Assembly: GCA_036339735.1 (NCBI GenBank)
Contig: JAYZAL010000049.1
Span: forward strand, 1 to 58,241
Direction of reading: 5' to 3'
DNA length: 58,241 bases
DNA from: Candidatus Poribacteria bacterium
GTDB lineage: Bacteria > Poribacteria > WGA-4E > UBA9662
The notes below the pieces were generated by a model. The model saw only the letters and a program-made list of their open reading frames with translations, was not told where the DNA came from and searched no databases. Position numbers and translations under genes: made by a program. Below are positions 1 through 58,241 of the stretch, in pieces. Every line of letters begins with the position of its first letter. The stretch's first letter is position 1.

Positions 1-10
1 GGGGGAGAAA

Positions 11-835
11 ATGTTGCGTTCATCAACAATCTTGTTTTTGTGTTTATTCTTTGTCTGTCTGACTATGGTTCACGGGAAGATTGAACTAAAGACGGCTACT
101 GGTATCTGGTTATTTGATGAAGGAAAAGGAAAGATTGCTAACGATTTATCTGGCCATCAGGGTGATGGTAAATTGGAGAAAGGACCTAAGTGGGTGAAGG
201 GGAAATTCGGTCAAGCCATTGAATTCGATGGAAAAGACGACTATGTTCAGATTCCACCTTCCGACCAATATAATCCTAAAAATGCCAATGGCGACTATGA
301 GTTCACAATATCCTTCTGGATGTATCCTCACGAAGTAGGTGGTAATAATCCCGCTGGTAAAGGATCTGCTACCCTGGTTATTGCTAATGGAGATCCTGGT
401 GATGGAGGTGGTGCCAATTGGTGGTTTGAGTATTGGAATCCAGGTAATTTTGAGTTCAAAAGCTGCCAAGCTGGTTGCAGTGGGGCCTCAATACCCCTAC
501 CTGAGCCGAAAAAATGGTATTTTGTCTCTGGTATATACAACGGCAAGGAATACGAACTCTATATTGATGGAGAGTTTAAGTCTAAAGGTGTCAATGCTAT
601 TGGCACCCCAGCCAAAGGTTTACTAATTGGTAGTGGTTTATGTCCAGCCGGACATGGTTGCGATGGAGGCTATTTCAAGGGCATCATTGATGATGTATCG
701 ATGTTCAACACTAAACTAAGTGAGGCCGACTTGAAGAAATTAATGAACGACGGAGTAGGTGCCTCGTTGGGCCTACTCGCTGTCCAAGGCAGAGGGAAAC
801 TTGCTATACAGTGGTCGTCATTGAAGCAACCATAG
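11..835 (+). CDS. Secreted LamG/ConA-like jelly-roll domain protein
   Basis: Signal peptide; W-x-FDEG-x-G, GKFGQAIEFDG and F-x-G-x-IDDV motifs; C-terminal AVQGRGKLAIQWSSLK tail. Confidence 0.9.
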   Translation: MLRSSTILFLCLFFVCLTMVHGKIELKTATGIWLFDEGKGKIANDLSGHQGDGKLEKGPKWVKGKFGQAIEFDGKDDYVQIPPSDQYNPKNANGDYEFTISFWMYPHEVGGNNPAGKGSATLVIANGDPGDGGGANWWFEYWNPGNFEFKSCQAGCSGASIPLPEPKKWYFVSGIYNGKEYELYIDGEFKSKGVNAIGTPAKGLLIGSGLCPAGHGCDGGYFKGIIDDVSMFNTKLSEADLKKLMNDGVGASLGLLAVQGRGKLAIQWSSLKQP

Positions 836-971
836 TTTGGTCCAATTTTTATTAATCCCAGTCGTAACAAATTAGTGAGAGTTGTCCAAGCCAATATTAT
901 ATGTCCAAAACTAATCCCGATCATGATAAATTAAATCCGGGTGGTAATCAACTAACTATTGCTATATGCCA

Positions 972-1016
972 CTGTCCTTTTCTGAGGGATATCCGCCGAT
1001 AGCCAGAAAAGGACAG
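972..1016. repeat. Intergenic inverted repeat (13-bp perfect stem)
   Basis: CTGTCCTTTTCTG (972-984) pairs with CAGAAAAGGACAG (1004-1016); inner TATC/GATA can also pair. Confidence 0.75.
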
Positions 1017-1236
1017 GTTGGAGTAGGTGTTAGCTATTAGGGATTCGACACCCCAGATGGGAAACCCAGAGGATTTATCTACTAAGCCAAGGATAAGTAG
1101 ACAAGTAAGACAGAAAGGGTTTGCGAGAATGATAAGGCACCTGTCTGGACAGATAAGAAAGCTAACGAGAATATCTGGTTAAATGGGGTGATAGATGATC
1201 TCAATCTTTACGGGCACGATTCAGTAAAAAGAGAGA

Positions 1237-2109
1237 GTGAAAATGGCGGACGTTAATCAAGCCAGTCAGGAATGGTTGTATAATTGTGCCACTCAGCAAC
1301 AGTTAGACAGATTCAATAATGATGGTTACCTAGTGGTGGAAGATGCTCTGTCAGCTGAGATGATTCAACGGTTGACTCAAGTCGTCGATGGGATAGAAAA
1401 TGAGGAGCGAAAACGACAAAATTTGGATTCTCACCAAATTTTACAAAAGTTCCGGACGGTACTTGAGGACGATATCTTTCTCCAGTTGCTGGATTGGCCC
1501 AAAACCTTTCCTCTGGTCTGGGATATTCTGGGGTGGAATATTCAGCTTTACATTTCGCACCTGATCATTTATCCCCCTGAACGGGAGAAGGTCGAAGAAT
1601 TAGGAACAGGTGGGTGGCATCAGGATGGTGGACGCCCAGTGCGGGAAATGGAATGGCCCCAACCTCGATTATCACTAAAAGTTAGCTATTGGTTGACTGA
1701 TGTGGACAGCCCAAGTAACGGAGCCATGCAGATTATTCCTGGTAGTCACAAACTGGATGCTATGCCCCCCTCTTCAGATTTGGACGGTGGAAAAGTGTTG
1801 GATTTGTGTGTCAAGGCCGGAACCGCAGTCCTGTTTGATCGTCGAATATGGCATCGGCGCGGATTAAATACTTCAAGTACCAGTCGAAAAGTTCTTTTTT
1901 TCGGCTATAGTTATCGTTGGTTGAGAGGGTTAGATTTCAATCTGATGCCGGAAGAAGTGTTAAATAAATGTGACCCGATTCGGCGACAATTATTGGGCGA
2001 TGGAACTGATATCAAAGGCTGGTGGCAACCAACGGCAGCTGATGTCCCATTGAGAACCTGGTTGCAAGAGCATCGAGGGCAAGAGTTACCGATTTGGGGT
2101 AGGACCTAG
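1237..2109 (+). CDS. Phytanoyl-CoA dioxygenase (PhyH) family Fe(II)/2OG enzyme
   Basis: F-x-x-DGYLVV, WHQD (HxD), IIPGSH and distal WH motifs; start may be ATG 1243. Confidence 0.9.
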   Translation: MKMADVNQASQEWLYNCATQQQLDRFNNDGYLVVEDALSAEMIQRLTQVVDGIENEERKRQNLDSHQILQKFRTVLEDDIFLQLLDWPKTFPLVWDILGWNIQLYISHLIIYPPEREKVEELGTGGWHQDGGRPVREMEWPQPRLSLKVSYWLTDVDSPSNGAMQIIPGSHKLDAMPPSSDLDGGKVLDLCVKAGTAVLFDRRIWHRRGLNTSSTSRKVLFFGYSYRWLRGLDFNLMPEEVLNKCDPIRRQLLGDGTDIKGWWQPTAADVPLRTWLQEHRGQELPIWGRT

Positions 2110-2206
2110 TTTCCTTTGACTCGTTGCTTTTATCCATTCCGACTACCATTCTGAATATTGCCAGCTAACGACCTTATCCTGCTAAACTAACTGGTTAATT
2201 ATTCCT

Positions 2207-4153
2207 ATGCTTAAACCCAATTCCACCTCTGAGAGTGTAACTCTTCGGGCCATTATCATCTCTGCGATCTTGTTGCCGCCAAACTTTTATTGGCTGATAA
2301 TTGGGGAGATGGAAATGGGGGGCGGCAGTTATATGCTGCCGACCTTTATTGTTCCACTCTATAATGTCATCTTCTGCCTGTTTATCCTGACTTTACTCAA
2401 TTCACTGATAAAAAAAGTCTTTGGTCGTAGTGGCTTACATCCGACAGAATTGCTGTCAGTCTACGTTTTGCTTAGCTCAGCTTGTTCATTGTGTTCTATC
2501 AACACAATGGGCTTTTTATTTACAACCTTGGGTCATTCTACTTGGTTTGCCACACCTGAAAATGAGTGGGACTCGCTGTTTTCCTCCTTTATCCCAACCT
2601 GGTTAGTAGTAGCCGATAAACATAGTTTGAGCGGCTACTATCAGGGCAACTCAACTTTATATACCATTCAACATCTGGACAGTTGGTTAGTACCAACCTT
2701 GATCTGGACTGGATTTGTGTCGGTGCTATCTACCATGATGCTATGTCTCAACTTGATTTTAAGACAGCAATGGAGTGAAAAAGAAAAGCTAAGCTATCCC
2801 ATCATACACTTGCCTATATCGATGGTTGGCAATCTTAACGGATTTTTCAGTAGCAAACCGATGTGGTTGGGTTTCTCTATCGCTTCGATCATCAGTCTAA
2901 TCAATGGTATCAGTTTTCTCCACCCCGATTTCCCCTCGGTACCAGTCTCTCGCCGGAGTTTACTTCACCTATTTCCGGACAAACCTTGGAGTGCAATTGG
3001 CCAGGGTGGGTTTAACCTATCCCTCTATCCATTTGCTCTAGGGTTAAGTTTCCTAATGCCGCTGGACCTTACCTTTTCTTGTTGGTTTTTCTACTTGATA
3101 GGTAAGTTAGAATTGGTGTTAGGTAGCATGACTGGATGGAGTTCTTTACCTGGTTACCCTCATCATGCGGAGCGTGCCTTTGGTGCGACTATTTCCTTTC
3201 TTCTATTGATCGCTTGGATCGGGCGGAATCATTTAAAAAACGTTTTGTCCAAATTCTGGCAGGCCTCTGGTAAAATACCAGACATCAACACGTATCGCTG
3301 GGCTATTTGGGGGCTGATTGCCAGCGGTGGTAGTCTACTTTTATTTTCAATCTACTTAGGTCTATCTTTCTGGTTGGCGGTCCTGTTTCTCACTATCTAC
3401 CTTCTGTTGTCAATTCTGGTAACTAGAATGCGGGCTGAGTTGGGGTTCTTTACACATCCGATGTGGGGCATCATGGCTCCTGAGATGACGATCAGCCTGA
3501 CTGGTAGCAGAACTTTAGGCCCAAAAAACTTAACTGTTTTGGCCTTATATCGCTGGTTCAATTTTGGTTTTTCCAGTCACCAGATGCCTCATCAATTAGA
3601 AGCCTTAAAAATAGTGGACCGAATCGGGATGGACCGACGACAGGTAGCATGTAGCCTAATATTTATTACTGCCTTAGGTGGTATTTTGCTAGCTTGGGTT
3701 CACCTGCATATTTTTTATCGAGTCGGAGCCTTGAATGGTGGAGGGTGGTCCAGAGGCGGGGGTAATCATACCTTTAATAGTCTACAAAATTGGATTATAT
3801 ATCCGCAAGAACAGAACCCGTTGTCGATAATTTTCATGGGCCTTGGGCTATGGGTATCAATGTTTCTGTCAATCATGAGAATCCGTTTGATGTGGTGGGG
3901 GTTTCACCCGATTGGCTACATTGTTGCTAACTTAGAGTGGGCCATGAGGAATTTTTGGAGTTGTATGCTGATTAGTACTAGCCTCAAGTGGCTGGTACTC
4001 AAATACAGTGGGCCAACACAATATCAGACCGGCTTACAGTTCTGCCTAGGATTAGTGCTGGGAGATTTTATTACGGGGAGTCTATGGAATGTAATTGGTG
4101 TAGTGTGTAATTTCCGTACCTATAGTTTTTGGCCAGGCGCTTATCTGCCTTAG
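2207..4153 (+). CDS. DUF6785/DUF6784-type polytopic membrane protein (putative transporter)
   Basis: About 650 aa hydrophobic; motifs ENEW, RQQW-x3-EKLSYPI, RMRAELG, MPHQLE, WW-x-FHP-x-GY and GLVLGD; paralogous to 18455 and 21111. Confidence 0.8.
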   Translation: MLKPNSTSESVTLRAIIISAILLPPNFYWLIIGEMEMGGGSYMLPTFIVPLYNVIFCLFILTLLNSLIKKVFGRSGLHPTELLSVYVLLSSACSLCSINTMGFLFTTLGHSTWFATPENEWDSLFSSFIPTWLVVADKHSLSGYYQGNSTLYTIQHLDSWLVPTLIWTGFVSVLSTMMLCLNLILRQQWSEKEKLSYPIIHLPISMVGNLNGFFSSKPMWLGFSIASIISLINGISFLHPDFPSVPVSRRSLLHLFPDKPWSAIGQGGFNLSLYPFALGLSFLMPLDLTFSCWFFYLIGKLELVLGSMTGWSSLPGYPHHAERAFGATISFLLLIAWIGRNHLKNVLSKFWQASGKIPDINTYRWAIWGLIASGGSLLLFSIYLGLSFWLAVLFLTIYLLLSILVTRMRAELGFFTHPMWGIMAPEMTISLTGSRTLGPKNLTVLALYRWFNFGFSSHQMPHQLEALKIVDRIGMDRRQVACSLIFITALGGILLAWVHLHIFYRVGALNGGGWSRGGGNHTFNSLQNWIIYPQEQNPLSIIFMGLGLWVSMFLSIMRIRLMWWGFHPIGYIVANLEWAMRNFWSCMLISTSLKWLVLKYSGPTQYQTGLQFCLGLVLGDFITGSLWNVIGVVCNFRTYSFWPGAYLP

Positions 4154-4820
4154 AATTGAAAGAAACTTCTAAGGCTAAGGTAGAAGAAAGAGTGGTCTTT
4201 TCTCATAGAATGACACTTTCTCGACGCCCCCTAACGGCATCGAAATAACGAATAATTTCCAGCCTATTATCAATCCTGATTCGATCATTTCTGATCACCA
4301 GAAAACCACCACTGATCAGAGATTGAGACAGTTGAAATCCATCCGTTACCAACGTCAGATCGATGGCATGGTTACTACTTCAGACTGTCCAGATCACTGC
4401 CAATTGTTAGCCAACTATCCCCCATTCAACACTGTAACCTAGACACTTTTCGAACTAGTTTAGCAAAAGGCAAAATAGAGAGCCTAGCTGCCGACACTTA
4501 TTTTTATCAGATTCAAGCAGAAGACTGTACAAAAACATGAACGATGATGATTTTGTATAGTCTTCTGCTACGAAATACCCATTAAAACCCGAGCAAAAGA
4601 TAACTCGTGTACGGAGTAACCAGGTAGGTATCAGTACCAGTTGGTCCACTTTTTTCTTCAAAAGTTTCTTTTCCTGAAGATATATATTTCTTTATTAACC
4701 AATCGTGTCTTTTGTGTAAAAAGAGAACAACACCTTTTCTAATTTTGTTATACTGACCCCGGTAACTCCAAAGTTTTATATTCGGAGCTGACATATAAAT
4801 GAACAGAAAGGAGATTGATA

Positions 4821-5264
4821 ATGCGCTTGAAGGACAAACTTTTCTACATTGTAATTGGTGCTACTTTATTAGCTAGTTTTCAGATTGGGTTCTGGTCAAG
4901 TCCTAAACCAGCCTATGCTGATGGACACCTAGCTAGTGAGAAGACAGGCAAATCTGAGCCAGTTAAAATGATCTATTTCGTAAACTACCCTCTAGGTGGA
5001 AAAGCAGAATACCTCGAGTGGGTCAAAGAAGTTGGCCCGAAATTAGTCACCGAAGAGGTAGTAAGAATCAGATCCTATGATAACTTTGAAGGTGGTAATC
5101 CACACCGATTAGTTGAGATGGAATTCAATAGTATAGAAGATATGCAAAAGTATCAAAGGAATCCCACAATCAGGGCTATTATGCAGGATATGAGCAATCA
5201 CACCTCAAATTCTGAAGGACATACTTTCATCCAAAGAAGTGATTACGTCAAACTTAGCCCTTAA
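4821..5264 (+). CDS. Secreted or membrane-anchored hypothetical protein, possible dimeric alpha-beta barrel
   Basis: AGGAG RBS at 4809-4813; N-terminal hydrophobic segment; EYLEW...RLVEMEF-x-S-x-E pattern. Confidence 0.65.
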   Translation: MRLKDKLFYIVIGATLLASFQIGFWSSPKPAYADGHLASEKTGKSEPVKMIYFVNYPLGGKAEYLEWVKEVGPKLVTEEVVRIRSYDNFEGGNPHRLVEMEFNSIEDMQKYQRNPTIRAIMQDMSNHTSNSEGHTFIQRSDYVKLSP

Positions 5265-5341
5265 TTTAATCCTTGACTTAAGGCGAGGAGCATACTGCCA
5301 CGTGTTGGGATCAACCCCACGAGGGAATATTGTTCCCATGG

Positions 5342-5387
5342 GATAATCATGAGGGAATCAATAACTGTTGTCCCCCTCATGATTATC
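5342..5387. terminator. 14-bp perfect inverted repeat, possible terminator
   Basis: GATAATCATGAGGG / CCCTCATGATTATC downstream of the 5264 stop; no clear U-tract. Confidence 0.5.
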
Positions 5388-5473
5388 TGCTGGCTGTGAA
5401 ATAGAGACAGGATTCAAGTAAAATCAATAACAAAACTTTCTATCCTAATTTTTAATTCAATGAAAAGGCTAAT

Positions 5474-6286
5474 ATGAAATTTCAGGTTAATCGATTTTTT
5501 GCACTGTCGTTTATCAAACAGGCTTTGAACAGGTCCCATGTTTTCTCAATGTTCATTATACTTTCATGCCTCCTATTTTCATTGGCGACTTACGCTGTAG
5601 GAGTATCGGATCCATCTTTGGTTGGATATTGGCCATTTGATGAAAAAGCAGGGAAAAAAGCGGAAGATATTTCGGGAAATGGAAATGACGGTAAGTTGAT
5701 CGACGGGCCGAAATGGGTTGAGGGTAAATTTGGATCTGCTTTAGAGTTTGGTGGTGGCAGCTATGTGGAGGTAGCAGATGACCCATCTTTAGATTTGATT
5801 AATTCAGCGACCTTAATGGCTTGGTTCAAGCTCACCGATAAACTCACCGACACCAGTCGGATGATGTCCAAGAATAACTCTATTTTTGTCATTTTTGATT
5901 TTAGCAACAAAAATTCCTTGGACTTTTTAGTCAAGCCAGATAATCATTTTGCTGAATCCAAAACTGTAGATTGGAAGCAGGGAGATTGGTACCACTTCGC
6001 AGGTAGCTTTGCTAAAGGAAAGATGAATATCTACATCAATGGGCAACTAGAAGGCGAAAAGAAGAACGCAACTGGAATAGCCCCTTCTGACTTAGACCTG
6101 TGGATTGGTGCGGATGATTGGAAACTGCCAGCTAGTAGTTTCCCTGGCGTTATAGACGAAGTACGAATTTACAATAAAGCTCTTACCGAAGGCGAAATTA
6201 AGAAACTGATGACAACACCGATGTTAGTATCGAAGACACTAAACAAATTGTCTATCACTTGGAGTCAGTTGAAAATTAAACACTGA
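5474..6286 (+). CDS. Secreted LamG-like domain protein
   Basis: LVGYWPFDE, GKFGSALEF and FPGVIDEVRIYNKAL motifs; C-terminal KLSITWSQLK; true start may be downstream. Confidence 0.9.
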   Translation: MKFQVNRFFALSFIKQALNRSHVFSMFIILSCLLFSLATYAVGVSDPSLVGYWPFDEKAGKKAEDISGNGNDGKLIDGPKWVEGKFGSALEFGGGSYVEVADDPSLDLINSATLMAWFKLTDKLTDTSRMMSKNNSIFVIFDFSNKNSLDFLVKPDNHFAESKTVDWKQGDWYHFAGSFAKGKMNIYINGQLEGEKKNATGIAPSDLDLWIGADDWKLPASSFPGVIDEVRIYNKALTEGEIKKLMTTPMLVSKTLNKLSITWSQLKIKH

Positions 6287-6450
6287 TCTTTAATCAGGCT
6301 TTTTGGCTTGCATTGAGAATAAAGTTTACGAACATCCGCACATTCGCCAGAAGTATCTGTTCTCTCCGCCGAATTCTTCTACATTGCTCTGTCTCTCTCT
6401 AGCAGCCATACCAGCAGACCTCTCAAACCTGCGCAAAACAGGGTATGTCA

Positions 6451-6484
6451 ACAGTTGGAGGGCAAAGTTTTGCCCCCCAACTGT
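6451..6484. terminator. 16-bp inverted repeat (one mismatch)
   Basis: ACAGTTGGAGGGCAAA / TTTGCCCCCCAACTGT, just past the stop of the minus-strand fragment at 6497. Confidence 0.6.
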
Positions 6485-6496
6485 CCCGTCAATTTT

Positions 6497-6598
6497 CTAC
6501 CCAACTCTGAACTTGGCTTCCACCTTACGATCAGGATAGGCCTGAATTCTTTCTATCATTGCACGCAAGGCTTCTTTATATGATTCTCCTTGTCTGAG
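6497..6598 (-). pseudogene. Possible C-terminal remnant of a large serine recombinase
   Basis: Reads LRQGESYKEALRAMIERIQAYPDRKVEAKFRVG*, resembling the L-x2-LIERI-x-V...V-x-I-x-F tail of large serine recombinases; an in-frame stop lies just upstream. Confidence 0.3.
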
Positions 6599-6766
6599 AT
6601 TCTAAAAGAACGAGGTATTTACAGGCAAAAACCCGAGGCGAACCCGGCAGGGTTGGGCTGTGGCTTTATTTTTAGTAAAGCTGACCATCATTCTCTCGCA
6701 GTTCCCCAATCTATCAAGGTACAACCTATCATCCCACAACCTGACTCTTTTTTTTGTAAAATTTAT

Positions 6767-6795
6767 TTGAACAAAAAAGATCTTTATTGTAAAAT
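6767..6795 (+). promoter_or_regulatory. Sigma70-type promoter
   Basis: TTGAAC-17 nt-TAAAAT. Confidence 0.5.
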
Positions 6796-6796
6796 T

Positions 6797-6871
6797 GGAG
6801 TCTCCTTTCTCCTTGAGGGGAACTCCTAGTGAGATCAAAGTGCCTAGTTTGACAATTTCTAGGCACTTTTT
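6797..6871 (+). ncRNA. Candidate small RNA (GGAGT...ACTCC hairpin plus intrinsic terminator)
   Basis: Promoter immediately upstream; hairpin 6797-6826; terminator AAAGTGCCTAG/CTAGGCACTTT plus T-run at 6837-6871; no convincing ORF. Confidence 0.35.
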
Positions 6872-7625
6872 ATAGTCAGATTCTTAAGATAGATCAACTC
6901 CAGCCGACGAGGCAATTGTGAAGGTAATTGAAGCAATAAAACCCACCATTTTCTGATTGACGGTTTTGTTTGGGCACCTATCAGATATATCAAAAATCAG
7001 AAAAATCACAATAAACTCGCCTTTGTAAGGTAAAAAATCTTTTAGAAGGCAACACTAAATTACTTAATCCACGAAGCAATGGTTTTCAGATTTTTGAGTT
7101 AACAGCTAAATAATTAGGGGTAGAAGATGATCATCCACAATGATACTGAACTAATTGGAACTATGGGTTTACTGATGTTAATTAATAGTTAGTCTCGTCA
7201 GGGCAGAGTTTTGGCTATTGTACCGATTGTTGACCAAGTAAAAGAGTCGTTTCGTGGTAGAAGGCGTTTATATGCTCGCTAGTAGTAAACATATAGATGT
7301 GATGGAAGAAAGATTCAAGACTTATCTATCAGTTGAAGATCAAGCCGAGTTGGATATCAGATCCAAAGATTTGTTAAAGGATTAGAAGGAGAGATGCCAA
7401 AGAGGAGAAATCGTTTTCTGAGGCCCACCGAGTGAGTCGTGAACTCACATTTATATGTCTAACCATCATTAAACCCAATCAATTATCGAATTGACTTACC
7501 AAACCTGTCTGTTATTCAATTTGAAGGTGATATCAGTTGATGAAGCAAACAAGAATTCTTATCTTATTCTCTTCGGGGCATGTAGCACAGTTGAATACCA
7601 TGCATTAATTTTATTGGAAAACCAA

Positions 7626-7920
7626 ATGCGCCTAAAATTCTCGTTATTGCCGTTATTTTTTATCACCATTCCGTGTGGGCAGTGCCCACATTTACCCTTA
7701 ATGAACAAGCCGATCTTGAGATCGAATATAGTTCCTTGCTCAGATTGCAACTGCAAGCTGACATCAGTCATCCTGGGAATACTCTACGGCTTGAGCTATT
7801 TATCGATGCCGACAAAAACGGAAAAATAGAGCATGACATTGATGCTGATTTTTCCGCTTTAATGGGCAAACTACAGGTGACAGACGGGGGCAAGGATGGA
7901 GACATTCAGGTTTTATCGAA
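7626..7920 (+). pseudogene. Frameshifted, truncated secreted protein
   Basis: MRLKFSLLPLFFITI (signal-like) continues in another frame as VWAVPTFTLNEQADLEIEY...LELFIDADKNGKIE...VTDGG; the sequence then runs into the dispersed repeat. Confidence 0.45.
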
Positions 7921-8036
7921 TAAGTATGTGATTAAGATTTGGCTGAAGCCTATTTGCTTGTTTTTTGCTAGAGATAAGGTAAATGACCACAGGAAGGATT
8001 AAAGCTGAAGGGGAAAGGTCCCTATAAGTATTCTTA
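7919..8036 (+). repeat. Dispersed repeat, copy A
   Basis: Aligns by eye with the reverse complement of 16872-16995 and 20785-20876; shared core TTTTTTG...TAAGRTAAATRACCAMARGAAGG...AGGG.AAAGRTCCCTATAAG. Confidence 0.85.
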
Positions 8037-8150
8037 GAATGGAGAATATTCAGTAGTGTGGCTATCTACGTTTACAATGTATTCACCAATAGACAGTTTG
8101 ATGCGGAGGAGGATATTTATTTTCTATTTCCTGGCTAGATAATATTCTAC

Positions 8151-9854
8151 TCATCGACGACGATCCAAATATTCGGATAAAACAGCTGCAGCCTCTACCG
8201 TATCGATCTTCTTTAATGAATGAGTGGCAGCCCACCGAACTTGGCTGTTAGGATGTTTAAGAGCTAGCTGAAGAGTAGGGATAGCGTCCGGACCGATTTG
8301 TCCTAAAGCTGTAATGATACCACGACACACTTCGATGGACCCATCATCCAGCGTCTTCTGTAATTCAGGTATAGCCGATTTCCCAAATTGGCCCAGAACA
8401 TCTATCACTCGTAACTGCATAATTCGATCCCCATTTTTGAGAGCGTTAATAAGACGTGGGATTGACGAGTTGCCAATTAGGATTAAAGCGTTAATTGCGT
8501 TGTAACGAACACCTTGATGATGATCTACCAAAGCTTCAATCAACATAGGTACAGATTCTTGTGCGGCTTCCCCAATTTGTCCTAGTGCGTTGGCTACGCA
8601 TAAACGAATCCATTCATCCTGCGACGACATCAATGGAATTAAATTTTCTACGGCAGTATCTGCTCCAATTTGACCTAGAGCATGAATAGTGCTCAAACGA
8701 ACCTCCGTATCTGAATCTTGCAAATTTTGAATCAGGTTTGATGCCGCAACTATTGCCAATGGACCAATTCCTGCTAAGGCATAGGCTGAATTAGTGCGAA
8801 TTGCTTGATCAGGATGAGATAGAAGTTCTGTAAGTATGGGTATGGCCGGATAAGATGCCGAACCGATACCACCTAAGGCATAAGCCGCCAAACCACAAAC
8901 TAAAGGGTCTGGGTCTTCAAGCAATATCATTAAATCTGGCACTCCCGCCTTAGCAGCAGGCCCAATTAGACCTAAGGCTAATATCGCACTTAACCTGAGT
9001 GATTGGTTTTGACTCGATAAAGTTTGAATAACCAGAGAAATAGCTGGTTCCCCTATCTTTTCTAATGCTTGCGCTGCACGTTGTCGAACTACTGTTTTTT
9101 CCTGAGACATTTCTTCCAACAACGCAAAAACTGCCGGAGCGCCAATAGCCTCTAAAGCGACTAGGGTAGCAGTTTCTACTTTAGAATCACCAGCATGGAG
9201 GGTTTTCACTAATTGGGGCAAGATTTCAATAATGGTCTGTTTAGCTTCGATTGAACTAATCTGACTCAAAGCGTAGGCCCCAGTTGCTCTTGCCAAATCG
9301 TCTGTTCGACAGAATTCAACTAAGGCTGCTACAACTACATCAGCTGGTTGACCAATTCGACCCAGAGCCACCACCGCATTGCCACGAATCTGATTTCGGT
9401 CATCGCTAAGTGCTTGGATCAAGATGGGGGTTGCCTCCTGAGCAACTGGCCCCATAGCGCCAACGGCCAGAATGGTTGCGGCTCGAAGTTCGACATCATC
9501 TGACACCAAATTTGGATGATCTTTCAGGTCATTGATCAACTGTGGCAAGACACTTTCGGCGGCAGATTTGGCTATAGGAGATGTAATTCGACTTAAGGTG
9601 TATGCACTAGCAGCCCGTATTAGCCGATTAGTACCTTTCAGCGCTTCAACCAAGATCGGAACTGCTACTAGCGAATTAGTATGACTAAGAGCATAAGTAG
9701 CAGAGATTCTTGTCTGAAGGTTCTCAGATTGAAGTTGATGAATCAAACCATCAACGGTTGTCTGCTCTGATTTCGCCGCTATTTTCCAACCTGAAACCAA
9801 CAGAAAAATGAAGATTAAAAACCGCGAGCAGCATTTGACACATTTAGTAGTCAT
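8151..9854 (-). CDS. Secreted HEAT-repeat (PBS lyase-like) protein
   Basis: Many VR-x2-A-x2-ALG-x-IG-x2-A-x2-AVP-x-L repeats; N-terminal signal peptide. Confidence 0.9.
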   Translation of the reverse strand: MTTKCVKCCSRFLIFIFLLVSGWKIAAKSEQTTVDGLIHQLQSENLQTRISATYALSHTNSLVAVPILVEALKGTNRLIRAASAYTLSRITSPIAKSAAESVLPQLINDLKDHPNLVSDDVELRAATILAVGAMGPVAQEATPILIQALSDDRNQIRGNAVVALGRIGQPADVVVAALVEFCRTDDLARATGAYALSQISSIEAKQTIIEILPQLVKTLHAGDSKVETATLVALEAIGAPAVFALLEEMSQEKTVVRQRAAQALEKIGEPAISLVIQTLSSQNQSLRLSAILALGLIGPAAKAGVPDLMILLEDPDPLVCGLAAYALGGIGSASYPAIPILTELLSHPDQAIRTNSAYALAGIGPLAIVAASNLIQNLQDSDTEVRLSTIHALGQIGADTAVENLIPLMSSQDEWIRLCVANALGQIGEAAQESVPMLIEALVDHHQGVRYNAINALILIGNSSIPRLINALKNGDRIMQLRVIDVLGQFGKSAIPELQKTLDDGSIEVCRGIITALGQIGPDAIPTLQLALKHPNSQVRWAATHSLKKIDTVEAAAVLSEYLDRRR

Positions 9855-10059
9855 CGTAGCACCTAGCAGGAATTATTTTGCACATCACTAACGCGCTATC
9901 GATTTTAATTACGCTTGCATATCAGCAGGTATCCGTTTGACAGCTGCTTGGAATGAAAACATCACTTAATTATCTTTAATCCATCACTTTTCAAAGGTTA
10001 AGGTAGCTGAACGATTTTTTATAACCAAGAAATCCGATTAACACCCAATACCAAATGGT

Positions 10060-10845
10060 TTATTTTTTGAGATTAGCCCATTTGGTGGCCAGTTTCTCTT
10101 TGGGATCAACCGCAAAAAAGACCCCATTTTCCATATCAGACTTAATCTCGTCTAATGTTAGAGCACGGTCATAAATAGCGACTTCGTCTATTTTGCCGAT
10201 CATGCTAGGCAAACCAGTTTGTGCTTGACCAATATGAAGTTCCACCTTTTGACTAGTGATCTTACCTGCTGCAGCATCCAGAGAGGCGTCAAGTTTACTA
10301 TCTATGTACTGTTTAATTTTCTTACCATCATAGGTAACTACAACATGATGCCATTGCTTCAATTCAGGCTCGATTTTCTGCAATTTTCGGGTTCCCTTCC
10401 AATCTGGTAAGGCAATCCAAGTTTCGATTTTGGCCGCGGCACCAAAACCGCTCCACTGCAGACAATATCCACCCTTGTTGGCTGCCGTACGTCGTCCCAT
10501 CACATTGGAATCGTTCTGGTCTTCTAGAGGGAAAATCCAAGCTGCCATAGTGATGGACTTGGTAATATCAAGTTCGTCCGACGCGGGTACTTGAACCAAA
10601 CAGTCTGAATCTTCCAAAGAAAGAGCCCCACCAAATTTCCCCTCTTTGGTAAACTTGGCGTTACCTGTTAGTTTCCCCTTCAATTTACTTTGGCTATGAT
10701 CTTTAGCTGTGTCCCCTTGGCCTTCATCAAAAGTAAAATAAAGCTTTAAGGCTGGATCATCGTTTAGGGCGTAACTCTCTAGCGATAAAAGCCCTACTCC
10801 GAATGTAATCAAAAAAATTATCAACAAAAAACATTTTTTAACCAT
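10060..10845 (-). CDS. Secreted LamG-like domain protein
   Basis: LYFTFDEGQG, GKFGGAL, WHHVVVTYDG and GKIDEVAIYDRAL motifs; C-terminal AVDPKEKLATKWANLKK; ATG 10845 preferred over the track start 10860. Confidence 0.9.
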   Translation of the reverse strand: MVKKCFLLIIFLITFGVGLLSLESYALNDDPALKLYFTFDEGQGDTAKDHSQSKLKGKLTGNAKFTKEGKFGGALSLEDSDCLVQVPASDELDITKSITMAAWIFPLEDQNDSNVMGRRTAANKGGYCLQWSGFGAAAKIETWIALPDWKGTRKLQKIEPELKQWHHVVVTYDGKKIKQYIDSKLDASLDAAAGKITSQKVELHIGQAQTGLPSMIGKIDEVAIYDRALTLDEIKSDMENGVFFAVDPKEKLATKWANLKK

Positions 10846-11017
10846 TTTCAACCTCTTCAAATTCCCTATTTTAAAAAAAAGCTAGTGCCGATTCTATACT
10901 TTCTAGATTGGTTGTCAAGGTTTAATGTCTCCATTCAAACAAGTTTCTTTTTTCTTTGGCTAATAGACAACTCAGATAAAGAAATGTTTTTAGTTGTTGT
11001 TGGCGTGGATCTAGTTC

Positions 11018-11626
11018 TTGGCTGACTTACAATTTAGACTAGCTCCCAAACAATTCCAACTCTCTTTGCGATGTAGTGTTCATAGTCAAGCTAAGTCTCA
11101 GTCTCTTCAACTCAATTTAATATATAACAAACTGAGGTATAACGCTGAAAATATACAATTTTCGATTGGTTATATTAAGGAGTTATTGCGTTCAGAGTCA
11201 GATAAACTCCGCCCATTGCATAATAGAGAAGTGTTTATGCCAGAAGTAGTTAACAAAGACTGAATTAGCTTCACCACAGGAAGCAGGCAGTACTTCATTG
11301 GTTGCACTGTCTAACATAGGAAGCGGATTTTCCTTCTAAGACTATTAATGGTTATAAAGATACCCACAAATTACTTTTAGAGATATTAGGTAATCAGCCA
11401 ATGAGTCAAATCACCGATGTAGATGCTAGGAAAGTGGTAAATGCTATAAAACAATTACCGCACAATCGGAGTAAGTCTTATCCCAAGCTGAGCACTATTA
11501 CAGCTAAAGAATGTCAAACTACCAAGTCATAAAACCATTCTGAAACATGTTGAAAGAATATCCACTTTATTTAAATGGGCTATAACAAAGGGATATATAC
11601 AGCAAAATATCTTTAAAGGTATTATT
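11018..11626 (+). pseudogene. Degenerate tyrosine integrase (N-terminal and core-binding part), homolog of 55224-56867
   Basis: Fragments DLQ..KQFQLSLRC, YIKELLRSE, LLLEILGNQPMSQI...IKQLPHNRSKSYP and ISTLFKWAITKGYIQQNIFKG match the intact integrase; stops and frameshifts; catalytic domain missing. Confidence 0.85.
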
Positions 11627-11627
11627 T

Positions 11628-12665
11628 TTACACTTTATTGTAAACGTTAGAGGTTAGTTTTTTACACATTTTCTGAACTTCTGTCCGATAGGATTCTTTA
11701 AATTTTTCATCTCCCATTACTTGAACGCTACTACCCCAAGCTAGAACTTGTCTGAGTAAGCCTTCCTGTCCATCAGTCTCAAAATGTAATTCGAGATAAT
11801 CCTTTTCCAATTCTACTTTCTGTTTCAAACTGGTAAAATTCTGATGTCTAACCCAGCGGGAGGCTGGTGGGCCGACTCTGACTACTGCCGAAACTATTTC
11901 TTGATTACGTACGCCACCGAATCCAGCATCAGCGTAGGCATTCAGATCAAAGTCAATTGGTTCCTCAAATGACTCGCTCAGACTCTCTAAATTTTGTAAT
12001 CGACCATCAAAATTAAATTGACGAATATCGCGTCGTAGATGACAGAAACCAACTAGCCGAAGCGCATTATAGGCATAATAGATTCCGTAAGGATCAACCT
12101 TACGTTTAGTTGTTACCCCATGTGTAGTTGATCGGTAGGTTAAATACACTCGTTGTCGCTGGCGATAGGCAATTTCGGCAATTTCGATCAAGGGGGATAA
12201 TCGCTCCATATCCTTCAACTGAGGAAAACGGAAAGCAAATGCTTGTTTAGACTCATTGATAAACTGATCATTTTCTGCTGGTATCGATTGACGAATTTTT
12301 GCCATGGCTCGACGAAAGTATTGGTAATGTGGGGTGCCTGCCAAAAAATTTAATGCTTCTTCTGCCAAAATCAAGGCCAGACTTTCTCTCTGATTTATCT
12401 TCACTTCGGGGTAAGGTAGTTTATACCCTTCTTTGAGACGCCAAATGGTCACTTTACCATTTTTCCCTTTTAAGACCGGAAATTGAGATAAACTGAGATC
12501 TAGCATGTCTCGCTCAATCGTACGAATCGATACTTGGCATAAATCAGCTAACTGAAGTTTTGTGGCACCAATTTGGCCGCAACGATCTAACTCTTTTAGT
12601 ATCATCCACTGTCGTTCAACTTGTTTTTCCTCAGCAATTTTGACTGGCAATTTTAGTAACTCCAA
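11628..12665 (-). CDS. HTH-WYL-WCX transcriptional regulator (PafB/PafC/DriD-like)
   Basis: LADLCQVSIRTIERDM wHTH; RKVDPYGI...LVGFCHLRRDIRQF WYL domain; VLAWGSSVQV WCX-type tail. Confidence 0.9.
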   Translation of the reverse strand: MELLKLPVKIAEEKQVERQWMILKELDRCGQIGATKLQLADLCQVSIRTIERDMLDLSLSQFPVLKGKNGKVTIWRLKEGYKLPYPEVKINQRESLALILAEEALNFLAGTPHYQYFRRAMAKIRQSIPAENDQFINESKQAFAFRFPQLKDMERLSPLIEIAEIAYRQRQRVYLTYRSTTHGVTTKRKVDPYGIYYAYNALRLVGFCHLRRDIRQFNFDGRLQNLESLSESFEEPIDFDLNAYADAGFGGVRNQEIVSAVVRVGPPASRWVRHQNFTSLKQKVELEKDYLELHFETDGQEGLLRQVLAWGSSVQVMGDEKFKESYRTEVQKMCKKLTSNVYNKV

Positions 12666-13065
12666 ATTGTAATAAATTGTTGATGGCTTATTACTTCTAA
12701 CTTAATCATGATTCTTTATATCCAATTAAAAAACCAAATGATTAATTCTGAGTCATGTCCAGTCTACAACTAGTATAGCCATCCAACCGTCGTTGAATAT
12801 CATCAAAAAGTATGATTTTTATTTTAGCAAAAGTGATATGGCTATTATTTAGATCTATAATTTTACTTTTTGTAAACTATATTGCGTAAATATGGGACGT
12901 AAACTCAAGGACTCAAATTGTCTACAGTAATAAAATCAGCGAATTTAATTTACGGTTATGGTCTTCCCTTTCCCAATTATTCGACGATTAAGATTTATTT
13001 ATGATAAAAATCCATGAAAGTTACTACCGTGTTATCACTTGCCCAGGTTCATAATCCAAATCTAC

Positions 13066-13847
13066 TCAAAAGTCGGTCAGTTGACCATAGGCAACTTGTC
13101 GTAATTTTTCTAGGGGGTTACCTTCTACTTGGTCTATTCGTTGACGGCTTAACTCAAGTTGTTGACTAACCTTGGTTCGTGAACTTTCTGGTTAGTCGAT
13201 AACCCAAAACGACGCTGTATAACCTCTGTTTCCCGATGGGTCAGTTTCTGGCGTAGGGCTCTATTGACTAGAGATCCTATTTGTTCTTTCAGCTCATTTT
13301 GTATAACCTGTTCATCAGGTCCAAGCTAGTCAATGGCGTAACTCGCGATTTCTAGTTCGCTACTATCGTCTTTGCGACTGCCCAGCGAATAGAACAAACG
13401 AGGCGCATGAAAAGATTGATGTTCTCTGGATTCGGATTGAGAATTCTCAAATCTGCTATCTTGCTTTTCAGATCGCAGTTCTGGTCTTACCCATTCGGCT
13501 AGTATTCTGAGACCTTGAGCATTGTTCTCTAAAGCTCGACTGATAGATTGTCGAATCCAGATCCACGCATGGGTAATAAATGTACCACGAGTAGGATTAA
13601 ACCGGTCAACAGCTTTCATGAGTCCAATAGATCCTTCTTATATCAGATCTTCTTCCATCATTCCACTCTCTTCACCCTGGTAGTAATCTTGCTTTACCAC
13701 CTTTCTGACTAAGCTTAGGCGTTTTTCAACCAAACGATTTCTGATCTGCTGGCAGCCACTTTCCTGTCCGGCTGTTTTGGCTGCAGCCAATTGACTGAAG
13801 AGCTCATTTTCCTGCAGCCAATTAATTTACGATTGTTGATGGTCCAT
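13066..13847 (-). pseudogene. Sigma70-family (RpoD/RpoS-like) sigma factor pseudogene
   Basis: ATG 13847 with GAAGGGG RBS; region 2 EDLI*EGSIGLMKAVDRFNP...WIRQSISRAL; region 4 LTHRETEVIQRRFGL...LSRQRIDQVE...LEKLR; several stops and frameshifts. Confidence 0.85.
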
Positions 13848-13882
13848 GTTTGACAACCCCTTCATTTTGGATTGACAATCCC

Positions 13883-13916
13883 ATTATACAACCCAATAAC
13901 GACAAGTAATGTCGCA
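13883..13916 (-). promoter_or_regulatory. WYL-activator-type promoter (CGAC-N7-GTCG box plus -10)
   Basis: Minus strand GCGAC-ATTACTT-GTCGT, with TGTCGT-N10-TATAAT spacing, about 35 bp upstream of the sigma pseudogene. Confidence 0.65.
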
Positions 13917-14088
13917 TGAAGGTAATTAGCACTTTTAATTTCTATTCCTACACGAGAGGGCTATTGATGAAGATGGTTTTTTGATTAGTCAGAGACAAAT
14001 TTGACTGGTATCTACTGATGAGACAATGACCTTGAAATGTACGATGTATCCAATTTAAATTTTAAATCCAAAAAGTATGAACTGACTT

Positions 14089-14120
14089 CGACACAGATTG
14101 TCATACTTGGCACGTACGAT
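14089..14120 (+). promoter_or_regulatory. Second, divergent WYL-activator-type promoter
   Basis: CGAC-ACAGATT-GTCA, with TGTCAT-N10-TACGAT spacing. Confidence 0.55.
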
Positions 14121-14269
14121 CCACACCGATAATCAAATCAATGAAAATTAATTCAAGTTCTGGAGAAGAAATATAGATGACTGTAGTTATAAATTAGGGA
14201 AAGAAAAAGGTTCCACGTTCAAGGCAGTCATTTCCAGATCTCCGAATTACAAGACATTGGTTTTCATCA

Positions 14270-14850
14270 GTCAACAATGGATAGTAAAAGGCGACTACCC
14301 CCAGTAAAGCTAATATAGCTACGGGGTATGGGATAAGAAAAGGGTATCAGCACCATCTGGTAATCTTTGCTTCTCCTTCTCTTCCTTGATTCTTCCTTTA
14401 ATTCTTTCATCCTAAAATCTTCCCCAATAGTTTTGCCTCGGTATACAAAACCGTATTTTTCCTGTGATTTGTGTAACCAATTAAAACTACGCTCCTTTTC
14501 GTCCATACCTGCATAAACTAGAACTACGGAAAATTCTAATAATGGGTCGTTCCGATAATCCTTTTGGATTCTTAATATGATTTGATTTACCTAATTCTGA
14601 ACGCAATCTATCTTTAATCTGGTCAATAGTAGTTCTCAGATGACCAGAGTTATCCCTCAATTGATCATAAATATATTGAGATGGATTTAAAGATAGAAGG
14701 AACGTAATGTGACTTACTTCAGAATTCCACATCTGAGAGAAAGTTGGAATTCTTTGGTGCTTAGTAGTGATTGTAGGTCTTTAGGAACTATTGAACAGAA
14801 TGGATAGCTACTACCTGTTTGACGAAAGACCAGATAGGATTTTTGAATTC
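14270..14850 (-). pseudogene. Degenerate tyrosine integrase N-terminus, second homolog of 55224-56867
   Basis: KSYLVFRQTGSSYPFCSIVPKDLQSLLSTKEFQLSLRCGILK* then SQYIYDQLRDN...TIDQIKDRLRSELGKS align to the intact N-terminus; the low-coordinate boundary is approximate. Confidence 0.8.
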
Positions 14851-15184
14851 TTAACTGATTCTATAGTTCCACCAAACTCACTAACATTTCTAGAGATTGG
14901 TACACAAGTACTCTTGCCCTACTCAAGATAAAGGTGTGTCGTCAAGTGTGTTTTTATTCCTTCGCTTAGTTATTCATTAAGAAGTGATTTCTATTCGAAT
15001 GGTTTTGAGATCATTATTTCGAAAAGCAATGAAGAAGATCTTTGGCTAATTAGCTAGATAATATAAGCAAACCACAAATTGCACTGCAATTGATAAAATC
15101 ACCATAATTAAAGTGAAAAACGGGATTTATCTGATTGCACTCAACATTCCTAAAACTCCTTTTTGTACTCTTAAATAATTTTGT

Positions 15185-16222
15185 CTAAAGTACTTCTCTC
15201 AGTTGATGAAAAAAATTGTCAGGCAGATCAACGGGTAAATCCAACGGTTGTCGGATAAGTGAGCTATAATAGAGACTTAATAGCAAATTGAACTCAGCCA
15301 AAGACTGGTCCAAGTGGGTTGGATGAACCTGACTCTCATCTTCCAGCCAGTCGAAGACAGCTTCAGTTAATCCCGCTTGAGCATAGATATCCTGATCCCC
15401 ATAGTCTAAGTTGCCACCTTGATAACCACCGTCAGCAGTAAATCGTTCCCAACTTTCGTATCGCCAATGAATAAAACCTTTTGAACCGAAAATACAGATC
15501 CGCTTGTGCCGATCATTGCTCATTCCTTCGATCACTGAAGGTGCCATTTCGGTACCAAAAGCGACCGAAGCCTGAAGTCCGTTGGCGTAAGTGATTAGTC
15601 CACTGGCATGATCAGGGGACGGCTGAGCCGAGTTCATATGGTTCCGGCCTGACACCTGGCCCATGACTCGTACTGGTCGAACATTGTCGATGTAGGAGGA
15701 AATCAATTGTAGGACATGTGGGCCTTGATCAACCGGTGTCTGTCTCGCACTGGCTTCAATGAATTTGATATTTCCAATTTTTCCATCAGCCACGTCTTGT
15801 TTTAATACCAAATTTTGTGGATGAAAATTGAGTTGTGTATTGACCACAAATTTAGTTTTGGTTTCAGCTGATAAGCCACACAAATTACGCCAATCTTCTC
15901 CCATAACAGCAATTGGCTTTTCTACAATGGCGGCTGGCACACCGTAGTCGGAGGCAATTTTCATCAATGGATATCGAAGTAATTGATTGGTTTCCCGCAA
16001 AACGGGCGAAGTGACGATGTGAAGTAGATCAGGCTGTTCCATTTTTAGCATCTTTTCAAAATCGGTGTACCGTGTCTCGATGCCAAACTGATCACCCATT
16101 TTATTGAGTAGTTCATCATTCATATCGCAAATAGCGACCAATTTGCCTCGCTTGACATGTCGGTAAGCAGAAACGTGGCCTTTTGCTCGCCCACCACAAC
16201 CTAAAATTGCACACTTGTACAT
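15185..16222 (-). CDS. Gfo/Idh/MocA family oxidoreductase
   Basis: CAILGCGG Rossmann start, LVAICD and IVEKPIA motifs. Confidence 0.9.
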   Translation of the reverse strand: MYKCAILGCGGRAKGHVSAYRHVKRGKLVAICDMNDELLNKMGDQFGIETRYTDFEKMLKMEQPDLLHIVTSPVLRETNQLLRYPLMKIASDYGVPAAIVEKPIAVMGEDWRNLCGLSAETKTKFVVNTQLNFHPQNLVLKQDVADGKIGNIKFIEASARQTPVDQGPHVLQLISSYIDNVRPVRVMGQVSGRNHMNSAQPSPDHASGLITYANGLQASVAFGTEMAPSVIEGMSNDRHKRICIFGSKGFIHWRYESWERFTADGGYQGGNLDYGDQDIYAQAGLTEAVFDWLEDESQVHPTHLDQSLAEFNLLLSLYYSSLIRQPLDLPVDLPDNFFHQLREVL

Positions 16223-16466
16223 AGTATTCTAGCCTCTTTTAATTTATCTCATCTGTCTAATCTAGGCAGATGCATCATATAGCTGTCAATAATTAAAAGC
16301 AATAAAAAAGACAAATCAAGAAGAACAAAACGGCAGTTAGAAAAACTATCTACTATCATTTTGAATGAGTAATTGGCTAATATATAGTAAGCCTGTTTAG
16401 AACAAAGAGAATCTGTTTTTCTGTTCTAGTAGTTGATAGAATTGGAAACAGGAAATTTAGTAAAGA

Positions 16467-16790
16467 ATGAATTCAGGAAACCTTTTCCAAGTCTGCAAAT
16501 AGCAGGATTTAAACAACAACGATTTACTAGGACAATTACCTCAGATTGAGTCAGTTGCAACTGGCAAGATCGCAATGAATGGACGGAAAATAAAATTATC
16601 TAGGTTTAAGTGTTGAATCAGCGGTTTTTGCGGCTGGTCAAAAGGATCTGAACCAATATGGAATAGGATCTAGCAGCTCTAGATTGCTGAGTGGCAACCT
16701 GAATCTATAACTAACAGTTAGAAGACCAAATTTCTTGTTTGAAAGAAACTCAAGCAACCTTGTATAAGACACACCTTAATCAAAACAACG
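16467..16790 (+). pseudogene. N-terminal remnant of 8-amino-7-oxononanoate synthase (BioF/KBL family)
   Basis: MNSGNLFQVCK*QDLNNNDLLGQLPQIES...MNGRKI, then QYGIGSSSSRLLSGN and QLEDQISCLKETQATL across stops and frameshifts. Confidence 0.65.
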
Positions 16791-16871
16791 AAATTATGTT
16801 AGGACATCTAAGATTAATCGCTCATGAGTCCACAAGAATTAAAAAATAACCACAATAGGTAAGACCCTCTA

Positions 16872-16995
16872 TAAGAATACTTATAGGGACCTTTACCCTC
16901 TAATTAGCGACACCCTTCTTTTGGTTATTTATCTTATCTATAGCAAAAAACAAACAAATAGTTTTCAGCTAAGTCCTGATTACACATTCATTATT
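16872..16995 (-). repeat. Dispersed repeat, copy B
   Basis: Reverse-complement match to 7919-8036, including AAAGGTCCCTATAAGTATTCTTA. Confidence 0.85.
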
Positions 16996-17142
16996 GGGCA
17001 TTTATTGAGACTAACCTAAAATTGATCCCTTGGCATGATGAGGTTTATTGATTTTAAATTGAGAGTCAAAAAACGTCCGAGAACTTAAAAATAAAGAATT
17101 TCATCAAATAAAAAATATAATACTGACTAGTGGGTAGAAAAA

Positions 17143-17943
17143 ATGATGCATTGGCCTAAAAACAAACTAATAAACGAACTGGCAAAACAGTTCTACCACA
17201 CTTTTTATCAACATTGTTGGCCAACTAATCAAAAACCTGATCTGCAAGAACTGAGTATTGACCAATCCTATCAAGTTCAGGACCTAGTCACTAACATGAG
17301 ACTTGAAAAGGGAGAGGAAGTGATCGGCTTCAAAGTAGGTTGTACGAGTCATGCTATTCAGTCTCAGTTCCGGTTGAACGAGCCAATTTGTGCTCGATTG
17401 TTTTCCCCTCACGTCATTTCAGAAGGTGTCAGACTAAATTGGAAAAACTATCTAAATTGCGCGATCGAACCCGAAATGGTTTTCAAAATCAACAAAGATC
17501 TGTCGGGCGAAAATTTATCAGATGAGCAATTGATTTCAGCCATCAAATATGTCAGTCCAGGCCTCGAAATTCACAATTTCAAGTTTTGGGCTACGCCAAA
17601 TTCATTATCAGAATTGATTTGTAGTGGTGGAGTTCATGCTGCTTTAATCATTGGTAAACAAAAGGTTTCGGCTCAACAGTTATCTTTTCAGCAGGAGAAT
17701 TTTCAAGTTTTTAAAGATAACATTCTGATAACCCAAGCTACAGCTGATCAAATTATGGGTGGTCCGCTACATGCCTTGCGTTGGTTGGTTAGATTTCTAA
17801 GTCAAAAGGGCGAAGTTCTAAAAAGTGGTAGTTGGGTCATTCCAGGTTCACCGGTGGAATTAGTTCCCATTAAAATGGATACAATCTTGCGAGTTGAAAT
17901 TGATGCCGTTGGCAGCTGTGTTACACGATTTTATTCGGACTAG
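17143..17943 (+). CDS. 2-keto-4-pentenoate hydratase-like (MhpD / FAH superfamily)
   Basis: GFKVGCTS, IEPE, PGLEI and MGGP-x2-AL-x-WL motifs. Confidence 0.85.
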   Translation: MMHWPKNKLINELAKQFYHTFYQHCWPTNQKPDLQELSIDQSYQVQDLVTNMRLEKGEEVIGFKVGCTSHAIQSQFRLNEPICARLFSPHVISEGVRLNWKNYLNCAIEPEMVFKINKDLSGENLSDEQLISAIKYVSPGLEIHNFKFWATPNSLSELICSGGVHAALIIGKQKVSAQQLSFQQENFQVFKDNILITQATADQIMGGPLHALRWLVRFLSQKGEVLKSGSWVIPGSPVELVPIKMDTILRVEIDAVGSCVTRFYSD

Positions 17944-18454
17944 ATTTTAGATTTTCACCACATCCAAGTATAGTTTTTATATTGAGAGCTCGATAAAAAA
18001 CGATCTAAGGATAGAATTGTTGAGTCAAATTTTAATTTCTCTACCGCAGTAGTGGTGGAAATATTTTGCCAAATCCATTTATTTTCGGGTCTACCGAAAC
18101 CAGCAAACGAAATAGATATTTGGTAACTAGCACTTGCACTGTAGTGGTCAAAATCCAAGATTTAATTAAATACGTAGATCCAGATAAGATCTCGGTCAAG
18201 TTAAAGCTGTTGGAATTGGACAATTTGATGGAGTTGAAGGCCAACTTTGACCCCATTCCGGGTAAATTGTTAGCTCTGGGTCTTTAGCATACTCTAATTT
18301 GGCTTTCAAAATACCCAGATTGAACAAATCCCACAGCAGATTCCAATATTACCCCTTAGAATCACTTATATTATTTGGAATAGCATTGCCAGTTTCTCCA
18401 TAAATTGGATCTTTTGTCGCACACCGAAAAGTGAAAGCAACTTCAGCCAATCTG

Positions 18455-20365
18455 TTAAATAAAAATATGATAAACTGGCACGTCAGCCACCATTCCCACG
18501 ATCATCCAAAGTGCACCAGCTACAAAGTCGCCTAATATAAGTCCAAAAAAGAAAGGAACGACTCGCTGGTAACCTTTTACGCCAACCGTTTTCAAAACAA
18601 TTGTCTTTAGCAACCAACTAATGAAAAAAGGACACCAAAAGTAGTCAATAGCAAAACTGACGGCTAAAGAGTAACCAGCTGGGTGAAGTGGCCACCAAAA
18701 AAAGAGAATCCGAAACCAGAACAGAATGAAAGTAAAAAAGGCACCAAAACTGATGAATCCAATTTGCTGCCATTCGGATGTGATCGGATTTTGTAGCCAA
18801 CTTGACAGTTGATTCATAGCACCGTTTCCAACCCAAAGACGGAATCCAGTCACTTTAGAAGTTGCCCCATCTCGGTACATCATATCTAGGTTCACCCAAA
18901 ATGCGCAAACTAAGCTAATGATGCCAGCCACTATCATTGCCCATAGAATTTGATTGTTTTTGATCCTAGCGGCCTCAGCTATTTTGAGTGCTTCAAACTG
19001 ATTGGGCATTGGATGTGGCCGATAACCACGGTTAAACCAAAAAAAGAAGGTCATGCTCGTTAGCTCATCTGCCCCCCAACATTTGCTACCAAACACCGTT
19101 ACCATCATCTCTAGTGGATGGTTGAAAATTCCATGGGGGGCACCAAATTCCGCCCTCAACCGAGTCACAGCAACCGCGATGGTAAAGTAAATGCTGAAGA
19201 AAGTAATAGTTGCCCAAACTGAGATGCCTGCTAAGCCACCAAAAACCAATAGAAATAAACCACCAACAATCAGCCCGATTAGTGCCAATCGATACCGCAT
19301 CGGTTCGGCTTCATCGATTTGGGATGACGGTGATACTGCTACACGAAGTACCAATGCTAAATGCTTGCGGGTCAACCAAAAAGCAATTGTAGCCAAACAG
19401 ACCCAAGCACCTGCAGACTGTTGATGAAAAAAGGGAAATCCCGGTATCTGGTTTAATCCCAAATAAGTCGATAATATTCGTGATAGCTTTCTTAAGAGAA
19501 AAAAAAACCAACAAGAAAAGGAAAGATCTAATGGTAAAAAGAAACCAATACCAATCATAAACGGGTAGAAGGAGATACGTGTTCTACCCATCGCATTCCA
19601 AGGTTTTTCGATGAAGTATTGTTGAATATCATGCAGTTTTAGGTGTAGGTGCGGTACGGAGGGAAACATTATGTTTAGACCGCTTAGAATGTCAAACACG
19701 GCTACTGTAGTGAAGCCAAGCCACAAAAAATGAGCCGAAAAAAAATTACTTGGTTGTACCAAATTCAAGGGAAGTTGAATAATCGGAAAAGATAACTTCT
19801 CATCTTGTATCCACTGACGGCGCAATATTGTATTCAGACAATGCATTATTGTTAGCAAAACTAGTGTAAAACTAATCCAAGTTATAATTGGGTATAACCA
19901 GCTTCGAATGTGTTCCAATTGGTAGAAGCTCGATTCGCCTTCATAATATCCAATCAAGATTTTTGGGTTACTAACAGTGAAATGTGGCGGAATATAGTGA
20001 AAGAAAAGATCTTGCCATTCGTTTTCAACCGTAGAAAAACGATAAGGATGAACCACCACTGCAAATAAATCTTGCAACATACCGTAAGCCGAGATGGATG
20101 TACCTATAACCAACATTGCGTAAACCGTCAGCAGATCAGCTATGGTTAAAAGCCGCCAGTTGCAAAAAGTCAATAGACCGTGATTAAGAATCACTAGACA
20201 AAACAAAATAAAAACAGGGTAGATAAACAAAGGAAGGGCTGTCGCTTGTGAACCATATTTCATCTCGGCGATTGTGACCCAATAGACCTCAAATGGGAGG
20301 AGAATCACCCCTAACAGAAACGGGCGCCAATTGTTAGTACTTGAGGTTGAATCACAATTCGACAT
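18455..20365 (-). CDS. DUF6785/DUF6784-type polytopic membrane protein
   Basis: ENEW, RRQW-x3-EKLSFPI, RLRAEFG, MPNQFE, WWPLHPAGY and GLILGD motifs. Confidence 0.8.
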   Translation of the reverse strand: MSNCDSTSSTNNWRPFLLGVILLPFEVYWVTIAEMKYGSQATALPLFIYPVFILFCLVILNHGLLTFCNWRLLTIADLLTVYAMLVIGTSISAYGMLQDLFAVVVHPYRFSTVENEWQDLFFHYIPPHFTVSNPKILIGYYEGESSFYQLEHIRSWLYPIITWISFTLVLLTIMHCLNTILRRQWIQDEKLSFPIIQLPLNLVQPSNFFSAHFLWLGFTTVAVFDILSGLNIMFPSVPHLHLKLHDIQQYFIEKPWNAMGRTRISFYPFMIGIGFFLPLDLSFSCWFFFLLRKLSRILSTYLGLNQIPGFPFFHQQSAGAWVCLATIAFWLTRKHLALVLRVAVSPSSQIDEAEPMRYRLALIGLIVGGLFLLVFGGLAGISVWATITFFSIYFTIAVAVTRLRAEFGAPHGIFNHPLEMMVTVFGSKCWGADELTSMTFFFWFNRGYRPHPMPNQFEALKIAEAARIKNNQILWAMIVAGIISLVCAFWVNLDMMYRDGATSKVTGFRLWVGNGAMNQLSSWLQNPITSEWQQIGFISFGAFFTFILFWFRILFFWWPLHPAGYSLAVSFAIDYFWCPFFISWLLKTIVLKTVGVKGYQRVVPFFFGLILGDFVAGALWMIVGMVADVPVYHIFI

Positions 20366-20784
20366 TTGGCAAATTAATAATTTATTGACACAAAATTAAC
20401 CCAAAGTGTTAAAAGATCAATGTTTAGCGGGTAGGAAAAACACCTAGTAAAATCGATAAAATCATTTAAACACGGTTAAATGGGACAAATTATGGCCATG
20501 CATTCTTTATAACCTGATTTGCCTTCCCGATTGCTCACTATAACCAAATTGTTTTAGTCAAAAAAAGGCAATACGGCACCTTTATATCATAGTTAGTCTA
20601 TGATCTTTGTGTAGTATTAATTGTGATAATCGCTGGTCAATTTCTTAATATTTATTTATCCATGCACAAAATTCTTATACTGATCTGACGGATAACTGAA
20701 AAAAGAAAATATAACTGCTTCTTTTTATTGGCTACAACGACCGTAACCTTATAGGTCATATGAGTCGACAAACAAGGGAAGTAT

Positions 20785-20876
20785 CTTATAGGGATCTTTA
20801 CCCTTCAATTACCTACATCCTTCTTGTGGTTATTTACCTTAATCTCCAACAAAAAAACACACAATAACCTATTTAG
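20785..20876 (-). repeat. Dispersed repeat, copy C (more diverged)
   Basis: Reverse complement contains TAAGGTAAATAACCACAAGAAGG...GAAGGGTAAAGATCCCTATAAG. Confidence 0.8.
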
Positions 20877-21110
20877 ATGAATATGATCCAAAGAAAATCA
20901 CTAAACATTCGGAAAATGCAATCAAAATAGGAACTACGGTTTATGACTATTTTTCATTTGGTTTGAATGGTAAATATATGACAACTTTTGTTGAGATTCT
21001 TCAAGAGATTTGCCAATTCGGCCAATCATCTAAGAAATAATATTTGCTATTCTATAAAGAAGAACATAATTCTCTTCATCATAAAGAAGTTTGGAAAAAC
21101 AATACTAGGC

Positions 21111-23051
21111 CTAATACGGCCAAAAGGAGTAGACTGTTTTTCCGGTTATTGTGCCAAAGGCACAAAGGAATCCACCCACTATAAATTCGCCTAGCATGAG
21201 ACCCATAAATAATGGAACTAGTTTTTGATATTTACTAAACCCACCATGCTGCAAAACTAGTCCTTTGATCGACCACGCAATGAACAGTGGAAACCAAGAA
21301 ATAGACATGCCCCAACTATTAGAGACTGCATAACCTCCTGGGTGAAAAGGCCACCATAAAAATCGAGTTCTCATCAAGGCTAAAAAAACTGTTGAAGCCA
21401 TTCCAACCAGAATTGAAACTGGAGTGGCAAGACTAGGATCTGAAGGCTGAGTTAGCCACCTCTGTATTCGATCTATGCCTTCTCTACCAGGCCAAACCAT
21501 GTGGCTATTCAACATTCCCATTTTATAGCTACTATGCAAAAAAGACCAAAAAGTGGCAAAAATAGAAATCAAAATTGAGAATACAATTACGAAAAGGAGC
21601 ACTTTATTATTTGTATTCGTCCGTTCCGCCATCTTAAACCCCTCTAGTTGATGAGGCATAGCATCACTATAACGAGTCCGATTGAACCAAGAATACATAC
21701 CTAGAATGGTCAGATTTCTTGTCCCCAGCTGTCTTGTACCAATTGTGGGTGGGATTAGTAGATCGGGGCCTCCATAATGAATGTCATGCACAGGTGTCCC
21801 CATTTCCACTCGCATACGAGTAACAGCTACGCTAATCATGATGTAAATGGTAAAAAATACTAATGCCAAGTAAACTGACATACCAGCTGCCATCGAAAAA
21901 CCAACCAAAAATAGAAAACTTAATCCTAACCAAGTAAGAGCTGACCGGCTGGAGATGGGTTCTTCTGATTCGATATCTTTATTTCTACCAAAAGCGGACT
22001 TCAAAATAGTAAAAATATGAGTCCGGCCCAACCATATCGCGATCAGGCAAAGGCTCAGATATCCTCCGATTGATTGCTCAATCAACGACTGATATCCTGC
22101 ATATCCACCTCCACGAGTTGATAAGCCGAAGCCAAAAATTATGATACGCTGCACCTTCCAGAAGAGATAAAAAAACCAACAGGAAAAGAGTAAATCAATT
22201 GGAATTAGAAAACCTAAACCAATAACGAAGGGAAAAAAGGATATAGGGAACCATCCAATTCCGTTCCAAGGATGTTCTGTAAAATACTGATTTAAATCGT
22301 GCAATTTGAGATTGATTCCAGGCACAGATGGAAAAATGTAGTGTAGTTGGTTCAGCATATCCAACCCACCCGCAATGGAAACCCCAAACCAGAGCAGCTT
22401 ATTACTATAGAGTTTCTTTGGGCTATCTATCATTTGCAAAGGTAATTGGATTATGGGATAAGTCAGTTTCTCTTTTTCAACCCATTGACGACGCATCAAT
22501 ACATTGACCATTAGCATAGCCAAAATAAGAGCAAAGATGAAAGATGACCAAGCTAGCACAGGTATTAACCAAACTTGTAGGTTAGTAATAAAATAAAAGG
22601 AGGATTCACCTCTGTAGTGATCAGCTAGAACTGATTTGTCTGACACTGTCATCCATGTTGGAATATGAGGCGAAATCAGATTGTTCCAATCATTTTCAGA
22701 GGAAGCGAACCAATGAACATAGGTCATTATCGAAATCAACAGCTGCATGAATCCATGCCCACTTACCGTAGACCCCATACAGACCATGGCATATACCAAT
22801 AACAGTTCGGACTTAGTGATCGATGCACTGGGAAGCAGCCGTTTTAATGCCATGTTGATTAAATTGAGGAAAAACAGAAAGAAGATGGCATTAATGGCGA
22901 TTGATTGAACCGTCATATGGATAGTTCGAAGCATTGCTTCCGCCTGAACCATCCAATAACAATTAGCAACAGTCAGCAAGGTACCAATTGTTAAAACAAC
23001 ACCAATACGGGTTTCTTGAGTCAGAGGGAACTGTTTATTGCCTCTATACAT
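21111..23051 (-). CDS. DUF6785/DUF6784-type polytopic membrane protein
   Basis: ENDW, RRQWVEKEKLTYPI, RMRVEMG, MPHQLE, WWPFHPGGY and GLMLGE motifs. Confidence 0.8.
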   Translation of the reverse strand: MYRGNKQFPLTQETRIGVVLTIGTLLTVANCYWMVQAEAMLRTIHMTVQSIAINAIFFLFFLNLINMALKRLLPSASITKSELLLVYAMVCMGSTVSGHGFMQLLISIMTYVHWFASSENDWNNLISPHIPTWMTVSDKSVLADHYRGESSFYFITNLQVWLIPVLAWSSFIFALILAMLMVNVLMRRQWVEKEKLTYPIIQLPLQMIDSPKKLYSNKLLWFGVSIAGGLDMLNQLHYIFPSVPGINLKLHDLNQYFTEHPWNGIGWFPISFFPFVIGLGFLIPIDLLFSCWFFYLFWKVQRIIIFGFGLSTRGGGYAGYQSLIEQSIGGYLSLCLIAIWLGRTHIFTILKSAFGRNKDIESEEPISSRSALTWLGLSFLFLVGFSMAAGMSVYLALVFFTIYIMISVAVTRMRVEMGTPVHDIHYGGPDLLIPPTIGTRQLGTRNLTILGMYSWFNRTRYSDAMPHQLEGFKMAERTNTNNKVLLFVIVFSILISIFATFWSFLHSSYKMGMLNSHMVWPGREGIDRIQRWLTQPSDPSLATPVSILVGMASTVFLALMRTRFLWWPFHPGGYAVSNSWGMSISWFPLFIAWSIKGLVLQHGGFSKYQKLVPLFMGLMLGEFIVGGFLCAFGTITGKTVYSFWPY

Positions 23052-23856
23052 TTGATTTAACTCTAGAAAGCATGAAAGATAGGAAAATTCGGTCAGAAGG
23101 AAAAATTGAGTTACCAGCTTACGTTAGTAGATCCATTCTATAACAATTTATACCGAGTGGTAAAATAAAATTGCTATAAGTCAGAACTCATCTTGCCTTC
23201 CCAGCTCAGCTGAATATATTTACATTATCTGTATATGGTAGATGTTTTTTTAGCAAATTGTTTAAAAATTTTTGTGTTTTTACTTTTTTGTACCGCTGAT
23301 CAGACAAGGGTATATTGGCGACCTGAAGAAGAGACGTATTCCCTATGGCTTCTGATATTCTCCTTCTAACTTCGAGCCTTAGTGATGAACGTATATCAAG
23401 ATCTAATACATAACCAAGCAGACTAGTATCTGGCAAATATATCACGGTAATAGAAGCCAAAAATATGGACTCCGTCTACAAATAAAGTAGTTATGCTGTT
23501 TTTCTAATAGTATGCCAGATACTAAAAAAGTGAGGAGGGCAGAAGTGAAACCGAATTTTCGCCGACGAACATGACATATTATGAACGAAGAACAACCTTA
23601 TTTTTTTGAATTAAGTGGTTGGGCTACTATTTTGCAAGAGGTTATCAGTTTCGGTAAATCTACTTTACCTTTTTGGATTTCAGATTAGGGAAAGGTCTAG
23701 TTATATCGGCCAAAATTCCCTGAGTTCATATTTATTTCAAATATTGATGGTTTAGGTGATTTTAATCTCTGATAATTTTTGGACTGAATCCTCTTCCATG
23801 AAAGTAAGCAAATTCTCTGCTTGAACATTACATCTCTAAGATTTAGTGAAGGTCCA

Positions 23857-25077
23857 CTAGTTTGTAATTGATGAGTAGATTCTGGTACTCACATAGACAC
23901 AACAAATAACTGCTGGAATCATAAAGACGAAATTCGCGCTATAACTAATTTTTCCTGCTAAAAAGTAGCTCATTGATGAGCTTATAATAATGGCGAAAAT
24001 CCCTACACAGTCTTGACAGGTATAATCAGTACCGCCGTACTCTTTTCTGCTTAAGTCCATCATTACTGAATATATTGCTACTGTAACCATACTTAGTATG
24101 ATGTGGTCCAGCACTATAACAAAAGCTAGCAGTAGCAGAGAAACTTGGCTAAGTTGGCAGAGTACCAAGTAAGAAATAGCAGTAATGAGTTGGAGGCTTC
24201 CAAAAACTGCCAAAGATCGCTTCCTACCCAACTTATTAATCAGTGATCCAGCGATTAAAGCACCTGCTAAAGATGCAATCGGAGCTATAATACCAAGCAA
24301 AAAACCAATTCTTTGAAAATCTAATCCCCAATCACTTAATAGTGACGGCAGAATTGAACGAACAAAACCGTCAGCTAATCTGTAGACAGAGACCATCAAC
24401 AATGCTGATTTGGTTTTGGGTTGACTAAGAAATGTCAATATCGATTCCCAAGTTTTGATTTTCCTCGTGTCGTTAGGGGTTGAATTTTGTTTTAGAAATA
24501 AAACAGGAATTGTAATTAGAATAGTTGTAATTCCCATTAGACTCAGAGATAAAGACCAATTTGTCTTTGACAAAAGAATGAGGAGAAACCCTCCACCAAC
24601 GATATAACCAATCCAGAAGAAGCCAATTTGGATACTATTTCCCCACCCTTTTTCTGATTGCTCTAGTAAGAAGACGGAAAATCCATCAGTAGCTATATCT
24701 TGCATTGAACTCCATAGGTTGATTAGAAATACGAAAAGTATAAATATCCCTATACTACTTTCTAACTGCCAGGTAGATAAAAATAGAGCAGTTATTGCGG
24801 TGAAGATCTGCAAAAAGATAATCGAGGAACGATATTTGCCTAGATCAAGAACCAGAAACTTTTCAATCAGACCGACCCAAATGAATTTAAACATCCAAGG
24901 TAAGTAAAGTGCCGGTAAGTACAAACCTATTTTCTCCAGTGATAATCCACTTTGTTTAAAGATGACGGGTACTGCATGCCTGAAAAACCCGTTGGGTATT
25001 CCTTGGGAAAAATATAGAGACCCGAGTAGAGAAAACTTCAGAAAAGTGGATCGAGAGTTTGTCGTTGAAGATAAAAT
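23857..25077 (-). CDS. MFS transporter, AmpG/RhtX-FptX-like
   Basis: Frame is open upstream of the track start through LGSLYFSQGIPNG; LPW-x2-KF-x-W and QDIATDG motifs; only ATT (25077) or CTG is available as a start. Confidence 0.8.
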   Translation of the reverse strand: MLSSTTNSRSTFLKFSLLGSLYFSQGIPNGFFRHAVPVIFKQSGLSLEKIGLYLPALYLPWMFKFIWVGLIEKFLVLDLGKYRSSIIFLQIFTAITALFLSTWQLESSIGIFILFVFLINLWSSMQDIATDGFSVFLLEQSEKGWGNSIQIGFFWIGYIVGGGFLLILLSKTNWSLSLSLMGITTILITIPVLFLKQNSTPNDTRKIKTWESILTFLSQPKTKSALLMVSVYRLADGFVRSILPSLLSDWGLDFQRIGFLLGIIAPIASLAGALIAGSLINKLGRKRSLAVFGSLQLITAISYLVLCQLSQVSLLLLAFVIVLDHIILSMVTVAIYSVMMDLSRKEYGGTDYTCQDCVGIFAIIISSSMSYFLAGKISYSANFVFMIPAVICCVYVSTRIYSSITN

Positions 25078-25678
25078 TTTAGTTTATTCCTTTCTTATTA
25101 AAGTCATTTCTGTTATCGGTACAGATTATCAGAATAGCAATTAGCCAAAAAATTGCTAAATTGTCTTTGCTTTAGACTCAAACTTCCGGAATCAAAAATT
25201 TAGAAATATCCATTCGATTTGACTAGATGCAATGCAAATAATACCATCAAACCTCTTGACAAGATCCGATAATGAATTGATTAAGTCAGATATATGTTAA
25301 TACTTAACACTCGTATTCTGGATATTATGAAGACATTGCGACAGACCCAATTGATAATGGCTTTTCAGAGATTATTTCAGCCACAGATTATATGTAACTA
25401 ATGCTACCGAGTTGGAGTTATAGCTTTACCCATAACAATATCTGATGGAGTATTTACGGGGTTAGTTATCTCAATGCAAGGATGCTCTCAACTGAGAGAA
25501 TAATTAGCGGATTTGTTAAAACTAGATGCGATGAATAAAGAAAATTACAAATTTACGTAGAGAACTAAACTATTGCCTTCGCAAAATAGATGATTATTAG
25601 ACAGATAACTGAACAAAATTAATTTGTTACTCAGTGAGTGGCCTCCGTAGCAAACTTTGTTATTTTGGTATCTGTTTT

Positions 25679-27100
25679 TTATTTTTCTTTGTTTGTAATT
25701 TTTTCCAGTAGTTCTAAGGCTTGATTGAGTGTTTCTGTCGCTGTCTTGATATTGTCAAGTTCTTCGGGGTCAATAAACAGGGAAAACCCGTTTGATTCCG
25801 CCTGAATATTACTGTGAAAATCGTTTGAATTTATGGGGCCAATAACTTCGTAGGTTTGAATTGGATACGTAATATTTTTCACTTTTATTGGTTCAAGTTT
25901 CCTACAACTGATATCGTTTTTGACAAGCAAGTAAGTGTCTTCAGAAATCAATATCTGATTTATATTTGCACTACTTTCTAGCCTAGATGCCAAATTTACC
26001 CCATTTCCTATTGTTGTGTAATCTAGTCGGTCATGAGAACCGAAGTTGCCAACAGTACAAGTGTCCGTGTGAATTCCTATTCTAATATCTATAGGCTGTG
26101 AAACACCGAGGCTTTTCCAATATTTTTTTATTCTGGGTAGAGCCTGTTTCATTTCTATTGCCATCTCAACACAAGAAATAGCATCCTCTTTATGGCCTTT
26201 TGATTTTGGGTCCCCAAAGAAGATCATTATTGCATCGCCAATGTATTTATCAACTGTTCCTCCATGTTTAATGGCAATTTTTGTCATTTCTGTGAGGTAG
26301 TTGGTTAAAAGATCAGTTAGAACTTCAGGTTCTAATCGTTCGGTTAATTGGCTAAACCCCTTAATATCGGAAAAGAAAACACTTAATTTCTTCCGTTTAG
26401 TCTCAATTTTCACTTCTAAATCTCCCGTAAAAATTGATTCATATACCTGAGAAGAAAAGTACATTGCTAATTTCCCCAGAATATGTTCATTATCCCTTGC
26501 TGCCGTAATATCAGTGGCGTACAGATTAACAAAGCCAAATTCAACCACAGGGACAATATGAAACGAGAAAATCTTATTTCCAACTTCCATTTCTAGTGGG
26601 CTGGAATCATTCAATTTAGAATGGGATACTATTTCGATAGGTACATTATCTCCCAATTCTATTCCCCACTGATTCTTGATGAAGGTTCCTGCTTGGTTAG
26701 TGTATAGTAACTTGCCTGCCTCAGATATTTTTAACACCGGGTTTGGGTTTTGATCAGGAAATTTCGTTATTGCTTTGGCGGCTGTAATATCGGTGGCGTA
26801 GAGGTTAACAAAGCCAAATTCAACCACAGGGACAATATGAAACGAGAAAATCTTATTTCCAATGTCCATTTCTAGTGGACTGGAATCATTCAATTTAGAA
26901 TGGGATACTATTTCGATAGGTACATCGTCTCCCAATTCTATTCCCCACTGATTCTTGATGAAGGTTCCTGCTTGGTTAGTGTATAGTAATTTACCTGCCT
27001 CAGATATTTTTAACACTGGGTTTGGGTTTTGGTCAGGAAATTTCGTTATTACTTCAATTTCTTTTTTTAGTGAAGCAACTGTAGGTTTAGTTTGATTCAT
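25679..27100 (-). CDS. Class III adenylate/guanylate cyclase with two tandem PAS-like sensor repeats
   Basis: FFSDIKGFS, DKYIGDAIM, RIGIHT, DYT-x-IGNGVNLASRLES motifs; FPDQNPNPVL repeats. Confidence 0.92.
   Translation of the reverse strand: MNQTKPTVASLKKEIEVITKFPDQNPNPVLKISEAGKLLYTNQAGTFIKNQWGIELGDDVPIEIVSHSKLNDSSPLEMDIGNKIFSFHIVPVVEFGFVNLYATDITAAKAITKFPDQNPNPVLKISEAGKLLYTNQAGTFIKNQWGIELGDNVPIEIVSHSKLNDSSPLEMEVGNKIFSFHIVPVVEFGFVNLYATDITAARDNEHILGKLAMYFSSQVYESIFTGDLEVKIETKRKKLSVFFSDIKGFSQLTERLEPEVLTDLLTNYLTEMTKIAIKHGGTVDKYIGDAIMIFFGDPKSKGHKEDAISCVEMAIEMKQALPRIKKYWKSLGVSQPIDIRIGIHTDTCTVGNFGSHDRLDYTTIGNGVNLASRLESSANINQILISEDTYLLVKNDISCRKLEPIKVKNITYPIQTYEVIGPINSNDFHSNIQAESNGFSLFIDPEELDNIKTATETLNQALELLEKITNKEK
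26492..27049 (-). repeat. Near-identical 279-bp tandem duplication inside the cyclase gene
   Basis: 93-aa period; three amino-acid differences seen over the first 91 residues. Confidence 0.95.
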
Positions 27101-27118
27101 TTATATTTTTCCAGCTAA

Positions 27119-27400
27119 ATGATAAAAACATACCTCAAAATTAAGTCTTGGGAAAAGATAAGCTTGAACAATAAAAGTAAATTACATCAATATGTCCGCT
27201 TGGCCAAAAGTCCAAGTGTGATCAAAAGAGGTATTAAATATTCGTTAATAGTAGGAACAGTTCTAACCTGCATCAACCATGGAGATCGATTACTTGAGGG
27301 TGAAGTTACTGGTATTAGGATGCTAAAAATTGGTTTAACCTACACGGTACCTTATGTAGTTTCCAGTCTTTCGAGCATTCAGGCGTTGTTGAATAAATAA
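27119..27400 (+). CDS. NrtS-family small membrane protein
   Basis: VGTVL-x2-INHGD and LTY-x-VPY-x-VS motifs; start uncertain. Confidence 0.7.
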   Translation: MIKTYLKIKSWEKISLNNKSKLHQYVRLAKSPSVIKRGIKYSLIVGTVLTCINHGDRLLEGEVTGIRMLKIGLTYTVPYVVSSLSSIQALLNK

Positions 27401-27911
27401 AAATTGGTTATGAGCTCTGACCTCGAGTATTAAGCAGAAATTTAACAAATACTAGTCACATCTTAACCAAACGAATCAAGCGGTCCGTCGTCTCACTCCC
27501 GAATTTAGTAAGACCAGAAATGGTAAGTTTAATCTCCGCGTTCATTTCAGATTGGTTTCAATTATTGATTGAAGAGAATGAGATTTGAAATTTTCACCTA
27601 TTACTTGAACTATCGTATAACATAACGAACACAGTCAGGCTTTCTTACTGCCTTGTTTCATAACATTACGGAATGTTTAGAAGGTAATATTGTTTTCAAA
27701 TTTTCACTTGGGTACTTCGATAGTGGACACCAGATATACCAACTATATTCGATGAAGATCAAACTAAAACGGGCGAAAATATAGGTGAATTGATAAATGT
27801 CAGATCTCAATCGAGTTCTTGTTTTATTGAATTCAATTGTCTATTTTTCTAATGATTTGGTGGTTTTTTGACGTAATTTCGAAGAAACAAATCTACTAAT
27901 AATCCGTTTTC

Positions 27912-28328
27912 TTAGTGTGGTAAATGATCTTCTAAGAGTCCGTAGAGGAGTGCTCCCAAAATTGCGGACGATAATGGTATTAGGGCTACCCAAATCCCAT
28001 TGCCAATTAGCGCATATAATGGACCAGGGCAAGCTCCTGTCAATGCCCAACCCAAACCAAATACAAAACCACCAACCGAATACTGAATTATTCTGGGAGA
28101 TTTTTCATCACCAACCGAAATCTTTATACCATCGATATCTTTAAGTTGGTATTTCTTAATAATCTGAATAGATAAAATTCCTGTTACAACGGCTAAGCCA
28201 ATGATTCCATACATTTGGAATGATTGGAATCGAAACATTTCCTGAATTCTAAACCAAGACAAAACCTCAGATCGAGTCAATACAATGCCGAAAAGAATCC
28301 CAGAAAGCAAAAAACGAAAATCTTTCAT
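27912..28328 (-). CDS. YeeE/YedE-family sulfur-compound transporter half
   Basis: GG-x2-FGLGWALTGACPGP motif. Confidence 0.85.
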   Translation of the reverse strand: MKDFRFLLSGILFGIVLTRSEVLSWFRIQEMFRFQSFQMYGIIGLAVVTGILSIQIIKKYQLKDIDGIKISVGDEKSPRIIQYSVGGFVFGLGWALTGACPGPLYALIGNGIWVALIPLSSAILGALLYGLLEDHLPH

Positions 28329-28344
28329 ATTAACTTCACTCCAT

Positions 28345-28902
28345 TTATCCCAAAATCAATGGTAGTAATAAATGAGTTGCTACCAATCCGCCAGAAAAGA
28401 AACCAACCACTGCAATCAGTGAAGATAATTGTAAATTTGACAACCCACTAATTGCATGACCTGATGTACATCCCCTAGCATAACGGGTTCCGAAACCTAT
28501 TAGTACCCCGCCGATTACTAACTGAATGATTCCCGGTAGTGTTATCAAATAATCCCAATTGAAAATTTCTGCAGGCACTAACCCGGTGAAATCGGTAAGA
28601 CCAAAGGCCGATAAGCTTTTCTTGGTTTCATCAGAGATGTCAACTACTATCTGACCATCAACTAGCAAATTGGCTAATTGACCACCAATTACAATACCAA
28701 ATACAAAGTACAAGTTCCATTTCCCTTCCTCTTTCCAGTTGTAGACAAAATGTCTGATTTTTTGATGAGGCCATAACGCACATATATGCCTCAAACTAGC
28801 AGAAATACCAAACACTTTCCCACCTAAAAGAAAAAACAGTGGCACAAACGATCCGATTATGATCCCTGAAAAATACCATGGCCATGGGTTAGTAAAAATC
28901 AT
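28345..28902 (-). CDS. YeeE/YedE-family sulfur-compound transporter half
   Basis: PWPWY, FGIS and GFGTRYARGCTSGHAISG motifs. Confidence 0.88.
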   Translation of the reverse strand: MIFTNPWPWYFSGIIIGSFVPLFFLLGGKVFGISASLRHICALWPHQKIRHFVYNWKEEGKWNLYFVFGIVIGGQLANLLVDGQIVVDISDETKKSLSAFGLTDFTGLVPAEIFNWDYLITLPGIIQLVIGGVLIGFGTRYARGCTSGHAISGLSNLQLSSLIAVVGFFSGGLVATHLLLPLILG

Positions 28903-29176
28903 GATATAAGTACTCTGAATGAACCGATTTTATTAAGCATAATCTTCCTAATCAATCAAACGAACTCTTAGTTCTGCGCTCCAAAAAATTTATCCAGTAC
29001 TAGAACATGAAAAACCATAATCACATAAGCCAGACAGGCCAAGACCAGTATAAATTGATACTGGTGAATTTCATTTGGCTACATGTAAAAATAGATTTTT
29101 GTATTAGTTGGTACTAGCTGACCATTCTAGCATACAAATTATAAAAATATAAAATGTGTAGTTAGGAAACATATGA

Positions 29177-29202
29177 TTGGACCTACTATTTGGTAGGTCC
29201 AA
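29177..29202. repeat. 10-bp perfect inverted repeat in divergent intergenic region
   Basis: TTGGACCTAC-N6-GTAGGTCCAA. Confidence 0.6.
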
Positions 29203-29486
29203 AGTTGCGATTCATGACCGAATTATTGATCAAGGATAGCCACAAAAGAATTCTAGAATTGATTTTGAATAGTCAATTCTTACTTGAGAACAGAGTATAA
29301 ATCCTGTTTGATTGGCCCCCAAAATATGTCATTGAGATATCTTCTGATACAGTAGTTGTTCGATAAACCTGGACTAACCAAGGTCGTTTAAGTGGTAAAA
29401 AACGGTAAGCAGTACTTACCAATATTTCCTTGACACCACTAGGCATGATTTGAGAGAATAAGCGGGCTGACAAAAGGGATTCTGAG

Positions 29487-31055
29487 TTGAGATTGAAGCC
29501 GATTACTTTTCTAATGGTGTTGTGTTTGGCATTCACCACCATTCATGGATACACAAAATCTAGAGCATTCATTTTTGGCCGAGGTGGTGATTCTGTCGGT
29601 CTAGATCCAGCTCATGAAGAGGACGGTGAGTCTTTCAAAGTTTGCGAAAACATCTACGATACACTGGTTCAATATCAAGACGATAGTACAGAAATCGAGC
29701 CGGCGTTGGCTAAATCATGGGAAATTACAGCTGATGGGTTAACCTGGACGTTTCATCTGCGACGTGACGTTGATTTTCATGACGGAACTCCCTTTAACGC
29801 TGATGCAGTATTGTTTTCACTCAACCGTCAGCACGATATCGATCATTCTTTCCATAAAATAGGTGGGCCTTATATTTACTGGACTGATACTGGTTTAGCC
29901 GAGACTGTTAAACAAATCACCAAAGTTGACGACTACACAATTCAGATCGAACTTAACCAACCCTACGCTCCATTCATTTATGCCTTAACTATTCCAGCTT
30001 TCGCGATTGTTAGTCCGACAGCCTTGCAAAAGTATGGACAGGATTTTACCAATCACCCAGTAGGTACAGGTCCTTTTAGTTTCGTACGGTGGGATCGAAA
30101 TGAAAAAATCATTCTCAAAGCCAATCCAACCTATTGGGGAGGAAAGCCGGCAGTTGATCTATTAGTCTTTCGCAGTATTCCAGAAAATTCGGTGCGATTG
30201 ATTGAGTTACAAAGCGGTAATATCCATGCTATGGAATTTCCTAACCCTGACGATTTGCCATTAATACGTCAAGATCAGAACCTAAAAATAATTGAAAAGG
30301 CAGGAATGAACGTCGGTTACTTGGCTTTGAATATGGATAAGAAGCCGTTCGATAGTCGAAAGGTTCGTCTGGCTATCAATCATGCCATCAACAAAGATCA
30401 GATTATAGACCAACTTTACCAGGGTTTGGGCATTGCGGCCAAAAATCCAATTCCACCTAACATGTGGGGGTATGCTGAAGACACTCAGCCTTATAGATAT
30501 TCACCAGACCTAGCGCGCCAGTTGATGGCTGAGGCCGGCTACGAGGATGGTTTCAAAGTTACACTCTGGGCCTTACCTGTACCACGACCTTACATTCCCA
30601 ATGGCCGTATGTTAGCCGAAGTCATTCAGTCTGACTTAAAACAAGTTGGGATTCAGACTGAGATTGTATCGCCAGATTGGGGGACGTACTTAGAGAAAAC
30701 AAAAAATGGCCAACATGATATGGCTATGCTTGGTTGGTCTGCAGATTTCGCTGATCCAGACAACTTTTTATACTATCTATTGAGTAAATCATCAGCTAAG
30801 AAACCGGCTGGGAATATCGCTTTTTATCGTAGTGATGAGATGCAATCAGTGTTAGATCGAGCGCGAGTAGAAACTAAGATGGAAATACGTACTCAGTTGT
30901 ACAAAGAAGCACAATCCTTATTTCATCGTGACGTTCCTTGGGTCCCCTTGGCTCACGCCAAGCAAATAGTAGTTGCTCAAAAAAATGTTCGTCGATTGAA
31001 ACTTCACCCGACTTCGTTCAAGTATTTGCGAAACGTCGAAATTAGTAACGATTAG
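29487..31055 (+). CDS. dppA: Dipeptide/oligopeptide ABC transporter substrate-binding protein (family 5)
   Basis: LDP, IEPALAKSW, F-x-LR-x2-V-x-FHDG, PVGTGPF and GWSAD-x2-DPDNF motifs. Confidence 0.9.
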   Translation: MRLKPITFLMVLCLAFTTIHGYTKSRAFIFGRGGDSVGLDPAHEEDGESFKVCENIYDTLVQYQDDSTEIEPALAKSWEITADGLTWTFHLRRDVDFHDGTPFNADAVLFSLNRQHDIDHSFHKIGGPYIYWTDTGLAETVKQITKVDDYTIQIELNQPYAPFIYALTIPAFAIVSPTALQKYGQDFTNHPVGTGPFSFVRWDRNEKIILKANPTYWGGKPAVDLLVFRSIPENSVRLIELQSGNIHAMEFPNPDDLPLIRQDQNLKIIEKAGMNVGYLALNMDKKPFDSRKVRLAINHAINKDQIIDQLYQGLGIAAKNPIPPNMWGYAEDTQPYRYSPDLARQLMAEAGYEDGFKVTLWALPVPRPYIPNGRMLAEVIQSDLKQVGIQTEIVSPDWGTYLEKTKNGQHDMAMLGWSADFADPDNFLYYLLSKSSAKKPAGNIAFYRSDEMQSVLDRARVETKMEIRTQLYKEAQSLFHRDVPWVPLAHAKQIVVAQKNVRRLKLHPTSFKYLRNVEISND

Positions 31056-31078
31056 TTTTTTTATCAGTCGGGCAATTA

Positions 31079-32113
31079 TTGCATGGCGAGGTCAGTTTGA
31101 TCAGCTATTTGTTTCAACGGCTGTTTTCGATGCTGATATCGCTGTTTGGTGTTTCCATTTTGGTCTTCTGGATGGTTCACCTGATTCCTGGTGATCCGGC
31201 ACTGATGATTTTAGGAGAGAGAGCAACTGAGACGGCTTTACAAGATTTACGGAAAGAGATGGGGCTAGATCAACCCAAATTCGTCCAGTATACTCGATTC
31301 TTGTCGGATTTGGCTCAATTTGATTTGGGTCGATCATTCCGAACTCGTGGCTTGGTAGTCGAAGAAATATTCCGACATTTTCCACCGACGGCCGAATTAA
31401 CGCTGGCTGCGATGTTGTTTGCCATTGTTTTTGGGATTTTAGCCGGTATCATTGCTGCGATCAATCAAGGTCGGTTCTGGGATTTTGCCACTATGTTTGG
31501 TTCTTTGGCAGGCGTGTCTATTCCTATTTTCTGGCTGGGGCTAATGCTGATCTTGTTTTTTGCACATCGGCTTCAGCTGTTTCCTGTTTCCGGTCGGCTA
31601 GATGCCTTGGTTGATTTAGAGATTCAACGTCGTACCAATTTCATGTTAATCGATACATTGCTGGCCCGTAATTTTCCGGCCTTTTTCGATGCCCTTTGGC
31701 ATTTGGTTCTACCAGCGGTTACTTTGGGTACAGTACCTTTGGCTATCATTGCTCGTATGACTCGGTCAAGTCTGCTAGAAGTTCTGAATCAGCAGTTTAT
31801 TACTACGGCTTATGCGAAGGGACTAACACAATGGAAAGTGGTAGGCAAGCATGCCTTGCGCAATAGTTTGATTCCAGTTATCACAGTTATAGGATTGGAG
31901 TTTGGTTACCTGATGGGCGGTGCAATTTTGACTGAGCATGTTTTTTCTTGGCCGGGTCTTGGTTCTTGGTTACTAAAAGCAGTCGAAGCTCGTGACATTC
32001 GTCCGATTCAAGGTGGTGTGTTATTTATTGCGGTTGTCTTTATGACAGTTAATTTGGTCGTTGATATACTTTATGCTTGGATCGACCCGCGTATCCGAAT
32101 TGCTGGGGATTAA
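31079..32113 (+). CDS. dppB: Peptide ABC transporter permease
   Basis: IPGDPA, DLGRS, ARMTRSS, TAYAKGL, GGAILTE-x-VFSWPGLG and IDPRIR motifs. Confidence 0.92.
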   Translation: MHGEVSLISYLFQRLFSMLISLFGVSILVFWMVHLIPGDPALMILGERATETALQDLRKEMGLDQPKFVQYTRFLSDLAQFDLGRSFRTRGLVVEEIFRHFPPTAELTLAAMLFAIVFGILAGIIAAINQGRFWDFATMFGSLAGVSIPIFWLGLMLILFFAHRLQLFPVSGRLDALVDLEIQRRTNFMLIDTLLARNFPAFFDALWHLVLPAVTLGTVPLAIIARMTRSSLLEVLNQQFITTAYAKGLTQWKVVGKHALRNSLIPVITVIGLEFGYLMGGAILTEHVFSWPGLGSWLLKAVEARDIRPIQGGVLFIAVVFMTVNLVVDILYAWIDPRIRIAGD

Positions 32114-32115
32114 GT

Positions 32116-32967
32116 TTGAATAGGCACCCCACGATTAGCAAGTTAATCAAGCATCGATCAGCTGTGTTTGGCATGGGTATCCTATTTTTCTTTATTTGTG
32201 TAGCGGTTCTCGTCCCGTTTTTAGCCACCCACCCACCCGATACTGGAGAAGTGAGTAAACGACTTCAAGCCCCCTCAAAAGAACACTGGCTTGGAACAGA
32301 TCGAGTAGGCAAGGACGTGTACAGTCGATTAATTTACGGATCTCGTATTTCCATCAAAATTGGATTAATTGCGGTCGTCGGTTCGGTTTTGATTGGTTCT
32401 TTTTTCGGTTTAATGGCGGGTTATTATGGGGGATGGGTCGATAACATATTGATGAGAATACTAGATATGATACTCGCTCTGCCCAGCATTCTATTAGCGA
32501 TTGTGATTGTTACCATTTTGGGTGCAAATTTAACTAATGCGATTGTGGCAGTTTCAATTGTCTATATTCCACAATATGCCAGAATTTTGCGGGCGACGGT
32601 CCTTAAAATTAAGGAGCTTGAGTTTGTCTTAGCTGCCAAATCTGTTGGGGCCAGTGACTGGCATATCATATTTGTTGTTATTGTTCCCAACTGTTTGGCC
32701 CCATTAATAGTACAGTCAACGCTTGGTATGGGAGCGGCTATTTTAGATGCTGCCGGTCTCAGCTTTCTAGGGTTAGGAGCCAAGGTTGGAGAACCCGAGT
32801 GGGGTCTAATGTTGAGAGACCATTTCACTCTGATTAGACAGGCACCTTGGACTGTATTAGCACCTGGAGGTGCTATTTTTGCTATTGTGTTGGGTTTTAA
32901 TCTGCTGGGGGATGCATTGCGAGACGTTTTAGATCCGATGAATTCTCTCACTAAACTATCACATTAA
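32116..32967 (+). CDS. dppC: Peptide ABC transporter permease
   Basis: HWLGTD-x2-G-x-DVYSR, LSFLGLG, PEWG and NLLGDALRD motifs; TTG 32116 chosen to avoid overlap with dppB. Confidence 0.92.
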   Translation: MNRHPTISKLIKHRSAVFGMGILFFFICVAVLVPFLATHPPDTGEVSKRLQAPSKEHWLGTDRVGKDVYSRLIYGSRISIKIGLIAVVGSVLIGSFFGLMAGYYGGWVDNILMRILDMILALPSILLAIVIVTILGANLTNAIVAVSIVYIPQYARILRATVLKIKELEFVLAAKSVGASDWHIIFVVIVPNCLAPLIVQSTLGMGAAILDAAGLSFLGLGAKVGEPEWGLMLRDHFTLIRQAPWTVLAPGGAIFAIVLGFNLLGDALRDVLDPMNSLTKLSH

Positions 32968-32974
32968 AAATCAA

Positions 32975-34216
32975 GTGCATTTGTTTAAATACTACACGCG
33001 AACTTTTTCGTTAACTTGCTTTCGTTTGCTAGTTCTTTCACTATTGATTAATGGATCTATTTACGCTCTGGATGCACCAACGGGAGTCGAAGTTTTAGAT
33101 ACACCTGATGATAATGGAGCTAGTATACAAATCATCTGGAAGCCATCAGTCAGCGCTACTGGATATCATATTCTCAGGCGAGAAGATCAGACAAATGAAG
33201 AGCCCTTCCTTGTAGGCGAAGTTTCAGTTGATCAAGTAGAAGTTCTAAAAAATGGATTACTTCGCTACACTGACAAAAAGAACATTCGTTCTAAGACCAA
33301 CTATAGATACCAGGTAATGGCAGTCAAAGCGATCGATTTGCCAAAACCCGGAACTACTAATGATCCTTCGGAAATGACTTCTGCTACCACAGAATTAAGG
33401 AAAATTTCTGACGAAACTCCATCTATCCAAGCTAAAGGTAACTTATTCCATACAAAAAAAACTTGGGTACTTGTTTTTATTCTGCTATTTACTTCACTGA
33501 CGTTGGTGTTTATCCAAATGGCCAGAAGTGGTCGAGAAATGTTTGTCCGGAATATTAGTGCCCTGAATGCAGTCGAAGACTCCGTTGGTCGTTCTACTGA
33601 GATGGGGAGACCAATCTTTTTTGTCCCTGGTCTTCAAGGAATTGGTGACCCAGCGACTATTGCTGCTATCAATATTTTTGAGTCGGTCGCTCAGCAATCA
33701 ATCAATGATCAGACCAGAATTGTGGCTCCATGCAGAGATCCTATTGTCATGAACGTAATGCAAAACAGTTTGCAACAGGTTTGTGCCGCTACTGGTCGAC
33801 CTGAAATGTACAATCAAGATGATGTGTTTTTTGTTAATGACAGTCAATTTGCTTATGTGGCGGCTGTCGACGGTATGATTATGAGAGATCAACCCGCTAC
33901 CGTTTTTTTACAGGGCTACTTTTATGCAGAGTCATTGATTTTAGCAGAGGTATCTCAATCTGTGGGAGCTGTTCAAATTGCTGGTACCAGTTCTGACACA
34001 CAATTACCATTCTTTATTGCCGCTTGTGATTATACTCTGATCGGAGAAGAATTATTTGCTGCTGGTGCATACATCAAAAAAGACTCACTTCAATTAGGAA
34101 CCTTGAAGGCTCAAGATTTAGTCAAACTTCTGTTATTTGGATTGATGATATTGGGAAGCTTGCTCGTTTTAATTGATTCTAGCTGGGTTCTCAATCTATT
34201 TTCGACTGATTGGTGA
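32975..34216 (+). CDS. Fibronectin-III-like plus DUF6754-type domain membrane protein
   Basis: DTPDDNG...Y-x-Y-x-V-x-A FN3-like N-terminus; one TM segment; then GRSTEMGRP, QFAY, FYAESLILAE and QLPFFIAACDYTLIGEELFAAGAY. Confidence 0.75.
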   Translation: MHLFKYYTRTFSLTCFRLLVLSLLINGSIYALDAPTGVEVLDTPDDNGASIQIIWKPSVSATGYHILRREDQTNEEPFLVGEVSVDQVEVLKNGLLRYTDKKNIRSKTNYRYQVMAVKAIDLPKPGTTNDPSEMTSATTELRKISDETPSIQAKGNLFHTKKTWVLVFILLFTSLTLVFIQMARSGREMFVRNISALNAVEDSVGRSTEMGRPIFFVPGLQGIGDPATIAAINIFESVAQQSINDQTRIVAPCRDPIVMNVMQNSLQQVCAATGRPEMYNQDDVFFVNDSQFAYVAAVDGMIMRDQPATVFLQGYFYAESLILAEVSQSVGAVQIAGTSSDTQLPFFIAACDYTLIGEELFAAGAYIKKDSLQLGTLKAQDLVKLLLFGLMILGSLLVLIDSSWVLNLFSTDW

Positions 34217-34226
34217 TAGTAGGTCA

Positions 34227-35342
34227 ATGAAACGAAAACTTCCCATTCTTTTGTGTTCGTTACTTGGTTTTTGCTTGGTGTTACAATACTTCGTTCCACA
34301 TGAAGAGTCATCAAGAGTTTTCAAGGGATTGAATGACTGGATAAGAATTATCTCAGTTTTTGCTTTTGTGATTGGTCTAGGTAGCCTAGTTAGGGTGCAT
34401 TTGCGACGCATTGCCATGAAGTCTGAATATTGGCGTTATAGTCTGGTGGTTTTTGCGGGTCTTCTCTTAATGCCAGTGGCTGCTTTAATTGACTATGCCA
34501 CCACCCAAGATCCATTAGCCAACTTGCCTGCGGATAGTAATCTGTCAGGAGGTGATCTATCTGATGATCTTCGCTCAACACTTGAGCAACAAGGTCTTAA
34601 ATTAGCTCCGAAAGTCAGAGTGAAATCCAAAGGGAGCCAGTGGCGCTTAGAGGAACAAAAATTGAGATTTAGATCTGGTTTAATTAAACCAGAAACTATT
34701 TCTTCTCTCAATAATAGTCGTATCAGTAATAGTTTACGCCAATTATTTACTGAGAATGGGCATAGTCTACCTGATGATACTAAAGTTAAAGTACAGAAAA
34801 AAGGGCGACAATGGTTGTTAGAAAGTGGATCAGTCTGGTATCTGGTGAAAAATGAAGATAGTCAAGAAGTGACTGTTTGGGGAAGTAGTAATGCTGTATA
34901 CGACATCCAAAAATCAGATAATGGGAATTGGGTGGTCTACCCTAGCCGCCAGTTCGGTTATCAGGGACAAAAAGTTCAGTGGATCTTCTTGAATGTCTAT
35001 GTTCCCTTAGACGCAACAATGTTTTCGTTATTGGCTTTCTTTATCGCTTCTGCTGCGTATCGTTCTTTTCGGGCTAGAACCGTTGATGCGACTTTATTAC
35101 TTTTGGCTGGCATAATTTTGATGTTTGCTAACGCGCCATTACTTTCTAATCAACTATGGCAATTCATGTTCGGCAAGCTGACTTTTTTACCCGACGCCTT
35201 TCCTACTATTGTTAAGGACTGGGTTTTGCAAGTTCCTGGTATGGCTGCTCGCCGTGCGATTCAAATGGGCTTGGCTTTGGGGGCTATTTCCCAGTCCTTA
35301 CGGATCTTACTCGGTATCGACCGGTCTTGGATGGGAGAATAG
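34227..35342 (+). CDS. Conserved hypothetical membrane protein (DUF6754 cluster, gene 2)
   Basis: ATG 34227; PLDATMFSLLAFFIASAAYRSFRAR, AARRAI and LRILLGIDR motifs; soluble insert with two repeats. Confidence 0.75.
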   Translation: MKRKLPILLCSLLGFCLVLQYFVPHEESSRVFKGLNDWIRIISVFAFVIGLGSLVRVHLRRIAMKSEYWRYSLVVFAGLLLMPVAALIDYATTQDPLANLPADSNLSGGDLSDDLRSTLEQQGLKLAPKVRVKSKGSQWRLEEQKLRFRSGLIKPETISSLNNSRISNSLRQLFTENGHSLPDDTKVKVQKKGRQWLLESGSVWYLVKNEDSQEVTVWGSSNAVYDIQKSDNGNWVVYPSRQFGYQGQKVQWIFLNVYVPLDATMFSLLAFFIASAAYRSFRARTVDATLLLLAGIILMFANAPLLSNQLWQFMFGKLTFLPDAFPTIVKDWVLQVPGMAARRAIQMGLALGAISQSLRILLGIDRSWMGE

Positions 35343-35345
35343 GCT

Positions 35346-36194
35346 ATGTTGCAAAAGCTATTATCGATTGATCGGCGATGGATTTTTCTGATTATAGCTA
35401 TTGTAGTCTTAATCCCAGCCACACTCAAAATCTCGGCACCTGTATCGACAATTTCTAATGCTACCCAGCAGTTGTATGACACTATTGAAAAATTTGATCC
35501 AGGTCAAGTAATAATGATCTCTCTGGATTATGGCCCTTCCTCTATGGCTGAGCTACAACCTCAACTGACAGCACTCCTACATCATTGTTTTGCCAAAGAC
35601 TTAAAAGTCATCGGTTTCAACTGGTTAATTTTTGACTCAGTATTACTAGGACAGAAAGAGTTTGAGCGAGTCGCTAAATTGCACCAAAAAACTTATGGAG
35701 TTGACCACTGTTATTTGGGTTACAAGCCTGGAGCAGTCGCCAACCTGCTAAATATGGGCAAAAATATTGCCAGCGTTTACCCAAAAGATGTTCACAACAC
35801 CGCGCTTAGTGAAATTCCAATGATGAAATCAGTCAAAAATTATGATGATATCGCGTTAGTCATTGATTTAGCGTCAGTAGGTGCACCACCAGCTTGGATC
35901 AACTTTGTTTATGGTCGATTCCAACAAACTCTAGCATTAGGCGTAACTGGGGTAATGATTTCCGAATTGTATCCGGCTTTAGATGCGGGCCAGATCGTCG
36001 GAATTTTACCGGGCCTTCTAGGCGCAGCCGAATATGAAAGTCTGATACAAGAAGCTGGTTACTCCAGCGAAGGTGGGGATGGTGCCACAGGTATGGGTAT
36101 CCAATCTTTTCTTCATTTAGTACTAATATTAATAATTATTTTATGCAACTTGGCTTTTTTCATCGACCGGCGAAAACGGAGAATTCAAACATAG
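35346..36194 (+). CDS. Conserved hypothetical membrane-anchored protein (DUF6754 cluster, gene 3)
   Basis: IDRRWIF, DYGP-x3-AEL, YGVD-x2-YLGY-x-PG and GLLGAAEYE motifs. Confidence 0.75.
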   Translation: MLQKLLSIDRRWIFLIIAIVVLIPATLKISAPVSTISNATQQLYDTIEKFDPGQVIMISLDYGPSSMAELQPQLTALLHHCFAKDLKVIGFNWLIFDSVLLGQKEFERVAKLHQKTYGVDHCYLGYKPGAVANLLNMGKNIASVYPKDVHNTALSEIPMMKSVKNYDDIALVIDLASVGAPPAWINFVYGRFQQTLALGVTGVMISELYPALDAGQIVGILPGLLGAAEYESLIQEAGYSSEGGDGATGMGIQSFLHLVLILIIILCNLAFFIDRRKRRIQT

Positions 36195-36197
36195 TCT

Positions 36198-37292
36198 ATG
36201 GCGACCTTAGGCATCCTAATTGGTATTGCTCTCACACTTTGTGTGTTCAGTTTTTTATATCGGGATAACCCATTTTACACTTTTGCCGAGCATCTTTTCG
36301 TTGGTCTTGCTGCCGGTTACGGCATTGTCGTTCAAATTAAGGATGGTTTAATTGGTACAATTTGGGAAAGTTTAGAATTATCGATTAATCAAGGCCAAAC
36401 GCTTGAAACGATTCTAATATTGATACCGGTGTTAGTTGGTTTGTTATTTTTCACCCAATTTTCTCCCAATACGTCATGGCTAATTCGAATTCCTTTTGCC
36501 ATTACTATTGGTTATGGAGCGGGTATTGCGATCCCAGCAGCGGTTGAACAAGACATTTTCAAACATGTTCATAGTACGCTCCGGCTTAATCATTTACATT
36601 CTAATCTTAAGACGGATTTGGCTGATTCGTTAGGTCAAGGTCAGCCTACTGTTGAGTTACAGGATCGTTTCCGGCAAGCTGGTTTAGTTATGACTAAAAC
36701 AGCTAAAATCAGGACTATTAAGGATGGGGCTAAGTGGCAGATCCAAGATCAAATTCAATTGTCTATAGACGGCACACCGATCATTTTTCAACAGTTGGAT
36801 AAAACTGTGATGCCTGATCTACTTAGTAGAAGTTTTATCGATGCGGGTCATGAGTTATCGTCAAGCGCTAAGATCAAAGTGTGGAAAAAAGGCCACCGTT
36901 GGCAAGTAGTAGATGGACGAATATTTAACATCAATACCAGAAACGGTAAGTTGGTTCTAGATGAAAGTTGGACGTATACCGCCAAGCAAGAAGCCACCCC
37001 GAAAGATAAACAAGTTGAACAGATTAATATCTACACCGATTTTTTTCATAGGGATGGTTGGCAAAAATTCAATTTGAGCCTAATTTTTGTTGGCGTAATT
37101 TGTACATTGACCTACTTTTTCTTTTCAGTCGAACATGAAGGCATCGTCGGTGGTATATCAAAAATAGGTGTTATTTTCATTATGGTTGGTTTTGGTGCTG
37201 CTTTTGGTAATACAGTGATGGGACGAGTATCATTGTTGATTGGTCGAGTCCAATTCTTAATTAAAGCTTTACCTAGCCTATTTGGTGGATGA
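36198..37292 (+). CDS. Conserved hypothetical membrane protein (DUF6754 cluster, gene 4)
   Basis: SFLYRDNP-x3-FAEHLFVG-x2-AGY, YFFFS and FGAAFGNTVMGRVSLLIGR motifs; soluble insert with two repeats. Confidence 0.75.
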   Translation: MATLGILIGIALTLCVFSFLYRDNPFYTFAEHLFVGLAAGYGIVVQIKDGLIGTIWESLELSINQGQTLETILILIPVLVGLLFFTQFSPNTSWLIRIPFAITIGYGAGIAIPAAVEQDIFKHVHSTLRLNHLHSNLKTDLADSLGQGQPTVELQDRFRQAGLVMTKTAKIRTIKDGAKWQIQDQIQLSIDGTPIIFQQLDKTVMPDLLSRSFIDAGHELSSSAKIKVWKKGHRWQVVDGRIFNINTRNGKLVLDESWTYTAKQEATPKDKQVEQINIYTDFFHRDGWQKFNLSLIFVGVICTLTYFFFSVEHEGIVGGISKIGVIFIMVGFGAAFGNTVMGRVSLLIGRVQFLIKALPSLFGG

Positions 37293-37341
37293 TTTGATTC
37301 ATGTTTTATTATTCAAATCGGATTAGGAGGAATAAAAATTA

Positions 37342-37767
37342 ATGTCAAGTTCAACAAACCAAGTCATAGAAGGGCTTGGAACACATCATATTGCAGTCCA
37401 GACTCGTGATTGGGAAGAATCTTTGAAGTTATATCAAGACGTTCTGGGAATGAAAATCGTGGCTGACTTCGAAGGAGCTAGTCCGAAGAGGCGTATTTTG
37501 CTACTCGATATTGGTGACGGTTCTCACATGGAGTTATTCGATACTTATGACGGTTCACCACAACCGAATGATGAAGCACCTAACGACCCAGTTTTTCATT
37601 TTGCATTGACGGTCAATGACACCAGGTCTGCCACTGAAAAAGTTCGGTCCGCAGGCTACGAAATAACGGTTGAGCCAACCACTGTCACATTAGATAAATT
37701 GGATGTCACCCTGTCTTTTTTTAAGGGGCCGAGTGGAGAAGTAATCGAATTTTTCCAGATTCACTAA
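37342..37767 (+). CDS. VOC/glyoxalase family protein
   Basis: HHIAV, MELF, HFAL-x-V and FFKGPSGEVIEF motifs; AGGAGG RBS. Confidence 0.88.
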   Translation: MSSSTNQVIEGLGTHHIAVQTRDWEESLKLYQDVLGMKIVADFEGASPKRRILLLDIGDGSHMELFDTYDGSPQPNDEAPNDPVFHFALTVNDTRSATEKVRSAGYEITVEPTTVTLDKLDVTLSFFKGPSGEVIEFFQIH

Positions 37768-37802
37768 ATTTTTTTTAGAGTATACATTTAAGGAGAAAAA
37801 AC

Positions 37803-38972
37803 ATGTCAGACTTATTTCAACCGAACCCATCAGACCAGTTCACTTTTGGTCTTTGGACCGTCGGTAATCCAGGCCGAGACCCATTCGGTGATATAGTTCG
37901 ACCCACGATCAATCCGATTGAATCGGTTCGAAAGCTAAGTCAGTTGGGAGCTTATGGAGTCAATCTGCACGATAATGACTTGGTTCCCTTCGATGCCAGT
38001 CCTAGTGAGAGAGACCAAATTGTAAAAGATTTCAAACAAGCTCTGAACGATCATGGAATGAAAGTCCCGATGGCGACCACAAATCTTTTCTTTCATCCTG
38101 TATTTCGAGATGGAGCATTTACTTCTAACGATCCCAAAGTTCGAGCATTTGCAGTTCAGAAAACTATGTCTGCTATTGATCTCGGTGTGGAACTAGGTGC
38201 CAAAATCTATGTTTTCTGGGGTGGTAGAGAAGGTGCTGAAGTGGATGCCTCGAAAAATGGACCTGACACCATTAAGTGGTTTCGGGATTCAATAAACTTT
38301 CTTTGTGACTATGTCAAAGATCAAGGATATGACCTGAAATTTGCTTTGGAACCAAAGCCTAACGAGCCGAGAGGCGACATATACATGCCAACTGTCGGTC
38401 ACATGTTGCACTTTATCGAAACTTTAGAAGACTCCTCTATGGTAGGTGTTAATCCTGAATTTGCTCATGAAACCATGGCTGGATTGAATTTTCTCCATGG
38501 AGTATCTCAAGCTTTAGAAGCGGGAAAGCTATTTCATATTGACCTCAATGATCAAAAGATGGGTCGATTTGACCAAGATCTACGTTTCGGTTCTGAAAAC
38601 ATCAAGGCTGCCTTTCTATTGGTTAAACTGTTAGAGGACAATGAATGGGGCGGTATGCGTCACTTTGATGCTCATGCTTACCGAACTGAAGACCAAGAAG
38701 GTGTTTGGGATTTCGCAGCTGGTTGTATGCGAACCTACTTGATTTTGAAAGAAAAAGTGAATCAGTTCAATGAAGACTCGGAAATTCAGGGTATTTTAGC
38801 GGAAGTTCAAGCCAAAGATACAGAATTAGAAGCCTTAATTTCTGGTTATAGTAACGACAAAGCTCAGAAATTACGATCTACTGATTTTGATCCAGATGAA
38901 ATTGCATCCAAAGGTTGCTCCTATGAAAAACTGGATCAATTGACCGTCGAGATTCTGCTTGGTGTTCGTTAG
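37803..38972 (+). CDS. xylA: Xylose isomerase (short, class I type)
   Basis: [37 protein letters not shown]-x2-H, KLFHIDLN and DQDLRFG motifs. Confidence 0.95.
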
Positions 38973-38984
38973 AGTAGAAGATCT

Positions 38985-39266
38985 ATGCCTATCAGGCAGA
39001 CAAAAACGATGTTGGTTGGTCCGATTTGTTTATTCTTATTCTGGTGTCTGACATTAGACGCCATCGGACACTCAACCTTCTTACCTCACCATGTTGATGA
39101 CTTTTCGCTCCAGCAACGTATCGACTGGCGCCAGACAGTGGTAATAGCAACCATCGTTTTTGTCTTTGCCTTAGGATTATTTATCTACTTAGTAATTAGT
39201 GGGTTGCCAAATGAGGACGAGCAGCAATTCAATCAGACTGATAATTCGATCGAAAATAATAAATAA
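38985..39266 (+). CDS. Small hypothetical membrane protein
   Basis: Two hydrophobic segments; fills the operon gap between xylA and the Gfo gene with 12-bp spacers. Confidence 0.55.
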   Translation: MPIRQTKTMLVGPICLFLFWCLTLDAIGHSTFLPHHVDDFSLQQRIDWRQTVVIATIVFVFALGLFIYLVISGLPNEDEQQFNQTDNSIENNK

Positions 39267-39278
39267 GGGAATTCACAA

Positions 39279-40448
39279 ATGTCGCAACTGAAAGTTGGAT
39301 TAATTGGGTGTGGAGGGATTTCAGGTGCCCATATGGGTGGTTATCGAGAACTATGGGACAAAGATTTTCGGCTCTTCGACATTGTTGCTGCTGCTGATGT
39401 CAATATTGATGCTGCCAACACAAGAGCCGGAGAAGCACAAGAAATTCAGGGAGGAAATAAACCAAAGGCCTACGATACGGTAGCCGAAATGTTGGATAAT
39501 CATCCTGAGATCGATTGTGTAGATATTTGCACTTTACATAGCGAGCACCATGGTTTGGCAACTCAAGCCCTACAAGCTGGTAAACACGTCATTATTGAAA
39601 AGCCGTTGGGAATTACTATGCGAGCGGGGAAACAAATTATCGATGCCGCCACTACTAATAACCGTGTCCTATCAGTAGCGGAAAACTATCGTCTTAGTCG
39701 ACATGAGCGAGCTCGCCGTTGGGCTGTTCAACAAGGCATGATTGGTGATGTCCGCATGTTTTTTTGGATTGATGTAGGTGAGAGCCTAGGAAAATGGGGG
39801 TGGCGAAACTTCAAAATGAAAGCCGGTGGTGGTTGGGCCTTAGATGGTGGTGTACATTTTACTGATCTGATGCGTTTTCATCTCGGTCTAGAAGCTAAAG
39901 AGGTTTATGCCGTCAATAAAGCCTACGAGCCATTTCGTTATGGAGATGTAAAAGAGAGATCAGACGGATACGAAGTCGATGTTGAGGATTGTATGATCTC
40001 GACTATCACATTCGATCAGGGGGTTTCGGCTCAATGGACTTGGGTCGGTTCTGCACCGGGGCAGGGCTTCAATCGAAAAACCATTTACGGGTCAGAAGGG
40101 TCGCTAGATTGGGGGTCAGGTCTGCATCAACGGAATACTGGTGACTTGATAAGCACTGATGAAATTTACCAAAAGTTTATGTCTAGCCTCAGTGAAAGTG
40201 AGCAGGAATACTTTTTCCCTCGCGACATCGATAACACCATAGCAATTGAACTAAAGTATTTTGCTGATGCTATTAACAGTGGGAGCCAACCAGAAGTTGA
40301 CGGTCTAGAAGGTTATCGATCTCAGGCTATTTGCATGGCGGTATATGAATCGGGATATTTTGGCCGGTCTGTTACTATTGAAGAGATCGAAAATTTATCT
40401 TTGGAAGGATATCAAAAAGAGATTAATGACGAAATAGGCGTGGAATAA
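39279..40448 (+). CDS. Gfo/Idh/MocA family oxidoreductase
   Basis: VGLIGCGGI, GKHVIIEKP, AENYR and DGGVH motifs. Confidence 0.92.
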   Translation: MSQLKVGLIGCGGISGAHMGGYRELWDKDFRLFDIVAAADVNIDAANTRAGEAQEIQGGNKPKAYDTVAEMLDNHPEIDCVDICTLHSEHHGLATQALQAGKHVIIEKPLGITMRAGKQIIDAATTNNRVLSVAENYRLSRHERARRWAVQQGMIGDVRMFFWIDVGESLGKWGWRNFKMKAGGGWALDGGVHFTDLMRFHLGLEAKEVYAVNKAYEPFRYGDVKERSDGYEVDVEDCMISTITFDQGVSAQWTWVGSAPGQGFNRKTIYGSEGSLDWGSGLHQRNTGDLISTDEIYQKFMSSLSESEQEYFFPRDIDNTIAIELKYFADAINSGSQPEVDGLEGYRSQAICMAVYESGYFGRSVTIEEIENLSLEGYQKEINDEIGVE

Positions 40449-40538
40449 TTACAATTCAAATATATTACTCAACCTAAAGAGCGTCTTTCTTATTGAACTA
40501 TCTTGGCGCTCTTTCCAACAGTTAAACTAACAAAGAGA

Positions 40539-41342
40539 ATGCTAATGACACCGAGCCAACGCTATTTTTTTGATGTTACTGGTTATTTACACATCAAGAA
40601 CGCATTAACCGAAAAAGAATTATCTGACGGACGCTTAGCTTGCGAACGGTATATGAAAATAGAGGACAATCAATTTCCAAATGGTTTTGGTAAAGATGGT
40701 AAACGATACATTAATGGGTTTGCCTTCGACCGGTGCTTAGAACGACTTGTTTTTCACCCATCGACTTGGCCTATTATTATGGAACTTACAAACGGGAAAC
40801 CCAAACTAGTCAGTGGAACGCTCCAGATTGACCAACCCGGGGCCGAAGGTGGTGGACTACATTGTGCTAGGGATGACTACGGCTGGGAGAGTTGCAGGTA
40901 TGAGGTGAAGAATAGTCGGATTTATTGTGACAATTTTGTCGTGTTTCCTTATTTTGATGATGTACTACCTGGGGATGGAGGATTGTTACTAGTTCCAGGA
41001 TCACATAAAGCACAATTCGATCGACCTCGCCATTTGTTCCAAGATGGGCACCCGTCTGATTCTAAGAATCTACCAGAAGGAATAGTTAATGTCACGCCGA
41101 AAGCTGGTGATATTTTAGTCATGCCCGAATTGATGACACATGGTATTCTTCCCTGGCAACCCACTGACCGGCTCCGACGTATCCTGGTATTACGGTATGC
41201 ACCACAATACCGAGGTGGTGGGGGCGTACCAGAATCACTTGAGGGCCGGTTACTACCAGAAACTCAAGAGTTGATGTCTTCGGCACACTACACTCATGTG
41301 AAAACGATCACCGAGATTGAGCCGAACTTGTTACAGGGCTGA
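40539..41342 (+). CDS. PhyH-family Fe(II)/2OG enzyme with HxA in place of HxD
   Basis: FFDVTGYL, LHCAR, DGGLLLVPGSHK, AGD and THG motifs; ATG 40539. Confidence 0.85.
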   Translation: MLMTPSQRYFFDVTGYLHIKNALTEKELSDGRLACERYMKIEDNQFPNGFGKDGKRYINGFAFDRCLERLVFHPSTWPIIMELTNGKPKLVSGTLQIDQPGAEGGGLHCARDDYGWESCRYEVKNSRIYCDNFVVFPYFDDVLPGDGGLLLVPGSHKAQFDRPRHLFQDGHPSDSKNLPEGIVNVTPKAGDILVMPELMTHGILPWQPTDRLRRILVLRYAPQYRGGGGVPESLEGRLLPETQELMSSAHYTHVKTITEIEPNLLQG

Positions 41343-42635
41343 GGCCAGATAGGGAACTAAACAACTGAGAGTGCGCTGGGTAGCGCCCAAATTACTTTCG
41401 ATTATGTGATTGGCTTTTTGTCCAACTTCTTTGCATATTGATGGTGCAGATAGCCAATCTATCATTACAGAATGTAGCTGTTGACTATTCTGAATCATTT
41501 TTGCCCCTCCTAACTGGACTAACAGCTGTGCTTCCTGTGCATTATCAATAGTCGGTCCGAAGATTACCGGTTTTGCCATTACTGCTGGCTCCATTACATT
41601 ATGAACACTACCGTGGAAGCTTCCACCAACAAAAGTTATATCTGCCAGTCGGTATAATTGGGCCAGAATGCCGACGGTATCGATTACAACGACATCTACT
41701 TGAGATAAATCGCTGGAATCATCAAGTTCTGTGTATTTGGCAAAAGTAAGATTTCTATTACGTAAGTGTTGGGTGAGATTCTGGACATGTTTTGGGTTGG
41801 GTTCGTGCGGTACAATCAACAGATGAGGTTGAATAGACTGGTGCGTTTGTTTAATCTGTTTGATTGCTGTAACTAGAACTTTCTCTTCTTCTGCGTATGT
41901 ACTTCCAGCTACTAAAATAGGCCGACTCAATGTCGATTGCCCAGGTAGAAAATTTTCGGTTTTCACTGCCGAAGATGCTCGAGCGTGAACCTGATCGAAT
42001 CTTGTATCGCCAGTTATAACGATCCTGGAGGAAGATGGGCAAATTTGGCGAAAACGGTTTGCATCTGCCTCAGACACAACACAATGCAGGTCTATTTGTT
42101 GATGAACTGACCGAAAAAACTTATTGGCCAGAGGGTGTAGACGCTTTGATTTGGGTTGTAATGTGCCTGCAATCAAAACAGTTTTGACGTCTCGCTTCTT
42201 GGCTTGCCACACCAAGTTGGGCCAAATATCGAACTTAGAAAAGACTAAGATCGATGGTTGAATTAGATCTATTAGTCGGTGGGCATTTTGCTTGCTATCT
42301 AACGGTAGATAAATGGCAGCATCTGCAAATTGGTAGCTATTGGCCTGATGCGAAACAGAAGGAGAAAAATAAGTTAATACAATTCGATAATCAGGATGAA
42401 GATATTCAATGAGCGGTTTGCATTGCTCAAATTCTCCCACGGAGGTAAAGTGAAACCACAGGGTTTGCTCTAAATCACGAGCAGTGGAGAGTTGATTAGA
42501 AAGGGACTCGAAAACCGATCGGCGATCGGCGAGGCCCTGACGTATCTTTTGATCAAACAACGACAGGGCCTGAAAACTAGTGTGAAGTGTAGGTAATACA
42601 ATCTTGTCGTAGAAGAACTCCCAGTCAGCCAACAT
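41331..42635 (-). CDS. waaA: 3-deoxy-D-manno-octulosonic acid (Kdo) transferase
   Basis: WFHFTSVGE, YLPLD, IWPN, VAGST, FVGGSF and HNVMEPA-x5-VIFGP motifs. Confidence 0.9.
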   Translation of the reverse strand: MLADWEFFYDKIVLPTLHTSFQALSLFDQKIRQGLADRRSVFESLSNQLSTARDLEQTLWFHFTSVGEFEQCKPLIEYLHPDYRIVLTYFSPSVSHQANSYQFADAAIYLPLDSKQNAHRLIDLIQPSILVFSKFDIWPNLVWQAKKRDVKTVLIAGTLQPKSKRLHPLANKFFRSVHQQIDLHCVVSEADANRFRQICPSSSRIVITGDTRFDQVHARASSAVKTENFLPGQSTLSRPILVAGSTYAEEEKVLVTAIKQIKQTHQSIQPHLLIVPHEPNPKHVQNLTQHLRNRNLTFAKYTELDDSSDLSQVDVVVIDTVGILAQLYRLADITFVGGSFHGSVHNVMEPAVMAKPVIFGPTIDNAQEAQLLVQLGGAKMIQNSQQLHSVMIDWLSAPSICKEVGQKANHIIESNLGATQRTLSCLVPYLASAL

Positions 42636-42680
42636 TGACTATATCTTCAAGTTTTATTACTTACTATCGATTTCCCTTCA

Positions 42681-43007
42681 CTAGATTGAAGCGCTGATTT
42701 TTTCACCCAGGGTAGCTTTGGGCATTGAACCAACTATCTGGTCTACTACTTCCCCATCTTTGAAGACAAGTAGAGTTGGGATACTTCTGACACCAAACTG
42801 CATCGCATAATCGCGGTTTTGGTCTATGTTCAGTTTTCCAATCTTATAAGTACCAGCGTTTTCTGTTGCTAATTCTTCTAATACTGGTGCAATCTGCTTG
42901 CAGGGTCCACACCACTCAGCCCAAAAATCGACGACGATCGGTGTGTCTGATTGCAAAACTTGTTCTTCAAAATTGGCATCCGTAATTTCGATGGTACTCC
43001 CAGCCAT
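42681..43007 (-). CDS. trxA: Thioredoxin
   Basis: [13 protein letters not shown] and SIPTL motifs; ATG 43007 with AGGAG RBS. Confidence 0.95.
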
Positions 43008-43161
43008 GTTACTTCTCCTAATTGTGTTAGTGAATTTACTCTGAAAATTGTTAAATCGACTGCCTAAAAAACCGAGGAACATATTGGGGCAAAATGTTCG
43101 GGACGAAATGATAACTTATCGTTGGCTTAAGGTCAATTATTTCCAAATTTCAGCAAGTAAT

Positions 43162-43926
43162 CTAATTTGGGCTCAGAGCAATATATCGGTCTTCTCTTTC
43201 GTAGTGAGGTGCAATTTTTTTGATAAATTGAGATATAGACTGTTTAGCCAACCTTCGAAAAGTTGAGTCAGAGGAAGCAATCTGAGATACGATAAGTGTG
43301 CCAAGTGAGTGAGCCTCTGAGGCGGTAGCCCTGTATATATCGTCCCAAATAATTTTTTGACTGTCCACATCCACTAATACCACTCTCAAAACCAGAATGT
43401 AGTTTTTTTGCAAATAGTCTTGGTAATCGGAAATATACCGCTGCAACCCCGGAGAATAACGTTCTCTGTAATGCCGACGAGGTTCGCTAGTTGTAAAGAA
43501 TCTGAAGCTACCGGTAATAACAGCAGAAGATTCTAGGTATTCACCGATTTGTGCTATTTGTTTTTGTCCCTCAACTTCAAAGACGTTACCTGGCAAATTT
43601 TCACCTGCTATCATTTCTGCTGTCTCTTGGCTATCAACCACTTCGAATGCTCGGTGTCTGCTGAGGCGATGACGAAGCATCAAGGCGATTTCAGGTCCCA
43701 TGTTTTCTAGAGAAGCATTATTATCCAAAAGCCCATTACTAGACTTGGCGTATAACTCACCTTGAACAAAAGGAAGTACAGCTAACTTCTGGTAGCGATC
43801 AATGTCTATCTCGGAATCGACCTTTACTGGTACTCCGATCTCTAACATTTTCTGACCACATCCCAATACACCCACTAAAAAAATAAGTAAAGAAAAAGTT
43901 AATGGCAACGATTCAAACTTTTTCAT
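43162..43926 (-). CDS. Putative lipoprotein (CsgG/TolB-N-like fold)
   Basis: Lipobox-like VLGC; KLAVLPF, FEVVD and VLVDV-x4-IIW pattern. Confidence 0.6.
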   Translation of the reverse strand: MKKFESLPLTFSLLIFLVGVLGCGQKMLEIGVPVKVDSEIDIDRYQKLAVLPFVQGELYAKSSNGLLDNNASLENMGPEIALMLRHRLSRHRAFEVVDSQETAEMIAGENLPGNVFEVEGQKQIAQIGEYLESSAVITGSFRFFTTSEPRRHYRERYSPGLQRYISDYQDYLQKNYILVLRVVLVDVDSQKIIWDDIYRATASEAHSLGTLIVSQIASSDSTFRRLAKQSISQFIKKIAPHYEREDRYIALSPN

Positions 43927-44345
43927 GGATGGATCTCATCAATTTCCAACTCATCTGACCTACTAGTCGACTGTTCTGTATTTAGTTGAATATCATCTTG
44001 GTTTTGTCGGCTACGATCCTTGTGGATTGACCTGCAGCGCCGATAATTATACCGATAGTGTTTATTGTTTGGTTCAAGCTCGACTGCTTTCTGATAGGAT
44101 AATATTGCTTGGTCTATTTTTCCGCTAGCTTCATAGGCAACGCCCAAGTTATTATGGGCGAAAGCAGCATCAGGAATTTCTTCTGTAACCTGTTGCCAAC
44201 GAAAAGATGCTTCATTCCATAGTTTCGCTTTTGCAACTTTTATTGCAAAGTGGTTGGTCGATTTTTTACCACAACCAAGCAGCGTACCACTGGCCACTAC
44301 AACTACAAATAACAGCAGAAGATGAGTTTTGCCCGCGAATGACAA
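43923..44345 (-). CDS. TPR-containing putative lipoprotein
   Basis: LLGC lipobox; AHNNLGVAYEASG...YQKAVELEP TPR; 4-bp overlap with the next gene. Confidence 0.8.
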   Translation of the reverse strand: MSFAGKTHLLLLFVVVVASGTLLGCGKKSTNHFAIKVAKAKLWNEASFRWQQVTEEIPDAAFAHNNLGVAYEASGKIDQAILSYQKAVELEPNNKHYRYNYRRCRSIHKDRSRQNQDDIQLNTEQSTSRSDELEIDEIHP

Positions 44346-44363
44346 TTGATGCCCCCTAGTATT

Positions 44364-44696
44364 TTACTGACCTGTTACAATACTAGCTGGTACATTAGAA
44401 GGAACAGACACTGGCACTTTAACAAACCCAGTAGTGTTTAGAGTGAATATCTCACTTTGAGCTTGGCCTGCCAAGTATAGATTAGTTGATGAAACGGGTG
44501 CGACCATACTTTCAATTTTGCTGTTGGGTTCTGTAATAGGCCCTCTTGTAGTGTTTAAGGTGAATATTTCGCTAGTGGCCGCAGCACTAAGCGACTCGGC
44601 TGAGACAAAATCATGGGAAATCGCCAGCCCCAAACAGATACAAACCAAACTGACAAGAGCCAAAAACCAGAACTTAGTCTTTATCCAATTCTCCAA
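44364..44696 (-). CDS. Small secreted protein with duplicated SEIFTLNTT motif
   Basis: Signal peptide; SEIFTLNTT occurs twice with synonymous differences; co-oriented with the TPR gene. Confidence 0.65.
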   Translation of the reverse strand: MENWIKTKFWFLALVSLVCICLGLAISHDFVSAESLSAAATSEIFTLNTTRGPITEPNSKIESMVAPVSSTNLYLAGQAQSEIFTLNTTGFVKVPVSVPSNVPASIVTGQ

Positions 44697-44865
44697 TTTG
44701 AAGCCTCAACCTGTTCATAGTGAATATGTGGGAAGACAAATATGCTGTTTAAACATTGAAAAGGGAATATTCGTGTGTCACAATAGAAGGAAATTCGAGT
44801 CTACTGAGAACGAGACCGAAGTATATCACCGATTCCACAGTCCAGCAATAGAAAAAGAACCACTT

Positions 44866-45687
44866 ATGAAACTGAGCCAACCGAACCAGAATCTGACTGA
44901 CGATCAACTAAACACTATCGAAAATGACCTGAATCATATTGGGTTCTACATTATTGAGAATGTAATTTCGGCCGCCGAAGCTGATCAGGTGCGACAAATA
45001 TCGCTGGATTTAGCCGAAGAGGACCTGATGAACGGAAGAGATCATAGTTACGCGGATGGTAAATGTCGACGAGTTTGGGCTATTGTAGGGAAAGATCCTA
45101 TCTTTCGACGATTGATTCAACACCCGACGATTATTGATGCTTGGAAGCACATATTAGGTAATGATGTAGTAGCATCGACTTTTACTGCCAATATCGTTTA
45201 CCCTGGAGCCGAAAGTAGTGGATGGCACGTCGATTATCCTTATTGGGCCATGGAGTCACCGTTTCCTAGGGGAGCTCTGACAGGTCAAACTGTTTGGATG
45301 ATTGATGATTTTACTACTAGTAACGGGGCTACGGCTTGCATTAAAGGTTCACACCAAACTCTATCACCGCCTGATGCAGATCAAATCAGCCAGATGGAAC
45401 AAGCCATTGCTGTTGCTCCCAAAGGGTCAGTCATGTTAACCAATGGAGCAATTTGGCATCGGTCTACGGCCAATCGAACTAATCAACTCCGAGTTGGATT
45501 GTTGGGGATGTATAATCGTTCTGTAATCCTGCCACAAGAAGATATGCCTAGCCAATTGACAGATCCTGAATTAGAAAGTGAATCTGATTTACTGAAACAG
45601 CTACTGGGTCGTCAAGTGGACTACCGAAGCCCCGATTTAAGTCAAACCCGACGACGTACAGCGACAGGATTCCGCCTACATACTTGA
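44866..45687 (+). CDS. PhyH-family Fe(II)/2OG dioxygenase
   Basis: GFYIIENV, WHVD (HxD), DDFT-x2-NGAT-x4-GSH and IWH motifs; ATG 44866 avoids antisense overlap with 44364-44696. Confidence 0.88.
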   Translation: MKLSQPNQNLTDDQLNTIENDLNHIGFYIIENVISAAEADQVRQISLDLAEEDLMNGRDHSYADGKCRRVWAIVGKDPIFRRLIQHPTIIDAWKHILGNDVVASTFTANIVYPGAESSGWHVDYPYWAMESPFPRGALTGQTVWMIDDFTTSNGATACIKGSHQTLSPPDADQISQMEQAIAVAPKGSVMLTNGAIWHRSTANRTNQLRVGLLGMYNRSVILPQEDMPSQLTDPELESESDLLKQLLGRQVDYRSPDLSQTRRRTATGFRLHT

Positions 45688-46275
45688 GTCAATCCCTAGA
45701 TTTTTTGAAAACAAACGAAACTCAGGTTGGTAATGTGTCAATCACGTAATAAAGAGTATTGCGAGGCTGGCCAGTAAAAACCAAACTATTACTGGAATCC
45801 AAATAAAAAAGTAAAAAGAGTGTCGAGTCCTATCGCTGCCATTGACCGGCATCTAATCCATTTCTTTACGTATATTTTTCTACCTAATTAGATTTTTATA
45901 GTAAGTGGGTATTTGGCTCCCTTGATAACTCAAATATGTTGGTAGTGAAGAGTTCGCTTTTGTACGCTTTAGATCTTGGGTCGACGTTCGCCTATACTTT
46001 GATGAAAACTGGTCTGATATCCTACACCTGTGTTGTTCTAAATTTGGATGTTTTACTAATTTTTGATCAGAAAACATAAGTGAATCATGGAACAACATAC
46101 TCAGTCGTGTCCCTTTGAGTTTGGTAAATTTATTAGTAGTAATAGTCATTAGTACTGGTCAAAATCACTACTACATGCTGAACAAAGCATCACCAACATG
46201 ACTATAATGACAGCATGTAACTAATCGAACACCTCATCTGTTAAGTATTGTACAACATCAAGGCGTACTCGTTTT

Positions 46276-46291
46276 TGGCACACCTCATGCT
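46276..46291 (+). promoter_or_regulatory. Sigma54 (-24/-12) promoter
   Basis: TGGCAC-ACCTC-ATGCT with exact GG-N10-GC spacing. Confidence 0.65.
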
Positions 46292-46298
46292 CTAACCT

Positions 46299-46389
46299 GG
46301 AGTGTTCATCAATTTCTTTTTGATAAACACTCCTTTTGATTTTAGCGTAAGAACGGGTCGTACATTCGCTCAGTGTACGTCCCGTTTTT
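46299..46389 (+). ncRNA. Candidate sigma54-dependent small RNA
   Basis: Hairpin GGAGTGTT-C-ATCAA/TTGAT-A-AACACTCC (46299-46333), then terminator ACGGG-T-CGTACA/TGTACG-T-CCCGT plus T-run. Confidence 0.5.
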
Positions 46390-46851
46390 CCTTATATCAA
46401 ACAGGATTGCCCCCATATCATGAAATTGAACTCCCCTTGGTCAATTTCCCAACTCCAACTCTACAGAAATCATCAATGCTTGAGCATAAAAAACATCTGT
46501 CTCCTAGCACCTTCCTCAACTTTTTAGATACCTCATCTCACCCTCACCGATAATCAGAAGCCGTAAATTCCCCTCACCATGCTCCTATAAATATAGTTTG
46601 CAGAGCAAATTTGATAAGAATCACCAGCGGACATTACTCACAAGTCAAGAACCTGATTTGGTGGCCATTCGTTTCCCGAATTAATAGTCTTTGGCTGTAC
46701 CTCAAATCAATTATTAATCATCAGATTTTTGGTGTGTTTTTTTTGAAATGTGGCTCTTTACACGATACTATTTAATTGCTCTTAAAGAGCGAAATTAAGA
46801 GTGTCATTGGCTTCCAACAATCAATCACTTTAGATTATGTAGGAGGATAAC

Positions 46852-47067
46852 ATGAGATCACCTGCCGTTGATTACTTGATAATCATCAACTCTGCTACCT
46901 TCACACTGATAGGTAGTTTCATCTCACCAATTATATCTATATTGTCCATTGCAGCCTTGATCGGATTTTCTTATCGTCAGATATCTTCAAGTCAACCGAG
47001 CCAAATCCTCGCACCTGTTTTTCCTTACCAAGAAGTACGCTTAAAACCAACAAATTTCCCATCCTAG
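46852..47067 (+). CDS. Small hydrophobic protein (MRSP...)
   Basis: AGGAGG RBS; long hydrophobic stretch. Confidence 0.5.
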   Translation: MRSPAVDYLIIINSATFTLIGSFISPIISILSIAALIGFSYRQISSSQPSQILAPVFPYQEVRLKPTNFPS

Positions 47068-47168
47068 CAACAAGTCGTCACTAGATAGAACCTAGTAAAA
47101 AATAAAACCCGTTAGGACCCATATTTCATACTGTAACCCCTATCTCTACTTCATGTCCGGAGGACTGT

Positions 47169-47243
47169 ATGCGAGCACCGATTATTGTCATGATGAGTAT
47201 CCTAATAGTCTTTGTTATTTACTCTTTTGGCTTAATTTATTAA
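47169..47243 (+). CDS. 24-aa single-TM peptide MRAPIIVMMSILIVFVIYSFGLIY (below ORF-track cutoff)
   Basis: GGAGG RBS; paralog of 47448 with a shared upstream region. Confidence 0.5.
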   Translation: MRAPIIVMMSILIVFVIYSFGLIY

Positions 47244-47447
47244 TAAAAATTTATTAATAAAAAAACTGATAGGGTTAGAACTAAACTCACAAAAAGTACC
47301 GATGGTTTGGATTAACCTTGAAGATTAGCTTTCATAGAAAAGAGCAAAGCATTAATCTCCGAAAATAGACCCCAGCGAAAACTTAAACCCGCAGGGAAAT
47401 ACATTTCATCTTATAACCTTTAGATCTTCACTTATCCGGAGGACTGT

Positions 47448-47636
47448 ATGCGAGCACCAATTGTTCCTGAGAAGCCCCCTATCATTGCTTATGTAATGAT
47501 GAGTATCTTAATAGTTTTCATTGTTTTATCGGGCCTTTTTTACAGGATGCCAAAGTCCGGGTCGTTTTATGGATTTAATCTTCCAGACAGCACATCAGCA
47601 ACCAAAGGGCTAACCAATCCAGATAAACGTCGCTGA
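47448..47636 (+). CDS. 62-aa single-TM peptide (MRAPIV...VMMSILIVF)
   Basis: TCCGGAGGACTGTATGCGAGCACC is identical to the start region of 47169. Confidence 0.6.
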   Translation: MRAPIVPEKPPIIAYVMMSILIVFIVLSGLFYRMPKSGSFYGFNLPDSTSATKGLTNPDKRR

Positions 47637-47763
47637 TCAACTGATCAGAGGAAAGCCTTACTAAATCTGACGATCCAAATACTGAATGTACGATCAACTT
47701 CCAAAAGACAATCACCCGATCTAGTCCCAAAAAGAAACAGGAAAAATATAAAGGAGATTAACA

Positions 47764-47904
47764 ATGATCGCTCAAACGATAGCAGTAGCGACAGTAACAA
47801 ATAAAATTAGTAGGTTATCAAAATCAAAGAAGAGTTCAAAACGGATTTACCCAATTCATTCAAAACAAACCTACCAGAAACAACGGAATAAAAGAAAAAG
47901 ATAA
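47764..47904 (+). CDS. 46-aa Lys/Arg-rich small protein
   Basis: AAGGAG RBS; MIAQTIAVATVTNKISRLSKSKKSSKRIYPIHSKQTYQKQRNKRKR. Confidence 0.4.
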   Translation: MIAQTIAVATVTNKISRLSKSKKSSKRIYPIHSKQTYQKQRNKRKR

Positions 47905-47991
47905 AAGTTTTTAAATAACAATGACATATTCTTCAACTGTTTTTAGGTTATGTTCTTCCATTTAAACCGCACTGTCCCTTGAAATAAAAAT

Positions 47992-48035
47992 AAGCTACAA
48001 TGCAACCACGCACATCAATGGCTGCATTGTAGCTT
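47992..48035. terminator. 17-bp inverted repeat (one mismatch)
   Basis: AAGCTACAATGCAACCA / TGGCTGCATTGTAGCTT downstream of the small-ORF cluster. Confidence 0.6.
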
Positions 48036-48196
48036 GCCAAATTAAGTTTATAACAAAAGTTAAACTTGTATCATTAATTACTTTCGTAATAATTCGCGAT
48101 TTGACCACAGTCAAAATTCGTTCTATGATACACTCTTGGGCATATACCATTCATTACTCCCACCACTAAGATCGAAGGCGCATCTCAAAATTTCCC

Positions 48197-48919
48197 ATGC
48201 ATCTATCTGAAAAAACACACCCGGAAGATTTTATAATTTTCAACTCAGTATTTGAAGATCAATTACCTCAGTCAGGTTTCAGTAGAAAAGTGTCATCCTT
48301 AATACCCAACTTTTCTATTGAGACCCGATTGGCTGTGGTTACAAAACAACCACTAGATGCATTGGGTGCAAGTAACTTTATCACAGCTTGTGTATCTGAA
48401 TTTTATGAAAAGTACAGACAAAAAGAAGACAGTTTTTTTATTTATCCGGATTATTTCACCTTCCAATTGACCTCTCAACCTGATGATCCGCTGGCAGATT
48501 ACGGATATTTTGATATCTGGCCAAACAATAAGAATATCCGACTGGGAATTGGTTCGAATCGAATATACCAACTCATGAATGAGCTTAGTATTAACGTCCT
48601 ACTCCTGCCATTTGTTGAAGATGAAAAAACAGCCACTAATTTTCATCATGTGGATGCCAATTTGCCCGTAGAACACTATTTTGTTTACGGAATTGATGGA
48701 AATTTAGATCAAGCCGATTTTTTCATTCGACGACCTGTATGTCTGCTAGATAATTCAGTGGAAACTGTTGTGAACTCGGTTTCAAATCAGATCTATGCAA
48801 AACAAACCTTTGATAAATGGCAAAGTCAAACTCATGACGGTAGCTGGGTAACTGAATCTTACCGTCAAGTTGGGAAGAAGATTGGAAGTCAGTATTTATC
48901 TAAGATAATTAAATACTGA
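48197..48919 (+). CDS. Hypothetical protein
   Basis: 240-aa ORF with protein-like composition (FFIYPDYF, FDIWP); family not recognised. Confidence 0.65.
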   Translation: MHLSEKTHPEDFIIFNSVFEDQLPQSGFSRKVSSLIPNFSIETRLAVVTKQPLDALGASNFITACVSEFYEKYRQKEDSFFIYPDYFTFQLTSQPDDPLADYGYFDIWPNNKNIRLGIGSNRIYQLMNELSINVLLLPFVEDEKTATNFHHVDANLPVEHYFVYGIDGNLDQADFFIRRPVCLLDNSVETVVNSVSNQIYAKQTFDKWQSQTHDGSWVTESYRQVGKKIGSQYLSKIIKY

Positions 48920-49565
48920 TAATTTTGCGTAAAAGAGTATGCAAAGTTCGATAAGAAGAGTCCGGCATATACGAATTATATACTCGAATCGTACTAGTGG
49001 AGTAGATGTATATTGGCCTGATTGGCGAATCGTAGTCTTTACGAGCAAAAAATAATTCAAGGCGAATGGAAGAAAACCTTTAAGCTAAACAGAAATATAA
49101 ATGGTATTCAAATTAAAAAATAATGAGCGGGTGCTAAGTGAATCACATAGTATGTCTCAATCAAGAATGGTATTGGTTAAATATATAGAAGCTATCGGAC
49201 TTAAACAACATTTTGATCAATTTTTTTATAATCTAATTATTTCTGAAAATATGTACGTTAACCGGACAAAAGTTCGATACCACGGTTAGATTAGAATTGA
49301 TCTTTTGTTCTAGAATGATTCTTTATGGCTAGCCAGATCATAATCTGGCAAAGAGAGGTAAATACCCAAATAAACTATAACGAAAGTAAAGATCGGTACA
49401 GACAAGACTTGGGTACCCAATAAAGGTTAGCTCTACAGTATCTACCTAGTGGAATGCTAGTACTTGTCTCAAGTATTTCAATACTTCGGTTGGGCCGGCC
49501 TATCGACTGGGGAAAAATTGAAATTATATAGGTTTCTCTATTATTGAAAATGAAAGGTAAATCAA

Positions 49566-50726
49566 ATGTCTTTGCCCGAATTTGTACGACCAATAACTAC
49601 TTCACCGGGATATCATTGGTTTGGCTATTACGATAAACTTCAATTCGATATAACTAATCGATACGCTCTAGCCATGAAAGTAGAATTTGAGCATCGATCT
49701 CCTAACAAGGACGACTGGGTCGATATTGGTTTAATAGACCTTGAAGATAATGATGAATGGACAAAAATTGGCCAAACGACTGCTTGGTGTTGGCAACAAG
49801 GTTGCATGCTACAATGGCGACCAGGTCAAGAAAACCAAATTATATGGAATGGTCGACAAAATGATCAGTTTGTATCTCATATATTCGATATCAAAACGGG
49901 ACAAAAACGAACTTTACCCCAAGCCATATATACCCTTAGTTCAGATGGAGAGACGGCGATTGGTACTGATTTTCGACGTATCAACCATATGCGTCCGGGT
50001 TATGGATATGCCGGCATCTCTGACCCTCACCAAGACGAATTAGCTCCAGATGATTCTGGGATTTATCATCTCAACCTAGATACTGGATATCACCAGCAAA
50101 TTATATCACTGGCTGATGTAGTTCAGATTCCTTACCCACACGGAAATATTAGTCAAGCCAAGCATTATTTCAATCATCTTCTTTTTAGTCCGAAAGGTGA
50201 TCGATTTATTTTCCTTCATCGATGGAGGTTCGACGGTGGTGGTTTTCACACTCGGATGCTAACGTCTGCGGCTGATGGAACGGACATTCGGGTTGTAGAT
50301 GATTCAGGTCGTACCTCTCATTTTATTTGGAAGGATAACGAAAATATTCTGGCTTGGTCTTGGCATCCTTCTTACAAAGACAAGTTTTATCTATTTGGGG
50401 ATGGAAATGGACAAGTTGAAGTATGTGCTCCCCAGATCATGGTAGAAAATGGCCACTGCTCATATTTACCAGACAGTAATTGGATATTGAACGATACCTA
50501 CCCAACAGGAAATTCTTACCAAGAACTTTATCTTTATCATTGCCTAACCAACCGAAAAAAACGTTTGGTCAGCTTTCCGGCCTTGTCAGTCTACAAAGGT
50601 GAATGGCGTTGTGATTTACATCCGCGTTTTAGCCGAGATGGCAAATGGGTTACTGTAGATTCTGCTCATCAACATGGTCGACAAATATATTTAGTGGATT
50701 TAGTTGCGGCTGGAATATATGACTAG
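49566..50726 (+). CDS. TolB-like / oligogalacturonate-lyase-like beta-propeller protein
   Basis: HWFGYYDK, WQQG-x-MLQW, NH-x2-FSP-x-G, GH-x-S, DTYP and RCDLHPRFSRDG motifs. Confidence 0.7.
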   Translation: MSLPEFVRPITTSPGYHWFGYYDKLQFDITNRYALAMKVEFEHRSPNKDDWVDIGLIDLEDNDEWTKIGQTTAWCWQQGCMLQWRPGQENQIIWNGRQNDQFVSHIFDIKTGQKRTLPQAIYTLSSDGETAIGTDFRRINHMRPGYGYAGISDPHQDELAPDDSGIYHLNLDTGYHQQIISLADVVQIPYPHGNISQAKHYFNHLLFSPKGDRFIFLHRWRFDGGGFHTRMLTSAADGTDIRVVDDSGRTSHFIWKDNENILAWSWHPSYKDKFYLFGDGNGQVEVCAPQIMVENGHCSYLPDSNWILNDTYPTGNSYQELYLYHCLTNRKKRLVSFPALSVYKGEWRCDLHPRFSRDGKWVTVDSAHQHGRQIYLVDLVAAGIYD

Positions 50727-50815
50727 ATCAGATATGAATGAAGTTAGACTTTTTTCATTCGAGGTGTATTTCGACCAGCATAAAAATATGTCTCTAACCA
50801 ATTGTATCACCTAGT

Positions 50816-51010
50816 ATGAAAGAATTACTTAAAAATCCTTCCTTCTGGTTTCGCTTAGTATTACCGTTGTGGATTTTTATCGTCGTTCCTTTGATAATGA
50901 ACAAATGTAGTAAAAAATTAGGAAGATTTGGAGGTCATACATTTATTTGGTTGGTCTTAGGTTTACTTCCGGTAGTATTTAGTACTATTTTGATGCTGTT
51001 TACTATATAG
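50816..51010 (+). CDS. Small two-TM hypothetical protein
   Basis: Two hydrophobic helices joined by a basic loop. Confidence 0.5.
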   Translation: MKELLKNPSFWFRLVLPLWIFIVVPLIMNKCSKKLGRFGGHTFIWLVLGLLPVVFSTILMLFTI

Positions 51011-51316
51011 CTGTTTGCTCTAATTGGATCAGTATGAAAAAGAAATCTTAAGGCACGAGATTCGTCTTCTCACACCTCTAAACGTTCACTGGTCTTTGAT
51101 TAAAAGGGGCTAACGTTGTTCTGATAAACGCTTGTAGCAAGCCAAAGGCCGTATGTAATAGTAGGTTGAAAACTGATTGTTTTTTCTACTTCTTCTGAGC
51201 AAACTCAGTTTTTTATTCAAAACTAATCTAACTGTTTGGGTAGGGACGATAAAATGTCATTATTCCAAAGTATCAATAACTAAAAATGTCTTTTCAACCT
51301 AAATACAAATAGCATG

Positions 51317-52648
51317 CTAATAGGTTTTCGCGTCTTTTTGCCTCTTTTCTAGTGTGTTAGTCCAATTACGTTCAGGTTCACCATCTAATATTTTGTCAAC
51401 CAGTTCATTAGGCTGCCCTTTCCGTTTGATCAAATCAAATTCGTCATAAATATGACCCGTTGCCGTCATTGCTTTGTAGTTTAATTTATCTTTCTCGACA
51501 CTTATAATTTGGTAGAGTTGAGTGTTTTCAGCACCTCTTGTCATCCACCGATCTTTACGAAGTTTATATTGTTTGGGACCACTAACCGAAACAACATAGA
51601 CGGTTCCATATTTCTCGTCTCTCACATTTACTCCGTTGCCTATGTTGTGCCCTCTTCCGTAACTATGGTCATGTCCAGTGAGAACTAAATCGACCTGGTG
51701 CTTATCTATAATTGGTTTCCATAACTCACGTAGTTTATTGTTATCTCGATTTCTTGAAGCTGAGTATATAGGGTGGTGGAAAGTTAAAAAAGACCAATCA
51801 TTAGGATTACTTGTAAGCACGTTATCTAGCCACTTTGCCTGCTTGGCCAGATCTTGATTTGAATTGAGTGAAATAATCCTAGCTCCTTGGTAATCAATAA
51901 AATAAACAGTTTCTTCCAGCCCTTGCGGCCCGTTCTTAGGCAAAGTAAAGTGAGGTTTCCAAAGGGTTGATAAACTTTCCGTTCCATTATTATTTGTTGT
52001 GTATTCGTGGTTGCCTGGAGTCGCGATAATGGGGACTTGGGCATGAATCCAACTTCCAGCTTGGAACCATTCCTCCCACTCACTATCATTATTGGCATTA
52101 TTGACTAAATCGCCAGCATGTAGCAGGAAAGCTGATTGTGGTGCATCTAGGATTGAACCTCGAATAACTCTAGACCAAAGAGATAGCAAATTATTCTGTG
52201 CATCACCAAAATAAATAAAACTAAACGAACCACTATTTTTACTCGCAGTTCGGTATTGGTACCACGCACTCCAAACTTTTTCTGATCCAACTCGGTATGC
52301 ATACAATGTGTCAGGTTTTAATTTAGAAAATGTAACAGAATGAAAATGAGCACCATACTTACCTTGATTCCATTTCTCTGTTTTAGCGATAACCTGAGTA
52401 CGCCAGGTTATAAAATTGGCTGAATCATCAGCAATGGCAATCTCAGCGTATGCGTTTTCGATATTCGTACTAGTACGCCAAGTTACAGATATTGAGGTTG
52501 TAGGATCATCAGACCAGTTCAATGCAATTCGACTTGGGATTTCACTAGGTTCAGGGTTTACCATTGCACGGTAATATTCACTAGCAATCAAATTGGATGT
52601 AACTAATACTAAGACAAATTTAATTAATAAATTCAGACATTTACTCAT
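51317..52648 (-). CDS. Purple acid phosphatase-like metallophosphoesterase with FN3 N-domain
   Basis: GDAQ, AGDLV, GNHE, FHHP and GHDH-x-Y-x-R motifs; L-x-PDT-x-Y-x-YRVG; signal peptide. Confidence 0.9.
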   Translation of the reverse strand: MSKCLNLLIKFVLVLVTSNLIASEYYRAMVNPEPSEIPSRIALNWSDDPTTSISVTWRTSTNIENAYAEIAIADDSANFITWRTQVIAKTEKWNQGKYGAHFHSVTFSKLKPDTLYAYRVGSEKVWSAWYQYRTASKNSGSFSFIYFGDAQNNLLSLWSRVIRGSILDAPQSAFLLHAGDLVNNANNDSEWEEWFQAGSWIHAQVPIIATPGNHEYTTNNNGTESLSTLWKPHFTLPKNGPQGLEETVYFIDYQGARIISLNSNQDLAKQAKWLDNVLTSNPNDWSFLTFHHPIYSASRNRDNNKLRELWKPIIDKHQVDLVLTGHDHSYGRGHNIGNGVNVRDEKYGTVYVVSVSGPKQYKLRKDRWMTRGAENTQLYQIISVEKDKLNYKAMTATGHIYDEFDLIKRKGQPNELVDKILDGEPERNWTNTLEKRQKDAKTY

Positions 52649-52770
52649 AATCTAACAATTGACCCAAGGGTATAAAATACTTTTTCACTTTTACAATGCA
52701 TAACTTATTGTTTCTTTTATATACAGGGCAGTATGTTTCCATCTGACATTTAGATATTGATCTATTGGAG

Positions 52771-54231
52771 TTAAGGTATGTATAGTACAAAGTTACTCCA
52801 CTTTTCATTCATCTGAACTGTAACCCGTATGAGATTTTCACTAATAGTACTAAGCTCAATTGAGCCGTCATAAATAATGGGAATGATTCTTTCACCCACT
52901 TTGTCAACTACTCCTCTTTTCCCATCTTTTTCAACTATAGCCAATCCCAGTTGTTTGGAAATTTGATCATAAAGGAGAGGAAATTCAATTTGATCATAAA
53001 GGAGAGGAATAATGATTTTATGGGTTGTATCGATCACACCCCATTTACTCTCTTTCTTAACTATGGCTAATCCCTGTTTATTGAAAGATTCAGATTCAAT
53101 TTCGTCATAAAGGAAAGGAATGATGATTTTATGGGTTGTATCGATCACACCCCATTTACTATCCTTCTTAACTATGGCTAATCCCTGTTGATTGAAAGAT
53201 TCAATTTCGTCATAAACAGGAGGGCTGATTTGCTTACCTTTTGCGTCAATCAGTCCTAATTTTCCATCTTTTTTAACTAAGGCTAATCCTTTTTGATTGA
53301 AAGCCTCAATTTCATCGTAAACAGGAGGAGTGATTTCTGTACCTAGTAGGTTTATAATTCCCATATTCTCATCCTTCTGAACCAAAGCGAGTCCTTTTTG
53401 ATTGAAGGGGGAAATTTCGTCATAAACAGGAGGAGTGATTTCTGTACCCATTAGATCTATAATCCCCCATTTCCCACCCGAAATTACCCCATAATCATTT
53501 TTTTTTCCTCCAGTATTGACTTTAAGAAAAAAAAAGTTTCCGTCATGATCAATAAGAGGGATCAAGTCTTTACCCATTAGGTCTATAACATTCTGCTTTC
53601 TATCCTTATTAACTTCAATCATGTTAAAAAAATCAATCGCCGAAGGTAATGAAATAATTTCTTTTCCAGTTTGGTCAATAAAACCCGATTTCCCATCTTT
53701 CCTAACCAGAGCTAACCCATGTCTGTTGAAAGAACTAATGTCGTCATACACAAGAGGAATAATTTCTTTTCCGGTCTGGTCAATAAAACCTGATTTCCTA
53801 TCTTTCCTAACCAGAACTAACCCATGTCTGTTGAGAGAACCAATGTCGTCATATTCATTAACCATCTTTCCATTTGTGTGAATAAACCCAACATTCTCTC
53901 CATTTTTGACTAGGGCGACCAATTTTGAATCATTTCCGCTAAAATAACTGTAAAAAAACTGACCTAATTCATCAAAAGTAGGTTCTACTATTACTTGTCC
54001 TTTTCGATTGATCAAGCCCCACCGTTTACCTATTTTGATAGGAGCAATATCCCCAATGAATTCACCTACTTCATTAAATTTTGGTTTAATGATAATTTCT
54101 TCTGTAGTAGGACTTATATAACCCCACAGCCGTAATTCTTTGTTCTCATATGGAACCAGTTCGACTTCTTGAGCGACTGACACAAAACAACCTACAAATA
54201 AATAAATTAATAGATACCGGAAGAAATTCAC
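52771..54231 (-). CDS. Secreted WG-repeat protein
   Basis: Repeated GLA-x-V-x-K-x2-K-WG-x-ID...P-x2-YD-x-I; GGAGG RBS before the GTG start. Confidence 0.9.
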   Translation of the reverse strand: MNFFRYLLIYLFVGCFVSVAQEVELVPYENKELRLWGYISPTTEEIIIKPKFNEVGEFIGDIAPIKIGKRWGLINRKGQVIVEPTFDELGQFFYSYFSGNDSKLVALVKNGENVGFIHTNGKMVNEYDDIGSLNRHGLVLVRKDRKSGFIDQTGKEIIPLVYDDISSFNRHGLALVRKDGKSGFIDQTGKEIISLPSAIDFFNMIEVNKDRKQNVIDLMGKDLIPLIDHDGNFFFLKVNTGGKKNDYGVISGGKWGIIDLMGTEITPPVYDEISPFNQKGLALVQKDENMGIINLLGTEITPPVYDEIEAFNQKGLALVKKDGKLGLIDAKGKQISPPVYDEIESFNQQGLAIVKKDSKWGVIDTTHKIIIPFLYDEIESESFNKQGLAIVKKESKWGVIDTTHKIIIPLLYDQIEFPLLYDQISKQLGLAIVEKDGKRGVVDKVGERIIPIIYDGSIELSTISENLIRVTVQMNEKWSNFVLYIP

Positions 54232-54619
54232 TGGGGCCTCCGTATAAATTACTCTCAGTTAGAAAAAACAGAGCCCTGAGGTAAGAAATAAAATAGTTGT
54301 GAAGGAGATAAGTTTTGGGAAAAGTAAAACAAACTGGATATATCGATAAGAACAAGTGGCCGATAGTAGGGGGCAGAAGTTAGTTTCAGCTAAACGACAT
54401 CGTGTAAAAGACAAACCATATGAGCATCTGAATAAACTGATTTATCTTATTGCGTGTATTGTCGGTTCTCGGTACCTTCCCGAGACTTGAACAACAAGGA
54501 TCAACGACCAGTACAAAAGGCGTAGCACACAACACCTATATTACAGGATGATTATTTCTACCGGATCTTCTTCGAACGAATTGTTGTTAACAAGAGCCAA
54601 ACTTGTTTGATGGATTGAA

Positions 54620-54844
54620 TCAAGCCATCAAGTCAAGTTGGTTACCAATGAGCTTTGGGAAGCGTCGGTCGGTCAGCTTGCGTTTTTCAACTCCATCCTC
54701 ACTGTCATCTGTCGTCTCGGTTTGAGTCATTTCTTTAATCAAATACTCAGCTTCATCTTCTAACTGAACGTATCTTTCTTGCGTCATGTTGTGCGATGCT
54801 AATGCAAGAGCAACTTTATTGTTCTCAACCGATAGAGCTTTCAA
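54620..54844 (-). CDS. Possible small acidic hypothetical protein
   Basis: AAGGA before a TTG start; protein-like composition; no family recognised. Confidence 0.3.
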   Translation of the reverse strand: MKALSVENNKVALALASHNMTQERYVQLEDEAEYLIKEMTQTETTDDSEDGVEKRKLTDRRFPKLIGNQLDLMA

Positions 54845-55195
54845 TGCTTTTTCCTTTATTTTCTACATGATAACACTTTCAAATTTTCAAATCAAATTTA
54901 ACCTGTCTCAATTTTTGTTTTGGTTTAGCATGCATGGAAGAGATAATCAAATGCGACGCACTTTGTGAATATTTGTAAGCAAAATGAAAAGGTCACAGCA
55001 AAAACACTTCTGAATGCAAAAAAATTAGCCCAACTACACAACTGTTTACAGGTTTGATTTATAAAGGCTGAGGAAAATTGACAGAGAGTCTTACTTAAAC
55101 TCTTCCATTAAACTCCTCCACTTTATCACAAAACCAGTCATAGACTGAACTTAGATTTTTTCCCTGATACGAATTTGAACTCTTTTGTCCAATTT

Positions 55196-55216
55196 GGACA
55201 CACTCGAGGACACACT
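55196..55216 (+). repeat. Direct repeat GGACACACT x2 (12-bp period), candidate integrase arm-type site
   Basis: Directly upstream of the integrase ATG; related ACACAC-N6-ACACAC on the minus strand at 14933-14952, upstream of the integrase remnant. Confidence 0.6.
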
Positions 55217-55223
55217 TTGTATC

Positions 55224-56867
55224 ATGAATCCATCTTATCTCGTCCATCGTAAGTCTGGAAGTTCCTACCTTTTTCGTTCTATAATCCCTCTCGATCTTCA
55301 ACCTATACTTCAATCTCGACAGTTCCAATTGTCTCTGGGTTGTGGTATTCTCCAACAATCTAAACAACTCTCTTTTTACCTCCATCAGATAACACAGTCT
55401 ATCTATAGTTCAATTCGAGAAAACCCTCAGATGAAGAAACTAACCATCAATGATATCAAGGATATTTTAAGAACTGAACTGGAAAAATCCAAACGACATG
55501 TCCAACACTATTATCTAGGTACTAACCGATTTAGTGAAACCGATCGACTCAAGAGTATTCTCAATAATCAGGAACAGGAAGATCAGTTTAAAGATAAGTT
55601 GAAACAGGATTATCGACAAACCTTGAAGGAAATCAATCCTAAAGTCCATCAGGTTTTAGAGGAACAAGGATATGATCCTGTAAAGGTTGACTCTCTAGAG
55701 TTTAAACAACTCAGGGAGGAATTAATTCAATTAAAACTAGATCAGTTTGAACAGAAACGAGTTTTATTAACTGGAGAACCAGATTCAGTTGAAACAGTTG
55801 ATTCAGTTGATTCTCAACCAGTTCCATCAGTAACTACTATCCAAGATAATCCAGACTCAATTGAGTTATCTGAGTTGTGTGACCGTTTTATTACCAGTCG
55901 AGAAGAAATGGGTACTACCTCCCAAACCATTTCAGATTATATCTATTCCACTGAATTACTCCTTGATGTCTTGACTGATATTCCAATCAGTAGTTTGGGT
56001 CATCAACATGGACGAGAGTTAGTTCAGGTTCTGAAGAAACTACCCAAGAATAGAAACAAATACCCAAATCAGACCATCGATGATTTGTTAAAAATGGAAA
56101 ATGTTGAAGTCTTAAGTGACAGTACCATCAAAAAAATCTTTAATAAGATTTTGACCCTGTTCAATTGGTCGATTAATCAAGGGTATCTGTCACAGAATGT
56201 TTTCAAAGGAAAACTGGATCTGACTCAAAAGAAACAAGTCATTGAGAAACATTTCACTATCAGTGAGTTAGAACTGATCTGTGGAGATCAACTCAAGAAA
56301 CAATCCTTAAACAAGAATAGACCCGAAAGATACTGGATTCCCATGATCTCCTTGTATTCGGGGAGTCGTCTGAATGAAATTTGTCAGATGAACCTATCGG
56401 ATATTGAAGATCAAGATGGAATTTGGGTGATGAAAATAACCAATGATTCTGAGGATAAGAGTGTGAAAACTCAATCAGGAAACAGAGTAGTTCCACTCCA
56501 TCCCCAGTTAATAGATTTGGGATTATTGGATTATGTAGAAGAAATCAGGAACAGAAAAGAAACCAAACTTTTTCCTAATCTGAAGAAGAGTCAAGTTACC
56601 AGTTATGGATCTCAAATTGGACAGTGGTTCGGTCGGTACCTGAAAACCCTTGGGATTAAAAAGAAAGGGAAGAATTTCCATAGTTTTCGACATACCGTAG
56701 TTAACCATCTGACTTCCAAACAGGTCTATCAACCCTTTATCAAAGAATTAATTGGACACTCACACGGAACCATGACCATGGATGTCTATGGTGGTAGGAA
56801 ACCACTGGAAGTTTTACTCCATGAATGTGTGGTTAAAATAGACTATGGACTCGAAAATATAGACTAA
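55224..56867 (+). CDS. Tyrosine recombinase/integrase with DUF6538-like N-terminus; alanine-free and GpC-free
   Basis: Catalytic R (SGSRLNEI), K (VKT), HxxR (FHSFRH), H (IGHS) and Y (DVYG) all intact; N-terminal YL...Y-x-FR-x2-IP-x-DL; ATG 55224 preferred over TTG 55185. Confidence 0.93.
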   Translation: MNPSYLVHRKSGSSYLFRSIIPLDLQPILQSRQFQLSLGCGILQQSKQLSFYLHQITQSIYSSIRENPQMKKLTINDIKDILRTELEKSKRHVQHYYLGTNRFSETDRLKSILNNQEQEDQFKDKLKQDYRQTLKEINPKVHQVLEEQGYDPVKVDSLEFKQLREELIQLKLDQFEQKRVLLTGEPDSVETVDSVDSQPVPSVTTIQDNPDSIELSELCDRFITSREEMGTTSQTISDYIYSTELLLDVLTDIPISSLGHQHGRELVQVLKKLPKNRNKYPNQTIDDLLKMENVEVLSDSTIKKIFNKILTLFNWSINQGYLSQNVFKGKLDLTQKKQVIEKHFTISELELICGDQLKKQSLNKNRPERYWIPMISLYSGSRLNEICQMNLSDIEDQDGIWVMKITNDSEDKSVKTQSGNRVVPLHPQLIDLGLLDYVEEIRNRKETKLFPNLKKSQVTSYGSQIGQWFGRYLKTLGIKKKGKNFHSFRHTVVNHLTSKQVYQPFIKELIGHSHGTMTMDVYGGRKPLEVLLHECVVKIDYGLENID

Positions 56868-57036
56868 TCTAACATATTCAGTAATCGGTCAAACTCAGAT
56901 AATTGACCAGTTTATTATTTTTTAATAATAACAGTATAGAAAAACCATACATAACGGGCATAATCGATTGAGTAGAGTTTTAAGACCCTACTCAGTTATC
57001 TAGAGTTACTAACATTTAGTATAAAAGGAGTATGTA

Positions 57037-57324
57037 ATGAAATTTTTATCTACCTTTAAAATTACCCAAGGATTTGATGCTTGGTTAAAAATGTACAAAG
57101 AGATTGAACCCGACTTAAACGAATTAGGTATAAAAGTTCTCTGGGCAGGAACAAATTCTGATGAAACTAAAGTATTTGATGTTACAGAAGTCAAAGACCC
57201 ATCGAAATTTGAAGTGCTTACGAAACGTAAAGATATTACTCAAAAGAGAATTGATGCTGGTGTTGAACTGGAAAGTCAGGAAGTAATTGAGACAATAACT
57301 AGAGATTATTGGGCAACAGACTAG
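57037..57324 (+). CDS. Small hypothetical protein (possibly DUF3764-like alpha/beta barrel)
   Basis: AAGGAG RBS; TFKI-x3-FD-x-W...GIK-x-LW-x-G pattern. Confidence 0.7.
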   Translation: MKFLSTFKITQGFDAWLKMYKEIEPDLNELGIKVLWAGTNSDETKVFDVTEVKDPSKFEVLTKRKDITQKRIDAGVELESQEVIETITRDYWATD

Positions 57325-57665
57325 TTGATTTAATCTTGTGAAAATAGAAATCATCAATTATGTCTAAGACAATATCTTTCTATTCATTTCTTCCCACAAT
57401 TTTTTAATAATAAAAGTAACGAAAAGAATACGTAACGTACGTAATCAACGTAATCGGTGGTGGTTATTGAGTATCACCACCCTATTTACAAAACCGAACC
57501 AATATGCTAAAAACCCTTATCTCCAATGTGATAAAAGTATCAACACAATGGTGCAATTAGAACTAATCCCCCTCAACCACGATGGTACGGAAAAGTCAAT
57601 GCCTGACAAAATAACACTCCAACTGTCACCACCGAATTTATTGAACTGGCAAAGGTCAAATTCAG

Positions 57666-58241
57666 TTGAAGTTTGAAGTTCAAGTCCGACGGACCAACCG
57701 TCGCAAAACTGCTGCCATCCAAGTCCAGCAGGGAGTGGTACAGGTGGTAGTCCCTCAAACCTTATCCCAACAAGCAATCGATGACCTGATTGCTAAAAAA
57801 TCTAATTGGATCCGACAGAAATTGGTACTGCAACAATCGGTTCCAGTTAGCAAACCCAAACAATTTGTCTCGGGTGAATCCTTTACCTATTTGGGACGCA
57901 ACTACCGATTAAAAGTGCTAACCGGTCAGTTGCAACCAACCAAACTGAAATACGGATATTTGCAAGTAACAGTACCAGCAGAACAGAAATCGGATTATCA
58001 ACTGATCCGACACCAACTTCGAGACTGGTATCTGCATCGTGCCATAGATAAACTGGAAACTAAGACCATCAAATATGCGGACAAAATGGGTCTTCAACCA
58101 ACCCAGATCAAGGTCAAGGAATACAAAAGTCGGTGGGGCAGTTGTAATAGCAGAGGTCAGATCAGTTATAACTGGAAGATTATTATGACTCCGCATCGGA
58201 TCATAGATTATGTGGTGATACACGAGTTATGTCACCTGATC
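57666..58241 (+). CDS. YgjP/DUF45 (M48-like/SprT) metal-dependent hydrolase, truncated by window end
   Basis: Open frame from TTG 57666 to the end, missing from the ORF track; GE-x-F-x-YLG, KSRWGSC and IDYVVIHELCH (HExxH) motifs. Confidence 0.9.
   Translation, partial: MKFEVQVRRTNRRKTAAIQVQQGVVQVVVPQTLSQQAIDDLIAKKSNWIRQKLVLQQSVPVSKPKQFVSGESFTYLGRNYRLKVLTGQLQPTKLKYGYLQVTVPAEQKSDYQLIRHQLRDWYLHRAIDKLETKTIKYADKMGLQPTQIKVKEYKSRWGSCNSRGQISYNWKIIMTPHRIIDYVVIHELCHLI

Follow-up and report, generated by a model that had tools for sequence, protein, structure and literature searches.

Why does an intact integrase gene of a marine bacterium contain no G followed by C at any position, so that its predicted enzyme has no alanine? 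The gene lies in a contig of Candidatus Poribacteria bacterium (assembly GCA_036339735.1, contig JAYZAL010000049.1, positions 1 to 58,241 of the forward strand), and this whole stretch of 58,241 nucleotides is the window referred to below. A preliminary description from the sequence alone reported that GpC is missing between the GC at 55067-55068 and the GC at 56958-56959, and this observation is confirmed. The window has 2,111 GpC, and its only long gap is the one between these two sites (1,891 bp), while the next longest gap in the window is 218 bp. The tract at 55069-56957 (1,889 bp) has 0 GpC, whereas its own base composition predicts 62.2 (Poisson P about 1e-27). In the whole genome (4,320,033 bp, 107 contigs), which had been named beforehand as the place to look for similar tracts, the next longest GpC-free gaps are 538 and 386 bp. 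These two are adjacent, on contig C77 of the assembly at 45164-46088, and the 538-bp gap lies beside a decayed copy of the same integrase. No other dinucleotide has a free tract longer than 429 bp, and the genome-wide GpC obs/exp is 0.99.

The dinucleotides CG, GG and CC occur in the tract (obs/exp 0.50, 1.21 and 1.22), as the preliminary description stated, and no other 3-mer or 4-mer is anomalous. Its statement that GpC is common on both flanks holds only in part. GpC is common upstream (obs/exp 1.36 in the last 500 bp), but it is below par downstream (0.51 in the first 500 bp and 0.60 over 1,374 bp).

The gene at 55224..56867 (+) encodes a tyrosine recombinase of 547 aa, with the 547 codons at 55224-56864. 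All three codon phases are empty of GpC. Alanine makes up 6.5% of residues in long ORFs of the genome and 0 of 547 here. About 14 AGC, TGC, GGC and CGC codons are expected from genome codon usage and 0 are seen. In addition, 96 codons end in G and 131 start with C, which predicts 23 G|C codon junctions; 0 are seen, and none of 20,000 codon-order permutations gave fewer than 8. The constraint therefore acts on the nucleic acid and not on the protein.

The protein matches the phage integrase profile PF00589 over residues 372-522 with 58.2 bits, against a cut-off of 27.1. The segments SGSRLNE, KTQSGNR, HSFRHT, GHSHG and MDVY align with the corresponding segments of the solved recombinases 4a8e (XerC-like) and 6en0 (Int protein), and comprise the catalytic R, K, HxxR, H and Y, in line with the claim that the catalytic residues are intact. 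An AlphaFold2 model from 15 sequences has a mean pLDDT of only 48.6, with confident residues only at about 211-320, and is too poor for a fold search. The N-terminal DUF6538 domain (PF20172) scores 21.6 bits in this protein, below the cut-off of 27, whereas many relatives carry a precomputed PF20172 hit. Remnants of a related integrase of the normal-GpC type, with the motif FKWAITKGY, are found at 11021..11680 (+). The comparison made in the preliminary description, WAI in the remnant against WSI in the intact protein, holds for the part at 11495-11680. A remnant of the N-terminus of a related integrase lies at 14583..14842 (-).

The integrase faces inward at one end of variable cargo. Homology among related loci starts about 135 bp upstream of the ATG, which marks the left edge of the island, and ends at the stop codon. 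The upstream flanks of the loci are unrelated, while downstream cargo is shared within subgroups. The conserved GpC-free leader at 55088..55223 (+) holds direct repeats at 55095-55120 and palindromes at 55134-55148 and 55186-55200, and its 5' end aligns with the 3' end of tmRNA in a relative. However, no direct or inverted repeats were found that bracket the tract convincingly, and an Rfam search found nothing in 50000-58241. The window has 0 tRNA or tmRNA genes, and none lie next to the depleted-clade loci. In contrast, tmRNA (loci L012 and L002) or tRNA-SeC (loci L019 and L024) is found next to relatives with normal GpC. These comparisons concern the left end, as the right end of the island is not assembled.

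The spacer after the stop codon, at 56868..57036 (+), has one GpC, at 56958. It is followed by a cargo ORF at 57037..57324 (+), which has a weak DUF3764 match below the cut-off and lies in the 1,374-bp downstream stretch with GpC obs/exp of 0.60. A YgjP-like metallopeptidase gene at 57666..58241 (+) is cut by the contig end and has an obs/exp of 0.69. On the other side, a WG-repeat protein gene at 52771..54231 (-) is partly GpC-depleted, with 20 GpC seen and 44 expected (0.45), and has 12 Ala in 486 aa. It is separated from the integrase by 830 bp of normal GpC. Only 18 of 14,139 windows of 900 bp in the genome fall below 0.45. They merge into six regions, one of which holds the WG-repeat gene, and four of which lie on the two contigs that carry depleted integrase copies.

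The trait is natural and inherited. Of 24 listed runs, 20 hold the stretch or part of it, and 16 marine DNA runs hold half or more of its sampled words, near-identically; these rows come from 13 studies. A contig of one DNA run covers 54764-56339 with 2 differences. Fifteen relatives at 66-99% identity have 0-4 Ala each, and diverged relatives with the same trait occur in independent metagenomes and in MAGs. Gene GpC obs/exp is 0.05-0.29 in the depleted-clade loci, with upstream flanks near 1. Between intact members, synonymous sites are saturated (dS 0.9-2.1) and dN/dS is 0.09-0.15, yet GpC stays at 0-16 per gene. The integrase of the window and that of the relative P0007 differ at 151 residues, none of which involves Ala, whereas 16.6 are expected from the normal relatives (P about 6e-8). 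Residual GpCs in relatives are mostly singletons in otherwise GC-free alignment columns.

The preliminary description treated the tract as a single-gene oddity, but it is a trait of whole clades of integrases and of at least one other gene family. A second clade of 120 integrases, several further 50%-identity clusters and an unrelated lipoprotein-like family are also nearly Ala-free, and all 33 homologs of the lipoprotein-like protein have 0-2 Ala. For the second clade, two scans of viral contigs found no relative, and tblastn against plasmids and phages gave only matches below 30% identity, so that its GpC-freeness rests on protein proxies only. In relatives that are only seen as proteins, M or W followed by P, H or Q (a forced G|C junction) is strongly depleted, with 0 seen against 18.5 expected in clade 1, and 11 outside one conserved site against 244.5 expected in all in clade 2. 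In the LG+G4 quick tree, Ala-free rows may be pulled together by composition.

The interpretation given in the preliminary description is supported in part. It held that the absence reflects strong selection against GpC in the DNA even at the cost of one amino acid, and that C-to-T deamination alone cannot produce it. The absence is indeed non-random, maintained at the nucleotide level at the cost of an amino acid, and not a simple deamination footprint. The drivers it named, a GpC-specific nuclease, modifier or toxin, or blanket evasion of GC-containing restriction sites, are unsupported or remain hypothetical on present evidence. Evasion of 4-base sites finds no echo in the host genome, where obs/exp is 0.90 for GGCC, 0.92 for TGCA, 0.97 for GCGC and 0.97 for AGCT. 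The GpC methyltransferase M.CviPI belongs to the C5-cytosine methyltransferases, and a search for this family (PF00145) found it in 0 of 7 genomes of the host family, while the control was found in 9 of 14 genomes. Cargo directly downstream of related integrases can have normal GpC (a HEAT-repeat gene, 1.1-1.3), which a shield of the whole element at the DNA level does not predict.

The explanation preferred here, although only tentatively, is that the integrase mRNA is kept free of GC so that it cannot be cut by a GC-specific, frame-independent endoribonuclease. In this view, the gene would encode a functional tyrosine integrase at the left end of a genomic island of a marine Poribacteria-like bacterium, and the inferred transcription unit (leader plus ORF) would have been under long, continuing purifying selection against GpC, strong enough to remove alanine from the protein. 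The enzyme would be an mRNA interferase of the MqsR type, from the host, an island or a phage, and the island could still make integrase, and excise or integrate, while that RNase is shutting down other transcripts. The absence of GpC in all three codon phases, its inheritance, its persistence through saturated synonymous change, and the purifying selection on the protein are established by the analysis. That selection and not mutation bias maintains the absence, that it acts on the RNA, that the transcript is spared when such an RNase is active, and which agent is responsible are inferred. The local scale fits a per-transcript benefit better than a shield of the whole DNA, as depletion starts within about 20 bp of the left edge of the island, after upstream DNA with obs/exp 1.36, and cargo directly downstream of related integrases can be normal. 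In the leader, the ORF and 90 bp beyond, 0 GC occur. Small contigs of three metatranscriptome studies lie on the gene and leader, one of them covering 55125-55317. This is only a weak hint of expression, since they cover only parts of the gene, parts without cover mean nothing, and DNA carry-over cannot be excluded. A sigma-70 promoter scan gave fewer hits than shuffled sequence and no usable start site. A search of the 7 genomes of the host family with E. coli MqsR gave only noise (E 0.28 or worse), while a search with the Pfam MqsR profile (PF15723) had no hit anywhere, including the 14 control genomes, and is uninformative. Since GpC is its own reverse complement, the strand cannot be read from the motif, and the sense-strand context of residual GpCs (GCA in 25 of 38) is the same in broken copies (18 of 30). 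Broken copies do not show clearly more GpC than intact ones (Spearman 0.21, P 0.38, n 19), and thus give no sign that selection needs a working gene.

A DNA-level agent directed at GpC, acting on island DNA while it is mobile, is nearly as likely as the RNase, though it too remains doubtful. Candidates are a nuclease or nickase, an enzyme of a helper phage that degrades host DNA, a DNA modifier read by a type IV system, or CRISPR interference with a GC PAM. Each GpC would add risk, so that the oldest, always-mobile core (the integrase and a few genes) would be purged completely, and newer cargo only partly or not yet. The depletion is graded over several island genes on both strands and over non-coding DNA, including the lipoprotein-like gene (0.07), a kinase-like ORF (0.24), a 228-aa ORF on the other strand (0.38), the WG-repeat gene, an LRR-kinase gene (0.54), and 2.5 kb without good ORFs in a related island (0.33). 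This suits a DNA-level or time-in-the-mobile-pool explanation at least as well as one confined to a transcript, and the GpC-free zone starts at the edge of the island. However, no GpC-specific bacterial nuclease is known, neither the 4-mers nor the GpC content of the host indicates avoidance, and no C5-methyltransferase was found in the 7 genomes of the host family. Cas1 was found in 1 of the 7 genomes and not in this one, and a simple script found no CRISPR array in this assembly, although MAGs often lack arrays. Kilobases of cargo with normal GpC next to the purged integrase would also remain exposed.

Mutational bias is unlikely. In this reading a GpC-specific lesion or editing process, such as a GC-context cytosine deaminase or GpC methylation followed by deamination, hits the DNA repeatedly while protein-level selection keeps the survivors functional. 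GC-context DNA deaminase toxins exist, broken copies with 3-8 stop codons stay strongly depleted (0.09-0.40) without a correlation between disruption and GpC, and non-coding island DNA is depleted as well. In contrast, at 7 alignment columns where normal relatives conserve Ala, the depleted clade has S (4 columns), T, L and G, never V, and Ala to Ser needs a G-to-T change, which deamination does not produce. At the 88 columns where a relative has GC, a comparison of living sequences only shows a transition partner (AC or GT) in this gene at 33 and a single-transversion partner at 35, which is an ordinary ratio. GT and AC are only slightly raised in the gene, and GA, TC and CC are raised as much. 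The edges of the depletion are sharp and at the scale of genes, the host genome is unaffected, and no C5-methyltransferase was found in the 7 genomes of the host family. It is very unlikely that the template is protected against a GpC-binding transcription roadblock, such as an actinomycin-type intercalator, which binds GpC steps, or a GpC-binding protein that stalls RNA polymerase. This shares the per-transcription-unit logic, the sharp edges, and the empty codon phases and leader with the RNase reading and is as hypothetical, but it has a weaker natural precedent; no evidence links pelagic deep-water bacteria to such compounds, and nothing in the loci points to producers or resistance genes. 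A cause at the level of alanine or its decoding, for example depletion or cleavage of tRNA-Ala, would account for the 0 Ala here and 0-4 in relatives, but it is contradicted by the junction and synonymous-codon counts and by the empty non-coding leader. An assembly, chimera or synthetic-DNA artefact has nothing in its favour beyond the oddity itself and is contradicted by the independent runs and the diverged relatives.

It is about as likely as not that marine bacteria or their phages harbour a still undescribed agent that reads the bare dinucleotide GpC in RNA or DNA. A large, old pool of island genes, including several integrase clades down to about 30% identity and at least one unrelated lipoprotein-like family, would have answered by deleting GpC altogether, resulting in natural enzymes built from 19 amino acids. 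The GpC-free gene set would then act as a bioinformatic beacon for finding the agent and for mapping which genes an island must express while it is active. Motif avoidance by mobile DNA is known, but no description was found in the literature searched, supplementary files excluded, of a total, clade-wide purge of a dinucleotide that costs a protein family one of the twenty amino acids; such files may hold lists of motif-free transcripts that bear on the precedent. The finding would imply a strong, persistent, GpC-specific selective agent in abundant ocean bacteria that nobody has named. It also gives natural, functional-looking 19-letter tyrosine recombinases (dN/dS about 0.1), which are of interest for studies of reduced amino-acid alphabets and as recombinase genes that should be immune to GC-cutting RNases. 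Finally, GpC-free tracts over 1 kb or Ala-free proteins offer a simple signature with which to find the rest of the system in metagenomes.

Restriction-site avoidance in phages and mobile elements also purges a self-complementary word from mobile DNA, with the oldest parts purged most. However, the word here is only 2 bases long, the host shows no avoidance of GC-containing 4-mers and no C5-methyltransferase, adjacent cargo can have normal GpC, and avoidance of this kind is not known to remove an amino acid. In dinucleotide depletion under a nucleic-acid-sensing defence, a footprint is likewise imposed on a genetic parasite by a motif-reading host factor (PMC12582503). Examples are CpG in RNA viruses against ZAP and the target-motif footprints of APOBEC3. 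Those are eukaryotic systems with partial depletion, whereas here it is total, in a bacterial island gene, and without a transition-type footprint. With tycheposons, the locus shares a tyrosine recombinase at one end of variable cargo, and its normal-GpC relatives sit directly after tmRNA or tRNA-SeC, but no such gene lies next to the depleted clade; the text of the tycheposon paper has no mention of 'alanine', 'dinucleotide' or 'codon'. The precedent for the preferred explanation is the sparing of cleavage-site-free transcripts by mRNA interferases, as with MqsR and GhoT mRNA ('differential mRNA decay'). MqsR cleaves mRNA at 5'-GC-3'/GCU without sub-codon bias, and a transcript that lacks this motif survives when the toxin is active (PMC9636575, PMC13409141, PMC8546651). 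No cognate RNase was found for the integrase in the searches above. GhoT is a short mRNA that lacks a trinucleotide, whereas here a 1.9-kb unit lacks the whole dinucleotide in every codon phase and in the leader, one amino acid has been given up, and the trait is kept across clades down to about 30% identity.

The window is a whole contig (C49) of 58,241 bp, belongs to a genome of 4.32 Mb in 107 contigs, and contains 2,111 GpC dinucleotides. The single long gap runs from the GC at 55067-68 to the GC at 56958-59 and comprises 1,891 bp, while the next longest gap in the window is 218 bp. The GpC-free interval reported in the preliminary description is thus real. Across the genome, the next longest gaps are 538 and 386 bp. 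These two are adjacent (C77:45164-46088, on a second contig of this genome) and lie beside a decayed copy of the same integrase. No other dinucleotide has a free tract above 429 bp, and the GpC obs/exp of the whole genome is 0.99. The composition of the tract itself predicts 62 GpC (P about 1e-27), and no other 3-mer or 4-mer is anomalous in it.

The ORF at 55224-56864 (547 aa) has no Ala codons, whereas long ORFs of the genome contain 6.5% Ala. It has none of the AGC, TGC, GGC, and CGC codons, of which about 14 are expected from genome codon usage, and no G|C codon junctions, of which 23 are expected; none of 20,000 codon-order permutations gave fewer than 8. The conserved leader of 135 bp is empty too. 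The constraint acts on the nucleotide sequence and not on the amino acid, as a cause acting on alanine or tRNA-Ala cannot produce this pattern.

The encoded protein matches the Pfam family Phage_integrase at 58.2 bits (cut-off 27.1), with a DUF6538 match below threshold. The segments carrying R, K, HxxR, H, and Y align with a XerC-like recombinase (4a8e) and the Int protein of 6en0. A structure model from 15 sequences was poor, with a mean pLDDT of 48.6, and was not used. Between intact relatives, dN/dS is 0.09-0.15 with dS of 0.9-2.1, and thus the protein is under purifying selection and synonymous sites are saturated.

The tract is natural and inherited. Of 24 listed sequencing runs from 13 studies, 20 hold the stretch or part of it, and 16 DNA runs hold half or more of its sampled words. 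A contig of one DNA run covers 54764-56339 with 2 differences. Among 120 of 205 homologous hits, the 15 at 66-99% identity have 0-4 Ala, whereas the relatives of about 451 aa at about 55% identity have 10-32 Ala. The DNA of relatives includes some loci that are the same record reached twice (L031=L033, L032=L034) or near-copies (L014/L016, L013/L020/L039). In the depleted clade, the GpC obs/exp of the gene is 0.05-0.29 with upstream flanks near 1, while two intermediate loci have 0.46-0.56 and the 451-aa relatives have 0.7-1.1. Within the phylum, 7 of 176 genomes match at E of 1e-30 or better, and all 7 are in one family (6 of 6 genomes plus this one); two hits among genome contigs are labelled Candidatus Poribacteria. 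The protein of the window and the relative P0007 differ at 151 positions with no Ala on either side, against 16.6 expected. At 7 columns where normal relatives conserve Ala, the depleted clade has S (4 columns), T, L, and G.

Homology among the depleted-clade loci begins about 135 bp upstream of the ATG (window about 55088) and ends at the stop codon. Upstream flanks are unrelated even between genes that are 96% identical, and downstream cargo is shared within subgroups. The integrase therefore faces inward at the left end of an island; the contig ends 1.4 kb after the gene, leaving the right end of the island unidentified. Normal-GpC relatives, including the paralog of this genome on contig C29, sit directly after tmRNA or tRNA-SeC. 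Two loci of relatives lie next to tRNA-SeC, L019 (2381-2474 and 8592-8675) and L024 (5807-5900), and the two tRNA-SeC calls of L019 are 6 kb apart, as expected for an island flanked by a duplicated target. The depleted clade has no such neighbor, although its leader aligns with the tmRNA 3′ end of a relative. Three fragments of related integrases of the normal-GpC type lie on the same contig as the intact gene, at window 11021-11680 and 14583-14842, which suggests repeated island insertion and decay here.

The trait is wider than this gene. A second integrase clade of about 600 aa is 27-30% identical to this one. Of 491 hits, at least 120 are 58-100% identical to each other and have 0-10 Ala (0.6% overall), and twelve of these have none. 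This large clade (P0087, P0121-P0237), examined as proteins only, mostly sits on contigs of 2-3 kb, and its nearest Atlas clusters are labelled Pseudomonadota and Uroviricota. Of 148 representatives of 50%-identity clusters, ten have 1.1% Ala or less, seven of them being over 500 aa, and all the others have 2.4% or more. A quick LG+G4 tree was built of 81 rows, comprising 47 chosen rows and 34 drawn at random from the remaining representatives of 440 aa or more. All 23 Ala-poor rows fall in one 35-row clade (SH-aLRT 97) together with 12 normal rows, and at least 3 state changes are needed, although attraction by shared composition cannot be excluded. As a protein-level proxy for junction GpC, M or W followed by P, H, or Q was counted. 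Clade 1 has 0 against 18.5 expected, clade 2 has 101 (90 from one conserved site) against 244.5, the Ala-free representatives have 1 against 10.7, and the normal representatives have 151 against 222.8.

Depletion also occurs in other genes. An unrelated lipoprotein-like ORF of 155 aa (G000:C77:45486-45950 in this genome, or L058:2487-2951 in the extracted locus), with a signal peptide and an LFSC lipobox-like motif, lies directly downstream of the decayed integrase on C77. It has 1 GpC against 14.7 expected, and all 33 of its metagenomic homologs (57-94% identity) have 0-2 Ala, which makes it a second gene family with the trait. In the genome, only 18 of 14,139 windows of 900 bp have an obs/exp below 0.45, and these merge into 6 regions. 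Four of them lie on the two contigs that carry depleted integrase copies: the integrase itself, the WG-repeat gene 0.8 kb upstream of it, and two regions on C77. The cargo at L058:3360-5591 on C77 includes a 743-aa LRR + HisKA + HATPase + receiver hybrid kinase (0.54), and an LRR gene also follows the integrase in the related locus L032 (0.30). The ORFs at L058:7349-8035 on C77 and L067:1187-1972 (G059:C104, a related genome) are homologous, encode 228 and 261 aa with no Pfam family, and are both partly depleted (0.38 and 0.43). In both genomes they lie a few kb from the lipoprotein-like gene. In another related genome (L065, G062:C143, 9600-16630), about 6.7 kb around and following an integrase remnant is GpC-poor. 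It includes a kinase/APH-like ORF of 270 aa with 3 Ala (0.24) and 2.5 kb without good ORFs (0.33), and is interrupted by a 2-kb gene for a 665-aa membrane protein with normal GpC (0.92). In contrast, the HEAT-repeat gene directly downstream of several related integrases has 1.1-1.3.

Active maintenance is indicated by the saturated synonymous sites, as intact genes nevertheless hold only 0-16 GpC, by residual GpCs that are mostly singletons in otherwise GC-free columns, and by amino-acid divergence that is free of Ala. The replacement of Ala by Ser, Gly, Leu, or Thr and never by Val, the ordinary ratio of transition to transversion partners (33 to 35), and the lack of a single dominant product dinucleotide are against a deaminase-type footprint. 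However, the choice between selection and mutation is not settled, and broken copies are not clearly richer in GpC than intact ones (Spearman 0.21, P 0.38, n 19). Residual GpCs in the relatives' loci L010, L013, L022, and L023 are clustered in one part of each gene rather than spread evenly (15 of 16 in the 3′ 40% of L010; 23 of 25 in the 5′ half of L023), which hints at mosaic recombination between GpC-free and normal homologs.

The host shows no avoidance of GC-containing 4-mers. A PF00145 methyltransferase was found in 0 of 7 genomes of the family, while the control was detected in 9 of 14. Cas1 was found in 1 of 7 genomes and not in this one; the positive genome, G058, has four Cas1 matches (C42, C119, C122, C196). 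No CRISPR array was found in this assembly with a simple script. These results weaken restriction, methylation, and CRISPR-PAM readings for these hosts. The interpretation in the preliminary description, strong selection against GpC with a GpC-specific nuclease, modifier, or toxin or restriction-site evasion as candidate drivers, is partly supported.

The only described bacterial agent with GC-level specificity that could be documented is the mRNA interferase MqsR. Escape of the transcript from such an RNase is the mechanism tentatively preferred here, as a transcript-level benefit would explain the zero count, the sharp left edge, and the normal neighboring cargo. Even so, no homolog was found with the E. 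coli protein in the genomes of the family, and a Pfam search for MqsR was uninformative, with no match even in the control genomes. GpC-poor genes on both strands and GpC-poor non-coding DNA fit a DNA-level, time-in-the-mobile-pool reading about as well, and a DNA-level agent is rated only slightly less likely. Mutation bias is considered unlikely, and a template roadblock very unlikely, with the remaining probability left unassigned. The absence of GpC in every codon phase, its inheritance, and the purifying selection on the protein are shown by the sequences, whereas selection on the motif, an action on the RNA, and the nature of the agent are inferred. Small RNA-library contigs from three studies lie on the gene and leader, which is a weak hint of expression. 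The deepest cover by contigs of three metatranscriptome studies is found just upstream of the island edge, at window 54400-54858. This stretch has an ORF of 74 aa on the minus strand (54623-54844), no Pfam or Rfam match, and normal GpC, and may be an expressed small gene or an RNA.

Full-text literature searches for GpC-free or alanine-free integrases and for GpC avoidance in phages found nothing relevant, and the tycheposon preprint does not mention alanine, dinucleotide, or codon in its text, supplements being outside these searches. The integrase itself is an ordinary member of a known family. In comparison with motif avoidance in general, the total and heritable purge of a dinucleotide, with loss of an amino acid across clades and in a second gene family, is extreme and apparently undescribed.
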